64,000 bases of DNA from assembly GCA_045606105.1 (NCBI GenBank), contig JAZURI010000002.1, positions 224,001 to 288,000 of the forward strand, written 5' to 3'. The translations under genes were made by a program, and so were the position numbers. Of this stretch, positions 1 through 64,000 are shown piece after piece. Positions within the stretch are counted from its first letter, which is position 1, and the number at the start of each line of letters is the position of its first letter. The stretch comes from Spirochaetia bacterium (GTDB lineage: Bacteria; Spirochaetota; Spirochaetia; CADAEX01). The notes under the pieces are model-generated. The model saw only the letters and a list, made by a program, of their open reading frames with translations. It was not told the DNA's origin and made no database searches.

Positions 1-2170
1 CACCGTCCATACCGGCAAGAACAAAGTTGGCCCTGGTTTTCAGGTAATCGAACTTTCCGTTCTTGTGACGGATAAGAGGAGGATTGTGCCCTGCGTTGGC
101 ATAGGTGAGCATTCCTGTTTTCAGGTCCACGATTCCTATCCAGGCGGTAACAAACATTCCGGCTTCGTTTCCTTCGCAGAGCTTGGCATTGGCATTGGTA
201 AACACTTCGTCAACCTCCATACCCGATTCCACATAGCTCTTGATGATGGTCTTGGCTGTCATCATGAACATGGCGGCCGGAATTCCCTTTCCGGAAACAT
301 CGGCAATCAGGAAGCCCAGCCTGTCGTTGTCCATGAGATAGAAGTCGTAGAAATCGCCTCCCACCTCCTTGGCTGTATCCATGGTTGCGTAGATATCAAA
401 ATCCTTCCTGTGAGGGAACGGAGGAAAGATATTAGGCAGTGCGGAAAGCTGGATGGATTTTGCAAATTCCAGCTCCTTGTCTATTCTGGCCTCAGCCTCG
501 GATATGTATTTCTTCAGGGTATCCACCGTAAAGTTGATATCGTCCGAAAGGGAGGCAAATTCCCTGTTACCGCGGACATTAACCACCTCGTTCAGGTTTC
601 CTCCTGTGATTCTGGCCAGGGATATGTTTATTCTGTGGATGTTGTTTATGATTACCTTCTTTATCAGCAGATAAACCAGGATAAAGAGCATGGTGAAGAT
701 AAGTATTTCCGTAAAGATACCCATGTAGACCGACAGGTTCATGGAGAAAAGGGCCTCTTTCTTCGGGTATACCGCAACTACATAATAATATTTTGAGGCT
801 ACCGGGAAAAGGCCGTACATATAGAAGACCTCTTCTCCGTAAAGATTTGTTTCAAAGACCTCTTTGAGATGAAGGGTTTCAGGCTCGATACCCAGCTCCA
901 TGATTTTGTTTTCGCTTCTGTCACGGCCGTGGCTTACGATATTTCCGCTGGCATCGGTTACGATCAGGTAACCTCTCTTTCCGATCAGCTTGTTCCTGGC
1001 GGAATCCCGGATATTGAAATTTACCTCATTGATAAGGAATGTCAGGTCGTAGCCCACGATGATCATTCCCCCCTTGTCCAGGGAAGTGGCCACATATTTC
1101 CTGAAGACATTGCTGTTATGGAAGGAGGCCTCATATTCTCCCGCCAGGCTGCTTTCCCATCCTGTCAGGACCGGACCGAACTGATGAAGACTCTTGTAGT
1201 TCAGATAACTGTTGTTGAAGGTCTTCAGGTTGGTGGTGAAGATAAATCTTCCTTCCCGGTTGGTGACATAGATTTCAGGCACATTGTATCTGGAGCTGAT
1301 CTCCCGGAATTTTTCAAGGTCCATTTTTCCTGCATTGTTGATATCGGTGGCAATCCATGAGTTGTATTTTCTGAGGAAGGATTCCATGTTGTCATTCATT
1401 CCGTCCTCCAGACTTACCAGGTTATCGTTCAATACACTGTAGATTTCCTGCTTTGAAAGTCTTGAATTGAGACCATAGGTAAAGATACTGGTCATTCCGA
1501 AGGCAACCAGGATGGAAACCAGAAGTGAATTCTGGAAGGTTTGGGTAATGGGAGGTGCCTTTTTCTTTTCAGAAAAATCCTTTCCTATCATTACTATCAG
1601 CCATTCGGCCAGCATTACCGACATTGCGGTGGCGATTATCATAGGGGGAGCACAGATGTAGACCACATCAAGGGCTCTGTTGAGATCGTCCAGCTTGGTT
1701 ATAACAAGAAGAATCATGTGGATTACTTCGGTTGAAGTACCGATGAGGAGACCGTAAAGCCAGGAGGAACGCTTGTTTCCGAAAATAAATTTCCGGCTGA
1801 ATGCTCCGAAAAGACCGGCACATACGGTAGCCACGGAACAAGCTATCTGGGAGTAGACACCGATTCCGAACAAAGCAGCCACATACCGATGGACACCGCC
1901 CAGGATACCGGCGAGGATACCGGCCGGAGCTCCGAAAACAAGACCTGCAATCAGAGGTGCGGCATTCCTGACATTGAGTACAACCCCGCTGGTGGTAATT
2001 CCGAAATGGGTGGCCGAACAGGCGACAAGGCCGAAAACCACCCCTATTATCAGCTGTCTGTATCTGAAAGGTATACTGTTCCATTTGGTCTTCTTTTCGA
2101 GAATATAAAAGAATACGGCAAACAGAACAGGAATAAGGGCAGAAATGATAAGTAAGAATGCTGTCAACAT
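1..2170 (-). CDS. Membrane sensor phosphatase: LytS/5TMR-LYT-like N-terminal membrane domain, extracytoplasmic region, HAMP and SpoIIE/PP2C phosphatase (3' end runs off the window)
   Basis: Missing from the ORF track; translated by hand from ATG at 2170 with GGAGG RBS at 2176-2180. Starts MLTAFLLIISALIPVLF, then VLNVRNAAPLIAGLVFGAPAGILAGILGGVHRY (5TMR-LYT-like), then KELEFAKSIQLSALP, EVGGDFYDF, LIADVSGKGIPAAMFM and YANAGHNPP (SpoIIE motifs). Confidence 0.88.
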   Translation of the reverse strand, partial: MLTAFLLIISALIPVLFAVFFYILEKKTKWNSIPFRYRQLIIGVVFGLVACSATHFGITTSGVVLNVRNAAPLIAGLVFGAPAGILAGILGGVHRYVAALFGIGVYSQIACSVATVCAGLFGAFSRKFIFGNKRSSWLYGLLIGTSTEVIHMILLVITKLDDLNRALDVVYICAPPMIIATAMSVMLAEWLIVMIGKDFSEKKKAPPITQTFQNSLLVSILVAFGMTSIFTYGLNSRLSKQEIYSVLNDNLVSLEDGMNDNMESFLRKYNSWIATDINNAGKMDLEKFREISSRYNVPEIYVTNREGRFIFTTNLKTFNNSYLNYKSLHQFGPVLTGWESSLAGEYEASFHNSNVFRKYVATSLDKGGMIIVGYDLTFLINEVNFNIRDSARNKLIGKRGYLIVTDASGNIVSHGRDRSENKIMELGIEPETLHLKEVFETNLYGEEVFYMYGLFPVASKYYYVVAVYPKKEALFSMNLSVYMGIFTEILIFTMLFILVYLLIKKVIINNIHRINISLARITGGNLNEVVNVRGNREFASLSDDINFTVDTLKKYISEAEARIDKELEFAKSIQLSALPNIFPPFPHRKDFDIYATMDTAKEVGGDFYDFYLMDNDRLGFLIADVSGKGIPAAMFMMTAKTIIKSYVESGMEVDEVFTNANAKLCEGNEAGMFVTAWIGIVDLKTGMLTYANAGHNPPLIRHKNGKFDYLKTRANFVLAGMDG

Positions 2171-2179
2171 TTTATCCTC

Positions 2180-2944
2180 CTACGGCCTGAAATAGGTTCT
2201 TCTTGCCTTGCCGTCTATTATATCGACCAGGGACCTGTTTCCGTTGGCAACAATGACGGGAATTCCCCTGGCTGTAGCCATTTCGGCAGCCTTTACCTTG
2301 GATTTCATCCCGCCGAGACCCAGATATGATTTTCCGTGCTCGGACATGTGATAGATTTCCTCGGTAATCCGGTCCACCTCGTCGAAGAAACGGGCATCGG
2401 GATTTTCCTTTGGATTATCGGCAAAGAGACCGTCCACATCGGTAAGTATGACTGTAAGATCCACCTTCAGATTCACGGAAACCACTGCGGCAAGTATATC
2501 GTTATCGGAAAAATAGTGGGCTCCTTCAAGCTCGGTCTTGTCCACGATATCGTTTTCGTTGATGATCGGGATAGTTCCCTCGCTGAGATAGGCATCCAGA
2601 ACTGTCATAAGGGTCCGGACCTCATTTTCCTTGTCAAAATTATGATGAGTAACAAGAACCTGTGCTATGAACTGGTTGTTTTCCCTGAAAAAATCCTTGT
2701 AGTACTTTATCAGGTTCACCTGACCCATTCCCGAAAGCATCTGAAGATGAAGGGTATCTTTGGGTCGCTCGGTTATTCCGCGGAGCTCCATTCCTGCAGC
2801 AACGGCACCTGAGGAAACAAGAATTATCTCATGTCCCCTGGCCTTGAGCGCAGACATTTCCTTTACCTTCCTGCTGATGAAATTATAATTGATCTGATTC
2901 TCTTCGCTTATAAGAGCACTTCCGATCTTGACCAAAATTCTCAT
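2180..2944 (-). CDS. proB: Glutamate 5-kinase, short form without PUA domain
   Basis: VKIGSA, LVSSGAVAAG, IPIINEND, SDNDILAA, LTDVDGL and GGMKSKVKAA motifs; adjacent to proA. Confidence 0.95.
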   Translation of the reverse strand: MRILVKIGSALISEENQINYNFISRKVKEMSALKARGHEIILVSSGAVAAGMELRGITERPKDTLHLQMLSGMGQVNLIKYYKDFFRENNQFIAQVLVTHHNFDKENEVRTLMTVLDAYLSEGTIPIINENDIVDKTELEGAHYFSDNDILAAVVSVNLKVDLTVILTDVDGLFADNPKENPDARFFDEVDRITEEIYHMSEHGKSYLGLGGMKSKVKAAEMATARGIPVIVANGNRSLVDIIDGKARRTYFRP

Positions 2945-2955
2945 TTTTTTACCTA

Positions 2956-4269
2956 TTATATATCTTTATGTGTAAACTTCTTTTCTCCGCTTACATAATC
3001 CCTGACCAGATTTCCCTGTCCCTGAAGCCTGTACTTGTAGATTGTAAGACCTTCCAGTCCCACCGGACCTCTGGCATGGATCTTTGATGTGGAAATACCC
3101 ACCTCCGCACCGAAACCGTACCGGAACCCATCGGCGAAACGGGTTGAAGCATTGTGCATGACGGAAGAGGAATCCACCCCTGCAAAAAATATCTCTGCCA
3201 TAGAAGCATCATCGGTGGCAATGGCATCGGTATGATGGGAGCCGTACCTGTTGATATGCTCCATGGCTTCATGAATATCAGAAACCACCTTTACGGAAAG
3301 GATAAGGTCATCGTATTCTGTGGCCCAGTCCTCCTCGGTGGCAGGAATAACATCTATTATTTTCCGGACTGCCTCGTCTCCCCTGATTTCCACCCCTTTT
3401 TCATCCAGGGCTTTTTTTACCGCAGGGAGAAAACTCTCAGCCGAATCCTTGTGGACCAGCAGGGTTTCCAGGGCATTGCATACAGCCGGATACTGTGTCT
3501 TGGAATCGACGACCAGCGATACGGCCTTTTCCTGATCCACACTGCTGTCTATGTAGTAATGGCAGATTCCGTCGGCATGTCCCAGAACCGGAATCTTTGT
3601 ATGTTCCTTGACAAACCTGACCAGAGCATTGGAGCCCCGCGGTATCATGAGGTCGATGACAGTATCCAGCTCAAGCAGGGTGTTTATCTCCTCCCTGGTC
3701 TGAGCCAGCACTACCGTTCCTTTAAAAATATCCTTGCCAAGCTGACGGTCTGCAGCTTCGGAAGCCTCAAGAACGGTTTCGTAAAGGATCCTGTTGGACA
3801 GGACTGCCTCCTTGCCTCCCTTGAGAATGGCACAGTTTCCGGATTTGATACAGAGGGATGCAATCTGGATAAAGGCCTCGGGTCTTGCCTCGAATATTAC
3901 ACCGATAAGTCCTACCGGTACCGAATATCTGGTAAGGAGAAGATCGTCATCCAGCTCTCTTCTCAGCTGTACATGTCCCAGCGGATCGGGAAGTGATGCT
4001 ACCTGAAGAACCCCTGCAGCCATCTGCCCTATCTTGTCCGGGGTAAGCTCCAGCCTTTTAAGCATGACGGGATTAAGCCCCTCTGCTTCGGAGCGTTTCA
4101 TGTCCTCCCGGTTTTTCAGATATATCTCTTCCTTCTTTTTCAGAAGCAGCTCTGCCAGAAGCCTGAGGACAAGATTTCTCTCAACAAGGGATGTCCCTGC
4201 CAGGGCAAAGCTTTTTTTCTTGGCATTTTCTGCCTGTATTGCAATTTCACTCATGTTATTTTTTTCCAT
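2956..4269 (-). CDS. proA: Gamma-glutamyl phosphate reductase
   Basis: VPVGLIGVIFEARP, KSGNCAILKGGKEA, CNALETLLVH, NASTRFADGFRYGFGAEVGIST, HARGPVGLEGL. Confidence 0.97.
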   Translation of the reverse strand: MEKNNMSEIAIQAENAKKKSFALAGTSLVERNLVLRLLAELLLKKKEEIYLKNREDMKRSEAEGLNPVMLKRLELTPDKIGQMAAGVLQVASLPDPLGHVQLRRELDDDLLLTRYSVPVGLIGVIFEARPEAFIQIASLCIKSGNCAILKGGKEAVLSNRILYETVLEASEAADRQLGKDIFKGTVVLAQTREEINTLLELDTVIDLMIPRGSNALVRFVKEHTKIPVLGHADGICHYYIDSSVDQEKAVSLVVDSKTQYPAVCNALETLLVHKDSAESFLPAVKKALDEKGVEIRGDEAVRKIIDVIPATEEDWATEYDDLILSVKVVSDIHEAMEHINRYGSHHTDAIATDDASMAEIFFAGVDSSSVMHNASTRFADGFRYGFGAEVGISTSKIHARGPVGLEGLTIYKYRLQGQGNLVRDYVSGEKKFTHKDI

Positions 4270-5059
4270 TTCCCAGTTCCCTGCTCCTGAGAGCCGCCGC
4301 TTTTACGGTTCCGGAAATAATTTCGGCATAATCGGAGGTCTCAAGTATTTTACGGCCTGCCACAGTTGTACCTCCCGGACTGGAAACCATGGTTACCAGC
4401 TCTTCGGGCGAAAGATTCTTTTCCTTTAAAAGATCGGCTGTGCCGCTGAAGGTGGACAGGGTAAGAAATCTTGCCTGCTCTTCAGAAAGCCCCACCTCGG
4501 TACCGGCCTTGATAAAAGCCTCTATGAGCCTGGCCACGAATGCAGGGCCGGAACCGCTGAGTCCGGTTACGCCGTCCATCAGTTCTTCCTTCACCTCAAC
4601 CACCGAACCGGCCATGGAAAGCAGTCTCATTATTTCTGTTTTATGATTTTCGTCGAAGCCGTGGCTGAAAACCGCACCTCCGGCCATCTCCCCGATAAGA
4701 CACGGTGTATTGGGCATGAGTCGCACAGCAGGTATACCGGGAAACCAGCCCTCCAGGGTACCCAGAGAAACGCCGGCAGCAATGGAAAGGAGAATTCCTT
4801 TTCTTATTTCAAGTGTTCCGGCCACGGAAGGAAGAACCTGGGGCTTTACCGCAAGAATGACAAGATCTGCATCTTCGGCCATTTTATTCATGTCATTGTA
4901 TACGGTTACCCTTTCCGCAAAGGTATCAGAAAAAAGTTTTCCCCTTTTTTCATCGGGATCAAATACGGAAACAGTCAGGGAGGAATCGCCCCTGAAAAAA
5001 GAACCGGCAAGGGCAAACGCCATGTTGCCCCCACCTACAAAAGCTATTTTTTTCATCAT
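4256..5059 (-). CDS. proC: Pyrroline-5-carboxylate reductase
   Basis: IAFVGGGNMA, LAVKPQ, RLMPNTP, TGLSGSGPAF, VSSPGGTT. Confidence 0.97.
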   Translation of the reverse strand: MMKKIAFVGGGNMAFALAGSFFRGDSSLTVSVFDPDEKRGKLFSDTFAERVTVYNDMNKMAEDADLVILAVKPQVLPSVAGTLEIRKGILLSIAAGVSLGTLEGWFPGIPAVRLMPNTPCLIGEMAGGAVFSHGFDENHKTEIMRLLSMAGSVVEVKEELMDGVTGLSGSGPAFVARLIEAFIKAGTEVGLSEEQARFLTLSTFSGTADLLKEKNLSPEELVTMVSSPGGTTVAGRKILETSDYAEIISGTVKAAALRSRELGNGKK

Positions 5060-5070
5060 TTCCCTTATAA

Positions 5071-6783
5071 TCAGAGAGTTTTCAGAAGCTCCCTGACATA
5101 ATCAACAGCCTTGTCAATATCAACAAGCTCTGTAACGCCTGTTCTTCTTACCTTAACCTCTACCTTGCCGTTTTCAACGCTCTTTCCCCCTACGAGAACC
5201 TGTACAGGGAATCCCACAAGCTCGGCATCGTTCATCTTGAAGCCGGCTCTTTCGTCACGGTCGTCGATAACGGTATCCACACCGCATTCCAGGAGAGACT
5301 GATATGTCTTTTCAGCCACTTCCACAACCTGTTCATTGTTTCCGTGAAGCGGAATTACCGCAACCTCAAACGGAGCAACGGCAGGAGACCAGATAATACC
5401 TTTTTCATCATGGTTCTGTTCGATGAATGCAGCCATGGTTCTGGTAACTCCGATTCCGTAGCAGCCCATGACAGCCACGCTTTCCTTTCCGTTCCTGTCC
5501 AGGAATGTACAGTGCATAGGGGCTGAATATTTAGTACCGAGATGGAATACCTGTCCTACTTCGATACCGCGGAACTCCTCAAGGATACCGTCGCAGTGAG
5601 GACATTTCTCACCGACCTTGGCAAAGGTAACATCTCCTATGATATCTGCCTTGAAATCCCTTTCAGGATCGATACCTGTAAGGTGGGCATCTGTCTTGTT
5701 GGCACCGCATACCAGGTTTACCCTTCCGTAAATCTGCTTGTCGGCAACAATCCTTATCTTCTCCTTAAGGTTTACGGGACCTGCAAATCCCACCTCGGCA
5801 CCGGTAACCCTCTTTACGGTTTCCTCGTCTGCAGGAAGAACGCTGTTGGCCTTGAGAACCGACTGGATCTTGGCCTCGTTGGCATCCTGCTCGCCCGGTA
5901 CCAGTACTGCAACCGGCTCCTCGTCCACGATAAAGATAAGGGTCTTTATAAACTGCTCGGCTCCCCTTTCAAGGAAAGCTGTAATCTCTTCAATGGTTTT
6001 CTTTCCCGGTGTGGCAACCTCCTGCATCTCCTCAAGAGCACTTCTGTCAGGAGCCGGAATCACCCTGTCGGCCACCGCCTTTTCCACATTGGCCGCATAA
6101 TCGCATTTACTGCAGGAAAGGATTGCATCCTCTCCGGAATCTGCCAGAACCTGGAACTCGTGGGAAAGTTCTCCTCCGATGGCACCGGTGGAGGCATCCA
6201 CAGCCTTGAACCTGAGTCCGCAGCGCTTGAAAATTGCGGTATATGCCTCGTACATGAGCTTGTAGCTCTTGATGGCCTCTTCCTCATTGACATCGAAGCT
6301 GTAGGCATCCTTCATAATGAATTCACGGCCTCTCATGAGTCCAAAGCGGGGACGTACTTCGTCGCGGAACTTGCCCTGAATCTGATATATGTTCCATGGA
6401 AGCTGACGGTAGGACTTAAGGTTTCTCCTTACCATGTCAGTAATTACCTCCTCGTGGGTAGGTCCGAGACAGTATTCGGCATTCTTCCTGTCCTTGAATC
6501 TGAGAAGTTCAGGTCCATAATAATTCCATCTGCCGCTTTCCTGCCAGAGCTCGCCCGGCTGTACCGCAGGCATGAGGCATTCCTGACACCCTCTCTTGTC
6601 CAGCTCTTCCCTGATGATCTTTTCAATCTTGTTGATGGATCTGTATGCCATTGGAAGGTAGTTGTAGATACCTGCCGCCAGCTTCTGAATCATTCCCGCA
6701 CGAAGCATGAGAATATGGCTTATAACCTCTGCCTCCTTTGGGGCTTCCTTGAATGTCTTAAGAAAATATCTGCTGAGTCTCAC
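5071..6783 (-). CDS. proS: Prolyl-tRNA synthetase, bacterial type with editing insertion
   Basis: LGPTHEE, QIQGKFRDEVRPRFGLMRGREF, GIEVGQVFHLGTKYS, MGCYGIG. Confidence 0.98.
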   Translation of the reverse strand: MRLSRYFLKTFKEAPKEAEVISHILMLRAGMIQKLAAGIYNYLPMAYRSINKIEKIIREELDKRGCQECLMPAVQPGELWQESGRWNYYGPELLRFKDRKNAEYCLGPTHEEVITDMVRRNLKSYRQLPWNIYQIQGKFRDEVRPRFGLMRGREFIMKDAYSFDVNEEEAIKSYKLMYEAYTAIFKRCGLRFKAVDASTGAIGGELSHEFQVLADSGEDAILSCSKCDYAANVEKAVADRVIPAPDRSALEEMQEVATPGKKTIEEITAFLERGAEQFIKTLIFIVDEEPVAVLVPGEQDANEAKIQSVLKANSVLPADEETVKRVTGAEVGFAGPVNLKEKIRIVADKQIYGRVNLVCGANKTDAHLTGIDPERDFKADIIGDVTFAKVGEKCPHCDGILEEFRGIEVGQVFHLGTKYSAPMHCTFLDRNGKESVAVMGCYGIGVTRTMAAFIEQNHDEKGIIWSPAVAPFEVAVIPLHGNNEQVVEVAEKTYQSLLECGVDTVIDDRDERAGFKMNDAELVGFPVQVLVGGKSVENGKVEVKVRRTGVTELVDIDKAVDYVRELLKTL

Positions 6784-6795
6784 TTTAGTTCTCCA

Positions 6796-9456
6796 TTATG
6801 ATAATTCTGCAAGGTAGCTTTTCTTCTTCTCGATGAGAACTGTAAGCTCTTCCTTTGCTGCCTGCTCTTTTTCAATGGCATCAGGCTTTGCCTTACTCAT
6901 GAATTCAGGATTTTCAAGCTTTTTCAGAGATTTCTGAAGCAGCTTCTCGCTTTTTGCGATATCGTTTTTCAGCTTTGCGATTTCCTGAGGAATATCGATA
7001 ACATCCTTTACGGAGATATAGGCCTCGAATCCTGCACCTGCAACCATTACACAGCCGCTTTCCTCCGGCTTTCCGGAAACGAACTCCACTGAAGATGCGG
7101 AAATGAGCTGTGCGATGAGAGCACTGTTCCTTGGGAAGAAATCATCCTTTGCAAGAGCTTCATCCAGCTTGAGCATAACCCTTACCTTCTTTGAAGGTGG
7201 TACGGTAAGCTCGCTTCTCATGGTTCTGATGGCACTTACCAGGCTCTGGAGAGATGCAAACTGTGCCGCAATTTCAGGATTCTCCCTTTCCTTCATGTAA
7301 ACAGGATATGGGGCATTTACGATGCTTTCCTCGTGTTCAGGCAGCTTGAGGTAGATTTCCTCGGTGATGAATGAAACAAAAGGATGGAGCATTCTGAGAG
7401 ATTCGCTGAGAACCTGGATAACCATGGAAACTGCCCTGTCCTTCTCCCCGTCGGAGCCGGCATAGAGCGAAAGCTTTGATGCTTCTACATACCAGTAGCA
7501 GAAATCGTTCCAGAAGAATTCGTACATTGCCTTGGCGGCATCGTTGAATCTGTAGCTCTTTATGGCCTTGTCCACTGTTGCCACGGTTTCGTTGAGTCTG
7601 TGAAGAACCCACTTGTCGGCATCGTTAGGTACGATTTCTGAAGCAGGTACAAGGTTTCTTCCCTCAAGGTTCATGAGGATATATCTGGATGCGTTCCAGA
7701 TCTTGTTGGCAAACTTGGAGCCGAACTTGAAGGTCTCCTTGTCGATAAGGATATCCTGTCCCTGGGCTGCCAGGAAGGCCAGTGTGAACTTGAAGGCATC
7801 TGCACCGTATTCGTCGATGATATCCAGCGGGTTGATACCGTTTCCGAGGCTCTTTGACATCTTTCTTCCCAGCTTGTCACGAACCAGACCGTGGATATAG
7901 ATATCGCGGAAAGGAACCTCTCCGGTAAATTCAAGACCTGCCATGATCATTCTGGATACCCAGAAGAAAATGATATCGTAGGCTGTAACCAGTGTTGTTG
8001 TAGGATAGAATGTATTCAGGTCATCGGTTTTCTGAGGCCAGCCCAGTGTGGAGAACGGCCACAGCCAGGATGAGAACCATGTATCGAGAACATCGTTGTC
8101 CTGTTCCAGCTCGTTGCTTCCGCAGTCAGGGCACTTGTCAGGCTCTGTCCTTGCAACAATCATCTTGCCGCACTTGCTGCAGTACCATACAGGGATTCTG
8201 TGTCCCCACCAGAGCTGTCTGGAAATACACCAGTCCCTGATGTTTTCGAGCCAGTGTGTATATGTGTTTTCCCATTTGCGGGGATAGAAGATAATCTCTT
8301 CCTTTTTCCATGCCTCCAGGGCCTTTTCTGCCAGAGGCTTCATCTTTACGAACCACTGGTAGCTGAGATACGGCTCCACTACTGTCTTGCAGCGGTAGCA
8401 GTGTCCTACGGAGTGAACAATCTTTTCCTCTTCCTTGAAAAGTCCCTGATCCTTCAGGTCCTGATTTACCACCTCACGGGCCTCGGCGCAGGTCATGCCT
8501 CTGTATTTCTCAGGGCAGTTCTCGTTGAGTGTTCCGTCCGGATTGAGGATATTGATAATCTCAAGGTTGTGTCTCTTTCCGACTTCCCAGTCGTTAGGGT
8601 CATGGGCCGGTGTTATCTTTACCATACCGGTTCCGAATTCCTTGTCTACATAGGTATCGGCAATGACAGGAATGGTCCTGTCTGTAAGAGGCAGTCTGAG
8701 TCTCTTTCCCACGATAGCCTTGTAGCGCTCGTCATCAGGATGAACAGCTACAGCTGTATCTCCGAGAAGAGTTTCGGGTCTTGTGGTGGCAATCTCGATT
8801 CTTGTGGTTCCGTCCGGTGCAGGTCCGTCGGCAAATTCATACCAGATATGGTACATTGCACCGTCTGTATCGGTATGGTCAACCTCGTCGTCTGCCAGGG
8901 CTGTACCGCATCTCGGACACCAGTTTACGAGATACTGGCCTTTATAGATAAGTCCCCTTTCGTAAAGGGTAACAAAAACCTCCCTTACTGCTGCGGAAAG
9001 TCCCTCATCCATGGTAAAGCGTTCCCTGGACCAGTCGCAGGATGCACCAATCTTCATGAGCTGCTTTGTGATGATGGCATGATGCTCGTGCTTTACATCC
9101 CAGGTCCTTTCCAGAAATTTCTCCCTTCCCAGGTCGTGCTTTGACTTTCCCTCTGCAAGAAGCCTTTTTTCAACGATATTCTGTGTGGCAATACCGGCAT
9201 GGTCTGTTCCCGGTACCCAGAGTGTAGGAATTCCCTGCATTCTGTAATATCTGATAAGAATATCCTGAAGAGAGTTGTTGAGACCGTGTCCCATGTGGAG
9301 AACGCCGGTGACGTTTGGTGGAGGAATGACTATGACGAAAGGTCTGACCCCGTCCTTTTTCCTTGGTTTGAACTGGCCCGAATCCAGCCAGCTTTTATAA
9401 AGTTTGTCCTCAAAATTCTTGGGATCGTAATTCTTCTCAAGCTCGATTGCTTTCAT
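6796..9456 (-). CDS. valS: Valyl-tRNA synthetase
   Basis: PPPNVTGVLHMGH, DWCISRQLWWGH, KMSKS; C-terminal coiled coil. Confidence 0.98.
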   Translation of the reverse strand: MKAIELEKNYDPKNFEDKLYKSWLDSGQFKPRKKDGVRPFVIVIPPPNVTGVLHMGHGLNNSLQDILIRYYRMQGIPTLWVPGTDHAGIATQNIVEKRLLAEGKSKHDLGREKFLERTWDVKHEHHAIITKQLMKIGASCDWSRERFTMDEGLSAAVREVFVTLYERGLIYKGQYLVNWCPRCGTALADDEVDHTDTDGAMYHIWYEFADGPAPDGTTRIEIATTRPETLLGDTAVAVHPDDERYKAIVGKRLRLPLTDRTIPVIADTYVDKEFGTGMVKITPAHDPNDWEVGKRHNLEIINILNPDGTLNENCPEKYRGMTCAEAREVVNQDLKDQGLFKEEEKIVHSVGHCYRCKTVVEPYLSYQWFVKMKPLAEKALEAWKKEEIIFYPRKWENTYTHWLENIRDWCISRQLWWGHRIPVWYCSKCGKMIVARTEPDKCPDCGSNELEQDNDVLDTWFSSWLWPFSTLGWPQKTDDLNTFYPTTTLVTAYDIIFFWVSRMIMAGLEFTGEVPFRDIYIHGLVRDKLGRKMSKSLGNGINPLDIIDEYGADAFKFTLAFLAAQGQDILIDKETFKFGSKFANKIWNASRYILMNLEGRNLVPASEIVPNDADKWVLHRLNETVATVDKAIKSYRFNDAAKAMYEFFWNDFCYWYVEASKLSLYAGSDGEKDRAVSMVIQVLSESLRMLHPFVSFITEEIYLKLPEHEESIVNAPYPVYMKERENPEIAAQFASLQSLVSAIRTMRSELTVPPSKKVRVMLKLDEALAKDDFFPRNSALIAQLISASSVEFVSGKPEESGCVMVAGAGFEAYISVKDVIDIPQEIAKLKNDIAKSEKLLQKSLKKLENPEFMSKAKPDAIEKEQAAKEELTVLIEKKKSYLAELS

Positions 9457-9544
9457 AAGTAAAAATTCCTCCTGATAAATAATATTATTATATTATCATA
9501 TATAAAAGAACCATTCAATAATCCGCGCACAATAAATAATTCTT

Positions 9545-9581
9545 TAAAGGAGTGGCAAAAAACTCCTTTATCCTGTAGAAT
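9545..9581 (+). promoter_or_regulatory. Putative fumC promoter (TGGCAA-17-TAGAAT) overlapped by a 9-bp inverted repeat
   Basis: -35 at 9553-9558 and -10 at 9576-9581; TAAAGGAGT (9545-9553)-N8-ACTCCTTTA (9562-9570); RBS AAGGAG precedes the TTG start. Confidence 0.5.
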
Positions 9582-9599
9582 GGAACAAAGGAGAGAAAG

Positions 9600-11003
9600 T
9601 TGGAATACAGAACTGAATCGGATTCAATGGGAGAAATCAAGGTTCCCGCAGAAGCATACTGGGGAGCACAGACCCAGAGATCCCTGGAAAACTTCAGGAT
9701 CGGTACTGAAAAGTTCACACCGGAAATAATCAGGGCATTTGCCGTTCTCAAGAAGGGTGCCGCAATGGCAAACCGTGAAACAGGCAAGCTTTCGGATGAA
9801 AAGACAGAGGCCATAGTACAGGCCTGTGACGAAATCATCGCAGGAAAGATGGCAGACCAGTTCCCTCTTGCGGTATGGCAGACAGGAAGCGGTACCCAGA
9901 CCAACATGAACCTGAACGAGGTCATTTCCAACAGGGCCATTGAAATAATGGGGGGAACCAGGGGCTCAAAGAAGCCGGTTCATCCCAATGATGATGTAAA
10001 CATGGCCCAGTCCTCCAACGACACCTTCCCTACAGCCATGCATATCGCCGCCGCTGAGGTTACCGTAAAAAAGCTTATCCCGTCTCTCCGAAGCCTTGCA
10101 GACTGCATCGGAAAAAAAAGCGAGGAGTTCGGCGATATAATCAAGTGCGGAAGAACCCATCTCCAGGATGCGGTTCCACTGACATTGGGACAGGAATTTT
10201 CAGGATATAAGTATCAGCTTGAAACTGCCATGCAGAGAATAAAGGATGCACTGGAGGAGGTATACATCCTGGCCATCGGAGGTACTGCGGTGGGAACAGG
10301 ACTCAACACCTACGAGGGCTTTGCAGCCAGGACCTCTGGGTACATTTCGGAAATGACGGGGCTTCCTTTCAGGGAGAGTCCCAACAAGTTCGCATCCCTG
10401 GCATCCCATGAGCCTATGGCCGCCCTGGGAGGAGCCTTTGCTTCCCTGGCCGCAGCTCTCATGAAGATTGCAAACGACATACGGTGGATGGCATCGGGAC
10501 CAAGATGCGGAATCGGAGAGCTCCTTATCCCCGAAAACGAGCCGGGAAGCTCCATCATGCCGGGAAAGGTAAATCCTACCCAGTGCGAGGCCCTTACCAT
10601 GGTGGCAGTACAGGTAATGGGAAACTGCAATACCGTGAACATTGCCGCATCCCAGGGCAATTTCGAGCTCAATGTATTCAAGCCGGTGATTATCCACAAC
10701 ATACTCCAGTCGGCAAACCTTCTGGCCGATGCCATGGAGAGCTTCGAAAAGCACTGCTTCTCCGGAATCAGAGCCAACAGGAAGCAGATAAAGCAGTATC
10801 TGGACAACTCCCTGATGCTGGTTACCGCACTCAACCGCCATATCGGCTATGAGAATTCGGCCGCCATTGCAAAAAGTGCGTATAAAAGCGGACGGACCCT
10901 GAAGGAATCGGCCATGGAAACAGCCCTTTTCACAGAGGCAGAATTTGACAGGATAGTGGATCCGGCAAAAATGATATCACCATCCAGGCTTGACAAGAAA
11001 TGA
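9600..11003 (+). CDS. fumC: Class II fumarate hydratase
   Basis: [50 protein letters not shown]. Confidence 0.98.
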
Positions 11004-11719
11004 ACATTATCCTTTTCGACAGCCGGGAAAATCTGACTCATCTTCCATACGGGGATATCCGGGAAAAGCATATAAGGGAAATCCTGAAGCTGAAGCCGGG
11101 TGACAGCTTTGAAGGGGGCGTCATCAACAGCAGCTATGTGAGGTTCACCGTCAGGGAGATAAATCAGGAGGGAATCCTTCTAGAGCCTGAAATACTGGAC
11201 CGCCCGGTAAAGCCCGAATATCCGATCTCAGTCTTCTCTTCCATAATCCGTCCCATTGATGCAAAACGGATTTTCAGGAACCTTTCCGTGGTAGGGGCCG
11301 AAAAGATATTCATGGGAAAAACCGACAAGACCGAAAAATCCTATTCGGACGGAAAGCTCTGGTCCGAAGAGAAATACTTTCCGCTTCTCCTGGAGGGGGC
11401 TCAGCAGGGCTTTACCCCATATATTCCTGAGGTGGGAATCCATTATTCGCTGGATACTTTCCTTAAAAAAAGGGCCGGTGAATTCGACAATCTCATAGCC
11501 CTGGACAACTACAGGTTCAGCTGTCCAATAAGCAAAGCCGTGCTCAGACCGGGAAAGACACTGATGGCCGTAGGAGGAGAACGGGGCTGGAGCGACCGGG
11601 AAAGAGACCTGCTGGAGGAATACGGATTTACCCTCTGCAGCATGGGAAACCGGATCCTGAGAACAGAACAGGCCTGCCTGTACGGATTTGCGGTACTGGC
11701 CTCAAGATGGTGGAATTAA
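11000..11719 (+). CDS. rsmE: 16S rRNA m3U1498 methyltransferase (RsmE family)
   Basis: [32 protein letters not shown]. Confidence 0.85.
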
Positions 11720-11843
11720 CAAAGTATACTTTTAAAACATATTGATATCATTCACTTAGCAAAGTCTGCTTTTATAATTATTCAACTTTTTGACTGTTTT
11801 TTATTTTGTCTTTTATTGTTTTTTATGATATAATACCCTAATT

Positions 11844-13265
11844 ATGATTAATGCTATGGATACTCTTCGTCAGGCAATCAATGCTTTCAGTGGTTTTCTT
11901 TACACACCATGGGTTCCTCTTCTGTTGGTAGCAGGAGGATTTTATCTTACATTCAGAACCGGTTTTATTCAGCTCCGTCTTCTGAAGGAATCAATAAAGG
12001 TAGTAACCGAAAAACCAAAGGAAAAAAATTCTGTCTCCTCCTTCGGTGCCCTTATGGTTTCCACAGCAAGCCGTGTAGGTACGGGAAACATCATCGGAGT
12101 TTCATCTGCCATCTGTCTCGGAGGCATAGGTGCTGTTTTCTGGATGTGGTTCATAGCTGTAATCGGCGGTGCTTCAGCCTTTGTTGAATCTACCCTTGCA
12201 CAGATTTATAAAAGAAAAAATCCGGACGGCTCAAGCTACGGCGGCCCTTCATTCTATATGGAAACAGCCCTGAAGCAGAGATGGCTGGGAATTATTTTTG
12301 CAGTCATAATCATTCTGACATATGCTGTAGGATACAATGCCCTGGCCTCCTTTAACCTGCAGTCAACATTTTCAGGCTTTTCATATTATGATGAAAAGAT
12401 GTCACCTGCTATTATAGGCCTGATACTGGCGGTTCTGTTTGCGGCATGTGTTCTGGGAAGCGGAAAAAAGCTGGTAAAGGTAGCCACCGTCCTTGTACCG
12501 GCCATGGGTGTCATTTATATTTCTGTAGCCATTATCATAACAATCATGCATATCGGAAGACTTCCGGCAATGCTTTCAGCCATGATGGCCGATGCCTTTG
12601 ACTTTCAGGCAATCCTGGGAGGTTTCGGAGGTTCATGTCTGGCTTACGGTGTAAAGAGAGGTCTCTACTCCAATGAAGCAGGTATGGGATCTGCCCCTAA
12701 TGCAGCTGCAACAGCAGATGTTTCCCATCCGGTAAAGCAGGGTCTGGTACAGATGCTTTCAGTATTCATCGATACAATCCTTGTATGTTCCGCAACAGCA
12801 TTCATGTGTCTGCTCTCCGATGTAGAGCCTGCAGCAGAAATTGCAGGTGCGGTTTATGTACAGAAAGCCCTTTATTCAAACCTGGGAAATATCGGTCCGG
12901 TCTTCATATGTGTCAGCATGTCCCTTTTCGCATTCACTACCCTTATAGGAAACTATTCCTACTGTGAGGGATGTCTCAGCTATATCCTCAAACGGGAGCC
13001 AAGCAATATCACCCGTATTCTTTTCAGGCTGGGAGCAAGCTTCATCGTCTTTGCCGGAGCCATTGTACAGATGGGACTGGTATGGGATACGGCAGATCTT
13101 CTGCAGGCCCTGATGGTAGTAATCAATATTCCGGTCATCGTGATTCTGGGAAATACCGCAGTCAAGGCACTTAAGGACTATATGAATCAGAAGAAAGAAG
13201 GAAAGGATCCTGTTTTTAAGGCAAAAAATATTGAGCTGAAGGAAAAGACCGACTTCTGGAACTGA
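11844..13265 (+). CDS. Alanine/glycine:cation symporter (AGCS family)
   Basis: ASRVGTGNI, GAVFWMW, FVESTLAQIY, RGLYSNEAGMGSAP, HPVKQG, VFIDT; many TM segments. Confidence 0.93.
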   Translation: MINAMDTLRQAINAFSGFLYTPWVPLLLVAGGFYLTFRTGFIQLRLLKESIKVVTEKPKEKNSVSSFGALMVSTASRVGTGNIIGVSSAICLGGIGAVFWMWFIAVIGGASAFVESTLAQIYKRKNPDGSSYGGPSFYMETALKQRWLGIIFAVIIILTYAVGYNALASFNLQSTFSGFSYYDEKMSPAIIGLILAVLFAACVLGSGKKLVKVATVLVPAMGVIYISVAIIITIMHIGRLPAMLSAMMADAFDFQAILGGFGGSCLAYGVKRGLYSNEAGMGSAPNAAATADVSHPVKQGLVQMLSVFIDTILVCSATAFMCLLSDVEPAAEIAGAVYVQKALYSNLGNIGPVFICVSMSLFAFTTLIGNYSYCEGCLSYILKREPSNITRILFRLGASFIVFAGAIVQMGLVWDTADLLQALMVVINIPVIVILGNTAVKALKDYMNQKKEGKDPVFKAKNIELKEKTDFWN

Positions 13266-13276
13266 AACCTGTAATT

Positions 13277-14595
13277 GTGGAAAAACCGACACCAAGTACA
13301 CAGATATTGAAAAAGCTGACAGCATTTTCCGTTCCTTTGATAATGAGCGGATTGCTTCAGCAGCTTTTCAACTGGGTGGATGCCCTGATTGTAGGAAATT
13401 TCATCGGGGAAAAGGCTCTGGCCGGTATCGGTTCCACCACCTCCTTGTATAACCTTTTCATAACTGTTATTGTCGGCTTCACATCAGGACTGACCGTTCT
13501 GTTTGCAAAGCAGTACGGAGCCGGCACACACAGTGACAATGCAGGACTCCTGGCCCGGTTTTCCGTAGCTGTGACAGCTGTATTTACAGTTATAGCCGTA
13601 ACCGGGATGATTTTTCTGGAAGCCGTGCTCAGAATGATGGATACACCGGAGCTGCTGCTCGATTATGCGGAAAGCTATCTTGTCATTGTCCTGGCAGCCA
13701 TCCCTTTTCTTGCCCTTTACAACACCTACTCCGCCGCCCTCAGGGGTATGGGAAACAGTACGGTGCCTTTTATTGCCGTACTGGTATCATCGTTGACAAA
13801 CGGGCTGCTGGATTACATATTTATCGTGTTTTTCGGCATGGGTGTGGAAGGAGCAGCGGCCGCCACCCTTGTTTCAGCAGCGGTAATGACTCTATTTGTT
13901 GTAGCCTACACTGTCATAAAGCATCCGGAAATGAGATTCTCCCCTTTCAGCTGCGGCCGGTACCGGAAATTGTCAGGCATCGGGAGCCGGTACGGAATGC
14001 CCCGGCCGTCCAGGGAAGCATAACCTCTGTAGGAAACCTCTTCCTGCAGAGATTCATGAACAGCTTCGGGGAACAGACAGTGGCAGCAATCACCACGGCA
14101 TACAGAGTCGATTCCATGCTGCTGCTCCCGGTCATCAACTTCAGTACCGCCATATCCACCATGACAGCCCAGGAAACCGGAGCCGGCAACCATGAAAATG
14201 CAAAAAAAATCTTCAGGACCGGAACTGTAATGATGACAGTCATCTCCTTTATCCTGGCGGCAGTTATCCTTCTTGCAGGAAAAACCATGCTGAGAATGTT
14301 CGGTCTGACAGAGGAATCCACAGCTATCGGAGAGAATTTTTTCCGTACCATTGCAGCCTTCTACATTGTTTACGGACTGAGCATGGGCATCAAGGGCTAT
14401 CTGGAAGGAAGATCCGATCTGCTATTTTCGGGAATTGCGGGAATATCGGCCCTGGGTGTCCGCATCATCTGCTCCTACCTCTTTGCCGGAATTTGGGGAA
14501 ACATGGTAATCGCCTATGCGGAAGGAATTTCCTGGGTATTCCTGCTGGCGGTTTTTATCTGCAGATATATAAGGAAAAGAAAAAATGAGCGTTGA
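13277..14595 (+). pseudogene. MATE-family efflux transporter split by a 1-nt frameshift at 14000-14003
   Basis: The ORFs 13277-14023 and 14056-14595 are the two MATE halves. One extra C in the C4 run restores ...GMPPAVQGSITSVGNLFLQRFMNSFG... Confidence 0.85.
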
Positions 14596-14746
14596 TAAAC
14601 ATGATGAATGGTACAGGAAACAAGTTGATGAAGTTATTAAAAGAAGAAATTGATTCTACATTCATATCTTATGATTGTGAATTTACAGAAGCTTCTTCAA
14701 CAAAGATGTGCGTATGAATGAGTTTGCTGCTGATATGAAATCTATT

Positions 14747-16891
14747 TTATAACAGCAGCAGGCCGGCTTCTTCCAAATCCAGCCACAGTTCGTTTTCCAG
14801 AAGATCTTCCCTGTTCTCGGCTATTCCTTCCGGCAGGGAATCCAGCCAATATTCCAGGCTCCTGTGTTCAGCCGCATCTACAGAGCTTTCCTCCAGAAGT
14901 CTGAAAATCCAGTCTGCCAGCTCCTGCGGCAGTTCCTCGTAGGAAATGTCTCCCGTCTTTCCTGCAAAACTGAGGGTTTCATTTTCAAGTACCGGTTTTG
15001 TTCCCAGCCAGATGCATTTTTTCTTCATATCACGCTTTTTTTCAGAGTTAAGGATCGATTTTACATAATTGGGTTTAACCCTGCATTGTATATTGAGCCA
15101 TTGTGTTGCAGGCATTTCCAGGCTGTTTACGAAATTGAAGTTATAGACTGCCGCATTCAGTGCTTCCCCTATCCTGTCCAGCTGCTTAAGAGGAATTGTC
15201 TCCTTATGTCCTATGTCGTAATCGGTAAGCCTGCCCTCTTTTCCGATGATTCCTGTTACACCGAACTTTTCGGGACACCGGTATATCTCGCTGTGTACCG
15301 TAAGTCCGAAGCGGTGAAAAAATACGGAATGTATAATCCTTTTCAGGAACATCTGCCGTACCACCTCCAGGGTCTGGGCAATTTCCTCTGGCTTTTCCCC
15401 CGGAAAACCGTAAATCAGATAACCGTGAACCAATATACCGGCCTCTGCAAACCGGCTTGAAACACGGACTATGTTTTCCACATTTGTCTTCTTGTTCATA
15501 AGCTCCAGAATGCGGTTGCAGCCCGATTCCATTCCTCCGGTAACAGCAATGCATCCGGCATGAGCCATCAAGCGCGGCAGGTCGGAGTCAAAGACCTTGT
15601 CAAACCTGATATTTCCCCACCAGATAATATTAAGGCCTCTTCTTATGATTTCAAGACAGAACTCCCTGAGTACAGATGCAGGCATGGCCTCGTCCACAAA
15701 ATGAAAAGTACGGATTCCTGTCTCCTTCATGAGCTTTTCCACGCTGTCTGCCAGGAAAATCCCGTTTTCAGCCCTGTATTCGGCAATGTAGCTGAGAGCA
15801 GTATCGCAGAAGGTACACCCGTGATGATAGCATCCGTGAGCCATCCTGAGCTTAAGGTAAATACGCTGGGACCAGAGTGAATGCATGGGATTGACAGATT
15901 CCCTGAGGGTGAAATATGAATCCAGGGGCAGCCCGGTATAATCGGGAACAAAAGAGTTTTCATAATCCATGGTATCATTTCCGGAATAACAGATACAGTC
16001 ATCTTCGAGATAAAAGGTTCTGACCAGAGAATCGGCAGTGCATTTTCCCTCCAGATGTTCAGCCAGCTTCATAAGAGGAAGCTCGCCGTCGTCAAGGACA
16101 AAGTAATCCACAAATTCAAAAAGTCTTTTTTCCTTTATATTCCTGAGTCCGGTATTGATGAAACCGCCACCCAGCACAATCTTTATCTGAGGGTTGATGA
16201 TCTTCAATATCTGAGCAGCCTTCAAAGCCATACAGAAGTTTCCCGGAAAGGGAACGGAAATACCTACAAACAGGCACTCTTCAAGATCGGTTTCTCCGAG
16301 ATAACCGGCAAGCCACCGGGTCAGAAGATCCTCCTTCCCCAGAAATGAAGCAATGTCATCGTAGGTCAGGCTGCTGCTTTCGGCTATGGATGCGGCGTAG
16401 CAGGAAAGACCGAAATCGGGAAGAACGGTGTTACGGCAAAGGTCTGTCAGGTCATCAATGAACAGGGATGCAAGATGAACCGCCTCCTCGCTGCTGTCGT
16501 TCCTGAGTTCCAGATTTTCAAGCTCGTCAAAACGGGCCCCTTCAGGCAGATATGTACGGGAAAGGATTCTGTGTGAAAGCTGGGGATATTTTCCCTGAAG
16601 AAAGGATATCACAGGTTCGATGACAGAAATATACTGTTCCTTTTTCACAATAAATGAAGCCAGCGGCTCGGAAAGCTCTATCCTTCCCTCTTCCAGCGCT
16701 TTTTCTATTTCGGCAAACAGTTCCGAAAGTCCGGCCTTTGAAAACAGCTTCAAGGCTGTCCGGATTGACAGATCGTGCTGCTCCGTCCTGAAATTCTCCT
16801 GCTCCAGGGCCCCTTTCAGAAAGGCTGTGGCCGGATACGGAGATGAAAGCTGTACAAACGGTACTGTCATAAGAACGATTTTTTTCTGCAT
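14747..16891 (-). CDS. B12-binding-domain radical SAM protein
   Basis: N-terminal PYPATAFLKG, VGISVPFPGN, cluster motif GCYHHGCTFCD, FHFVDEAM, GMESGC, YLIYGFPGE. Start taken at ATG 16891 after GAAGGA. Confidence 0.85.
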   Translation of the reverse strand: MQKKIVLMTVPFVQLSSPYPATAFLKGALEQENFRTEQHDLSIRTALKLFSKAGLSELFAEIEKALEEGRIELSEPLASFIVKKEQYISVIEPVISFLQGKYPQLSHRILSRTYLPEGARFDELENLELRNDSSEEAVHLASLFIDDLTDLCRNTVLPDFGLSCYAASIAESSSLTYDDIASFLGKEDLLTRWLAGYLGETDLEECLFVGISVPFPGNFCMALKAAQILKIINPQIKIVLGGGFINTGLRNIKEKRLFEFVDYFVLDDGELPLMKLAEHLEGKCTADSLVRTFYLEDDCICYSGNDTMDYENSFVPDYTGLPLDSYFTLRESVNPMHSLWSQRIYLKLRMAHGCYHHGCTFCDTALSYIAEYRAENGIFLADSVEKLMKETGIRTFHFVDEAMPASVLREFCLEIIRRGLNIIWWGNIRFDKVFDSDLPRLMAHAGCIAVTGGMESGCNRILELMNKKTNVENIVRVSSRFAEAGILVHGYLIYGFPGEKPEEIAQTLEVVRQMFLKRIIHSVFFHRFGLTVHSEIYRCPEKFGVTGIIGKEGRLTDYDIGHKETIPLKQLDRIGEALNAAVYNFNFVNSLEMPATQWLNIQCRVKPNYVKSILNSEKKRDMKKKCIWLGTKPVLENETLSFAGKTGDISYEELPQELADWIFRLLEESSVDAAEHRSLEYWLDSLPEGIAENREDLLENELWLDLEEAGLLLL

Positions 16892-16996
16892 CTTTTTTCC
16901 TTCTGCTTTTATTATATCACAACTGCCTCCGGTTTTACAGTACGGCACAAAATTGTTTTTCTTGACTGCAAAAGGAAACGATACTAAAATATAATC

Positions 16997-17281
16997 ATGG
17001 TTAAATTCTTTTGTAGAATTTTTAAAAAAGTAATTGATATTGTCTGTGTTGTGGTATTAATTATCAACACACTGTTCGGTTTTATCTTTTTCGGAAACAG
17101 CGGCAGTGATTTTTACAGCGGATTCAACTTCGGATCAGCTCTTTTCGGCGGAATCTTGAGTTTTGCATTAACTTTCCTGATACTTATGTTCGTAATTCCT
17201 CCGGTAATGATACTTTTCAGCATCGACAGCAGACTGGAAAATATCGAAAAAAAGATGAATATCGGGAAAGAAGATATCTGA
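16997..17281 (+). CDS. Small two-TM membrane protein
   Basis: Two hydrophobic stretches and a charged C-terminus; TTGACT-17-TAAAAT promoter ends 6 nt before the ATG. Confidence 0.75.
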   Translation: MVKFFCRIFKKVIDIVCVVVLIINTLFGFIFFGNSGSDFYSGFNFGSALFGGILSFALTFLILMFVIPPVMILFSIDSRLENIEKKMNIGKEDI

Positions 17282-17293
17282 TCAGGGTAAAAC

Positions 17294-18319
17294 ATGCCAC
17301 TTGAAATAGTACGAAACGACATAACAACGATGAAGGTTGATGCCATTGTCAATGCTGCCAACGAGTCCCTTCTGGGGGGCGGCGGTGTGGATGGCTGCAT
17401 ACACAGAGCCGCAGGGCCGGAGCTTCTTGCAGAGTGCCGGACCCTCGGTGGCTGCAGGACAGGGAATGCAAAAATCACGGGAGGCTACAGGCTTCCGGCA
17501 AAATATGTGATTCATACGGTGGGTCCTGTCTACAGGGACGGATTACATGGGGAAAAGGCTCTTCTTGAATCCTGTTACCGGGAATCCCTTTCCCTGGCCT
17601 TGGAAAACGAATGCAGAACTGTGGCCTTTCCTTTGATTTCTTCTGGTATCTACGGTTATCCCAAGGATCAGGCCCTGAAGGTGGCCATCGATATCATCAG
17701 CAGTTTTCTTCTGGAAAACGATATGACTGTCTACATAGTCATCTTTGACAGGAAAGCCTACAGGATCAGTGAAAAGCTTTTTTCCGACATATCTGAATAC
17801 ATAGACGATAATTATGTAGAAAAACATACAGAACCAAAAGCTGAAAGACTCAGGCGACAGAAACTGAACCTCTTTGAAGCTGACATGATATGTGCAACTG
17901 CAAAGATATGTGAAACTACAAAGATAAGCGGCTTCGAAAACTGTACGGACGAACTCAACCGGCTTCTGAAGCAGACTGACGAAAGTTTCTCACAGATGCT
18001 TCTCAGGAAAATCGATGAAAAAGGTCTTACCGATGCCCAATGCTACAAGAAAGCCAACATAGACCGGAAGCTTTTCTCTAAAATCAGGAGCGACAAGTTT
18101 TATAAGCCCAGCAAGCCTACTGTCATAGCCTTTGCCATAGCGCTGGAGCTTTCCCTTGATGAAACAGAGGATATGCTGAGGAAGGCGGGATTTGCCCTTT
18201 CACACAGCAACAAGTTCGACATCATAATCGAATATTTCATAAACCGGGGCATTTACAACATTTTCGAGATCAATGAGGTGCTTTTTGCCTTTGACCAGAA
18301 TCTTTTGGGAGCAGGATAA
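17294..18319 (+). CDS. Macrodomain (O-acetyl-ADP-ribose deacetylase-like) fused to a C-terminal XRE-like HTH domain
   Basis: [51 protein letters not shown]; C-terminus [14 protein letters not shown]...[14 protein letters not shown]...[14 protein letters not shown]. Confidence 0.9.
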
Positions 18320-18320
18320 A

Positions 18321-19076
18321 ATGGGAGTTTACAATATTTATTACAGCCCTACCGGGGGAACAAAAAAAGTTTCGGACATAGTGGCCGGAGCAATGAATAA
18401 AGATGCGGTAATCATCGACCTTCTGAAAAAGGATGACTTCGGCCGGGAATTTGCCGAGAAAGATATCTGTATAATGTCTGCACCTGCATTCGGGGGAAGA
18501 ATTCCTCAGGATATGGCAGAAAAGATAAAGACCTTCAAGGGGAACGGAGCAAATGCGGTTCTTGTGGCCGTATTCGGAAACAGGGCCATTGACGATACGC
18601 TGGCTGAGCTTCAGGATCTGGCTGCCGGTGCGGGCTTCAAGGTAACAGCGGGAATCGAAGCGGTGGCAGAGCACTCCCTTGCAAGGATGTACGGAGCAGG
18701 AAGACCTGATATTGAGGACAGGACCGAGCTTGAGGCATTTGTCGGAAAGATAATGGAAAAATATCAGAACCGGGATTTCAGCTTACCGGAGATTCCTGGA
18801 AAAAGACCATACAAGCAGTTCACGCCGTCACCCATGAAGCCGGTGGTGGATAATAATTGTACCGATTGTAAAAAATGTGCCATGGAATGCCCTGTGGATG
18901 CCATACCTATGGATAATGTGAAAGCTGTGGATGGAGAAAAATGTTTTCTTTGCATGCACTGTGCTGCCGTATGTCCGCAGAAGGCCAGAAATCATTCACC
19001 TGAAATCATGAAGGCCATAGAGGAAAGACTCCGCCCATTCTGTTCCGAAAGAAAACCGAACAGGCTCTACATTTAG
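18321..19076 (+). CDS. Flavodoxin-like domain plus 2x[4Fe-4S] ferredoxin domain protein (EFR1-like)
   Basis: YYSPTGGT flavodoxin loop; CTDCKKCAMECP and CFLCMHCAAVCP. Confidence 0.88.
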   Translation: MGVYNIYYSPTGGTKKVSDIVAGAMNKDAVIIDLLKKDDFGREFAEKDICIMSAPAFGGRIPQDMAEKIKTFKGNGANAVLVAVFGNRAIDDTLAELQDLAAGAGFKVTAGIEAVAEHSLARMYGAGRPDIEDRTELEAFVGKIMEKYQNRDFSLPEIPGKRPYKQFTPSPMKPVVDNNCTDCKKCAMECPVDAIPMDNVKAVDGEKCFLCMHCAAVCPQKARNHSPEIMKAIEERLRPFCSERKPNRLYI

Positions 19077-19084
19077 GATAAATT

Positions 19085-19154
19085 GTCGCATGGCATGCGA
19101 CCAAACCTCTCTTTAAAAATTGTAGGATGAATCATCAGATAAAAAGAGAGGTTT
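19085..19154 (+). promoter_or_regulatory. Palindromic operator, candidate -10 element and RBS-sequestering inverted repeat upstream of the vWA gene
   Basis: GTCGCAT-GGC-ATGCGAC (19085-19101); TAGGAT at 19123-19128; AAACCTCTCTTT (19103-19114) is the exact reverse complement of AAAGAGAGGTTT (19143-19154), which contains the RBS. Confidence 0.65.
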
Positions 19155-19158
19155 AAAA

Positions 19159-19815
19159 ATGAAAAATAATAACGACATTACAGAACTGGTATTCATCCTG
19201 GACAGAAGCGGCTCCATGCAGGGCCTTGAAAAGGATACAATCGGGGGCTTCAATGCCATGATCGAGAAGCAGAAGCAGCAGCATTCAGCCTGTTATGTTT
19301 CCACAATCCTTTTTGACCATGAAAGCAAGGTGATCCACGACAGGGAAAAGATCATGGAAGTATCTCCCATGACAGAGAATGACTACTATGTAGGAGGAAG
19401 CACCGCACTTCTGGATGCAATCGGAGGAGCAATCCATCATATAGGAAAGCTTCATAAGTACTTCGGTGGAGATGCCCCGTCAAAAACCATGTTCATGATT
19501 ACCACGGACGGAATGGAAAATGCAAGCCGCCGTTATGATGCAGCCACCGTAAAGATGATGATTGAAAGACAGAAGGAAAAATACGGATGGGAATTCATCT
19601 TCATCGGAGCAAATATAGATGCGGTGGAAACAGCCGCAGGATTCGGAATTGAAGCCGACAGAGCCGTGAACTACAATGCCGACAAGATCGGAACAAAGAT
19701 ACTGTACGAATCGGTGGCCGAAGTTGTCTGCAGCCTGAGAGCCTCAGCCCCTATCGACAAATCCTGGAAAAAGAACCTGGATGACGACTACAGGAAACGG
19801 GGCAGAAGAAAGTAA
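19159..19815 (+). CDS. Stand-alone vWA domain protein
   Basis: MIDAS motif FILDRSGSM, GSTALLDAIG, ITTDGMENAS. Confidence 0.9.
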   Translation: MKNNNDITELVFILDRSGSMQGLEKDTIGGFNAMIEKQKQQHSACYVSTILFDHESKVIHDREKIMEVSPMTENDYYVGGSTALLDAIGGAIHHIGKLHKYFGGDAPSKTMFMITTDGMENASRRYDAATVKMMIERQKEKYGWEFIFIGANIDAVETAAGFGIEADRAVNYNADKIGTKILYESVAEVVCSLRASAPIDKSWKKNLDDDYRKRGRRK

Positions 19816-19840
19816 GAGCTTAGGAGGATAAAATTATCTG

Positions 19841-19900
19841 ATATATTATGGGAAATATTTTTAACAGCCTCAGCGCTGTTATCCCATAATATATTTTTTT
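19841..19900 (+). terminator. Long hairpin with T-tract after the vWA gene
   Basis: ATATATTATGGGA (19841-19853) pairs with TCCCATAATATAT (19882-19894); inner AACAGC/GCTGTT stem; T7 tract. Confidence 0.6.
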
Positions 19901-20015
19901 GCAGATTTCCATTCTTCGATTGATTTCAAAACGACTGCTTAACAAACTTAAGCTTGATTATCTGAAAAAAGATTAATACTCCCCTCCTCAAAAAACTTTT
20001 CTATAAACTTTTTCA

Positions 20016-20077
20016 GTTAGTTTCAGCTAACCACTTGACATATTTCCGAAAATTTCTTAAAGTTAGTTTAGACTAAC
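20016..20077 (+). promoter_or_regulatory. sigma70 promoter flanked by two GTTAG-N6-CTAAC operators
   Basis: Operators at 20016-20031 and 20062-20077; TTGACA (20035-20040)-17-TAAAGT (20058-20063). Confidence 0.75.
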
Positions 20078-20103
20078 GGATATAGAAAAGAAAAAGGAAA
20101 TAT

Positions 20104-20676
20104 ATGACTTTTGAGAAATTCATGATAAACCATATTGCACCTACCCTTTGCGGAATCAAAGCTGCCTCAATGTTTACCCTGCGGGACAACCTTTTTGTCA
20201 GGGATCTGGCTCTCAGATGGCAGAAAATGGTGAGAAAACACAGTATCGAGCTTGAATTTTTCCATACTTCCGAAAATCTGGTTATGTTCTTCTCCTTCAA
20301 TAGAGGCAAAATCGAGAACATTCTCAGCAATCCCAAGGTCAGAAGTTATCTCACAAGAAAGGGCTTCAATCTGAAAAACAGCTTCTCCGAAATAATGGAT
20401 GAGCTTTTTTCAAGACTGAAAAACAATGCCGGCTTTCCTCATGAGGTAGGTATTTTCCTGGGCTATCCCCTTGAGGATGTCATTCTTTTTGAAGAAACAG
20501 GAGGAAAGAACTGTAAATTCTGCGGCTACTGGAAATCATATTCCAATATCGAGGAGGCAAAAAAGCTTTGCTGTACCTTTGATAACTGCAGATGCATGTG
20601 TAAAAAATGGCTGGATGAGGGACTTTCGGTTTCCCAGATAGTCAGAAAATATAAAAAAGCAACAAGGGCAGCATAA
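20104..20676 (+). CDS. DUF3793-like protein
   Basis: APTLCGIKAASMF, FPHEVGIFLGYPLEDV, CKFCGYWKSY motifs recalled for this family. Confidence 0.8.
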   Translation: MTFEKFMINHIAPTLCGIKAASMFTLRDNLFVRDLALRWQKMVRKHSIELEFFHTSENLVMFFSFNRGKIENILSNPKVRSYLTRKGFNLKNSFSEIMDELFSRLKNNAGFPHEVGIFLGYPLEDVILFEETGGKNCKFCGYWKSYSNIEEAKKLCCTFDNCRCMCKKWLDEGLSVSQIVRKYKKATRAA

Positions 20677-20695
20677 GCCGCCACTTATATAAAGA

Positions 20696-20724
20696 ATACT
20701 AACCCCGCCAAATTCTCCTGTCAA
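20696..20724 (-). promoter_or_regulatory. Near-consensus promoter pointing antisense into the DUF3793-like gene
   Basis: Minus strand TTGACA (20724-20719)-17 bp-TAGTAT (20701-20696). Confidence 0.5.
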
Positions 20725-20726
20725 AC

Positions 20727-20766
20727 AACCCTACGGTGCCGGAAGGTGCTGGGGGTTCTCTTTTAT
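20727..20766 (+). terminator. Probable intrinsic terminator after the DUF3793-like gene
   Basis: AACCCT-AC-GGTGCC-GGAA-GGTGCT-GGGGGTT stem with G-U pairs that work on the + strand, followed by CTCTTTTATT. Confidence 0.5.
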
Positions 20767-20767
20767 T

Positions 20768-21292
20768 CTAAGGCCTGATCATGACTATTCCCGATGCTCC
20801 GCCCACCAGATTGTCTGACGGAAAGAAGCCGGGTATGCATCTTATCTCCCGGAAGCCCAGGGTTTCGTAGATATGACGGGCCTTCTTCCACTCCTCGTTT
20901 ACCACCAGCAGCAATGTTTCTGCCTGAGGAGCCGATTTTTCCATATGGCTGAGGGCTCCCTTGAAAAATGGTTTTCCCAGTCCCAGTCCACGGTATCTGC
21001 CGTCCAATGCGTAGGAGCTTATATAAAGGACCTTTCCTTCCGGGCTGTGGATTCCGGAGGCAGAGTGTCCCAGATAAAAGGCTTTGTTCTTGTCCGGGAT
21101 TTCATCCCACAGTTCACAGCAGAAATATCCCCATATCCTTCCCTTTTCCTCAAGAACGAGAAATCCCGGCGGAAAGGTCTTCATTCTGTCTGCAAAGACC
21201 TCCCGTTCTTCCCTGATACCCGGAATGAAGGCGCTTTCCTCTATTTCCATTATCCTGTCAAGATCCGATGATGAAGCCTCTCTTATTTCCAC
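20768..21292 (-). CDS. GNAT-family N-acetyltransferase
   Basis: IREASSSDLDRIMEIEESAF, YRGLGLG acetyl-CoA motif, ARHIYETLGF. GTG start at 21292 chosen after AGAGG. Confidence 0.85.
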   Translation of the reverse strand: MEIREASSSDLDRIMEIEESAFIPGIREEREVFADRMKTFPPGFLVLEEKGRIWGYFCCELWDEIPDKNKAFYLGHSASGIHSPEGKVLYISSYALDGRYRGLGLGKPFFKGALSHMEKSAPQAETLLLVVNEEWKKARHIYETLGFREIRCIPGFFPSDNLVGGASGIVMIRP

Positions 21293-21369
21293 CTTAAACC
21301 TCTGTTTTATCCAAAGATTGAATATCGGGACAACTTGCAATTATCCTTTTATATTATTATCATTATAAT

Positions 21370-22119
21370 ATGAAAAAAATATTTATAACAACAATTATTT
21401 CTTTCCTGCTTGTTCCGGTCATGAATCTCTGGTCCGCAGGTCTTACAGTCAGCCAGCTGGAGGAGAGTGTCAGGGATGGAAAGATTACAAATATTCTTGT
21501 GGATGAAGAACAGCTGAAGCTTTTTCCCGATTCCGATATCGGAAAGTATGCAGCTTCCATATCACCAAGCTATCCTATAAAGGTGGAATCTGCCACAGTC
21601 ATCAAGAGAGAGGGGCGCAGTACGCTGGATGTCCTGAACACCCTTACCGATATCTCTTCAATCAAGGGAACAAAGTATTATTCCCACGGCAAGAAGGAGG
21701 ATACCATCCTTTTCAAGGATGCCTACACAGTGGACTCCTACAAGAATCCTGTCCCTGTTGAGGATGTACAGGTTTCAGGCCGGCTTCCTGCAGGTCTTGA
21801 AATAACAGCCATGCTGGAGGATTCCCGCTTCAAGGACAATCTTTACCAGTTTTCATACCGTGTGGAGGAAAACCATATCTCCCTCATGATTACAAACTGG
21901 GATAATCTCAGGTTTTTCGGCTGCAATGCCATTGAAACCAACAATTTCATGTTTCTGCTCGACATTTTCCTTACCGAAGAGAATATTGTGGTATACAACG
22001 CCGGCTTCTGCAAGCCTTCCGTTCTCCCGGCCTTCCTTAAGGACAGGGTAAGAAACGCCATTACAAACCGGATGGATGCTCTGTTCGGTTGGTTTGAAGG
22101 TGAAGTCTGCAAAAAATGA
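21370..22119 (+). CDS. Exported hypothetical protein (resembles spirochaete DUF6675-type proteins)
   Basis: Signal peptide MKKIFITTIISFLLVPVMNLWSA; ISSIKGTKYYSH and NRMDALFGWF segments. Family name from memory only. Confidence 0.6.
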   Translation: MKKIFITTIISFLLVPVMNLWSAGLTVSQLEESVRDGKITNILVDEEQLKLFPDSDIGKYAASISPSYPIKVESATVIKREGRSTLDVLNTLTDISSIKGTKYYSHGKKEDTILFKDAYTVDSYKNPVPVEDVQVSGRLPAGLEITAMLEDSRFKDNLYQFSYRVEENHISLMITNWDNLRFFGCNAIETNNFMFLLDIFLTEENIVVYNAGFCKPSVLPAFLKDRVRNAITNRMDALFGWFEGEVCKK

Positions 22120-23318
22120 CAGAAAACAGTACAAAGAAATTCAACCCGTTCAAGGTTTCATCAATAGGTTTATCTCATTTTTCCCACGATGTGTTCAGCC
22201 ATTTCGTATCGCCGCTGCTGCCTATTCTCATCAACAATCTGGGAATGAATTATACAATGGCGGGAGCTATTTCCATATTCCACCGTTTCCCCGCTTTTTT
22301 CAGCCCTGTTTACGGCAAGATTGTTGAAAAAAGTGACAACAGGCTGGTTATCTGCATCTGTCTGCTGGTAACGGCAGGGGCAATATGCTGCATAACCCTG
22401 GCCCCCAATTATCTGATTCTCTGTCTTCTTATCCTTATCATGGGTATAAGTGCCAGCTTCTATCATATCCCGGCCATGAACCTGACCAAGGAGCACGCCG
22501 GCGACAGAACCGGTATGGGAATGAGCTTTTTCATGACAGGCGGAGAGCTGGCCAGAGGATTCGGTCCCCTTATCGTTCTTGCTACGGTAAGCACCTTCGG
22601 TGAAAGAAAGATCTACTATCTCTATCCCATTGCACTGCTTACAGCCTTGCTTATATTTTTCCAGTTCAGGGAAAAAAGAGACAAGAGTGCGGCCTCTGTA
22701 AAAAAGAAAAAAAAGGAGGAGGCTCCCTTCTTCACGGTTCTGGGAAAGGCAAAGACCTTCTTTCTGTTCTGTTTCCTTATTGCCCTGGCAAGAGCCTTTG
22801 TTGCTGCAGTACTCAACTCCTTCCTTCCCACATATCTGACAGGAATGGGGCATACGCTATGGTTTGCCGGTATTTCACTGACAGTACTCCAGTTTGCCGC
22901 CGTGTTCGGGACTCTTCTTTCAGGTACGGTTTCCGACAAGCTGGGCAAGATAAATACCCTGATCATCATAAGCATTTTCACACCGGTACTGATGTTCCTT
23001 TTCGTAACCTTCAGCATGATGGACGGACAGATTGTATTGATGGAGATATTCATTGCCCTGGTAGGATTTTTCTCATTCTCTTCGGCACCGGTCCTTATGG
23101 CCCTGATGCAGGACAGGGGAACTGAAAATCCGACTACCACAAATACCATCTACAGTATGACAGACTTTATCGTAAACGGAATTGCCCTTACCATCACAGG
23201 TATTCTCAGCGACATGATATCCATGGAAAAGGCTCTTATGGTATGTGCCCTCTTCTCCTGTATGGCGCTTCCTCTGGTTATGATCATGAAGTTCAAAGAA
23301 AAGAAATCAGCTGTCTGA
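22116..23318 (+). CDS. MFS transporter (Fsr-like)
   Basis: About 12 TM segments; HFSHD, GMSFFMTGG, GTVSDKLGK. Confidence 0.88.
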   Translation: MTENSTKKFNPFKVSSIGLSHFSHDVFSHFVSPLLPILINNLGMNYTMAGAISIFHRFPAFFSPVYGKIVEKSDNRLVICICLLVTAGAICCITLAPNYLILCLLILIMGISASFYHIPAMNLTKEHAGDRTGMGMSFFMTGGELARGFGPLIVLATVSTFGERKIYYLYPIALLTALLIFFQFREKRDKSAASVKKKKKEEAPFFTVLGKAKTFFLFCFLIALARAFVAAVLNSFLPTYLTGMGHTLWFAGISLTVLQFAAVFGTLLSGTVSDKLGKINTLIIISIFTPVLMFLFVTFSMMDGQIVLMEIFIALVGFFSFSSAPVLMALMQDRGTENPTTTNTIYSMTDFIVNGIALTITGILSDMISMEKALMVCALFSCMALPLVMIMKFKEKKSAV

Positions 23319-24458
23319 AAGCTCCTCAAGGATATTTACAAGAAAAGGGTTGAGTATCATAAGTCCTTCATTTGTAAGGAAATATCTGTTATTCTCGTTC
23401 CTGAGCAGACCTCGGCTCATCCAGTCACGGCAGGTTTTCGGCATGACATCCTGAAGCCTTTTCCCGAATACGGAATCAAAATCAGCTTCCGAAATACCCT
23501 CTGTCATCCTGAATCCCATCATCAGGTACTCAAACAGATGCTCGGATTCCGATATCTCTTCCCGTTCACTTCCTCTGAAAATATCATCCGATTCAATAAA
23601 ACGGTGAATGTCGTGGGTTCCTGACAGCCGGAGAAGCCCTTTTCCCTCTGCCTTGTACAATGTGGAAACGCCGCCCGGGCCTGCTCCCAGATACTGCCTC
23701 AGGTGCCAGTAACCGATGTTATGACGGGATTCAAAGCCGGGTCTGGCAAAGTTTGATATCTCATATCTCCGGAAACCCGATTCCTCCAGAAAAAGAGCTC
23801 CCCGGTTCCATCCCTCTTCCCAGGCCGCAGTATCAGAGGCATCGTATCTTGCCGCTATGGGAGTTCCCTCCTCCACGGTCAGGGCATAGAATGAAATATG
23901 GTCCGGAAAAAATGAAAGCCCCTTTCTAAGATCAGCCAGCACCGATTCCGGCTCCTGACCGGGAACTGAAGCCATGAAATCCAGATTGAGTCTTCCGTTC
24001 CAGTGTTTTTTTACCAGTTCCACCCCTTTAACGGCAGCTTCTCCGGTACAGTGGCGGCCTAATGTCTTCAGGGTCCGGTTGTCAAAGGACTGGATTCCCA
24101 GACTGAGCCTGTTTACCGGTGAGCTTTCCAGAAGGCGGAGAAGCTCAGGTGTTATGGTTTCCGGGTTTGCCTCTATTGTTACCTCGGCCCCCGGTTCCCG
24201 TTCAAGGGCAGCGACAAAATCAAGAAGCTTTTCAAGAATATGATATGGAAGGGATGTGGGAGTTCCCCCTCCGATATATACAGTAGGGATTCTCCTTATC
24301 CCGAAATGCTCCAGACAGTCCCTGAGCTGCCTGATGGTACAGTCGGTAACTTTTTCCATGGTGCTGTGGTCTGTTATCGAAAAGAAGTCGCAGTAGCTGC
24401 ATTTTGAGTTACAGAAAGGAATATGAATGTAAACCGAAGCCTGGTCCCTATTTTCCAT
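23307..24458 (-). CDS. hemW: Radical SAM heme chaperone (HemW/HemN-like)
   Basis: YIHIPFCNSKCSYCDF, YIGGGTPT, IEANP, RLSLGIQSF, YEISNFA, HNIGYW. Confidence 0.9.
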   Translation of the reverse strand: MENRDQASVYIHIPFCNSKCSYCDFFSITDHSTMEKVTDCTIRQLRDCLEHFGIRRIPTVYIGGGTPTSLPYHILEKLLDFVAALEREPGAEVTIEANPETITPELLRLLESSPVNRLSLGIQSFDNRTLKTLGRHCTGEAAVKGVELVKKHWNGRLNLDFMASVPGQEPESVLADLRKGLSFFPDHISFYALTVEEGTPIAARYDASDTAAWEEGWNRGALFLEESGFRRYEISNFARPGFESRHNIGYWHLRQYLGAGPGGVSTLYKAEGKGLLRLSGTHDIHRFIESDDIFRGSEREEISESEHLFEYLMMGFRMTEGISEADFDSVFGKRLQDVMPKTCRDWMSRGLLRNENNRYFLTNEGLMILNPFLVNILEELSDS

Positions 24459-25089
24459 TGAAGCTGTAGATAACCTTCCTTTTTATACGGCCGGCATCAA
24501 CACCGCCCAGGCTTCTGGAATCGGAAATGTAGTTCCGGTTATCGCTGATAAGGTAATATTCATTCTCTCCCAGTTCGGTTTCCGGAATATCTCTCTGCAG
24601 CATGGAATCTGTCGGGATTGTTTCATGCTCCGTAATGAGAGCCTCTCCCGTTCCGGCAATGTAAACCCTGTCGGAGGTAATCCTGATCCTTTCTCCGGGA
24701 AGTCCGGCAATCCTTTTCACCGCATATCCACGGTCATAACCCAGCATATCCTCAGGAGAAATCATCTGACCGGTAACAAAACGGACAACAGCATCGGCAG
24801 CAGAGAGCCACCACGGGGCATCCCGGTAATAATCGGGTCTGTAAAGGACTACATCTCCCCTTTCAGGCTCTGTATACCACACCGGAACCGTCACCACCAG
24901 GGTTCCCTTTCCATATACGGGAGCCATACCGTCATTACCTATCCTGACAACATTTATTACAAAAGAGGAAAACAGCAGATAAAAAAGAGAGCATCCCAGG
25001 GCAAGAAACAGGATATCCTTTTTGGTTACAGGCTTCCGTACCTTGTTGCGGTTTCTGTAGCTGCGGGGAAATCGGTAAAATTTTCTCAT
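24448..25089 (-). CDS. Signal peptidase I-like (S26) paralogue lacking the usual catalytic Ser
   Basis: One TM, then GNDGMAP where xSMxPT is expected; ERGDVV, VKRIAGLPGE, SDNRNYISDSR. Confidence 0.8.
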   Translation of the reverse strand: MRKFYRFPRSYRNRNKVRKPVTKKDILFLALGCSLFYLLFSSFVINVVRIGNDGMAPVYGKGTLVVTVPVWYTEPERGDVVLYRPDYYRDAPWWLSAADAVVRFVTGQMISPEDMLGYDRGYAVKRIAGLPGERIRITSDRVYIAGTGEALITEHETIPTDSMLQRDIPETELGENEYYLISDNRNYISDSRSLGGVDAGRIKRKVIYSFNGK

Positions 25090-26063
25090 TATTCAATGCT
25101 TCCGGCTCTTCCTGCAGGCCAATATATGAAGGAAGCCTTGCCGAGAACCTTTTTTTCTGAAACAGGACCGAAAAATCTTCCGTCCCTGGAATTATCACGG
25201 TTTTCTCCCAGCGGGAATATCCAGCCCTCAGGAATATACCATCCGTACATGCTCTTTCTCCAGGAGGCCCTTCTTCCTGAATCGGCAGGGTTCAGTGCAT
25301 GATGCATTTCCTGTCTGTATTCGGAAAAAGCAATGGAATCCACCTCGGTGCTGTCCAGCTTCCTGAAAAGCTCCTTGTCCTTTTCCGTAAGGGGAAATCC
25401 GTAATCGTAGAATGCACCGGCATAACCGGCCTTTCTTATTTCAGGATATGTTTCCTGACTTACAAGTCTTCTGGTTCTGGCCGGATTGCGGTTAAGCTGA
25501 ACAAAACCAGCCTCCTTCATCCATTCCGGAGCTCCTGCCGGTCTTATTTCCATGTTTCCGTTGATGAATCTTATCCTGTCTCCGGCAGCACCTACCGCCC
25601 TTTTTATAAGGAAATGGGCCTTGGGCTCCCCGTAGGAATCCTTGTCTATATCAACCATGGAAAGGGTAACCATATAGATTATTCTCTGTGCTATGTCAAA
25701 AACAGGCCCTTTTGAAAGGTATGTGGGGCTTTCGAAAATAAGGATATCGCCCCTTTCAGGCTTTACAAAGCCCGGCAGCTTGAACATCCCCGGAATCAGC
25801 TCCGGTCCGTATATAAGCTTGTTTACAAAAAGATGATCCTTTACCAGCAGGGTATTCATCATGGAGCCGGTAGGAATCTGATATGCCTGAAAAAAGTACT
25901 GGTTTATGAGAAGAACAACCATGGCAGCCCACAGGAAGGATTTTATCCAGTCCAGGATCTGGTTGGCGTTTTTCTGCTTTTCCTTTCTCTCTGCCCTCTT
26001 GATTTTCCTGTATGTGAGATACTTCTCTGTATAAAGCTGAAGCTTGTCGTATAGCTGTTCCAT
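25089..26063 (-). CDS. lepB: Signal peptidase I
   Basis: IPTGSMMNTL (catalytic Ser), LIKRAVG (catalytic Lys), GENRDNSRDGRFFG. Confidence 0.93.
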   Translation of the reverse strand: MEQLYDKLQLYTEKYLTYRKIKRAERKEKQKNANQILDWIKSFLWAAMVVLLINQYFFQAYQIPTGSMMNTLLVKDHLFVNKLIYGPELIPGMFKLPGFVKPERGDILIFESPTYLSKGPVFDIAQRIIYMVTLSMVDIDKDSYGEPKAHFLIKRAVGAAGDRIRFINGNMEIRPAGAPEWMKEAGFVQLNRNPARTRRLVSQETYPEIRKAGYAGAFYDYGFPLTEKDKELFRKLDSTEVDSIAFSEYRQEMHHALNPADSGRRASWRKSMYGWYIPEGWIFPLGENRDNSRDGRFFGPVSEKKVLGKASFIYWPAGRAGSIE

Positions 26064-26092
26064 CTTTATAAATTTAACATAATACCATTCCG

Positions 26093-26122
26093 TTGACAAG
26101 AGACAAGGCAATTTCATATAAT
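26093..26122 (+). promoter_or_regulatory. sigma70 promoter, leaderless-type, for the PEGA/FGE gene
   Basis: TTGACA (26093-26098)-18-TATAAT (26117-26122); ATG at 26129. Confidence 0.7.
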
Positions 26123-26128
26123 TCTATT

Positions 26129-27475
26129 ATGGAAGTAAAGCTTAAGAGCTTCATGGGAATGAAGCCGGGACAGTATCTTTTTTATCTCTATTCTGCTATT
26201 CTCCTTGTTATCCTGTTTTTCATCCTGGTTTTTCCGGGTCTCAGGAACAACGGCTCCGAGGTAAGCTTTGAATCGGATCCTGCGGGAACCTCCGTATGGA
26301 TGGGAGATACCTATGTGGGTTCCACACCATGTACCGCTTTTGTACCTGCAGGAAACCATACATTTGTCTTCAGAAAAACAGGATACGAAGAAAAAGCCCA
26401 TGCTGCGGAAATCGGAGGAAGAATCTTTGCTTCAGCCCTGATTCCGGCCAAAGCCACTGTTTCCGAAAAGCTTGAAATGAAAAATCTTGATATTATCCTG
26501 AAAAAGGGGTTCAGGGAATTTTCGGAATGGGGTCTCATAAACTCTTTTTCCCCCTCTTATCAGCCTGAACCGGTTCTGGAAAACAGTGCCCTGGCTATTC
26601 CCGAAAGCAGAAGAAAGGACCCTGCGGTACAGGCCTTCCTTGCAGACAGCATAAGAAATGTCTTTTCTCCCGAGCTTCTGAAGGATTATGCCAAAGCCTA
26701 TGAAATAATAAACGGCAGCCTGGAGGGCATCCCTGTTACGGCATCTCATCTGGGTCTCTGCGGCAACGGTATTGCCGGCATAAATCCAAAGCCGGATGTT
26801 CCCCTCAACGAAAGCAGGAATCCGTTATCAGGAGCTGTATCCGTTCCTGGAATCAGCCTCAGGGAAGTGCCGGGAGGAACCTATATCCTGGGAAACAAGG
26901 CCAGAAGTATTCCTACCGAAAATGCACCGGCCCTTTATACAAAGAAAATCAACGGCTTTTATATTTCGGAACAGATCACTAACCGTGAATTCTCGGCTTT
27001 CCTGAAATCAGAAAAAAAATGGAGACGGGAAAACATAAAGAATCTCATGGCAGAAAATCTGGTTACAGACCGGTATCTGCAGTCCAATCCCGACCTGCCG
27101 AGGGATGACAACCCGGTAACATTTGTTTCCTATCATGCGGCAGAGGCCTACTGTGAATGGCTGACAGGACAGTTGCCTCCTGAAATAAAGGCAGAATACA
27201 GATTCAGGCTTCCTTCGGAATATGAATGGGAGGCATGGGCACGGAACAACGGAACAACAGAAATGCAGACTGTATGGGACTGGTGCGGCAACTGGTACTT
27301 TCCGGCAGATACCTTCTATGAAGGGACATCAGCCTTTGACGGTGCGGAAATATCGGTCCGGGGCGGAAGCTGGATTAATGACAAGGGTTCAGTCAGCATA
27401 TGGTCCAGAGGATGTCAGCCCCCTGAATGGTGTACTCCGGTTCTGGGCTTCAGGGTAATCCTGGCAGGTAAATGA
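26129..27475 (+). CDS. Membrane-anchored PEGA domain plus formylglycine-generating-enzyme (SUMF1)-like domain protein
   Basis: TM helix, PEGA-like SDPAGTSVWMGDTYVGSTP, then PGGTYILG, PVTFVSYHAAEAYC, RLPSEYEWE, VRGGSW, LGFRV. Confidence 0.85.
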   Translation: MEVKLKSFMGMKPGQYLFYLYSAILLVILFFILVFPGLRNNGSEVSFESDPAGTSVWMGDTYVGSTPCTAFVPAGNHTFVFRKTGYEEKAHAAEIGGRIFASALIPAKATVSEKLEMKNLDIILKKGFREFSEWGLINSFSPSYQPEPVLENSALAIPESRRKDPAVQAFLADSIRNVFSPELLKDYAKAYEIINGSLEGIPVTASHLGLCGNGIAGINPKPDVPLNESRNPLSGAVSVPGISLREVPGGTYILGNKARSIPTENAPALYTKKINGFYISEQITNREFSAFLKSEKKWRRENIKNLMAENLVTDRYLQSNPDLPRDDNPVTFVSYHAAEAYCEWLTGQLPPEIKAEYRFRLPSEYEWEAWARNNGTTEMQTVWDWCGNWYFPADTFYEGTSAFDGAEISVRGGSWINDKGSVSIWSRGCQPPEWCTPVLGFRVILAGK

Positions 27476-27476
27476 A

Positions 27477-27926
27477 ATGAGCAATGATGAAAAGGTAAAG
27501 ACACTTCTTGTCAACAAGAAGGCAAGATTCAATTTTTTTATAGAAGAGACCATTGAATGCGGTATCGAGCTTCAGGGAACCGAGGTCAAGTCCCTGCGGG
27601 AAAACCGTTTTTCCTTCGGCGATTCCTATGCCAGGATAAAGGACAACCAGCTCTGGCTGATAGCTCTCCATATTTCACCCTACACCTTCGGAAACCTGAA
27701 CAACCATGATCCCGACCGGGACAGGAAGCTTCTGGTTCATAAGGAAGAGATCCGCAAGCTGAGAAAAAAGGTGGAGGAAAAGGGATTTACCCTGGTTCCT
27801 GTCCGGCTTTATCTCAAAAACGGCCTGATCAAGGTGGAACTTGGTATCTGCAGAGGTAAGAAGCTTTTTGACAAGAGAGAAACAATAAAGCAGAGAGATC
27901 TTGAAAGAAGCGGACGGGATTACTGA
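27477..27926 (+). CDS. smpB: SsrA-binding protein
   Basis: NKKARFNF, GIELQGTEVKSLR, RKLLVHKEEI, GKKLFDKRE. Confidence 0.97.
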   Translation: MSNDEKVKTLLVNKKARFNFFIEETIECGIELQGTEVKSLRENRFSFGDSYARIKDNQLWLIALHISPYTFGNLNNHDPDRDRKLLVHKEEIRKLRKKVEEKGFTLVPVRLYLKNGLIKVELGICRGKKLFDKRETIKQRDLERSGRDY

Positions 27927-28474
27927 TTTTTTCCGAAAGGAAAGAAATAAAGCTCCCTGTAAACAAGGGCGCCCCTTTCCCTGATGCTCTCCATCAGCGA
28001 AATACCCTTTGCTTCAGACAGAAAACTGAAAGCCCCCAGCTCCTGAACCACATGTGAGAACTCATCCCTGAAATTGACTTTTCGCCCCAGGGTTATATGT
28101 GCCTTGAAGGGTTTTTCTTCCTTGGGTATTCCTATTGAAAAAAGCTCATCCTCAACAATATCGGCCAGATTCCACAGCTCTTTTCTTCCCCTGTCTATAC
28201 CTACCCAAAGTACGGAACCTTCGTTTCTTCTGAAAACACCCGGCTTGTACGGGGAAATCCTGAAAGGGGCGGTTACCGAGGCACTTTTTTCAAGGGCCCT
28301 GCATATAGGCCTGACAGCTTCCGGCTCAACCTCGCCGAAAAACCTGACAGTTATGTGATAATTGCTTTTTGAAGAGAAATTGCCCGACAGTGCGGCCTCC
28401 CTGAAACGGTTACGGTATTCATGTATCCTTTCCAGAGTATCCTTGTCAAACAGTACGGCAGCAAAGAGTCTCAT
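27920..28474 (-). CDS. thpR: RNA 2',3'-cyclic phosphodiesterase (2H family)
   Basis: Start MRLFAAV; two HxT motifs (YHITVRFFGE and FKAHITLGR). Confidence 0.9.
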   Translation of the reverse strand: MRLFAAVLFDKDTLERIHEYRNRFREAALSGNFSSKSNYHITVRFFGEVEPEAVRPICRALEKSASVTAPFRISPYKPGVFRRNEGSVLWVGIDRGRKELWNLADIVEDELFSIGIPKEEKPFKAHITLGRKVNFRDEFSHVVQELGAFSFLSEAKGISLMESIRERGALVYRELYFFPFGKNQ

Positions 28475-28475
28475 G

Positions 28476-29585
28476 TCAGAACTTGAAGTTGAAGCCCATG
28501 ACAGGCACAAGCTTCTTGTCATCCAGACGGTCCTCGGTAAGAGGTGATGCAATATAAAGGGTCACAGCCAGGGAATCCATGAAGGAGCCGAGAACACCCA
28601 CACCTGTAGTACAGAGCAGGTTTCCTGTGGCACCGTCCAGAATCTCATAATATCCCACATCAAAGAATGCTATGGTGCTGAATCTTATATAAGTCTTTTC
28701 ATGAAGGAATGTAAGAGGAATCTTTTTCATAAGAAGACGGAATTCACTTCTGTTTGCAATCTTGAATTCAGAGTCAAAACGGTAATTTTCATATCCTCTG
28801 ATGAGACCTCCCAAGGAAGCTGTAGGTGAAAGGGATGTCATGTTCTTTCTGGCATAAAGGGTGACATTGTCCCCGAACATATAGTCTGCCAGAGTGGAGT
28901 TACCGAAATAGAGACAGGAAAACATGCTGTCATCGCTGAAATCATGCAGAGGCAGGAAGAACTTGAAATTGAAGGAGAATTTGCTGAAATCTGCATTTCC
29001 CACAATATCGTTGCCGAAGGCTTCGGGTGCGTATTCATAGCTCAGGCTTGTGAAGAAGCCGCTTCTCATTCCGCTTTCCTTCTCCTTGATGACATTGTCC
29101 ATGGCAAGCTCGAAAATAATTGAATTCTGGAGTATTCCATCCTTGTCGTTGACCATGGAATTGAAGATGACCTGATCCGGTCTCTGTTCATGGTACCATT
29201 CCCTTACGCCCTTGTAGTAGGCTGAAACATATACCAGGTCTGTTGCTTTTCTTGGATCATCAATAAGCCCCTGGGAAAAGCCGAAGCCCCAGTTAAGGTT
29301 ATAGGCCCAGTAATTGATGTCATCGTAGTCCGATACCTCTTCGTTGCTGTTATCATCCTGAAGGTCACGGTAATAACCGCGCTGTGAAGCCCGGCCTCCC
29401 AGAAGGAGCCAGAAAATGCTGTCTCTGTCTTCAAGTAACGAAATCCCGTTGTAGCCGGCTGCGGTATTGATACCCCATGGCTTGAGACTGCTCATGAAAA
29501 CCCAGTCTCCCGTTCTCATGGATGCAGCCGGCAGAAAAGATGCCGCCAGCATAAAGGCAAGTACAAATATCAGTTTCTTCTTCAT
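28476..29585 (-). CDS. Omp85/BamA-like outer-membrane beta-barrel with no room for POTRA domains
   Basis: Signal peptide; IRGY and FFDVG motifs; C-terminal Phe (MGFNFKF); 369 aa. Confidence 0.65.
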   Translation of the reverse strand: MKKKLIFVLAFMLAASFLPAASMRTGDWVFMSSLKPWGINTAAGYNGISLLEDRDSIFWLLLGGRASQRGYYRDLQDDNSNEEVSDYDDINYWAYNLNWGFGFSQGLIDDPRKATDLVYVSAYYKGVREWYHEQRPDQVIFNSMVNDKDGILQNSIIFELAMDNVIKEKESGMRSGFFTSLSYEYAPEAFGNDIVGNADFSKFSFNFKFFLPLHDFSDDSMFSCLYFGNSTLADYMFGDNVTLYARKNMTSLSPTASLGGLIRGYENYRFDSEFKIANRSEFRLLMKKIPLTFLHEKTYIRFSTIAFFDVGYYEILDGATGNLLCTTGVGVLGSFMDSLAVTLYIASPLTEDRLDDKKLVPVMGFNFKF

Positions 29586-30679
29586 GACAATATTTTCTTC
29601 AAAGCCTCGATAAACAGGACATTTTCACGGTGCTGTCCCACGGTTACCCTGATGCAGGTCGGAAATCCATAGCTGGCGGCAGGGCGGATTATTATCCCCT
29701 GCTTCAGAAGACGGTCGGCAGTTTCCCTGCAGTCCCGGCCCACATCAATAAGGATATAGTTGGTATGGCTCTCAAAATAACTGAGTTCCATCTCCTCAAG
29801 CTCATTGTAGATATAACGCTTTTCCTCTGCTGTGCTGTTTACGGTCTCGTTATAGAATTCCTCGTCCAGAAGTGCTTCTCCGGCCAGGTTTTCGGCAATG
29901 ATGGAAAGATCGAAAGGGGGCTTTACCCTGGAAATAAGGGAAATGAGTCCGGGATCTCCTACCCCGTAGCCTATTCTTACCCCTGCAAGCCCGTATACCT
30001 TTGAAAAGGTCCTGAGAACAAAGAGGTTCTTCATTCCTCCCTTGATAAGCTCCACCGACCTTATATTCATCCTTTCATCGGTAAAATCAATATAGGCCTC
30101 ATCCAGGAAAACAAAAATATTTTCCGGCACCTTCTCAAGGAATGCCTTAAGCTCCGCCGGGTCAAGACAGAGTCCTGTCGGGTTGTTTGGGTTACATATA
30201 TATATTATCTTGGTTTTCGGTGTTATTCTGGAAAAGATGTCTTCCAGGTCTATCCTGTTGTCCTTCATGGGTGAGAAGACCGGAACAGCGTGCATGATCC
30301 TGGTAATTGTCTCGTAGACGGCAAAGGTTACCTCAGGAATGATGGTTTCGTCACCGGGATTCAGTACAGCCATTCCCATATTGTAGATAATGCCGTCCCC
30401 GCCGTTGCTGAGGGTTATGTATTCAGGTCCGCAGCCCAGCTTTCCTGCAAAGATATCCAGAAGCTCACTGTTATGTATTTCGGGATATACATGAAGGGAA
30501 CCGGCCAGCTCCATGTATCTCTTCACGGCACGGTGGGATGCCCCCCTTGGGTTTTCATTGGAGGCCATCTTGAAGACCTCATCCAGCTTTATTTCCTTAA
30601 GGGCCTGCTTTACAGACTTTCCGGGTACATAGGGCTTGATAGGAAGAATTCCCTCATTAGCAAGTTTTAAAAAATCCAT
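29582..30679 (-). CDS. hisC: Histidinol-phosphate aminotransferase
   Basis: YVPGKS, KMASNENP, ICNPNNPTG, LDEAYIDF, RTFSKVYGLAGVRIGY. Confidence 0.9.
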   Translation of the reverse strand: MDFLKLANEGILPIKPYVPGKSVKQALKEIKLDEVFKMASNENPRGASHRAVKRYMELAGSLHVYPEIHNSELLDIFAGKLGCGPEYITLSNGGDGIIYNMGMAVLNPGDETIIPEVTFAVYETITRIMHAVPVFSPMKDNRIDLEDIFSRITPKTKIIYICNPNNPTGLCLDPAELKAFLEKVPENIFVFLDEAYIDFTDERMNIRSVELIKGGMKNLFVLRTFSKVYGLAGVRIGYGVGDPGLISLISRVKPPFDLSIIAENLAGEALLDEEFYNETVNSTAEEKRYIYNELEEMELSYFESHTNYILIDVGRDCRETADRLLKQGIIIRPAASYGFPTCIRVTVGQHRENVLFIEALKKILS

Positions 30680-30699
30680 TATTTTTCCAGACAAAAAAA

Positions 30700-31122
30700 T
30701 TATTTAATAAATTCCGGAAGTTCGAGAATGATGTTCCTGAGTTTCTTGTTCCTGACCATTTCCGATGCTTCCTGAACCGTATGCCACTCCCTGAGACGGA
30801 GCATGTCTTCAGGCCATCTGTCCAGCACTTCGGTTACCTCCATGGCAAACACCTTGATCCTGCATTTGCCTCCCCATTTGTGCATGGAATACTTTCCGAT
30901 GGAGGGCTTCCTGATAAGACCTTTTATACCGGCCTCCTCATATGCCTCCTTCAGTGCGGAATCGGAGGAAGAATACTGAGAATCGACAAGTCCCTTGGGA
31001 ATGCTCCACTTGTCCCTTTTCTTGTTTGTAATGATGAGAATCTCTAAGTTGTCTCCCTTTTTCCTGTAGGGCAGAACGCCGGACTGGAGATAGAGGGGTG
31101 CGATTTCAGCCTGTTCTTTCAT
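30700..31122 (-). CDS. NUDIX hydrolase
   Basis: WSIPKG...SALKEAYEEAG Nudix box. Confidence 0.9.
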   Translation of the reverse strand: MKEQAEIAPLYLQSGVLPYRKKGDNLEILIITNKKRDKWSIPKGLVDSQYSSSDSALKEAYEEAGIKGLIRKPSIGKYSMHKWGGKCRIKVFAMEVTEVLDRWPEDMLRLREWHTVQEASEMVRNKKLRNIILELPEFIK

Positions 31123-31171
31123 AATTTAAAGATATATATAAAATACCAAAAATGCAATGTTTTAATAAAAA

Positions 31172-31199
31172 TAAAATGGCAGTCCCTGAATGAACTGCC
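31172..31199 (-). terminator. Terminator of the 64-aa gene
   Basis: GGCAGT/ACTGCC stem (31178-31199) followed on the minus strand by ATTTTATTTT. Confidence 0.6.
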
Positions 31200-31233
31200 T
31201 TTCAAAACTTTGATATATCTGTTTCAGACGAAA

Positions 31234-31428
31234 TCAGAGAGCTGCAACCTGTTCCTTCATTTTTCCATGAGCAACAGCAGCCTTGCAGTCTTTACAGATT
31301 TTTACTTTCTTTGAATTAGCTTCAAATTCATAAACTGTCTTGATTCCTGTTCTCTTGCAGATAGGACATTCACCTCTTCCATTGTTTGGAAGCTCTCTCA
31401 TTCCTGTTCCTCTGTGTGCTTTTGACAT
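31234..31428 (-). CDS. 64-aa basic Zn-ribbon protein (two CxxC motifs)
   Basis: CPIC and CKDC; Lys/Arg-rich; AAGGAG RBS; TAGACA-18-TAGAAT promoter; own terminator. Confidence 0.8.
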   Translation of the reverse strand: MSKAHRGTGMRELPNNGRGECPICKRTGIKTVYEFEANSKKVKICKDCKAAVAHGKMKEQVAAL

Positions 31429-31543
31429 TGTATACTCCTTGGATGCTATTCTACATTAAATCATACTTTTTTGTCTACACATAAGCAGAGTAAAAAGTGA
31501 AGTATACTTGACCAAAACCCTCCCTCCGCTTTAAATTAATAAT

Positions 31544-33934
31544 ATGAATTCCAACAAGGGACGATTCTGGATAATTTTCTTCATAACTGCAGCCTTTCTC
31601 TGCGCCGTCATCTGCGGCGGTCTTCTGGGAACTCTCTATGCCCTGAACAGGAATGTCCACAACATAGGTCTCATTTCGGAATTCAAGCCTGCCATTCCCT
31701 CCACCCTCCTGGATGTGAACGGAGAGGTCATCACCGAATTCTTCTCTGACGAAAAAAGGGACATCATTCCGGTGGACGAGCTTCCCAAAGAGCTTATCTA
31801 CTCCATCATCACCAGGGAGGACAAGGATTTCTTCAATCACAAGGGCTTCAGCTTCAAGGGAACCTTCAGGGCTGCATTCAATATTCTTGCGGGACGCTAT
31901 GTTTCGGGAGGAAGCACCATAACCCAGCAGGTGGCGGGAACCAACTATTCGGACAGATCGGAAAAAACCATAAAAAGAAAGCTTGTGGAGCTCTGGTGGG
32001 CCTTCCAGCTTGAAGAGAACAAGACCAAGAACGAAATCCTGGAAATGTATCTCAACGAATCCTATTTCGGTCACAACACCTACGGCGTGGAGGCGGCATC
32101 CCAGTTCTATTTCAAGCATCCTGCCAGAAACCTGACACTGGCGGAATCTGCCATCCTGGTTATCCAGCTGGCAAACCCGGCCCGTTATTCCCCTATCAGG
32201 AACCCTAACCGTGCAAAGATAATCCAGCAGGAGGTACTGAACCAGGTAGTGGCTTCGGAATATGCCACCAGGGAGGAAGCAGATCTCTCCTTCGAGCAGT
32301 ACTGGAACAATATCTATGACCCTCTCAGATCCACCAGCGAGACCGCATATCTGGTAAAGAACGACAAGGCCCCTTACTTCAGCGAATATGTAAGACAGGA
32401 GCTGGAGGATATGCTTTACGGAAAGATGGACTATCTCAGGGACGGCCTGGTAATCCATTCCACCCTGGACCTGAACTACCAGCGGGTTGCCGACAAGCAC
32501 ATGCAGGAAGGAATCTATACCTTCAACAGGAAATATCAGGAAAGCAGCGGCAGCAGGATAAGTTATGTGGAAAAGGAATTCGTACCGGTAATCGAGGCAC
32601 TTTCTCTCCTTTACGACATTGATTCCATCAGGACCTCAGGGGTTCAGCAGAAAAAATATGCAGACAAGATATTCAAGGAGGACATAACTCCTATTCTCAA
32701 TACGGTTTCACTTCTTTTCGGAAGCGAGGAGCTGAACTTCATCTCCAATATCTCCTACTCCAGGAAATCGGCGGAACAGCACAAGACCACCATCGAGGGA
32801 GCCCTGGTAATGCTGGAGAACGAGACAGGACACATCAAGGCCATGGTGGGAGGCAGCGATTTCGAGACAAAGAAGCTGAACAGGGCAACCCAGTCCAAGG
32901 TAATGCCGGGTTCCTCCTTCAAGCCTCTTTACTATTCCGCAGCCATCTCCTCCGGCAAGGTAACACCGTCCACCATGCTCTACGACAAGCCTATGGTTTT
33001 CTGGAATGATGACGGAACCCCATATACACCTCTCAACTTCCTGGGAGAGTGGCAGGGAACGGTAACCATAAGACAGGCCCTTTCCCAGTCCATGAATGTA
33101 CCATCCATACAGGTACTGGATATGGTAGGCTTTGACGCAGCCATAAACAGGGCATCCAGGCTTCTGGGTATAACAGATCCGGCCCAGATAGAGAGGACCT
33201 TCCCGAGAAAATATCCTCTGGGACTGGGTATCATAGGTATTGCTCCGATTCAGATGGCCAAGGCATTCTCCACTTTTGCCAACCAGGGCAAGGAGGTTAC
33301 CCCTATCGGAATCAGATATATCGAGGACAGGAACGGCAGGATTCTTTTCGAGCCGGAAAGGGATCTCCGCATGGCACAGAAGGAGATGGGAGACCGTATG
33401 CAGATTCTCTCTCCTCAGGCAGCCTATGTGATGGTAGACCTGCTGAAGACCACCGTACAGGAGGGGACCCTGGCCAACAGAAGAAGGGCCGTGGGAGGCT
33501 TCCCTATGCCGTTTGCCGGAAAGACGGGAACCACACAGAACTGGTCCGATGCCTGGACCGTGGGCTTCTCCCCTTACCTGACCACTGCAGTATGGTTCGG
33601 CTTCGACATGCCGGGAAATTCACTGGGACTCAACCAGACAGGTGCCACCGCCGCAGGACCGGTATGGGCAAAGGTCATGAAGGAGGTTCACCTCAACAAT
33701 GCAAAGAATCTCCCACCTAAGGATTTTGACAAACCATCCTCCGGTGTCATCGAGGCCAATGTATGCTCAAAGTCGGGACAGATTCCTACAGCAGACTGCA
33801 GGGACGGAATCAGAAAGGAAATTTTTATCTCAGGTACCGAGCCTAAGAGCTTCTGTACATACCACAGGTTCGAAAAAGAGAGAAACTCCGAGCTGCTGGA
33901 GCGTCTTGAAAGAAACCTGAGAGATAATTTTTGA
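31544..33934 (+). CDS. Class A penicillin-binding protein (PBP1A family)
   Basis: Transglycosylase EDKDF and GGSTITQQ motifs; transpeptidase PGSSFKP, SMN and GKTGT motifs. Confidence 0.95.
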   Translation: MNSNKGRFWIIFFITAAFLCAVICGGLLGTLYALNRNVHNIGLISEFKPAIPSTLLDVNGEVITEFFSDEKRDIIPVDELPKELIYSIITREDKDFFNHKGFSFKGTFRAAFNILAGRYVSGGSTITQQVAGTNYSDRSEKTIKRKLVELWWAFQLEENKTKNEILEMYLNESYFGHNTYGVEAASQFYFKHPARNLTLAESAILVIQLANPARYSPIRNPNRAKIIQQEVLNQVVASEYATREEADLSFEQYWNNIYDPLRSTSETAYLVKNDKAPYFSEYVRQELEDMLYGKMDYLRDGLVIHSTLDLNYQRVADKHMQEGIYTFNRKYQESSGSRISYVEKEFVPVIEALSLLYDIDSIRTSGVQQKKYADKIFKEDITPILNTVSLLFGSEELNFISNISYSRKSAEQHKTTIEGALVMLENETGHIKAMVGGSDFETKKLNRATQSKVMPGSSFKPLYYSAAISSGKVTPSTMLYDKPMVFWNDDGTPYTPLNFLGEWQGTVTIRQALSQSMNVPSIQVLDMVGFDAAINRASRLLGITDPAQIERTFPRKYPLGLGIIGIAPIQMAKAFSTFANQGKEVTPIGIRYIEDRNGRILFEPERDLRMAQKEMGDRMQILSPQAAYVMVDLLKTTVQEGTLANRRRAVGGFPMPFAGKTGTTQNWSDAWTVGFSPYLTTAVWFGFDMPGNSLGLNQTGATAAGPVWAKVMKEVHLNNAKNLPPKDFDKPSSGVIEANVCSKSGQIPTADCRDGIRKEIFISGTEPKSFCTYHRFEKERNSELLERLERNLRDNF

Positions 33935-34001
33935 TTTTCCGCTGGAAAATCAGGCAATCTGCAGTTATAATATAATTACAGAAAATATAAGGGGGTAAGC
34001 T

Positions 34002-34391
34002 GTGCAGGTCAGAATCAAAGATATAGTTGTCAAAGAAAGAGCCCGCGGAAATGAGGGCGATCTGGAATCTCTGATGAAAAGTATGGAAAAACACGGGCAG
34101 CTTAACCCGATTATCATCAACTCAAAGAAACAGCTTATAGCAGGCTACAGAAGGCTTACAGCCGCAAAGAAGCTGGGCTGGGAGAAGATCAATGCCACCA
34201 TGCTGGAAATCACCGACAAGGCCGATATGCTGGCAATAGAAATCGATGAGAACGTACAGAGGCTTGAGTTTGAATCACTGGACCTGGAAAAAGCCTATAA
34301 CAAGCTGGAAAAACTGAGAAAGAAAAATATCTTTGTCCGGTTCTGGCATTGGCTGAAAAATCTTTTTTCAGGAAAATTAAAAAAAAATTAA
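34002..34391 (+). CDS. Short ParB N-terminal (ParB/Srx fold) protein with C-terminal amphipathic helix
   Basis: GQLNPIII, LIAGYRRLTA and EIDENVQR motifs; 129 aa; ends NIFVRFWHWLKNLFSGKLKKN; GTG start after AAGGGGG. Confidence 0.85.
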   Translation: MQVRIKDIVVKERARGNEGDLESLMKSMEKHGQLNPIIINSKKQLIAGYRRLTAAKKLGWEKINATMLEITDKADMLAIEIDENVQRLEFESLDLEKAYNKLEKLRKKNIFVRFWHWLKNLFSGKLKKN

Positions 34392-34399
34392 AAAAAAAT

Positions 34400-34428
34400 T
34401 TGACAACATAGAATTTCTGTTGTAGAAT
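34400..34428 (+). promoter_or_regulatory. Near-consensus sigma70 promoter with no credible downstream CDS
   Basis: TTGACA (34400-34405)-17-TAGAAT (34423-34428), with an A-tract upstream. Confidence 0.75.
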
Positions 34429-34434
34429 CAAATT

Positions 34435-34564
34435 GTCAATATACTATGTTTTGACATTCATTTTCATTGGTAAATCTGAATCTCTCAGGTTCAGGTTTGG
34501 TACAGCTTTCTGTGGCACATCAGTACCCCTTATACTATTCATAGAGAGCTGTATCTTTTTTTTT
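34435..34564 (+). ncRNA. Candidate small RNA of about 130 nt with three hairpins and a terminal U-tract
   Basis: Promoter upstream; hairpins at 34434-34456, 34472-34498 and 34499-34555 (25-nt loop); T9 at 34556-34564. Confidence 0.6.
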
Positions 34565-34602
34565 GCCCGGATGCTTTCAACGGAAATTACAGAAAAAAAC
34601 TA

Positions 34603-35583
34603 TCAGGTACGGGGAGCTTTTCTTTCATCTATGGCCTTGTTGTCCTTGAATACGGAAAAATAGACCACAGCGGTTCCTGACTTGCTGCTGTATGCCTTAC
34701 CTATTTCTGTTCCCGGAGAGACCTTATCTCCCTTCTTCACATAGGTATCGTTGTTACCGCCGTAGATATAGACATAGCCGCTTTCGTTCTCCACGAAAAC
34801 CATTCTGCCCATGTTGCGGTAATCGCACTCATGAATTACCTTTCCGCTTGATACGGAATGGATTATGGAATCATTGCTGGATGAGATCTTTGTTCCCTGG
34901 AACTTTCCGGTAATCCTGGATCTGGTTCCCTCTGCAGGCCAGAAGAACGGAGCACTCTCGTCAATCCTGGATACTGTCTCGGAGGCAGGACGGGCTGTTT
35001 CCCTTGTGGCCACGGTTACTATTTCAGAGCCTGTCGGAATACGGAGCTTCATGCCTGCAAAAAGCTTTTCATTGGCACCCAGGCTGTTGGCTTCCCTGAG
35101 ATCGTCAAGGGCTACATCATGCTCCCTGGCTATTCCCCACAGAGTATCCCCTTTTTTTACTGTATAGGTGGTTGAATAGGATTGCTTCCTGTTACCGGCA
35201 GGAACAGTCAGTCTTGTCCCCTTGGCTACCTTGTTGGGATTCTTTATATTGTTGAGCCTTACTATTTCACTTACGGTGGTTCCGTGATTGTATGCGATAT
35301 CTCCCAGTGTATCCCCCGCTTTTACGGTATAGGTGGTTGTCTTTACCGCAGGAGCCGGAGTCTTCTTTACGCTCTTGCTTTCAGGAATGATGATCCTGGT
35401 TCCCTTGTAGATCTTGTTGGGATTCTTCAGGGTATTTGCCCGGAGAAGGTCATCCACGGTCACGCCGAATTTCCTGGCAACGGAGGTAAGGCTGTCACCG
35501 CTTTTCATGTAATATATCTTGTCTGCCATTGCAGAGCTTACAGTAAAAATAAAAAGGAAAAAGAATATAAGTTTTCTACGCAT
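34603..35583 (-). CDS. Exported protein with three LysM domains and a degenerate M23 peptidase domain
   Basis: Signal peptide; three YxVKxGD(S/T)L-type repeats; C-terminal FWPAEG...GRMVFVEN...VKKGDKVSPGTEIG. Confidence 0.88.
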   Translation of the reverse strand: MRRKLIFFFLFIFTVSSAMADKIYYMKSGDSLTSVARKFGVTVDDLLRANTLKNPNKIYKGTRIIIPESKSVKKTPAPAVKTTTYTVKAGDTLGDIAYNHGTTVSEIVRLNNIKNPNKVAKGTRLTVPAGNRKQSYSTTYTVKKGDTLWGIAREHDVALDDLREANSLGANEKLFAGMKLRIPTGSEIVTVATRETARPASETVSRIDESAPFFWPAEGTRSRITGKFQGTKISSSNDSIIHSVSSGKVIHECDYRNMGRMVFVENESGYVYIYGGNNDTYVKKGDKVSPGTEIGKAYSSKSGTAVVYFSVFKDNKAIDERKAPRT

Positions 35584-35637
35584 AATTTATCCTTATCAAT
35601 TTTATCGACATATTATTTTTAATACTTTACTTCAAAT

Positions 35638-35666
35638 TTGACAACAAGGTTATGTTTGTTTATAAT
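35638..35666 (+). promoter_or_regulatory. Perfect-consensus sigma70 promoter of glpX
   Basis: TTGACA (35638-35643)-17-TATAAT (35661-35666). Confidence 0.8.
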
Positions 35667-35700
35667 AGGATAAAATGTAAGCTGATAAGGAGTGATTCAG

Positions 35701-36702
35701 ATGAGTAAGATGAACAGGGAATTCTCCCTGGAGATAGCTAGAATTACAGAGGAAGCTGCTCTTGCAAGTGCCCGCTGGTGGGGAAAGGGGGATAAGATTG
35801 CTGCCGACGGCGCAGCAACCGAAGCAATGAGAGCTATGTTTGATACCGTTCACATTCAGGGAACCGTAGTTATCGGTGAAGGTGAAATGGATGAAGCCCC
35901 TATGCTTTATATCGGTGAAAAAGTAGGATCCTGGGAAGAGGATGATTTCCCTGTAGATATTGCAGTGGACCCTCTTGAAGGAACAAACCTTGTGGCAAAA
36001 GGAATGCCGGGAGCAATCACAACTTTGGCTATGGCACCAAAGGGAACTCTTCTTTACGCTCCTGATATGTATATGGATAAAATTGCAGCCGGCCCGAAAT
36101 GCAAAGGTAAGATCCACCTCGATGCTTCCGTTACAGAGAATATCAAGGCATGTGCGGCAGCACTTGACAAGAAGGTAAGCGATATCACAGTCGTAGTCCT
36201 GGACAGGGAAAGACACAAGAAGATCATCAAGGAAGTCAGGGAATGCGGAGCAAGAATCAAGCTTATTACCGACGGCGATGTTTCCCCTGCAGTTTCAGCA
36301 GGCTTCCCGGGAAGCGGTATTGACATGATGATCGGAATCGGAGGAGCTCCGGAGGGAGTTCTGGCAGCTGCGGCCCTCAAGGCAATCGGCGGAGAATTCC
36401 AGGGAAGACTCTATCCTATGAACGACAAGGAAAAGGAAAGAGCAACAAGAATGCTGGGAGGAGATCCTTTCAGACTCCTTACAATCGACGATATCATCAA
36501 GACCGATGATGTAATGTTCGCCGCAACCGGTGTTACAGACGGTGAGCTTCTCAGCGGTGTAAGATTTATCGGAAACGATATTGCGGAAACCAAGACCATC
36601 ACACTCAGAGGTTCCACAGGAACCATCAGATTCATCGAAGCACAGCACAGGCTGGATCTCAAGAGTGATGATATCAAAAAGATTATCTTACAGAAAAACT
36701 GA
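35701..36702 (+). CDS. glpX: Class II fructose-1,6-bisphosphatase
   Basis: VVIGEGEMDEAPMLYIGE, DIAVDPLEGT, DGDV, GIGGAPEGV, ATGVTDG. Confidence 0.96.
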   Translation: MSKMNREFSLEIARITEEAALASARWWGKGDKIAADGAATEAMRAMFDTVHIQGTVVIGEGEMDEAPMLYIGEKVGSWEEDDFPVDIAVDPLEGTNLVAKGMPGAITTLAMAPKGTLLYAPDMYMDKIAAGPKCKGKIHLDASVTENIKACAAALDKKVSDITVVVLDRERHKKIIKEVRECGARIKLITDGDVSPAVSAGFPGSGIDMMIGIGGAPEGVLAAAALKAIGGEFQGRLYPMNDKEKERATRMLGGDPFRLLTIDDIIKTDDVMFAATGVTDGELLSGVRFIGNDIAETKTITLRGSTGTIRFIEAQHRLDLKSDDIKKIILQKN

Positions 36703-36710
36703 GGTTTTTT

Positions 36711-37196
36711 ATGAGTGATTGTGTTCGCCCTACATGGGATGATTATTTTCTTGAGGTTATGGAAGCCATTTCCAAAAGAGCCACCTGCGACAGAGGCAAA
36801 AGCGGATGTGTAATCGCCAAGGACAACCAGATTCTGGTTACCGGATATGTGGGAGCTCCTTCAGGACTTCCTCACTGTGATGAGGAGGGGCATCTCATGA
36901 AACAGATGATCCATGAGGACGGACATATTACAATGCACTGCGTAAGAACCGTACACGCAGAGCAGAATGCAATATGTCAGGCGGCAAAAAGGGGTATTTC
37001 CATTCAGGGAGCCACCCTTTACTGCCGTATGACTCCGTGCCGTACATGTGCCATGCTGCTGATAAACTGCGGTATAAAAAGAATAGTGTGCCAGAAACGG
37101 TACCATGTGGCTGATGAATCCGAGGCAATGTTCCGGATAGCCGGTATTGCCCTGGAATACAAGGATACTGATACAGTCAGGTATACAAACCAGTAA
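36711..37196 (+). CDS. dCMP deaminase family protein
   Basis: RPTWDDYF, RATCDR, VHAEQNAI, PCRTC. Confidence 0.92.
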   Translation: MSDCVRPTWDDYFLEVMEAISKRATCDRGKSGCVIAKDNQILVTGYVGAPSGLPHCDEEGHLMKQMIHEDGHITMHCVRTVHAEQNAICQAAKRGISIQGATLYCRMTPCRTCAMLLINCGIKRIVCQKRYHVADESEAMFRIAGIALEYKDTDTVRYTNQ

Positions 37197-38999
37197 TTAT
37201 TCCTCTTCTGTCTTAAGCACAGCGAGGAATGCACTCTGCGGCAGCTCCACGTTGCCGATAACCTTCATGCGCTTCTTTCCCTCTTTCTGCTTTTCAAGAA
37301 GCTTTCTCTTTCTGGAAATATCTCCGCCGTAACATTTTGCGGTAACATCCTTTCTGTATGCACTGATGGTTTCCCTGGCGATAATGGTATTGCCGATGGC
37401 ACCCTGGATAGGAATCTTGAACTGATGTCTCGGAATCTCGTCACAGAGCTTCTTGCAGACCTTTCTGGCCTTGTCCACGGCACTGTCCTTGAAAACAAGC
37501 ATGGAAAGGGCATCAACAGGACTTCCGTTGACCAGGATATCCAGCTTCACCAGGTTTGTGGCCTTGAAACCGATGATATCGTAATCAAAGGAGGCATAAC
37601 CGCGGCTTACCGATTTCAGTCTGTCGTAGAATTCAAAGAGAACCTCGGCAAGAGGCATTTCATATACAACCTCCACACGCTTCTGGTCCAGATAGTTCAT
37701 GGAGGTCTGCACTCCCCTTTTTTCCATGCAGAGAGTCATTATAGGCCCCAGATAGTCTGACGGAGTAATGATGGAAGCGGAAATGAAAGGCTCCTCACAG
37801 TAATCAATGCTTACGGGATCGGGAAAATCCATAGGATTGTTTACGGAAAGCTTTTCACCGTTTTTCAGGATAACATTATACTGAACCGAAGGTGAGGTGA
37901 AAACGATGGAAAGGTCGAATTCCCTTTCGATACGCTCCTGAACAACCTCCAGATGAAGAAGACCCAGGAATCCGCACCTGAAACCGAAGCCCAGGGCTGA
38001 AGAGGAGTCCTTTTCATAAATAAGGGAAGCGTCGTTGAGCTTGAGACGCTCGATGGAGCTGAGAAGCTCCTCGTAATCGTTGGAATCCACCGGATAGATG
38101 GATGAGAAAACTACAGGCTTTACATCCTTGAAGCCCGGAAGTGCATCTTCGGCAGGATCGTCGGCATCTGTTATGGTGTCGCCGATATGGACATCGGAAA
38201 TATTCTTGATACCGGCAATGATATAGCCTACATCTCCCTCCTCAAGCCCCTTGTTCTTTTCCAGCTTGATACGGAAAAGACCTGTTTCCTCGGTCTTGTA
38301 GGTACCGCCTGAAATCATGAACTTCAGGTTCTGTCCCTCACGGATCTTTCCTGAGAAAACCCTGATATTTACTATAACGCCCCTGTAGGCATCGTAGTGG
38401 GAGTCGAAGATAAGGGCACGGAGCTTTTCATCCTTGGCCGGTTCGGGACAAGGGATATAATCGATGATAGCCTCGAAAAGCTCATCCACACCCTGGCCTG
38501 TCTTTGCGGAAACCAGGACCGCCATATCAGAATCCAGCCCCAGATCGTGGTCAATCTGATATTTTACGGAATCCACATCCGCACTGGGCAGGTCTATCTT
38601 GTTGATTACCGGAATGATTTCAAGATTGTGGTCGATGGCCATGTACATGTTGGCCAGAGTCTGTGCCTCCACACCCTGGGTGGCATCAATAAGGAGCAAT
38701 GCCCCTTCACAGGAGGAAATAGCTCTTGAAACCTCATATGAGAAGTCCACATGACCCGGAGTATCAACCAGGTTGAGAACATAGTCATTTCCGTCCTTTC
38801 CCCTGTAATTGAGGGTAACGGCCTGGGACTTGATGGTGATTCCCCTTTCCCGCTCGATATCCATGGAATCGAGAATCTGGTTCTTGGCATTCCTGCTGTC
38901 TATAAGGGAAGCCTTCTCGATAAAACGGTCGGCAAGAGTAGACTTGCCATGGTCAATATGGGCAATAATACAAAAGTTACGTATGTTTTTTCTATTCAT
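37197..38999 (-). CDS. lepA: Elongation factor 4
   Basis: IRNFCIIAHIDHGKSTLADR, ERERGITIK, DTPGHVDF, KDVTAKCYGGDISRKRKLL. Confidence 0.98.
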   Translation of the reverse strand: MNRKNIRNFCIIAHIDHGKSTLADRFIEKASLIDSRNAKNQILDSMDIERERGITIKSQAVTLNYRGKDGNDYVLNLVDTPGHVDFSYEVSRAISSCEGALLLIDATQGVEAQTLANMYMAIDHNLEIIPVINKIDLPSADVDSVKYQIDHDLGLDSDMAVLVSAKTGQGVDELFEAIIDYIPCPEPAKDEKLRALIFDSHYDAYRGVIVNIRVFSGKIREGQNLKFMISGGTYKTEETGLFRIKLEKNKGLEEGDVGYIIAGIKNISDVHIGDTITDADDPAEDALPGFKDVKPVVFSSIYPVDSNDYEELLSSIERLKLNDASLIYEKDSSSALGFGFRCGFLGLLHLEVVQERIEREFDLSIVFTSPSVQYNVILKNGEKLSVNNPMDFPDPVSIDYCEEPFISASIITPSDYLGPIMTLCMEKRGVQTSMNYLDQKRVEVVYEMPLAEVLFEFYDRLKSVSRGYASFDYDIIGFKATNLVKLDILVNGSPVDALSMLVFKDSAVDKARKVCKKLCDEIPRHQFKIPIQGAIGNTIIARETISAYRKDVTAKCYGGDISRKRKLLEKQKEGKKRMKVIGNVELPQSAFLAVLKTEEE

Positions 39000-39007
39000 C
39001 TTCCAAA

Positions 39008-40801
39008 TTATATCAGATTATTTTCATCTAGAAAAGCAACAAGCTGCAATCCAGACTCCATAAATCCGGCTTTTTTCTTTTTTACAAAAATCTGCATGGC
39101 AACATAACGCTGCTTGCTGTTATATCTCCATTCCTTGAGGGCAAAAGGATCGTTTACCGAAAGATCGGCCTCGTAGGCAGGAAATCCCTGATAAACCTTC
39201 TTTATTACATATCCCTGCTTGAAGATATAGTTTCCGGTGCTTTCGGCCTTGATACCGAACAACGGCAGCATGGCATTCCTTCTGCTGTCCTTGTTAAGGG
39301 CAATATCCAGCGCCTTCTGAGGACGGCTTCTGGTGGCGATATAGCTCAGATGCTCCTCTCCGTCCCTTTCCCATTCGACACAGAGCATGGTGTCAGGAGG
39401 AATTGAATTCAGAATCTTGTGTACCTGTGTAATGCTGCGGCATTCGATGCCGTTGATCCTTCTCAGGATGTCGCCGTTATCCATACCTGCCGCACAGCCG
39501 GCTTCTCCCGGAATGGCATAGACAATTTCAAGCACATTATCCTTCTCGTACATGGAGAGACCGAGCCATGAATGCTCAACCTTTCCTTCTGCATAGAAGC
39601 TGCTCATCATGTCCATTACCCAATGGGACGGAATAACGAAGTTTATGTTCTGGAACCGGGGAATACCTGCGAAAACCACCCCAAGGACCTCGTTGTCATC
39701 GTTTACGAGAGGACCGCCGCTGTTTCCCGGATTGACAGGAACATCAACCTGAAGAACATCTCCGATAGGGAGCAGCTTTCTCCTGTCCGCAGATACGATA
39801 CCTGCAGTTATGGTGTTTTCAAGACCGCCGGGAGAACCGATTGCATAGATCTTGTCGCCGGGATTGAAATTGTTGTCCAGACTGAAGCCGAAAATGTATT
39901 CAGGCTCTATTTCTGTCTTCAGGAGCGCAATATCGAATACCGGATCCCAGGCCACAACCTTTGCCGGCACCCTGGTACCCACCGAGTCGGGCAGCCTTAT
40001 GAAAAGTCTGGAAAATCCCTCGTATTCAGGATTCACCTCGCTCTCGATAACATGGTAATTGGTAATGAGATATCCCCGCTTGTCGATAAAGAAACCGCTT
40101 CCGATAGCCCTGTCGGGAACACCTACGCCATACTCAAGCCTGGTACCCTTGTTTACCCAGATGGTTACGGTACCCTTCATGAGACGGGCCGGTGAATCAA
40201 TACTGCCGAGATAACCGGTGTATTCCTTTTTCTTCTTTCCTTCCGCCATTTTTGAAGAGATGAGCCTGAGCATGTAACGGTTGTTCTGGGCAAGGGCTAT
40301 GTCTCCGTATTTCTCAAGAAGAGAAGGTGACGGTTCCTTCAAGGTGGAATATTTGTAGAATCTGTAAAGGGCGATGGTATAGTTTTCCTTTTCACAATCT
40401 GCTTCCGCCGCATCAAGATAAAGCTTTTCTATTGACGGACTGCCCACCAGATCAGTTTTTTCCAGAGCCAGAAGAGAAAAATAAATGGAAATGGCCCGGT
40501 CAAAATTCTTTTCCTCCACGCTTTTTGCATAAGAATCCCTGATTGAGGTATAAATATCCTCCCGGCACTTTTCTACGGTACCGTCATTGCGGGCCTTGTC
40601 ATAAATAGAATCTGAGGAGGAATCTATATAGAGGATTTCCTGGAGGGCTGCAAAGGGCTGGCCCTGATCCAGGAAACTCTTTACCGTACCTGCCACATCA
40701 GGATCACGATGGTAAACAAACCCCTCATTATTATCCGATGTCCGGCAGGCAGACAGCAGTAATGTTGTTATAAAAAAAGCAGCAAGCAGCCTTTTAGTCA
40801 T
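39008..40801 (-). CDS. Lipoprotein with trypsin-like (S1C/HtrA-type) protease and PDZ-like domains
   Basis: Lipobox LLSAC; catalytic motifs ITNYHV, DIALLK and PGNSGGP. Confidence 0.87.
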   Translation of the reverse strand: MTKRLLAAFFITTLLLSACRTSDNNEGFVYHRDPDVAGTVKSFLDQGQPFAALQEILYIDSSSDSIYDKARNDGTVEKCREDIYTSIRDSYAKSVEEKNFDRAISIYFSLLALEKTDLVGSPSIEKLYLDAAEADCEKENYTIALYRFYKYSTLKEPSPSLLEKYGDIALAQNNRYMLRLISSKMAEGKKKKEYTGYLGSIDSPARLMKGTVTIWVNKGTRLEYGVGVPDRAIGSGFFIDKRGYLITNYHVIESEVNPEYEGFSRLFIRLPDSVGTRVPAKVVAWDPVFDIALLKTEIEPEYIFGFSLDNNFNPGDKIYAIGSPGGLENTITAGIVSADRRKLLPIGDVLQVDVPVNPGNSGGPLVNDDNEVLGVVFAGIPRFQNINFVIPSHWVMDMMSSFYAEGKVEHSWLGLSMYEKDNVLEIVYAIPGEAGCAAGMDNGDILRRINGIECRSITQVHKILNSIPPDTMLCVEWERDGEEHLSYIATRSRPQKALDIALNKDSRRNAMLPLFGIKAESTGNYIFKQGYVIKKVYQGFPAYEADLSVNDPFALKEWRYNSKQRYVAMQIFVKKKKAGFMESGLQLVAFLDENNLI

Positions 40802-42809
40802 TCTTCTTCTCAAGATGGAGAAGCTCCCTGATTTCAGCATCATCCAATGTTTCCTGAGCAAAGAGAGTTTCTGCCAGAAGCTCCAGCTTATCCCTGTTTT
40901 CGGTAAGAAGTCTGAATGCTTCGTTGTAACATTCTGTAATAATCCTGGTTACTTCCTTGTCTATAGCCTGGGAAGTAGCTTCGGAATAATCCTTGTGCTG
41001 GGCAATCTCACGACCGATGAAGATAGGCTCATCCTCCTGTCCGAATGCAACAGGTCCGAGAGTATCGCTCATACCCCATTCGCTTACCATCTTTCTTGCC
41101 AGCTTGGCAGCCTGCTGAAGGTCGTTCTGGGTTCCTGTGGTAGTCCAGTTATAGATTATCTTTTCAGCCACATAACCGCCGAGACAGATCTTGATCCTGT
41201 CGATAAGCCACATCTTGTTTCTGGAATAGCTGTCCTTTTCAGGAAGCGACATGGCCATACCGAGAGCTCTTCCGCGGGGAATGATGGTTACCTTGTGGAG
41301 AGGATCGGAATATTCAAGGAAATAATGAAGAAGCGCATGACCTGCCTCATGGTAGGCTGTAGCCTTCTTGTCTTCATCTGTAATGACCTTGGACTTGCGG
41401 GCAATACCCAGCATTACCTTATCCCTGGCCTCTTCGAAATCTTCCATGGAAACCTTGGTCTTGTTCTTGCGGGCCGCAAAGAGAGCTGCCTCATTTACCA
41501 GGTTGGCGATTTCGGCACCTGATGAACCCGGTGTTGCACGGGCAAGCCTTGCAAGGTCCACTTCTCCGTCAATAGGAATTTTTGATGCATGGAGTCTGAA
41601 AATAGCCTCTCTTTCCTTGACATCAGGCATGTCTACAACAACCTGTCTGTCGAAACGGCCCGGTCTCAGGAGAGCAGGATCCAGAACATCAGGTCTGTTG
41701 GTTGCAGCCAGGATGATAACTCCGTCCTTGCTGTCGAAACCGTCCATTTCAACCAGCATCTGGTTAAGGGTCTGTTCCCTTTCGTCATGTCCTCCGCCGT
41801 AGCCCGCACCTCTTGTACGACCTACCGCATCAAGCTCATCTATGAAAATGATACAAGGTGCATTCTTGCGTCCCTGTTCAAAAAGATCTCTTACTCTGCT
41901 GGCACCTACACCTACAAACATCTCCACGAAGTCTGAACCTGACATATGGAAATAAGGAACTCCGGCCTCTCCCGCAATAGCCTTTGCAAGAAGGGTCTTT
42001 CCTGTTCCCGGCATACCTACCAGAAGAACTCCCTTAGGAATCTTGGCTCCGATATCGGAAAATTTCTTAGGGTTCTTGAGGAAGTCAACAACCTCTTCAA
42101 GCTCGTATTTTGCCTCATCCTGTCCTGCCACATCGGCAAACATGATTTTCTTGCCTGTTCCGCTGTAACGCTTTGCACGGCTCTTTCCGAAGCTCATGGC
42201 CTTTCCGCCGCCTCCGCCCATCTGACGGAACATGAGCCAGATAAAGCTGAGTCCGATAAGCCAAGGAACAATATCGACAAAGAAACGGTATGTGGAGTTG
42301 TTCTTCACACCGCCGGTAATCTTTACATTGTTCTCCTGAAGCTTCACCAGAAGATTGTCATCAAAATAAGGGATACGGGTTCTGAAGGCCGTAAGCTGTC
42401 CGGAGGAATTCATGAGATATCCCTGAATCTCCTGGTTATCCATTATCTTGACACTTTCCACTGAATTGTTTTCCACATGGTTGAGGAAAGCTGTATATGA
42501 TATTTCCTCTGCTGTCCCGCTTGAATCATTGAATACAAACACGAACATGAACAGAAGAATCATTGACATGATCAGGAAAAGACCGAACCTGTTGTTGAAT
42601 CCCAACTTGATAGGACCGCCGTTATTGTTGCCGTTTCCTCCGTTGCCCGGACCGAATGGACCGAAAGCTCCGAAAAAGTTAGGCTGTTCCTGATCCTGCC
42701 CGTTATTGCTGTCACCGTTTTCAGGTTCAGGTCTCTCTGATTCCGGCCTTTCTCTGCCGGGTTCCTGTTCCTGTCCGGGTACTCTGTCTTTTTCTTCCTT
42801 ATCTGACAC
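40794..42809 (-). CDS. ftsH: ATP-dependent zinc metalloprotease FtsH
   Basis: Two TMs, [33 protein letters not shown] start at 42809 chosen after CAGGA. Confidence 0.97.
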
Positions 42810-44244
42810 CGTTATCCTGCCTTTTTCTAAAGATATAAACCTCTCCGTTTTCATCTCCCCTGTTTTCCAGCCTGACGAGGTCGGAGACACGGTCTCTGTA
42901 GCCGTATATACCACCCCAGACTGCTATTACACCCCGATCATCGCATATAAGCGGAATACGGCTGCGTAATTCTGCAGGGACCTTCCATTCGGAAAATATT
43001 TTTTTCAGTTTCTTTCTGCAGCCGGAGGAGACAATTGAATCTCCGTCACGCCGGGACCTGACTGTCAGATCACCCTTCACACACTCTGCAGGAATCCAGA
43101 TATCTTCCTTATTACATAAAGATAACAAAGATTTTTCAACAGAAAAACCCCTATTTACTTCTAATTTGAAAAAATTGTCAGTTTTTTCATTTATTTTTAT
43201 AAAAAAGTCTGTTTTCTCCCTGTTTTCAACATCTTTTTTCCATACAAGAAGATTTCCGGCCCTTTTTATGACAAATCCGTAGCCTCTGAGAAGCACGCCG
43301 TTGTTCTCCGGTACTCTTCCGGAAAGGGCGGTCCTGACAAAACGGTAAGGAAGCTCTCCTCCCCTCCCTTTTGCAAATATGTCGTAGCAGCTGTATATGG
43401 ACTGCACCCTGAGTGCATCAGGCGCCGACATGAAGCTCTCCAAAGAGGTAACAAAGCTGTTTTCATCCGGGGAGGTACGTTCCCAGCGTACCCTTTCATT
43501 GGCAGCGGCCTTGATAAAGTCATCGGCACAGGATACCTTTTCTCCGAACTCGGTTACAGCCTTTGCATAGCTTGGAAAAATCTCCTCTATCTGAGGAATA
43601 AGGATATTCCTGACCCTGTTCCTGAGATAGTCGGTTCCGTAATTGGTCTTGTCTATGGAAAACGGAATATTGTTTTCAGACAGGAACTGAAGGATTGTTT
43701 TTTTGGGACAGCCTGAAAGAGGTCTGATGATGTGCCCCCTGACTGAGGGAATTCCTCTCAGGCCTGAAAGACCGGAGCCCTTGAAGAACCGCATGACAAT
43801 GGTCTCCACCGTATCATCAAGATTGTGGGCAAGTGCCAGGTAACGGCAGCCGGTTTTCTCAAGAAGCGAATGGAAAAAGCCGTATCTGGCCTTTCTGGCA
43901 GCACATTCCACCCCCAGGGAAACAGAATCCCGTTCTATTTCTCCAGCATCCTCGCCGATATGAAGCTCCAGATTCTTTTCTGCGGCAAGGGTACTGATAA
44001 ATGCCATTTCCTCTGCCAGCTCCTCTGCGGGGCGTATCCTGTGATTGAAATAAGCAAGAACAATATCGATGTTGAGATTTTCCGAAAGCTTATCCAGAAC
44101 TGTCATGAGACACACCGAGTCGGGTCCGCCGGAAAAACCGATAAGGATACGGATTCTCTCCTTCTCCTTTCCGAAACCGGGAAGCCGGCTGAAATATTCA
44201 GTTACACTGTCTCTGAGAAACGTTCCTGATTGAATTGACCTCAT
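42799..44244 (-). CDS. tilS: tRNA(Ile)-lysidine synthetase
   Basis: SGGPDS PP-loop, ARKARY, AHNLDD, RNRVRN; lies upstream of ftsH. Confidence 0.93.
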   Translation of the reverse strand: MRSIQSGTFLRDSVTEYFSRLPGFGKEKERIRILIGFSGGPDSVCLMTVLDKLSENLNIDIVLAYFNHRIRPAEELAEEMAFISTLAAEKNLELHIGEDAGEIERDSVSLGVECAARKARYGFFHSLLEKTGCRYLALAHNLDDTVETIVMRFFKGSGLSGLRGIPSVRGHIIRPLSGCPKKTILQFLSENNIPFSIDKTNYGTDYLRNRVRNILIPQIEEIFPSYAKAVTEFGEKVSCADDFIKAAANERVRWERTSPDENSFVTSLESFMSAPDALRVQSIYSCYDIFAKGRGGELPYRFVRTALSGRVPENNGVLLRGYGFVIKRAGNLLVWKKDVENREKTDFFIKINEKTDNFFKLEVNRGFSVEKSLLSLCNKEDIWIPAECVKGDLTVRSRRDGDSIVSSGCRKKLKKIFSEWKVPAELRSRIPLICDDRGVIAVWGGIYGYRDRVSDLVRLENRGDENGEVYIFRKRQDNGVR

Positions 44245-44788
44245 TTGTTACCTGTTCCACTGTCCTGTTCTTCAGTGAAATAATGCTGTCACCGGCAATC
44301 TTTACTGCCTTTTCCAGACTTTCCGTATCTGTCTTGTCAGGGCGGCCCAGCACATAATATGAAACCTCTCCCGAATGGGCCGGTCTTCCGATACCCACAT
44401 AGAAGCGGACAAAGTCATTGGTCGGAGCATGCCTGATTATTGATTTGAGTCCGTTGTGGCCTGCATCTCCGCCGCCACGTTTTATACGAAGTACCCCGGG
44501 ATAAAGATCCATGTTATCACAGACAACAATGATATCCTTTACGCTGCAGTCAGCCACCTTCAGAATATCCCGGATTATTTCTCCGGAATTATTCATATAA
44601 GTAAGGGGTTTGACAAGAAAAAATTCCTTTCCCTGAAAAACCCCTTTACCATATATGTATTTTTTAAAAAATTTCTTCTGAAGTTCTATCCCTGTCTTTT
44701 CCGAAAGATAATCTATCACCATGTAGCCACAATTGTGTCTTGTGCCGGTGTATTCATCTCCGGGGTTGCCAAGTCCCAGAACAACCAT
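44198..44788 (-). CDS. pth: Peptidyl-tRNA hydrolase
   Basis: GLGNPG, TRHNCG, KPLTYMNNSG, GHNGLKSI. Confidence 0.96.
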   Translation of the reverse strand: MVVLGLGNPGDEYTGTRHNCGYMVIDYLSEKTGIELQKKFFKKYIYGKGVFQGKEFFLVKPLTYMNNSGEIIRDILKVADCSVKDIIVVCDNMDLYPGVLRIKRGGGDAGHNGLKSIIRHAPTNDFVRFYVGIGRPAHSGEVSYYVLGRPDKTDTESLEKAVKIAGDSIISLKNRTVEQVTNEVNSIRNVSQRQCN

Positions 44789-44796
44789 AATTTATC

Positions 44797-45366
44797 TTAC
44801 TGAGCAGCCTTCATTCCCTTAGGATAAGCAACATGAGCGATGATGCTTTCCGGATCGATAAGGAACTTAACACCTTCTACAGCAGGAATATCGCCTGCCT
44901 TTGCAGCCTGACCCAGTCCGAGAGAATCGATGTTGATGAAGATTTTCTCAGGAAGATCTTTTGGAAGACATTCGATTTCAACAATCTTTACAGTCTGAAC
45001 AAGCTTTCCGCCGGCCTTGACACCTGCAGGTGCACCGTCGAGACAGAGTGGAACTCTTGCCTTGATAATCTTGTCCTTAGCAAGCTCGAGGAAGTCGATA
45101 TGCTGGATTTTTCCTGAAAGGATATCGTCCTGATAATCCTTGATGATAACGTCACACAGCTCTTTTCCGTCCTGGAGAAGAGTGATAACGATGTTTTCGG
45201 ATGCTTTATGGAATTTTCTTTCAAATTCCCTATTTTCTACAGCAATACAGAGCTGTTCTTTTCCGCCGTATACAACTGCAGGAATCATTCCTTCCTGTCT
45301 GAGCTTTGCACAAGGTCTCTTTTTAAGTTCTGTACGCATAACAATATTCAGAGTGTTGTCTGCCAT
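44797..45366 (-). CDS. rplY: 50S ribosomal protein bL25 (Ctc-type long form)
   Basis: LRQEGMIPAVVYG, IQHIDF, GVKAGG, CLPKDLPE. Confidence 0.95.
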   Translation of the reverse strand: MADNTLNIVMRTELKKRPCAKLRQEGMIPAVVYGGKEQLCIAVENREFERKFHKASENIVITLLQDGKELCDVIIKDYQDDILSGKIQHIDFLELAKDKIIKARVPLCLDGAPAGVKAGGKLVQTVKIVEIECLPKDLPEKIFINIDSLGLGQAAKAGDIPAVEGVKFLIDPESIIAHVAYPKGMKAAQ

Positions 45367-45395
45367 GTCTATCTCCTATACCCAAAAATACATTA

Positions 45396-45467
45396 CTGGG
45401 ATGGCAGGATTCGAACCTGCGAATGACGGAACCAAAACCCGTTGGCTTACCACTTGCCGACATCCCA
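45396..45467 (-). tRNA. tRNA-Gln (anticodon TTG), CCA not encoded
   Basis: TGGGATG/CATCCCA acceptor stem; anticodon arm ACGGG-TTTTGGT-TCCGT; T arm GCAGGTTCGAATCCTGC. Confidence 0.95.
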
Positions 45468-45608
45468 TCCACCCCAAGTACTATATATTAATTAAACAAT
45501 TAATTCTATATATCGCGTTGTATTTTATAAATTTTTTCACATAATATCAACATGTAAGGAGACATTTTGTAAAAAAATATAATAAGGTTTTTACCTGTTT
45601 ACGGACCC

Positions 45609-45863
45609 TTATTCTTCCTTGTCGTAGGCTTCAAGAATCAGATCCTGCATTTCTGCACGGAATTCAGGTGAAATAGGATGGGCAACATCCCGGTACTCAC
45701 CGGTCTGGGTCTTTCTGCTAGGCATGGCAATAAAAGCACCGTCCTTTCCGTCGATAATCTTAAGATTGTGCACTACAAAGCAATCATCGAAGGTCACGTT
45801 TACATACGCCTTAAGTTTACCCTCAGCTGTTGTCTTGCGGATTTTGATGTCAGTAATTTTCAT
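45609..45863 (-). CDS. spoVG: SpoVG nucleic-acid-binding protein
   Basis: MKITDIKIRK, LKAYVNVTFDDCFVVHNLKII, FIAMPSRK, YRDVAHPI. Confidence 0.96.
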   Translation of the reverse strand: MKITDIKIRKTTAEGKLKAYVNVTFDDCFVVHNLKIIDGKDGAFIAMPSRKTQTGEYRDVAHPISPEFRAEMQDLILEAYDKEE

Positions 45864-46013
45864 AATACAATCCCCCATTTTTGTATTCCTGACTATAATC
45901 CTATCAACACCTTACATAAAAGTAAATAAAAAAATTTAAAATCACAAAGAAAACTGATTTTTTTTGATAATTTTTTATTGACATGTTTTTTTCATAGTTT
46001 TAGATTATGCTCT

Positions 46014-46268
46014 ATGGAGAAAAATATGGCAGAAACTCAAGGGGATAACAATCTGTCTGAAGAGAATATCGAAAATGCTCTTCTGGACAATATTGACAAT
46101 GAACCGGATTTTATTTCATCCGAAGATGCAGAGAATGATTTCGCCCATCTTGAGGATGATTTCGGGATTCTTGATGATGATGCGACCTACCAGGTTGAAT
46201 CGGAGCAGACAACAGACTTTTCCGAGCTGGAAGAGAGTACTGAATTTTCATTTGAAGACGGCGAGTGA
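46014..46268 (+). CDS. 84-aa highly acidic hypothetical protein
   Basis: TTGACA (45978-45983)-17-TAGATT (46001-46006) promoter; about 30 of 84 residues Asp/Glu; terminator overlaps the stop. Confidence 0.7.
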   Translation: MEKNMAETQGDNNLSEENIENALLDNIDNEPDFISSEDAENDFAHLEDDFGILDDDATYQVESEQTTDFSELEESTEFSFEDGE

Positions 46269-46282
46269 TGCCGTCTTTTTTT
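46255..46282 (+). terminator. Intrinsic terminator of the acidic-protein gene
   Basis: AAGACGGC-N7-GCCGTCTT followed by a T-run. Confidence 0.7.
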
Positions 46283-46643
46283 ATTTGTACTCCACCTTAC
46301 GGCCGCTGAACCAGAGCTTTTCAAGATTGTAGAATTCCCTGGCCTCCTCATTCATGAGGTGAACAACGATATTGCCGCAGTCCAGGAGAACCCACTTCTC
46401 GTCATCTGTCTTCTTGTGTCTCCACTGAAGGACAAGTCCCTCCTCCTCGATGATGTCGTAAAGCTGGCTGAGAAGTCCCCTGAGATGTCCGGAGCTGGTA
46501 ACCGTGGTGATGATGAAGTAATCGGTCCATCCGCTGATTTCCGAAACATCCAGCGCCACTGTATTCTGTCCGTTATGCTCGTCAATGAAGCAGGCAAGTT
46601 TCTTTACAATATTTTCACTCTCTTTACTTACAAATTCCGCCAT
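46281..46643 (-). CDS. rsfS: Ribosome silencing factor
   Basis: TDYFIITT, WVLLDCGNIVVHLM, REFYNLEKLW; follows nadD-yqeK. Confidence 0.93.
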   Translation of the reverse strand: MAEFVSKESENIVKKLACFIDEHNGQNTVALDVSEISGWTDYFIITTVTSSGHLRGLLSQLYDIIEEEGLVLQWRHKKTDDEKWVLLDCGNIVVHLMNEEAREFYNLEKLWFSGRKVEYK

Positions 46644-47808
46644 TAAAATCCTTCCCTAAAATTAATATTATGTCCTTTTCCTTGAGAATCAACTCCTCTG
46701 CTGCAATTTCACGGGGATTGTCCTCTACATATACTATATTTCTGCATTGTATGATACTTGCCACTTTCTGTACAGAGGCAAGATTGTTACGGTGTCCGAT
46801 GATACAGGTCCTGCCGTAGTCATTCTTCATGGCATTCTTTACCGATTTCACATTATAGCCCAGGTTCCTGTAGGTTGCCGAGGTTCTTGCAGCCAGCCCT
46901 CCCACCGTGGTTCCGTTGAGAATTTCAAGGGAATCGGAGGCATCTGCTTCATCAAAGATTCCTATATCTGCCAGGGATTTTCTGGTCTGCCCCAGCCATT
47001 GTCTCATGATATTGCCGTTGTAGTAAGGGAACAGAATCACCTTTCCCTCAATTATCTTCCTGTCTCCCCGCACATGGTGAAAAATCATCCTGTCGTTGTC
47101 AGCCTTGCCCATTTCAAAAATAAATGAAGCCAGGGAACCGCTGTTCATGTTTGTGTCCATGTTTTCCCTGAGAACCGGCAGAACAGTTTTGCTGCAGAGA
47201 TAGGCCTCGTTATGTCCGAGCCCCTGTATGAAGCTTCTGATAAGCTTGTATCCGGCTTCCGCCATTTCCTCCGAAGAGGTATTCCTGAGAGACTGCTCCA
47301 TATATTCAATAACCTTGTCTCCGTCCAGGACCGCTCTGCCCTCAGGCAGATAAGGATAATCGGATTTCTCCAGCGTCATCTCCAGTCCGCCCATGAGATC
47401 GGCACAGGCAGCCAGCTCCCGCATGTCAAAATCGAAATAGAACGGAATATCCAGGTTGGTTTCTACCTCTATTTTCCTGATGAACTGTTCCGGCCTGTCC
47501 TTCCTGTAAAGGACATCTATTCTGTCCATCCTGTTTATGGAATCAATGATGGAGCCGTAATTCACCGGAATATCCAATACCGCAGATTTTCCTGTCTTCG
47601 GATTAAAAATGAAGAGGTCGGAAAAAAGGAGCTCCTTGTTATGGGTCAGGTTTATAAGGCAGACTATTTCCTCTTCGGCATTCACCCTCTTGGTCACATC
47701 ATCAACCTTCAGAAGCATGACAAGCTTTATACCGGTGAAAAGTATCACTGATATTATGGCAAAGAGACAGATACTGCTTTTATTGAGAAATCCGGATTTA
47801 TTCCTCAT
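46624..47808 (-). CDS. LCP-family protein with LytR C-terminal domain
   Basis: N-terminal TM; LDIP, DLMGGLE and LDGDK motifs; C-terminal EILNGTTVGGLAART...ILILGKDF. Confidence 0.82.
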   Translation of the reverse strand: MRNKSGFLNKSSICLFAIISVILFTGIKLVMLLKVDDVTKRVNAEEEIVCLINLTHNKELLFSDLFIFNPKTGKSAVLDIPVNYGSIIDSINRMDRIDVLYRKDRPEQFIRKIEVETNLDIPFYFDFDMRELAACADLMGGLEMTLEKSDYPYLPEGRAVLDGDKVIEYMEQSLRNTSSEEMAEAGYKLIRSFIQGLGHNEAYLCSKTVLPVLRENMDTNMNSGSLASFIFEMGKADNDRMIFHHVRGDRKIIEGKVILFPYYNGNIMRQWLGQTRKSLADIGIFDEADASDSLEILNGTTVGGLAARTSATYRNLGYNVKSVKNAMKNDYGRTCIIGHRNNLASVQKVASIIQCRNIVYVEDNPREIAAEELILKEKDIILILGKDFNGGICK

Positions 47809-48388
47809 TATCCAGTTCCCTGAGAAGATCAAATGCCTCAGGAGCTATGATCTTTCCCTGCTTTTCAAGATGTCCGATGGTTCCGAGAAGAACTATCCTG
47901 ACCATTTTATCCAGGGACTGCTTTTCAAGCTTTTTGAGAAAGGCCGGGGTTATATGCTTCCGTTTCGGTTCTATATAGTCTGCCACGAAAAGAATCTTTC
48001 CCAGCTGGCTCATGTTACGGTCTCCGGTAGTATGGGTCCTGACTGCATCCAGCAGCTCCGTATCACCGATACCGAACTTTTCCTCAAGTACGGCTGCCCC
48101 TGCCCTGCCGTGAAGCAGCAGCGGAAATTTCCTGTAGACCTCTGAAATGGGTTTTCCGTCCCTGGCTGCATATTCAAGCTGAAGGGCTTCAGGATACTCC
48201 CTGGCTATATCATGTACCAGACCGGCAAAGAAAGCCTTGTCCTGATCGAAGGAGAACATCCTGGCAAGAATCCTGCAGGTGTTGGCTGTGGAAAGGGAAT
48301 GCTCATACCGTCCCTGGGAAAGGTTCTCCCTGAGATAGCTGTCAATTTCCGATATAAAATCCTTATCTGTAAAACTGATATTCTTCAA
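47798..48388 (-). CDS. yqeK: HD-domain Ap4A hydrolase
   Basis: RYEHS, GLVHDIAR, LLHG, HTTG, VADYIEPKR; directly after nadD. Confidence 0.9.
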   Translation of the reverse strand: MKNISFTDKDFISEIDSYLRENLSQGRYEHSLSTANTCRILARMFSFDQDKAFFAGLVHDIAREYPEALQLEYAARDGKPISEVYRKFPLLLHGRAGAAVLEEKFGIGDTELLDAVRTHTTGDRNMSQLGKILFVADYIEPKRKHITPAFLKKLEKQSLDKMVRIVLLGTIGHLEKQGKIIAPEAFDLLRELDNEE

Positions 48389-48932
48389 TCAGCATCCTCA
48401 CTTTTTCCGGAACCATACTGTCGATGGGAAGTCCCTTTCTTACCCTGTCCCTGATTTCGGTGGAGGAGAGGGTATATCTCCTGTTCATGATATAACGGTC
48501 CGGGTAAACGGATTCGTATTTCTCCTCCATATCCCGCCTGACAACAATCAGCTCCACCAGTTCCTTCAGCTTATCAGGCTCCCGCCATGTGTTGAAGGAA
48601 GGAAGAAGATCGTCTCCAATAATAAACCCCGGTTTACCGGTTATGTCATATTTGTCAATAATATATCTTACTGTATCAATGCTGTAGGTTACCCCGCCAC
48701 GCCTGATATCGCAGTCCTCCACTATGCAGTGGGGAATATCCTCGGCAGCAGCCTTCAGCATCATGAGCCTGTCCTCCGGAGTAAGCCGGGTAAGGTTCTC
48801 CTTGTGGGATGCTATGTTGGCAGGGACAAGAATAGCCCTTTCATATCCCAGTTCCCTGAAAACCTCCCTGACTATGTAGAGGTGTCCGAAATGTACGGGA
48901 TTGAAGCTGCCGCCGAATATAAAGGTTTTCAT
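48363..48932 (-). CDS. nadD: Nicotinate-nucleotide adenylyltransferase
   Basis: FGGSFNPVHFGH, TYSIDT, IIGDD, SSTEIR. Confidence 0.94.
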   Translation of the reverse strand: MKTFIFGGSFNPVHFGHLYIVREVFRELGYERAILVPANIASHKENLTRLTPEDRLMMLKAAAEDIPHCIVEDCDIRRGGVTYSIDTVRYIIDKYDITGKPGFIIGDDLLPSFNTWREPDKLKELVELIVVRRDMEEKYESVYPDRYIMNRRYTLSSTEIRDRVRKGLPIDSMVPEKVRMLIEEYQFYR

Positions 48933-48935
48933 TTA

Positions 48936-49922
48936 TTATTCCTGAAGCACCAGTCCTGAAAAAAGGCTTCTGATATTTTCCATTCCCTCTCCCGAGAATA
49001 CGGAGATACCGTGGATTTCCTCCTGAGGATATTTTTCCCTGAGTGCGGCAAGAGCTTCAGCACTTCCCTCACTGTCCATCTTGGAGGCAAATATTATTCT
49101 TTTCCGCTCTGCAAGATCTTCCGAGAAGCTTCTGATCTCATTGAGGAGAATATCGAATGCATCTTCAAAATCGGGCTGTGAAACATCGATAAGGAAAACA
49201 AGACCTCTGGTTCTGGCAATATGCTTCAGGAACCTGATTCCGAGGCCTGCCCCTTCCGAGGCTCCTTCTATGATACCCGGAATATCCGCAAGGACAATAT
49301 CCTGGTCATCAACCTTGTAGACACCGAGATTAGGTATCTTTGTGGTAAACGGATAAGCCCCTACCTTGGGATTGGCATTGGTAAGGCGACCCAGCAGAGT
49401 GGACTTTCCCGCATTAGGAAATCCTACAAAGCCGATATCCGCTATTATGTTGATTTCAATTATGATTTTTCTGCTCTGTCCGGGAAGACCGGGCTGTGCG
49501 AAACGGGGAGTCTGCTGTCTGGAGGTGGCAAAATGCATGTTGCCCAGTCCGCCGCGGCCCCCTTTGAGAAATACCCAGTCAGATTCATCATCGGCAAAAT
49601 CATGAAGCACTTCCTTGGTATCGAAATCCTTAACCACAGCGCCCGGCGGAAGAAGGATAACAGCGTCCTCTCCGTCCTTGCCGTGCTTCTTGCGCCCCTC
49701 TCCGGGACAGCCTGAACCGGCATTGATAATCCGCTTGAATCTGAGATGAGATAATGTCTTTAGATTTTTCTTGATTTTAAATACAACATCACCGCCCTTT
49801 CCGCCGTCGCCGCCGTCCGGACCTCCCTTGGGAATATATTTTTCCCGTCTCAGAGAAACACAACCGGCTCCGCCTTTACCGGAGCCGACTTCTAGTGATG
49901 TTTCGTCTACAAAACCACGCAC
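48936..49922 (-). CDS. obgE: Obg GTPase (short, without long C-terminal domain)
   Basis: GGPDGGDGGKGG, GFPNAGKST, YPFTT, DIPG. Confidence 0.96.
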   Translation of the reverse strand: MRGFVDETSLEVGSGKGGAGCVSLRREKYIPKGGPDGGDGGKGGDVVFKIKKNLKTLSHLRFKRIINAGSGCPGEGRKKHGKDGEDAVILLPPGAVVKDFDTKEVLHDFADDESDWVFLKGGRGGLGNMHFATSRQQTPRFAQPGLPGQSRKIIIEINIIADIGFVGFPNAGKSTLLGRLTNANPKVGAYPFTTKIPNLGVYKVDDQDIVLADIPGIIEGASEGAGLGIRFLKHIARTRGLVFLIDVSQPDFEDAFDILLNEIRSFSEDLAERKRIIFASKMDSEGSAEALAALREKYPQEEIHGISVFSGEGMENIRSLFSGLVLQE

Positions 49923-49941
49923 AGTATTTTATATAAATAAA

Positions 49942-50193
49942 TTATTCAGTTACGATACTGATATATCTTCTACCCTGTCTTGTGTGGAATACAACTTTTC
50001 CTGTTTCTTTAGCGAAAACTGTATGGTCCTTTCCGAGACCTGCATTCTCACCAGGATGGAATTCAGTTCCTTTCTGTCTTACAATGATTGATCCTGCAGA
50101 AACAAGTTCTCCGCCGAATCTTTTTACACCAAGTCTCTGAGCGTTTGAATCGCGTCCGTTCTTTGAGCTTCCGCCACCCTTCTTATGTGCCAT
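49942..50193 (-). CDS. rpmA: 50S ribosomal protein bL27
   Basis: [24 protein letters not shown]. Confidence 0.98.
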
Positions 50194-50199
50194 TTTATA

Positions 50200-50511
50200 T
50201 CACTCCTTTATTTCTGCAACTTTAACGATTGTATACTGAGCCCTGTGACCTCTGGTTCTCTTATAGTTTTTTCTTCTTTTGTATTTCATCACAATGACTT
50301 TTGTATCTTTGATCTGATTCTCTACAGTTCCGACAACCTTTGCACCTTCGATATATGGTGTTCCGATTTTCTGTGTTTCGTTGTCGCTGATAAGCATAAC
50401 TGTGTCAAATTCGACAGATGATCCGATTTCAGCATCGATTCTGTCCATTCTGAGAAGAGCTCCGGCTTCAGCCTTGTACTGTTTCCCTTTGATATCAATA
50501 AGTGCGTACAT
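50200..50511 (-). CDS. rplU: 50S ribosomal protein bL21
   Basis: MYALIDIKGKQYK, KYKRRKNYKRTRGHR. Confidence 0.97.
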   Translation of the reverse strand: MYALIDIKGKQYKAEAGALLRMDRIDAEIGSSVEFDTVMLISDNETQKIGTPYIEGAKVVGTVENQIKDTKVIVMKYKRRKNYKRTRGHRAQYTIVKVAEIKE

Positions 50512-50579
50512 TTTCCCAACCTATTAAATTAAAATTTGTTCTACATTTTATAATTAAAGTCTGAATAAGGTCAAGTACC

Positions 50580-51425
50580 TTATTCAATAATAAAAGTCCT
50601 GCCGAGATGGAAAAAGATACTGTGCGAAAGATATCTTCTTACCGATTCAAAAAGGACTCTTCTTTCCACATCCTTACCCATTCTGGTAAACTCATCCACG
50701 GAGCATGTATCGGAAACCCTGATCACATCCTGGAAGATGATAGGCCCCTGGTCAAGGTCTGCTGTGGCGAAATGACCTGTGGCACCGATGATCTTCACCC
50801 CTTTCTGCCATGCCTGATGATAAGGCTTTGCCCCCTTGAAGGCGGGAAGGAATCCGTGATGGATATTGATGACCTTGTTGGCCCAGCGCTCGCAGAAGCC
50901 TGCACTGAGAACCTGCATGTAACGGGCCAGCACCACCATATCGATGTTGTAGTGGGCAAGTATGCTCTCCAGATCCTTTTCGTACTCCTCCTTTCCCTTG
51001 AACGGATCAACCTGGAAGAAAGGAATATGGAAAGAGGTGGCAATATGAGCCAGCTCCGAATGATTTGAAATGATTACGGGAATCTCGCAGTCCAGTTCTC
51101 CGTCCGCATGCTTGAGAAGCAGCTCGTAGAGACAGTGGCTGGTTTTTGATACCAGGACTGCTACCCTTTTTTTCTCGCTCCTGTCGTAGATGTTCCAGTT
51201 GAGGTTGAATCCGGTTCCCAGCTTGTCAAATTCATTCCTGAATTCCTCCTCGACAAAGCCCTCCTGAGCCACGAATACAACACGGCAGAAAAACATTCCC
51301 AGATCTGTAGCGGTATGCTGGGCAAGATTGAGAATATTGCCCCTGTTGGAGGCAATGCAGTTGGTAACAGCCGCAATAAGTCCGTTCTGGTCCTGACAGG
51401 TTACTGTAAGAATGTATGATTTCAT
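50580..51425 (-). CDS. purU: Formyltetrahydrofolate deformylase
   Basis: N-terminal ACT domain, VSKTSHCL, LARYMQVLS, INIHHGFLPAFKGAKPYHQA, GVKIIGAT. Confidence 0.95.
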   Translation of the reverse strand: MKSYILTVTCQDQNGLIAAVTNCIASNRGNILNLAQHTATDLGMFFCRVVFVAQEGFVEEEFRNEFDKLGTGFNLNWNIYDRSEKKRVAVLVSKTSHCLYELLLKHADGELDCEIPVIISNHSELAHIATSFHIPFFQVDPFKGKEEYEKDLESILAHYNIDMVVLARYMQVLSAGFCERWANKVINIHHGFLPAFKGAKPYHQAWQKGVKIIGATGHFATADLDQGPIIFQDVIRVSDTCSVDEFTRMGKDVERRVLFESVRRYLSHSIFFHLGRTFIIE

Positions 51426-51472
51426 AGTCTCCTCAATATACAATAATCCTTAAAAAAAGAAAATAGTTTTAA

Positions 51473-52573
51473 TCAATATCGGAATGTAATTCCACCCCCC
51501 AGAAGCATTCCGCCGAACTCATCATATTCGTCATCATGGTCCGGAAGCCAGGTGGCATAACCGCATTCGCCCGAAATCAGGATATGGTCTCCAGCAGGAA
51601 ATCCAGCCGTAAGCTTCATGCTTCCGCCCGTATAGCAGAACTCCCCTCCGGTACTTCCCCGCCCGATGGTAACAAGTGCGGAAATTTCGGTCTTTCCGAA
51701 ACGGCGCATGGTCTTGAGTCCTCCGTAAAGACAGAAGAGTCCATCCCCGAAATCGTTATATTCAATTCCTGTTACGGGTCTGAAGGAGAGAAATCCCCTG
51801 AAATATTCCTGATAAGCTCCGAAGCAGCTCACTCCGTCGCCGAAGATATAGTCATAGTACAGATTCGTACCGAAGCCGGCAAGCCTGATTCTTTCAGCCC
51901 TGTCCCCCACCATTACCTTTTTATCAAGCCAGGCCGCCTGGACAAAGGTTATGTCGTCCCTGACCTTGACGGCAAAGAGCTTTCCCTTTTTCTCCCCGTC
52001 TGCTGCCGAGAAAAGGCGGAATTCATCCCCCTTCCGGACCTTGTCCTTCCGGCCGCAGTCAAGTACATATTCTCCCGAATATATTCCAGCAACCTGCCAC
52101 AGGGACTGATCCCGGCTGATACCGTCCATGATCCGGACCACACTCAGGGCTCCGTTTCCGAAGCACATTTCCAGGGCCTCATCCTCATCTTTTCCTGTTC
52201 CGGCTGCAGTGAAAACAGTTTCGGAAAGCAGTTCCGGACCTCTGAAAAGGGTATATCTGAACTCCAGGCTTATGAAAAGCCCCTCCGGATATTCCATTCT
52301 GTCGGCCTTTGTTATTTCCTGGATAACCACGAATACACCTGAACCGGCATCGTAGTCCCCACCGTTTCCCGATATGTATCCTGCCCTGCGGAAGCTGCAG
52401 TCCCCTTTGACAAAAGGCTGCTCCATGAGGTAATAGCTCTGATGGCTCCTGATATCACCGGCATCGATTTCCGGGGATAAAGGGGCTTCCGCCAGGATGA
52501 TTTCCGTTTTCTCATCCAGAGAAAAGAGAAGGACAGGCAGAAACAGAAAAATGAGAAACAGGTATTTTTTCAA
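51473..52573 (-). CDS. Exported hypothetical protein, probable C-terminal beta-barrel
   Basis: Signal peptide; central VLDCGRKDKVRKGDEF segment (FlgT C-terminal-like); Gly/aromatic alternating C-terminus ending ITFRY. Confidence 0.6.
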   Translation of the reverse strand: MKKYLFLIFLFLPVLLFSLDEKTEIILAEAPLSPEIDAGDIRSHQSYYLMEQPFVKGDCSFRRAGYISGNGGDYDAGSGVFVVIQEITKADRMEYPEGLFISLEFRYTLFRGPELLSETVFTAAGTGKDEDEALEMCFGNGALSVVRIMDGISRDQSLWQVAGIYSGEYVLDCGRKDKVRKGDEFRLFSAADGEKKGKLFAVKVRDDITFVQAAWLDKKVMVGDRAERIRLAGFGTNLYYDYIFGDGVSCFGAYQEYFRGFLSFRPVTGIEYNDFGDGLFCLYGGLKTMRRFGKTEISALVTIGRGSTGGEFCYTGGSMKLTAGFPAGDHILISGECGYATWLPDHDDEYDEFGGMLLGGGITFRY

Positions 52574-52574
52574 G

Positions 52575-53822
52575 TCAGACCCCGCTCCGTACCAGATTGA
52601 TTATCACATCCACAGCCCTGAGCATGGCCGGTACAGCCACCCACTCCTTCTTCCCGTGGAAATTCTGCCCTCCGGTGAAGATATTGGGACAGGGATATCC
52701 CAGCTCGCTGAGCCTGGCACCGTCGGTACCGCCTCTGATAAGCTTGTATGAAAATTCAATACCGCTGTCGGAAACTGCCTTTTCCAGAAGATCGAGACAT
52801 TTCCGGTTGTCCCTTATATACTCATACATGTTTGAATAGCTGCAGCTGAATTCCAGATTGATTTCAGCCTCCGGGTAGATGCTTTTCAGGGTCTCTCCGG
52901 CCTGCTCCATTATCTTTATGCGCCTTTCCATTCCTGCGGTATCAAAATCCCTGAGAATAAATACAATTTCGCAGCTTTCGATATCTCCCCTGAAGGAGGT
53001 AACGCAGAAATAGCCCTCTCTTCCGTCTGTGGATTCAGGCACCTCGTGGGCCGGCAGCATGGAAATGAGCCTGGAACCGAGAAATGCAGCATTGACCATT
53101 TTCCCCCTGGCGGTGCCGGGATGGATGGATACCCCTTTTATGGAAACCGAAGCCCTGTATGCATTGAAGCATTCGGCCTCGATGCAACCCTCGGTATCGC
53201 CGTCCACCGTATAGATATAATCGGAGGTGATCTTTTTCAGAGGAAACCTGTCGGTTCCCATACCTATTTCCTCGTCCGGGGTAATGAATATTTCCATTGA
53301 ATTGCGCTTTACCTCGGGATGAGCCATGAACCAGGATACTGCTGTCAGGATTTCAGCAATACCGGCCTTGTCATCGGCCCCCAGGAGAGTGGTTCCGTCG
53401 GCAGTGATAAGGGTTTCTCCCCTGTATTTCAGAAGAAGAGGAAAATCCTCCGGAGATATAACCACATTCCCTTTGAGTTTAATAGGATTTCCCTTGTATC
53501 TCCGGTGAATCACAGGCTTTACATCCTTCCCGGAAACCTCAGGTGATGTGTCGGCATGGGATATGAAGCCGAAGGTCTTTTCACCCTCCCCTGCATTGCC
53601 CGGAAGAAAGGCCCTGAGATAACCGTTCCTGTCCACACGGGCATCCTTTACCCCCATGGCCTTCAGCTCGGCGGCAATCATCTTTACCAGCTGTGTCTGT
53701 CCCTCTGTAGTAGGACAAACCTTTCCTCCGTTTTCCTCACAGGAGGTGGTTTCTGTTTTTACATAACTGATAAATCTGTCAACAAGCTCTTTTTCAAAGA
53801 GGGAAATATCTTCATTTCTCAT
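52575..53822 (-). CDS. pepT: Peptidase T (M20B)
   Basis: [41 protein letters not shown]. Confidence 0.95.
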
Positions 53823-54361
53823 TTTTTCTTTCCTTTTCTGCCGAGAATATCAAAAAATCCCTGAACAATGAATCTTATTCCGAAGAACATGACTGCAAAG
53901 ACAACCAGAACTCCGGGGAAGCCGAAACGGGAAGTAAACCTGCTCAGGACCACGGCTGCAATAAAGACTGCCAGTCCGGTAAAAATATTTCCGTAACCGG
54001 AAATTTCCTTCTGAACCTTCTTTCCGGCGGTTCTTCCCCGGAACTGTGATATGGTACTGCTGAAAAAGTAATTGAAGGCACCCACGAACTCATCAGCCGA
54101 GTAGTTTTCGTAGGGATTTCTCCATCCCCCCGATTCACCGGTGGTCTTCCGCCTGAACATTTCGGCATCGTACTGGGATCTCTGTCCCGCATCGCTGAGA
54201 ACTGCATAGGCACAGCTTATTTTCCTGAATTTATTCTCCGCTTCCTTATCTCCCGGATTGAAATCGGGATGATATTTCATGGCAAGCTCATGATAGGCCT
54301 TTTTTATTTCATCTGTAGTGGCACTTCTGTTCACGCCCAATACATCATATAAATCTTCCAT
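53819..54361 (-). CDS. J-domain protein with two C-terminal TM helices
   Basis: DLYDVLGV...IKKAY...YHPD...AYAVLSD; hydrophobic C-terminus. Confidence 0.87.
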
Positions 54362-54433
54362 GTATCAAAGATAACACATTTTATATAGACGATAAAAGCA
54401 TTTTTATAGTAAAATGATTGAAAAGGAAAAAAA

Positions 54434-55753
54434 ATGGAAAAAATTAAAATCAATTACAGAATCTGGAGCAGACTTTCCGACAGACAGAAGGAAAAGATTT
54501 TTTCCAGAAGCGAAATCAATATAAACGAAATCAGGGAAACCGTAGAAAAGATCATTTCCCGTGTAAAGAGATACAAGGATAAAGCCCTGGTGGAATATGC
54601 GGCAAAATTTGACAAGGCCGATCTGACAGCTCTTCCGCTGAGGGTACAGGAGAAGGAATTTGAGGAGGCTGAAAGGTCTCTTTCGCCTGAGCTTAAGAAG
54701 GCTCTGGAATTCTCCATTGAAAATGTCAGGAAATTCCATGTGGCAAACCGTCCGGCAGAGCATCCTGCCATTGAGGTATGTCCGGGAATCACAGCCTGTG
54801 AAAAGATGACACCGATAGAATCTGCCGGTCTCTATATACCGAGAGGAAGAGGAAGCTTCCCTTCCATGCTTTACATGCTGGGAGTTCCTGCGGTGGAAGC
54901 CGGTGTAAAAAGGGTCTGTGTCGTAACTCCTCCGAATCCGGACGGCAGTGTGGATGCAGCCTGTCTTTATGCGGCAAAGCTCTGCGGAATCTCAGAGGTG
55001 TACAGAACCGGAGGTGCCCAGGCAATAGCGGCCCTGGCTTACGGAACAGAATCCATAAAGCCTGTGGTAAAGGTTGTGGGACCGGGAAGCAAGTATGTTG
55101 CTGCTGCAAAAAGGATTCTTTACGGAAAGATTGATGTGGGCCTTCCTGCAGGACCTTCCGAATCCATTCTCCTGGCAGATGAAACGGCAGATCCGTATCT
55201 GGCTGCCGTTGACCTCATGGTTGAGGCTGAACACGGCTCCGACTCATCTGCCCTCCTTGTAACCCCTTCAAAAAAGACTGCGGATGAAGTTCTCAGGCAT
55301 CTGAAAAAGCTGATTCCCGAAATTCCCGAACCAAGAAATACCTTCCTTTCCGATGTTTTCGGAGGATACGGCGGAATCATTCTTACTGAAAACATGGATG
55401 AGGCCTGCGATATCGTAAACATGTTTGCTCCGGAGCACCTGGAGATCATGACTGAAAATCCGGCCGCCACAGCAGAAAAGATAACCAATGCGGGAGAAAT
55501 TCTCCTGGGAGCCCATACACCGTTCTCCGCAGCAAATTACGCTACAGGTCCCAATGCGGTTCTCCCTACCGGCGGAACAGCAAAAACCTTCTCTCCGGTT
55601 TCCATCAGGGACTTCGTGAAATTCACATCGGTAATCGAAGCAGACAGGAACGGATACGATGCAGTGGCACCTCATGTGGAGGCTATTGCTGATTACGAGG
55701 GATTTATCACACATGGAAATGCATTCAAGCTCAGAAAGCTTTACAAGCCTTGA
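54434..55753 (+). CDS. hisD: Histidinol dehydrogenase family protein
   Basis: GLYIPRG, GGAQAIAALAYGT, GPGSKYV, AGPSE, AEH, APEHL, NAVLPTGG. Confidence 0.9.
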   Translation: MEKIKINYRIWSRLSDRQKEKIFSRSEININEIRETVEKIISRVKRYKDKALVEYAAKFDKADLTALPLRVQEKEFEEAERSLSPELKKALEFSIENVRKFHVANRPAEHPAIEVCPGITACEKMTPIESAGLYIPRGRGSFPSMLYMLGVPAVEAGVKRVCVVTPPNPDGSVDAACLYAAKLCGISEVYRTGGAQAIAALAYGTESIKPVVKVVGPGSKYVAAAKRILYGKIDVGLPAGPSESILLADETADPYLAAVDLMVEAEHGSDSSALLVTPSKKTADEVLRHLKKLIPEIPEPRNTFLSDVFGGYGGIILTENMDEACDIVNMFAPEHLEIMTENPAATAEKITNAGEILLGAHTPFSAANYATGPNAVLPTGGTAKTFSPVSIRDFVKFTSVIEADRNGYDAVAPHVEAIADYEGFITHGNAFKLRKLYKP

Positions 55754-57071
55754 AGATGCTTTTCTCTACATAGAAAATTTTGCAAATCTTGAGCGGAGTC
55801 CCGAGCTTTCCGGCCATGAATACAAGCTGGAAAGAATGGGGCTGATGCTTGATTATTTCGGCCGGCCGGAAAAGGCTTTCAATACTGTCCATATTGCAGG
55901 CTCCAAAGGGAAGGGCTCAACCACGGCCATCTGCGGTGCAATACTGGAAAATCACGGATTCAAAACCGGCATGTTCACCTCTCCCCATCTGATTTCATAC
56001 ACCGAAAGGATAACCCTGGCAGGAAAACCCTTTGAGGATAATGTATATCTCAGGGAAATAAACAGGATAAAGAGAGCTCTGGAAACAGAGAACATTACGG
56101 GAAACCTGGGGAGACCCACCACCTTCGAGCTGCTGACTCTTCTGGCATTCCTCATATTCAGAGAGGAAAAATGCAGCTGGGCCGTTATAGAAACAGGTCT
56201 GGGAGGAAGGCTGGACTGCACCAATCTCATTGTTCCCCGGGCATCTGTAATAACCACCATAGAACTGGAACACTGTGACATACTGGGAGATACCTATGAA
56301 AGGATTGCCTGTGAAAAAGGGGGCATAATCAAGGAGGGAATCCCGGTTTTCGTACAGAAGCAGAGGCCGGAAGCGGCAGATGTACTGAAACGGCAGGCCA
56401 TGGAGAAAAATGCCCCCTTCCATATGGCTGAAGCTGAAAATATCCCCGAAATCCTTGAAACAGGAACCGACGGAACCCTGTTCGGCCTGAATATACCGGG
56501 TCTGGGATACTCGGAATACAGAACAAATCTTACCGGAATCTTTCAGGGAGATAACATTTTTATCGCACTTTTTGCTCTTTCCTCCGTTGTTCCGGGCTTT
56601 GATGCCGAAAAAGGGAAAAAGGGACTCCTCAATGTCAGGCTTGAAGGAAGAATGGAAATAAAAGGCAATGCCCCGCCGGTTGTCATTGACGGCTCCCATA
56701 CAGAAGCCAGTGTCACGAAGCTTCTGGATTCTGTCCGGAGTATTTTCGGCGAGGGTGGGATACTTGTTTTCGGAAGCGTGAAAGGGAAAAATTTCAGAGG
56801 GATGGTCGATATACTGTTCAGCCATTTCCGGGATATAATAATTTCAAGACCCCGGGGCTACAAGGAGGCTGATACGGGAGAAATCTTCAGCTATGCATTG
56901 AAAAGGTTTCCGGAAAAAAGGATACTGCATATTGAAAACTGCCGGGAGGCTCTGGAAAAAGCCCTGGAGCTGTCGGAAAACAGGATTCCGGTCATTGTAA
57001 CAGGCTCCTTCTATCTGGCCGGGGCAATAAAGGAAATCCTCAACGGAAAGGATAAGAAGAATGTCACTTAA
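55713..57071 (+). CDS. folC: Folylpolyglutamate/dihydrofolate synthase
   Basis: HIAGSKGKGST, FTSPHL, TTFELLT, ETGLGGRLDCTN, EKGGIIK, TGSFYLAG. Start (55713 or 55719) uncertain. Confidence 0.93.
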   Translation: MEMHSSSESFTSLEDAFLYIENFANLERSPELSGHEYKLERMGLMLDYFGRPEKAFNTVHIAGSKGKGSTTAICGAILENHGFKTGMFTSPHLISYTERITLAGKPFEDNVYLREINRIKRALETENITGNLGRPTTFELLTLLAFLIFREEKCSWAVIETGLGGRLDCTNLIVPRASVITTIELEHCDILGDTYERIACEKGGIIKEGIPVFVQKQRPEAADVLKRQAMEKNAPFHMAEAENIPEILETGTDGTLFGLNIPGLGYSEYRTNLTGIFQGDNIFIALFALSSVVPGFDAEKGKKGLLNVRLEGRMEIKGNAPPVVIDGSHTEASVTKLLDSVRSIFGEGGILVFGSVKGKNFRGMVDILFSHFRDIIISRPRGYKEADTGEIFSYALKRFPEKRILHIENCREALEKALELSENRIPVIVTGSFYLAGAIKEILNGKDKKNVT

Positions 57072-58455
57072 TTCTGCAGAAATAAATCTCATAATCAAGG
57101 AACTCAATCCGACAGGAAACTATGTACAGAAAATAATACAGCCCGATTTTCATTCACTGATATTCGCAATCTATTCAGCCTCCGAGAGATACAATCTCAT
57201 TGTCTCCATGAAGCCGGGAACCACAAGGATTCACAGGTACCGCGGAAGAATTCCAAAGGCAGAAAAGCTGCAGCGCTTTTCACAGTTTCTCAGGTCCAGG
57301 ATTCTGGGAGGGAAAATAACCGAATTCTCCCAGCCGGGAAACGACAGAATAGTAAAGATGACTGTGAGCCGCGGAGGAGAACCCACTACTCTCTGGATCA
57401 GGCTCTGGGGCGGAAATTCCAATATCATAGCCGTGGACCGGGCAAACATCATTCTTGACAGCTACTACAGAAGACCTGCACGGAACGAGGTTTCGGGAGC
57501 AGAGCTGATATACGAAATCAAGGAAAAGGATCAGAGTGCCTTCAAGGTAAGACCTTATCCGCAGGAAACTGATTTCAACACATTCATAGACCGTCATTAT
57601 TACGAGCTGGAATACAATGAACTTCTGAAGCAGCTCAGGGAACAGGCCGCAGCTCTTGTTTCCAGAACAATATCCAGGCTTGAAATAAAGCTGGCAGGAA
57701 CAGCCACCCTTCTGGAGAAATACGGAAATTTCGAGCAGTTCAGACAGTACGGAGAGCTTATTCTCAGCAACTGCAGAAGCATAGGACGGGGCGATTCCTA
57801 TCTGGAAACAGAGAATTACTATAACGAGAATGAAATAATAAGGATACCGCTGGATACCAGGCTTACTCCCGGAGAAAACAGCGAAAAGTACTTTCACAGA
57901 TACAAGAAGGCCAAGAACGGACTGGAGCTGCTGAAGGATGAAAGACAGAACCTGGAATCAAGGCTGAAGGGACTGGAGACAACACGCAGGGAGCTGGCTG
58001 AGGAAACCGATATTTCCGTACTCAGGGAGTGGCTCAGCAAGGAACGGGAGCTTCAGAGCAAGGTAGTGGTCAGGCAGATTCCGGGACTGCAGTTTACGTC
58101 CGGGGGCTTTTCGATCTATGCAGGCCGTACAGCAAAAGAAAATGATGAGCTGCTGAGAAAGCATGTCAGGGGAAATGATTACTGGCTCCATACCAGGGAC
58201 TATCCGGGCGGATACATATTCATCAGAACTGCAAAAGGAAAATCGGTACCTCTGGATACCCTGCTGGATGCGGGGAATCTTGCAGTGCATTTCAGCAAGG
58301 GAAAAAACAATCACAGGGCCGATGTCTATTATACACAGGTAAAATATCTCAGGAGAGCAAAGGACGGTCCTACAGGACTGGTTATTCCTACACAGGAAAA
58401 GAACCTCTCCATAACCAGGGATGAAGGAAGACTGAAGCGTCTTCTGGGAGAATGA
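57061..58455 (+). CDS. NFACT family (RqcH/FbpA-like) protein
   Basis: MSLNSAEI, NDRIV, ENSEKYFHRYKKAK, GRTAKENDEL, WLHTRDYPG, YTQVKYLRR. Confidence 0.88.
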   Translation: MSLNSAEINLIIKELNPTGNYVQKIIQPDFHSLIFAIYSASERYNLIVSMKPGTTRIHRYRGRIPKAEKLQRFSQFLRSRILGGKITEFSQPGNDRIVKMTVSRGGEPTTLWIRLWGGNSNIIAVDRANIILDSYYRRPARNEVSGAELIYEIKEKDQSAFKVRPYPQETDFNTFIDRHYYELEYNELLKQLREQAAALVSRTISRLEIKLAGTATLLEKYGNFEQFRQYGELILSNCRSIGRGDSYLETENYYNENEIIRIPLDTRLTPGENSEKYFHRYKKAKNGLELLKDERQNLESRLKGLETTRRELAEETDISVLREWLSKERELQSKVVVRQIPGLQFTSGGFSIYAGRTAKENDELLRKHVRGNDYWLHTRDYPGGYIFIRTAKGKSVPLDTLLDAGNLAVHFSKGKNNHRADVYYTQVKYLRRAKDGPTGLVIPTQEKNLSITRDEGRLKRLLGE

Positions 58456-58456
58456 C

Positions 58457-59242
58457 ATGACAAGAGAATCAATAGTAGAAGGAATTTTTTATCCGGCTGA
58501 CAGGGATGCACTTGAAAATGAAATAAAATCACTGCTGGAATCGGCGGCTGCAGCACCGGGAGAAGCGGCAGGGATACTGGTTCCCCATGCCGGTTACAGA
58601 TACACCGGAAAAACGGCGGCCGAGGCCTTCCGGGCCTGTTCTCTCAGAAAGGTGAACCTGGCCGTGGTTATTTCTCCTGTAACCAGAGACCCTGAAGATG
58701 GTATCTTTCTTTCCGATTACCGGTTTTTCGAAACTCCTCTGGGCAGAATCAAAACCGACACGGAATCAACCGAGGCCCTTCTTAAACGGGGAGGCCGTTT
58801 TGTAAAGGATAATTTTCCCTTCATGGAGGAGCACAGCATAGAGGTACAGCTTCCTTTCATACAGCACCTTTTTCCCGATGCCATGTTGCTGCCGGTACAT
58901 GTGGGCAGACAGAACAGCGGAACAATCAGACAGCTTATAAAGGGACTTCGGGAGCTTTTCGGAAAAAGAGAGGATATCCTTTATGTAGCTTCAGGCAATA
59001 TAAGCGGATACCTGCCTGAAAAAGGGGCACGGGAACAGGCTGAAGCCTTCAAGGAGCTTGTTTTGGAAAACAGCCATGAAAAGATAACGGAGCAGCTTCT
59101 GACAAGAAATATTCTCCCCTCCTGTACAGGGTGCATGGCTGCAGTCATGGCAATGTGCGGTAACAGAAACATTTCCATAGCGGCTGAAAACAATTCCGGA
59201 GATGATAAAAGGGTTTACTACGCAGCTGCTGTCCTGAACTGA
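58457..59242 (+). CDS. amrB: AmmeMemoRadiSam system protein B (MEMO-like)
   Basis: GIFYPAD, VPHAGY, ETPLG, EHSIEVQLPFIQ. Confidence 0.85.
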   Translation: MTRESIVEGIFYPADRDALENEIKSLLESAAAAPGEAAGILVPHAGYRYTGKTAAEAFRACSLRKVNLAVVISPVTRDPEDGIFLSDYRFFETPLGRIKTDTESTEALLKRGGRFVKDNFPFMEEHSIEVQLPFIQHLFPDAMLLPVHVGRQNSGTIRQLIKGLRELFGKREDILYVASGNISGYLPEKGAREQAEAFKELVLENSHEKITEQLLTRNILPSCTGCMAAVMAMCGNRNISIAAENNSGDDKRVYYAAAVLN

Positions 59243-60955
59243 TCAGATGCTGGAGAACTCAAAGCGATTGGTCCAGCTTTTTCCCGGACTTATAAGATCG
59301 GGACAACATACGGCATAGACAAGGGTGGCAACATATTTTCCGTCGGAGCTGAAGATATTCCGGTAAACGAAGCAGCAGCTTTTTTCAGATCTGATCCTGA
59401 TAGTCTTTTTTCTGTCACTGAACCTGATTTCCCGGTCTGTGATTACCGGCTCCGGTTTTTCGCTGTAATCTGTTATATTCAATGAAAAGTTAAAGCTGGT
59501 GGCAAAGCAGTTATCCATATCGATACCGCCTACATTGACCACCTCGTAGACCACCTCGATGAAATCATCATGGAAAAAATATGTCTTGTTCAGCTTTGTG
59601 GCAAAGCTTGGATTTTTTCTTCGGCAGGAAAGGGCTACCTTTTTCTTTTCCCTGTCATGACAGTCCACATCAAAGAGAGTATCCTCCATGGATTCCTGAA
59701 TATCCTCTTCCAGGGCGGCAGAGTCTCCAATGAAGCAGTTTCCCTTGAGGAAATAATCAATGAAAAGAGAGGTCCTTTCATTGGCCTTCACATGGCTGAC
59801 ATAATTCCAGGCCGGCTGGATATTATCATATTCGAAAACAGAGGCTCCCGTTCTCCTGAGATAGGCATTGTACTTAAACCCATGATACAGGTACTGGTCA
59901 AAGCCCTCAAGCCTGTAGTCGGTCTTTATAAGTGACGGACAGAAAACACCCTCTGTACGGGTCAGCTTTTCAGCCTCTATAAAGCTACTGTATGCAAGAC
60001 CGGTGGCAGGATGGGAAAAGAATGAGAAATACCCCTGCCCTTCCCACAGATGCTCCTGAGCCGATTTTTTCTTGTACTTGTCTCCCCTGATCTGGTTGAT
60101 GAGGGTCTGAACATAGGTCATCTTGGAATAGAGATTTGCCCCCTCCCTTGAATCCAGGAGATGTCTTTTTATCATGTTCCTGCACTGAAGGTATTCCTTG
60201 CAGATATCATACTCAGACCTGTTATATCTGGACGGGATGATGACATTGATTTTTCTGTTGGTGGAAATCTGATGGAAAAATTCCTTTACCCACGGAAACC
60301 CGATTCTGGAAAGCGATTCCCTGTTAAAAAATATGGAAACCACAGGATCGTTTCCCTTTACCTGCAGTATTTTCTGACAAAGCTCTGCCGGAGTCATTTC
60401 CGGAGCCTTATCAAGCATTCTGTCGGCAAGGGGAAAAACAGTAATTGTCTTGCCCTGATCCTCGGTGATGGAAACATGATATTCCGGCACCTTCTGGATG
60501 CTGGCCTCAATAAGATCTGACTTGTCTATAAACAGGTATTCGATATCCAGGTGCCTGAGACTGCTGACTACAGAGCTGTCCCAATGCCCCTCCTCAATCC
60601 TGCAGCCACGGGGTCTTTTTCCGAATTTCTGTCTGATTACCGTATTGAGTGCATCAATCTGCCCTATTCTGTCCTGAGGATGGATAAGGGAGAGACAAGG
60701 CTCGTAATAACCGCCGCTGATAAACTCAAACTGCTTTCTTTTTTTCTGCATTTCCAGAATAAAAACAGATATTTCGGGATGATTTTCATCAAACCAACTG
60801 TACCAGCGTCCTGAGAAATTGATTACAAAAGGGATATCGGGAAATTCATACAGAATTTCAAGAAAAGGAAGATAAACTGAAGAAAAATCAGAATCAAAAG
60901 AATTGCCGGAAAACGGCATAGGCGATTTTCCGGACAATCCCAATATAAGCTTCAA
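59243..60955 (-). CDS. GH57-like (alpha-amylase/4-alpha-glucanotransferase-like) protein, apparently degenerate
   Basis: YLPFL, NFSG, EFISGGYYEP, DRIGQI, FGKRPRG. Confidence 0.75.
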   Translation of the reverse strand: MKLILGLSGKSPMPFSGNSFDSDFSSVYLPFLEILYEFPDIPFVINFSGRWYSWFDENHPEISVFILEMQKKRKQFEFISGGYYEPCLSLIHPQDRIGQIDALNTVIRQKFGKRPRGCRIEEGHWDSSVVSSLRHLDIEYLFIDKSDLIEASIQKVPEYHVSITEDQGKTITVFPLADRMLDKAPEMTPAELCQKILQVKGNDPVVSIFFNRESLSRIGFPWVKEFFHQISTNRKINVIIPSRYNRSEYDICKEYLQCRNMIKRHLLDSREGANLYSKMTYVQTLINQIRGDKYKKKSAQEHLWEGQGYFSFFSHPATGLAYSSFIEAEKLTRTEGVFCPSLIKTDYRLEGFDQYLYHGFKYNAYLRRTGASVFEYDNIQPAWNYVSHVKANERTSLFIDYFLKGNCFIGDSAALEEDIQESMEDTLFDVDCHDREKKKVALSCRRKNPSFATKLNKTYFFHDDFIEVVYEVVNVGGIDMDNCFATSFNFSLNITDYSEKPEPVITDREIRFSDRKKTIRIRSEKSCCFVYRNIFSSDGKYVATLVYAVCCPDLISPGKSWTNRFEFSSI

Positions 60956-60974
60956 TCAAATACCCTGATAGAGA

Positions 60975-61787
60975 TTATTTTGAAGACTTTGTAAGTTCAA
61001 CAATACATTTTGAAGGACATGCTTCACAAGCTGCCTGTCTGTCACCTGTCTTGGTGTAGTCAATGGAAGCAAGGAACTTGTCAACAACAAATCCACCTTC
61101 TGGAGATTTCTTTTCACACATCTTACAGCCGATACAGCCCACTTTACAAGCCTTCTTTACAGCTGCACCCTTGTCATGTGAGTTACATGCAACGATGTGG
61201 GATGCGGAATAAGGAATCATCTTCATTACCTTTGTAGGACAAACCTTTACACAGTTGCCGCAGGAGATACACTTATCCTTGTCAACAACCATTACACCGT
61301 TTTCACCCTTGGTAATAGCATCTGCAGGACAAACCTTTGCACAGCTTCCCAGACCGAGACATCCGTATTTACATACCTTGTATCCCTGGAACATGGCAAA
61401 AGCGGCATTACAGTCTGTAAGACCCTGATAGTTCATTGCTACTGTTGCATTGTCTGTTCCGCCCTGGCAATGTACATGAGCAACCATTTTCTCTGCATTG
61501 AGGTCGATGGCTACACCCATTACCTCGGCAATCTTTGATGCAGAACCAATACCGCCCGGACCGCACTTGTTTACTTCTGTAACGCTTCCGTTGAAGATTG
61601 CTTCAGCATAACCGGAACAACCCGCAAAACCACAGGCACCGCAGTTATAACCAGGCAGAGCTGCCTCGATTGCACAAAGTTTTTCGTTTTTCTTTACTGA
61701 AAGATATTTTGATGCCACCGCAAGTCCGATACCGAAAACCAGACCCATTACTGTAACGATGACACAAGCTGATATAATACCTGACAT
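60975..61787 (-). CDS. rnfB: Rnf complex subunit B
   Basis: LPGYNCGACGFAGC plus several ferredoxin Cys motifs. Confidence 0.94.
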   Translation of the reverse strand: MSGIISACVIVTVMGLVFGIGLAVASKYLSVKKNEKLCAIEAALPGYNCGACGFAGCSGYAEAIFNGSVTEVNKCGPGGIGSASKIAEVMGVAIDLNAEKMVAHVHCQGGTDNATVAMNYQGLTDCNAAFAMFQGYKVCKYGCLGLGSCAKVCPADAITKGENGVMVVDKDKCISCGNCVKVCPTKVMKMIPYSASHIVACNSHDKGAAVKKACKVGCIGCKMCEKKSPEGGFVVDKFLASIDYTKTGDRQAACEACPSKCIVELTKSSK

Positions 61788-61798
61788 ATAATCCCCGC

Positions 61799-62389
61799 TT
61801 ATCCTAAAAGATTTTTGATCAATGCTTTGTCAAAAGCCATGAATGCCAATGCCATAAGACCTGCAGTGATGAATGCAATAGGCACACCCTTGAAGAACTT
61901 AGGAACTTCGATGTCCTCAAGTCTTTCTCTGATAGCTGACATAAGAACGATTACCAGGAGGAAACCGAGACCTGCTGCCAGACCTGCAACAAAGCTTTCA
62001 AGTGCATTGTAGTTGCTTCTTACTGCAATAATGGCAATACCGAGTACAGCACAGTTGGTTGTGATAAGTGGAAGGAAGATACCCAGAGACTTGTAAAGTG
62101 ATGGGGAAACCTTCTGTACCAGCATTTCTACAAACTGAACAAGAGCAGCAATTACAAGGATGAATGTAATTGTCTGGAGATATGTCAGTCCGAAAGGAAC
62201 CAGGAAGAATGTCTGCACACACCATGTTACCAGGGAAGCGATTGTTGTTACGAATGTAACTGCGAATCCCATACCAACGGCAGATTCAATGTTCTTTGAA
62301 ACACCGATAAAAGGACACATACCCATGAACTGGGTCATGATCAGGTTACTTATGAAGATATAAGTAATAAGTATAGTAATATAAGTCAT
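61799..62389 (-). CDS. rnfA: Rnf complex subunit A
   Basis: FMGMCPFIGVS, LGIFLPLITTNCAVLG. Confidence 0.95.
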   Translation of the reverse strand: MTYITILITYIFISNLIMTQFMGMCPFIGVSKNIESAVGMGFAVTFVTTIASLVTWCVQTFFLVPFGLTYLQTITFILVIAALVQFVEMLVQKVSPSLYKSLGIFLPLITTNCAVLGIAIIAVRSNYNALESFVAGLAAGLGFLLVIVLMSAIRERLEDIEVPKFFKGVPIAFITAGLMALAFMAFDKALIKNLLG

Positions 62390-62404
62390 AATCCTACCAA
62401 CTCC

Positions 62405-63001
62405 TTATTTTCTTGATGTGTACCAGTTGAAGAAAGCCTTCAGGTAACCGAGAACAAAAAGTGCTCCGGCTGCAAAACCGATAACTCTGGCAGGTGCAAG
62501 TGCAATACCTGGAACTGTGATTACACAACCCGGAAGAGTGATTGTTCCCGCACCGAGAACCTCTCTTACAAGTGCGATAAGGAGGAGACCCAGTGTAAAA
62601 CCGATTCCCATTCCGAGAGCATCAAGAATTGAAGGAAGAACCTTGTTCTTGTTTGCAAATGCTTCCGCACGTCCGAGGATAACACAGTTTACTACGATAA
62701 GAGGTACGAATACACCGAGAGCTCCGTAAAGAGCAGGTGCATAAGCCTGCATCATCATTTCAACTACTGTTACGAAAGATGCAATTATGACAATATAAGC
62801 CGGAATTCTGACTGTGTCAGGAATAAAGTTCTTCAGGAGTGAAACAATGATGTTTGAACAAACCAGTACGAAAATTACTCCGGCACCCATACCCAGGGCA
62901 TTGATAACCATTGTAGATGTACCCAGAGCAGGACAGAGTCCCAGGGCAATTATAAAAATTGGGTTTTCCTTGAAAATACCCTTTGTAAATTCCTTGATCA
63001 C
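62405..63001 (-). CDS. rnfE: Rnf complex subunit E
   Basis: ENPIF, LGLCPAL, VRIP, PLIVVNCVILGRAEAFA. Confidence 0.95.
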   Translation of the reverse strand: MIKEFTKGIFKENPIFIIALGLCPALGTSTMVINALGMGAGVIFVLVCSNIIVSLLKNFIPDTVRIPAYIVIIASFVTVVEMMMQAYAPALYGALGVFVPLIVVNCVILGRAEAFANKNKVLPSILDALGMGIGFTLGLLLIALVREVLGAGTITLPGCVITVPGIALAPARVIGFAAGALFVLGYLKAFFNWYTSRK

Positions 63002-63558
63002 TTCTGACCTCCCAATTTCTTGACATATTCGCTTCCGTTTTCAAGGGCCTTACCGATTCCTACGAATGTGATTGTTGCACCACCGATGATATCTGCATCA
63101 GCCTGCTGAAGCATGCCTTTCTTTGTAGGAATAGGAGATTTTGCTCCGAATCCCTTGTATTTTTCCATATACCAGTCTTCTTCGGCTCTTTTTCCGAGAC
63201 CAGGAGTTTCTGTATTGTCCATAAGCTTGGCATCAATAAGCTCTCCGTCTGTCTTGAAGTTGGCAAGGATAATCATGTTACCTGCATAACCTTCACCGTT
63301 CAGTGAAAGAATGTAGTTTGCAACCTTTCCGTTGTCTGTTACAGGATGGTAATAGTTAACCAGTCCGTCGTTTACAGCAACCTGATCACCGATTGTTCCG
63401 GCCTTGTTGATAACTGCAAGGGCGTTGAGCACGGCCTGTCTCTTGGATTCCTGAATCTTTGGATATGTAATGTTGTTTACGAGAGCAAGTGATGCTGCCG
63501 CAAAGAGACAGATTACACAAAGCTTTACACCGATAATGATAATCTGTTTTTTACTCAT
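62998..63558 (-). CDS. rnfG: Rnf complex subunit G
   Basis: N-terminal TM, GYAG, ETPGLG, GATIT flavinylation motif. Confidence 0.92.
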   Translation of the reverse strand: MSKKQIIIIGVKLCVICLFAAASLALVNNITYPKIQESKRQAVLNALAVINKAGTIGDQVAVNDGLVNYYHPVTDNGKVANYILSLNGEGYAGNMIILANFKTDGELIDAKLMDNTETPGLGKRAEEDWYMEKYKGFGAKSPIPTKKGMLQQADADIIGGATITFVGIGKALENGSEYVKKLGGQK

Positions 63559-64000
63559 TTCTTTGCCCCCTTCTTAACAGGTTCTACTCCGAAAACCTTT
63601 GTCTTGCTGTATTTGTCGATAAGAGGAACAGCGATGTTCATGAGAACGATTGCAAGGGAAACACCTTCCGGGAATGATCCGTAGAATCTGATGAGGAATG
63701 TAAGGAAACCGCATCCGATACCGAAAATGATCTGACCCTTTGTTGAAAGAGGAGATGTTACCATATCTGTAGCCATGAAGATGGCACCGAGCATGAGACC
63801 GCCTGCGAAGAGGTGGAATGCAATGTCACCTGTGAAAAGGCTTCCTGTGAACTTGAGTCCGCCGAAGATCCATACGAGGATTGCGAAGGAACCGATATAT
63901 GCAACAGGAATTTCCCATGTGATAACCTTTCTGTAAAGGAGGTAGATACCGCCGAGAATAAGGAGAAGTGCAGAAACCTCACCGATACATCCTGAAACAT
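63555..64000 (-). CDS. rnfD: Rnf complex subunit D, C-terminal part (5' end off the window)
   Basis: GCIGEVSA...GGLMLGAIFMATDMVTSP...PEGVSLAIVLMN; the frame is open to the window edge. Confidence 0.92.
   Translation of the reverse strand, partial: VSGCIGEVSALLLILGGIYLLYRKVITWEIPVAYIGSFAILVWIFGGLKFTGSLFTGDIAFHLFAGGLMLGAIFMATDMVTSPLSTKGQIIFGIGCGFLTFLIRFYGSFPEGVSLAIVLMNIAVPLIDKYSKTKVFGVEPVKKGAKK

Follow-up and report, generated by a model that had tools for sequence, protein, structure and literature searches.

A candidate small RNA with a C-rich terminator loop beside a mini-ParB gene of an uncultured spirochaete

The anti-Shine-Dalgarno mechanism of small RNAs (sRNAs) with C-rich motifs is known mainly from Firmicutes and Actinobacteria. 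Another arrangement is that of IstR-1/tisB and OhsC/shoB, in which a trans-encoded type I antitoxin RNA adjoins its target gene. To our knowledge, hardly any regulatory RNA has been described from the uncultured spirochaetes of the gut. The C-rich-loop sRNAs of Gram-positive bacteria include RsaE/RoxS, other Rsa RNAs and hairpins of RNAIII; the Rsa RNAs of Staphylococcus carry a UCCC motif that binds the Shine-Dalgarno sequence and prevents formation of the initiation complex, and anti-Shine-Dalgarno sRNAs have as their hallmark an apical loop in which CCCC is fully unpaired (PMC2790875). The 6C sRNA of Mycobacterium is described as being of the same C-rich-loop kind (PMC6486639).

The window analysed here, a stretch of 64,000 nucleotides from an uncultured member of the Spirochaetia, contains an intergenic element for which an earlier note had proposed an orphan small RNA that represses the adjacent gene for a ParB-like protein. 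The explanation that accounts best for the whole of the data, and that is put forward tentatively, is that the element is a real and young sRNA whose loop would pair with G-rich Shine-Dalgarno sequences, with the adjacent parB gene as a lineage-specific target. Its parts are of unequal strength and they are considered separately in the following sections.

The element and its conservation

The candidate gene is preceded by a sigma-70 type promoter on the + strand, TTGACA (34400-34405)-17-TAGAAT (34423-34428), that reaches 11/12 in the promoter scan. By itself it would prove little, because 80 sites scoring at least 11/12 are found in the genome under study (G000; 1.46 Mb, 99% complete). Directly 5' of the -35 box there are two A9 tracts (34363-34398, + strand), a region that is A-rich also in the nearest species (G005) and that may be an UP element, which it resembles. 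TTGACA or its reverse complement TGTCAA occurs three times between 34399 and 34459 of the window (at 34400 and 34453 on the + strand and at 34434 as reverse complement), all kept in G005; these copies create an inverted repeat, TTGACAA-N26-TTGTCAA, that spans the promoter and the start of the sRNA and that could be an operator for a regulator, and they also make the first hairpin of the RNA.

The predicted sRNA (34435-34564, + strand, about 130 nt) folds at -39.7 kcal/mol against a shuffle mean of -20.8 (z = -5.99; 0/200 shuffles as stable), and its structure is strand-specific, the same interval of the - strand folding at only -22.9 kcal/mol and a folded stretch of 251 nt of that strand giving z = -0.74. 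Three hairpins are predicted, all on the + strand. Hairpin 1 (34435-34455) forms the 5' end and is kept in G005 but is not recognisable in the third species that carries the element (G001); hairpin 2 (34472-34498) can be followed by comparison with G005; and hairpin 3 (34499-34555), whose stem is kept in G001, is the terminator stem, in which 34499-34514 pairs with 34540-34555 (-22.6 kcal/mol for the hairpin) and encloses a 25-nt loop (34515-34539, GCACATCAGTACCCCTTATACTATT). The top of this loop is a C-rich heptaloop, CCCCUUA (34526-34532, + strand), with an unpaired probability of 0.97-1.0, which lies within a core CAGURCCCCUUA (34521-34532). A T9 tract (34556-34564, + strand) follows the stem directly, as in intrinsic terminators, the length of the loop being atypical for these; the terminator scanner allows loops of 3-8 nt only, and for this reason hairpin 3 is absent from its calls.

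The earlier note had read most of this from the sequence, and the promoter at 34400-34428, the three hairpins ending in T9 and the last stem with its 25-nt loop at 34499-34514/34540-34555 are all where it placed them. It had also described the 130 nt as devoid of a credible ORF, which agrees with the finding that no reading frame over the sRNA is open in all three carrier species (G000, G005 and G001), and the reading as a small ORF or toxin gene was rejected. The Rfam search for which it had called gave no + strand match over 34435-34564 with the covariance models of release 15, nor any match over the homologues of G005 or G001; between 33000 and 36000 nine matches appear at E <= 10, each far below the gathering score of its family.

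Comparison between species gives the main evidence that the RNA is under selection. The element shares 84% identity with that of G005 (blastn), and 72 nt (34497-34568), comprising hairpin 3 with its full loop, the T-run and 4 nt past it, are identical in both species, whereas 19/40 (47%) of the four-fold degenerate sites of parB differ. At this neutral rate, 72 unchanged sites would have p < 1e-15, and even at 80% identity p would be about 1e-7 (our own arithmetic). Hairpin 2 has accumulated eight stem substitutions with respect to G005 and still has 11/11 standard pairs; six of the 11 pairs are changed, two on both sides and four on one side via G-U, and these G-U pairs work on the + strand only. 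A strain variant found in three public runs, A34493G, likewise converts a U-A pair of hairpin 2 to U-G. G001 retains the stem of hairpin 3 despite two two-sided and three one-sided changes, with two more pairs resolved by a bulge, and of the loop only the core CAGURCCCCUUA is kept, which is thus identical in 3/3 species. The hexamers and the spacing of the sRNA promoter are identical in G005; at the homologous place G001 has TTGACT-17-TATTTT, which scores 9/12 and overlaps the parB stop codon.

Taken together, the promoter, the strand-specific fold, the compensatory changes, the conservation of the last hairpin and the lack of an ORF indicate that the RNA is real and under selection, and very probably the element is a functional RNA. 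The claim of an orphan small RNA is therefore well supported at the level of sequence, also by the lack of an Rfam match. That the region is a non-functional intergenic remnant, shaped by chance, is scarcely credible: its narrow distribution (3/61 genomes) and the 80 promoter-like sites of this quality would suit such a remnant, but not the 72 identical nucleotides next to 47% four-fold divergence, nor compensatory changes that work on the + strand only. In the preferred explanation, the conserved working part of the sRNA would be the C-rich apical loop on the terminator hairpin.

Public RNA libraries cover the region in a form that gives neither strand, nor ends, nor level, since the four public runs that contain it do so only as contigs; two metatranscriptome runs are found to include it. 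In one RNA library a contig runs unbroken from beyond 33000 through the upstream PBP1A gene and parB to 34568, where it stops 4 nt after T9, and the next contig begins at 34721. In the second RNA run, a 151-nt contig (34460-34611) bridges the terminator. These contigs are a weak hint, compatible with termination at T9 and also with read-through from parB. The unbroken contig from PBP1A through parB that stops at 34568, as well as the weak promoter of G001 (9/12), would fit an element that is not independent but closes the PBP1A/mini-ParB transcript as its structured 3' UTR with terminator, which would insulate the convergent genes. This origin is distinctly improbable, since G000 and G005 both have, at exactly 130 nt upstream, an 11/12 promoter preceded by A-tracts, termination does not call for an invariant 25-nt loop, and six relatives with abutting genes do without a terminator at this place.

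Neighbouring genes and distribution

The gene upstream of the mini-ParB gene (31544-33934) codes for a PBP1A with transglycosylase and transpeptidase domains, as identified by profile search. The mini-ParB gene itself (34002-34391, + strand) codes for a protein of 129 aa that consists of the ParB N-terminal domain only (Pfam PF02195, E 8.1e-11; TIGR00180, 59.8 bits). It has its own promoter-like site, TGGAAA-17-TATAAT (33943-33971, + strand; 10/12 in the promoter scan), at a position where G001 has TTGGCA-17-TATAAT (11/12), and because of this site the mRNA leader is predicted to be short, about 24 nt from near 33978, so that pairing with the sRNA would span most of it. Small full-length homologues of mini-ParB (E <= 5e-21) are present in 50/61 genomes of the class, and about 47 genomes, including six of the nine of the genus, have mini-ParB without the sRNA. 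In 18/18 loci for which upstream sequence is available the gene lies directly 3' of a long ORF, which in the window is PBP1A. A separate full-length ParB exists besides these homologues, for example at G000:C10:101188-101451.

The second neighbour of the sRNA in 3/3 carrier species is a convergent gene for a LysM/M23 peptidase (34603-35583, - strand; LysM 1.2e-45, Peptidase_M23 6.7e-15). Between 34360 and 34440 of the window, the - strand has T9-AA-T9 after a weak hairpin (TTGACAA...TTGTCAA or CAACA...TGTTG); were M23 transcripts to end there, the whole of the sRNA gene would face their 3' UTR in antisense.

Further observations concern the surroundings of the locus and the genome at large. 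Upstream of PBP1A, a 64-aa ORF on the - strand (31234-31428 of the window) contains two CxxC pairs (CPIC...CKDC) and resembles a small zinc-ribbon protein; it sits between a 140-aa ORF (30700-31122) and PBP1A. Beyond the M23 gene, a perfect sigma-70 promoter, TTGACA-17-TATAAT (12/12), at 35638-35666 of the window stands just 5' of a 336-aa ORF (35692-36702), which, by its sequence, we take to be a GlpX-type fructose-1,6-bisphosphatase. Elsewhere in the genome, a 149-aa protein (G000:C1:75321-75773, locus L229) matches the GemA family of bacteriophage Mu (E 4.3e-20), a sign that this genome, though small, may harbour a Mu-like prophage.

The sRNA element occurs in three of the nine genomes of the genus (G000, G005 and G001), always between the mini-ParB and the M23 gene. 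Homologues were searched for by blastn over 60 relatives, which returned G005 only, and with a covariance model derived from the three copies (61, then 20 genomes), and neither search found the element in the other 52 genomes examined; the best remaining covariance-model match, in G016 (31 bits), proved to be an ordinary terminator without the loop. A pattern scan of the genomes of GTDB species gave 10 loci, two of them identical to the G001 and G005 loci, and the remaining eight, in unrelated phyla, were taken as chance. In JGI metagenomes a stricter pattern gave 0 matches and a scan for the mini-ParB protein gave 37 loci, all at or below 45% identity and thus without close relatives.

In the other six members of the genus (G002, G008, G006, G004, G007 and G003; loci L033-L038) the 3' ends of parB and of the M23 gene abut or overlap (around locus positions 1900-1980), so that the element would have no space there. 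These six have a longer mini-ParB frame (151-169 codons open) and no intergenic terminator. In a tree of PBP1A and ParB the three carriers group together (support 83/88) and the six non-carriers form a clade (support 100/99); since both groups separate in this way, a single gain or a single loss suffices. As part of the overall explanation, and with the same reserve, the sRNA gene may be evolutionarily young and limited to a three-species clade of this uncultured genus.

Pairing of the loop with translation start regions

The proposed mechanism starts with an sRNA that would be transcribed from its own sigma-70 type promoter and that would end at the intrinsic terminator. Its C-rich loop would then base-pair, independently of a chaperone, with Shine-Dalgarno sequences of the UAAGGGG type, and this pairing would block binding of the 30S subunit and so lower translation. 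On balance, anti-Shine-Dalgarno pairing via the C-rich loop is slightly more likely than not as the way of action. In G000 and G005 the adjacent mini-ParB mRNA is among the best matches, with a 9-bp seed on the Shine-Dalgarno sequence and 5 bp on the GTG, and within this mechanism mini-ParB would be a probable lineage-specific target and not the reason for the existence of the sRNA.

The translation start region of mini-ParB (33986-34005, + strand, TATAAGGGGGTAAGCTGTGC) comprises the Shine-Dalgarno sequence AAGGGGG and the GTG at 34002, and the earlier note had reported that the loop matches it at 15 of 20 positions, which is correct. Nine contiguous pairs (CCCCUUAUA with UAUAAGGGG) lie over the Shine-Dalgarno sequence, five more (GCACA with UGUGC) lie over the GTG and one is isolated. 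The duplex has an energy of -21.7 kcal/mol, which 0/300 shuffled parB start regions reach. Opening would cost 2.1 kcal/mol for the 20-nt stretch of the sRNA and 4.5 for the mRNA site; the 9-bp seed alone contributes -12.0 kcal/mol, and 0.5 kcal/mol is needed to open the 9-nt seed site, so that by these models the pairing is physically plausible. Duplex folding of the whole sRNA was set aside, as it gave unrealistic long-range structures.

When the start regions of G000 (1390, from crude gene calls and crude start sites) are ranked for pairing with the loop, that of parB comes seventh. In a genome-wide duplex scan seeded on 6-mers the parB site is number 48 of 9596 seeded sites, the top two being the antisense of the sRNA gene itself. 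TATAAGGGG has five copies on both strands of the genome, one of which is again this antisense, and that of parB is alone in lying at a start. The match is unusual, yet other sites rival it and its choice was made post hoc. Six other start regions pair with the loop as well as parB or better, namely those of a polyprenyl synthetase, a citrate transporter, a Nuo51-like protein, a CBS/ATPase protein, a biotin ligase and a 101-aa ORF; since their functions are unrelated, no coherent regulon emerges. The ranking of start regions thus places parB near the top without singling it out.

A conserved target was sought in the whole genome of G001, with the same crude gene calls, by ranking 979 orthologue pairs (of 985 reciprocal best hits) jointly, each species with its own loop, and no clearly conserved one appeared. 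Four of the 979 pairs attained a joint p at or below about 2e-4, when about two are estimated by chance, and none of the four pairs convincingly at homologous positions, with the possible exception of ribosomal protein S5. The joint rank of parB, 25/979, comes from G000 alone (G001 p = 0.54). Shine-Dalgarno sequences of the TAAGGGG type precede 11/1392 genes, and AAGGGG is kept in four orthologue pairs (ribosomal protein L2, an FMN_bind protein, one protein without family and Cpn60), which is explained by shared ancestry and was discarded as a sign of targeting. A search of the three genomes for a conserved 12-mer target site gave two perfect non-self sites, neither of them at a gene start, and not orthologous to each other.

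That no conserved mRNA target was found is one of the points that would fit a real RNA whose loop has another role, either in binding a protein or within a cis-antisense RNA to the 3' end of the convergent M23/LysM peptidase transcript, which may extend across this region. Such a role would also explain the constant position between parB and the M23 gene, and on the - strand the T-runs at 34363-34398 are the first to offer a good terminator beyond the M23 stop, which makes an antisense overlap possible. Against it, anti-Shine-Dalgarno sRNAs are marked by just such an unpaired CCCC in the apical loop (PMC2790875), and a cis-antisense role leaves unexplained that the loop is conserved more than the stem. 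On this evidence a role other than anti-Shine-Dalgarno pairing is rather unlikely.

The behaviour of the parB match across species bears on the proposed repression of ParB in both directions. In G005 it is kept (-21.1 kcal/mol; 4/300 shuffles as good) despite one extra G and diverged upstream sequence, while in G001, with the RNA at the same place, the loop and its own parB start give only -5.2 kcal/mol and 299/300 shuffles do as well. The complementarity claimed by the earlier note is thus conserved in one relative and missing in the other. In addition, a strain variant seen in one RNA-library contig, G33991A, reduces the seed to six contiguous pairs, or to nine with a bulge, the loop being unchanged. 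Repression of the adjacent gene therefore stays plausible as to its complementarity, kept in G005, and is weakened by its absence in G001, by the six rival start regions and by G33991A. As a true direct target in G000 and G005, mini-ParB is rather doubtful.

A stronger version, in which the RNA is a dedicated repressor of its neighbour, forming a trans-encoded type I-like pair with parB as the sole or main target, is improbable. It would account for the adjacency, for a 15/20 match that spans both the Shine-Dalgarno sequence and the start codon, for the rank of 7/1390, for the persistence of the match in G005 amid diverged surroundings and for a parB Shine-Dalgarno sequence derived towards the conserved core of the loop. 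However, complementarity is lacking in G001, where both the RNA and its position are kept; mini-ParB without the RNA in 6/9 genomes of the genus and across the class implies that there is no toxin in need of an antidote; and the strain variant G33991A weakens the seed. From these comparisons, mini-ParB would be at most a lineage-specific candidate target and not a dedicated, antitoxin-like partner.

Across the genus, the AAGGGGG Shine-Dalgarno sequence of parB is derived, the other seven members having one of the GGAG type. This allows a further reading, that of a newly born pair, in which parB of G000 and G005 would have swapped the ancestral GGAG-type Shine-Dalgarno sequence for UAUAAGGGGG, matching a pre-existing loop core, while the 5' side of the loop would match the ancestral start context GCUGUGC. 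Taken as a whole this reading is unlikely. If it were true, a protein with only the ParB N-domain, encoded in a cell-wall locus (PBP1A, M23 peptidase), would recently have come under sRNA control, the first example among ParB-fold genes, and one that would show an sRNA in the act of capturing its neighbour as a target; among the papers listed in the literature search none dealt with control of a ParB-fold gene by an sRNA, which is weak evidence of absence.

Comparison with known systems

For the preferred explanation, a young sRNA with a C-rich loop, the consequences depend on which part holds. Its anti-Shine-Dalgarno action would extend the mechanism to the Spirochaetia; as a young sRNA (three species) beside a possibly fresh target, it would be a compact case for the origin of an sRNA-target pair; and it would offer a way into the function of mini-ParB, which is widely conserved and follows PBP1A. 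If the link to ParB fails, it would be just another lineage-specific sRNA candidate.

With regard to intrinsic terminators, the element shares a stem of 16-17 pairs that contains G+C and runs into U9, and it differs from them (loops of 3-8 nt) in having a 25-nt loop of invariant sequence. It is similar to IstR-1/tisB and OhsC/shoB in being a putative, separately transcribed sRNA that neighbours a gene to whose translation start region it has short and imperfect complementarity. Unlike in these pairs, the neighbour is a 129-aa core protein with the ParB N-domain and not a small hydrophobic toxin. Type I targets are small toxic peptides, usually hydrophobic, whose control rests on the RNA antidote, and the ParB_N protein is present in 50/61 genomes, the RNA in 3/61; complementarity, which type I pairs keep wherever they occur, is present in G005 and not in G001. 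The layout of a type I antitoxin, to which the earlier note had likened the locus, is therefore contradicted, mini-ParB being a core gene that does without this RNA in about 47 other genomes and whose complementarity is absent from G001.

The other likeness drawn there, to sRNAs with C-rich loops, holds by analogy, given the unpaired and conserved CCCCUUA in 3/3 species. As in the Rsa RNAs (PMC2790875), a hairpin at the 5' end and a linker rich in A/U precede a C-rich motif that is conserved and unpaired, and a classical terminator closes the element. Pairing with the Shine-Dalgarno sequence is predicted to block initiation, as in the C-rich-loop class, which needs no Hfq (PMC2790875). The Hfq and CsrA families have no match in the G000 genome (99% complete), and their absence fits a class that is independent of chaperones (PMC2790875). 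In contrast to RsaE and 6C, which have several C-rich loops, the element has one, and, unlike in the rest of the class, the terminator hairpin itself bears this loop, a spirochaete is the host and the distribution is limited to three species. With the Rsa and 6C families it has no relationship in sequence or in Rfam. It does carry the C-rich motif (UCCC/CCCC) of the class in an unpaired and conserved region, as CCCCUUA, and it is best classified, from its sequence, as a putative new sRNA family, narrow in distribution, of the known anti-Shine-Dalgarno kind with a C-rich loop.
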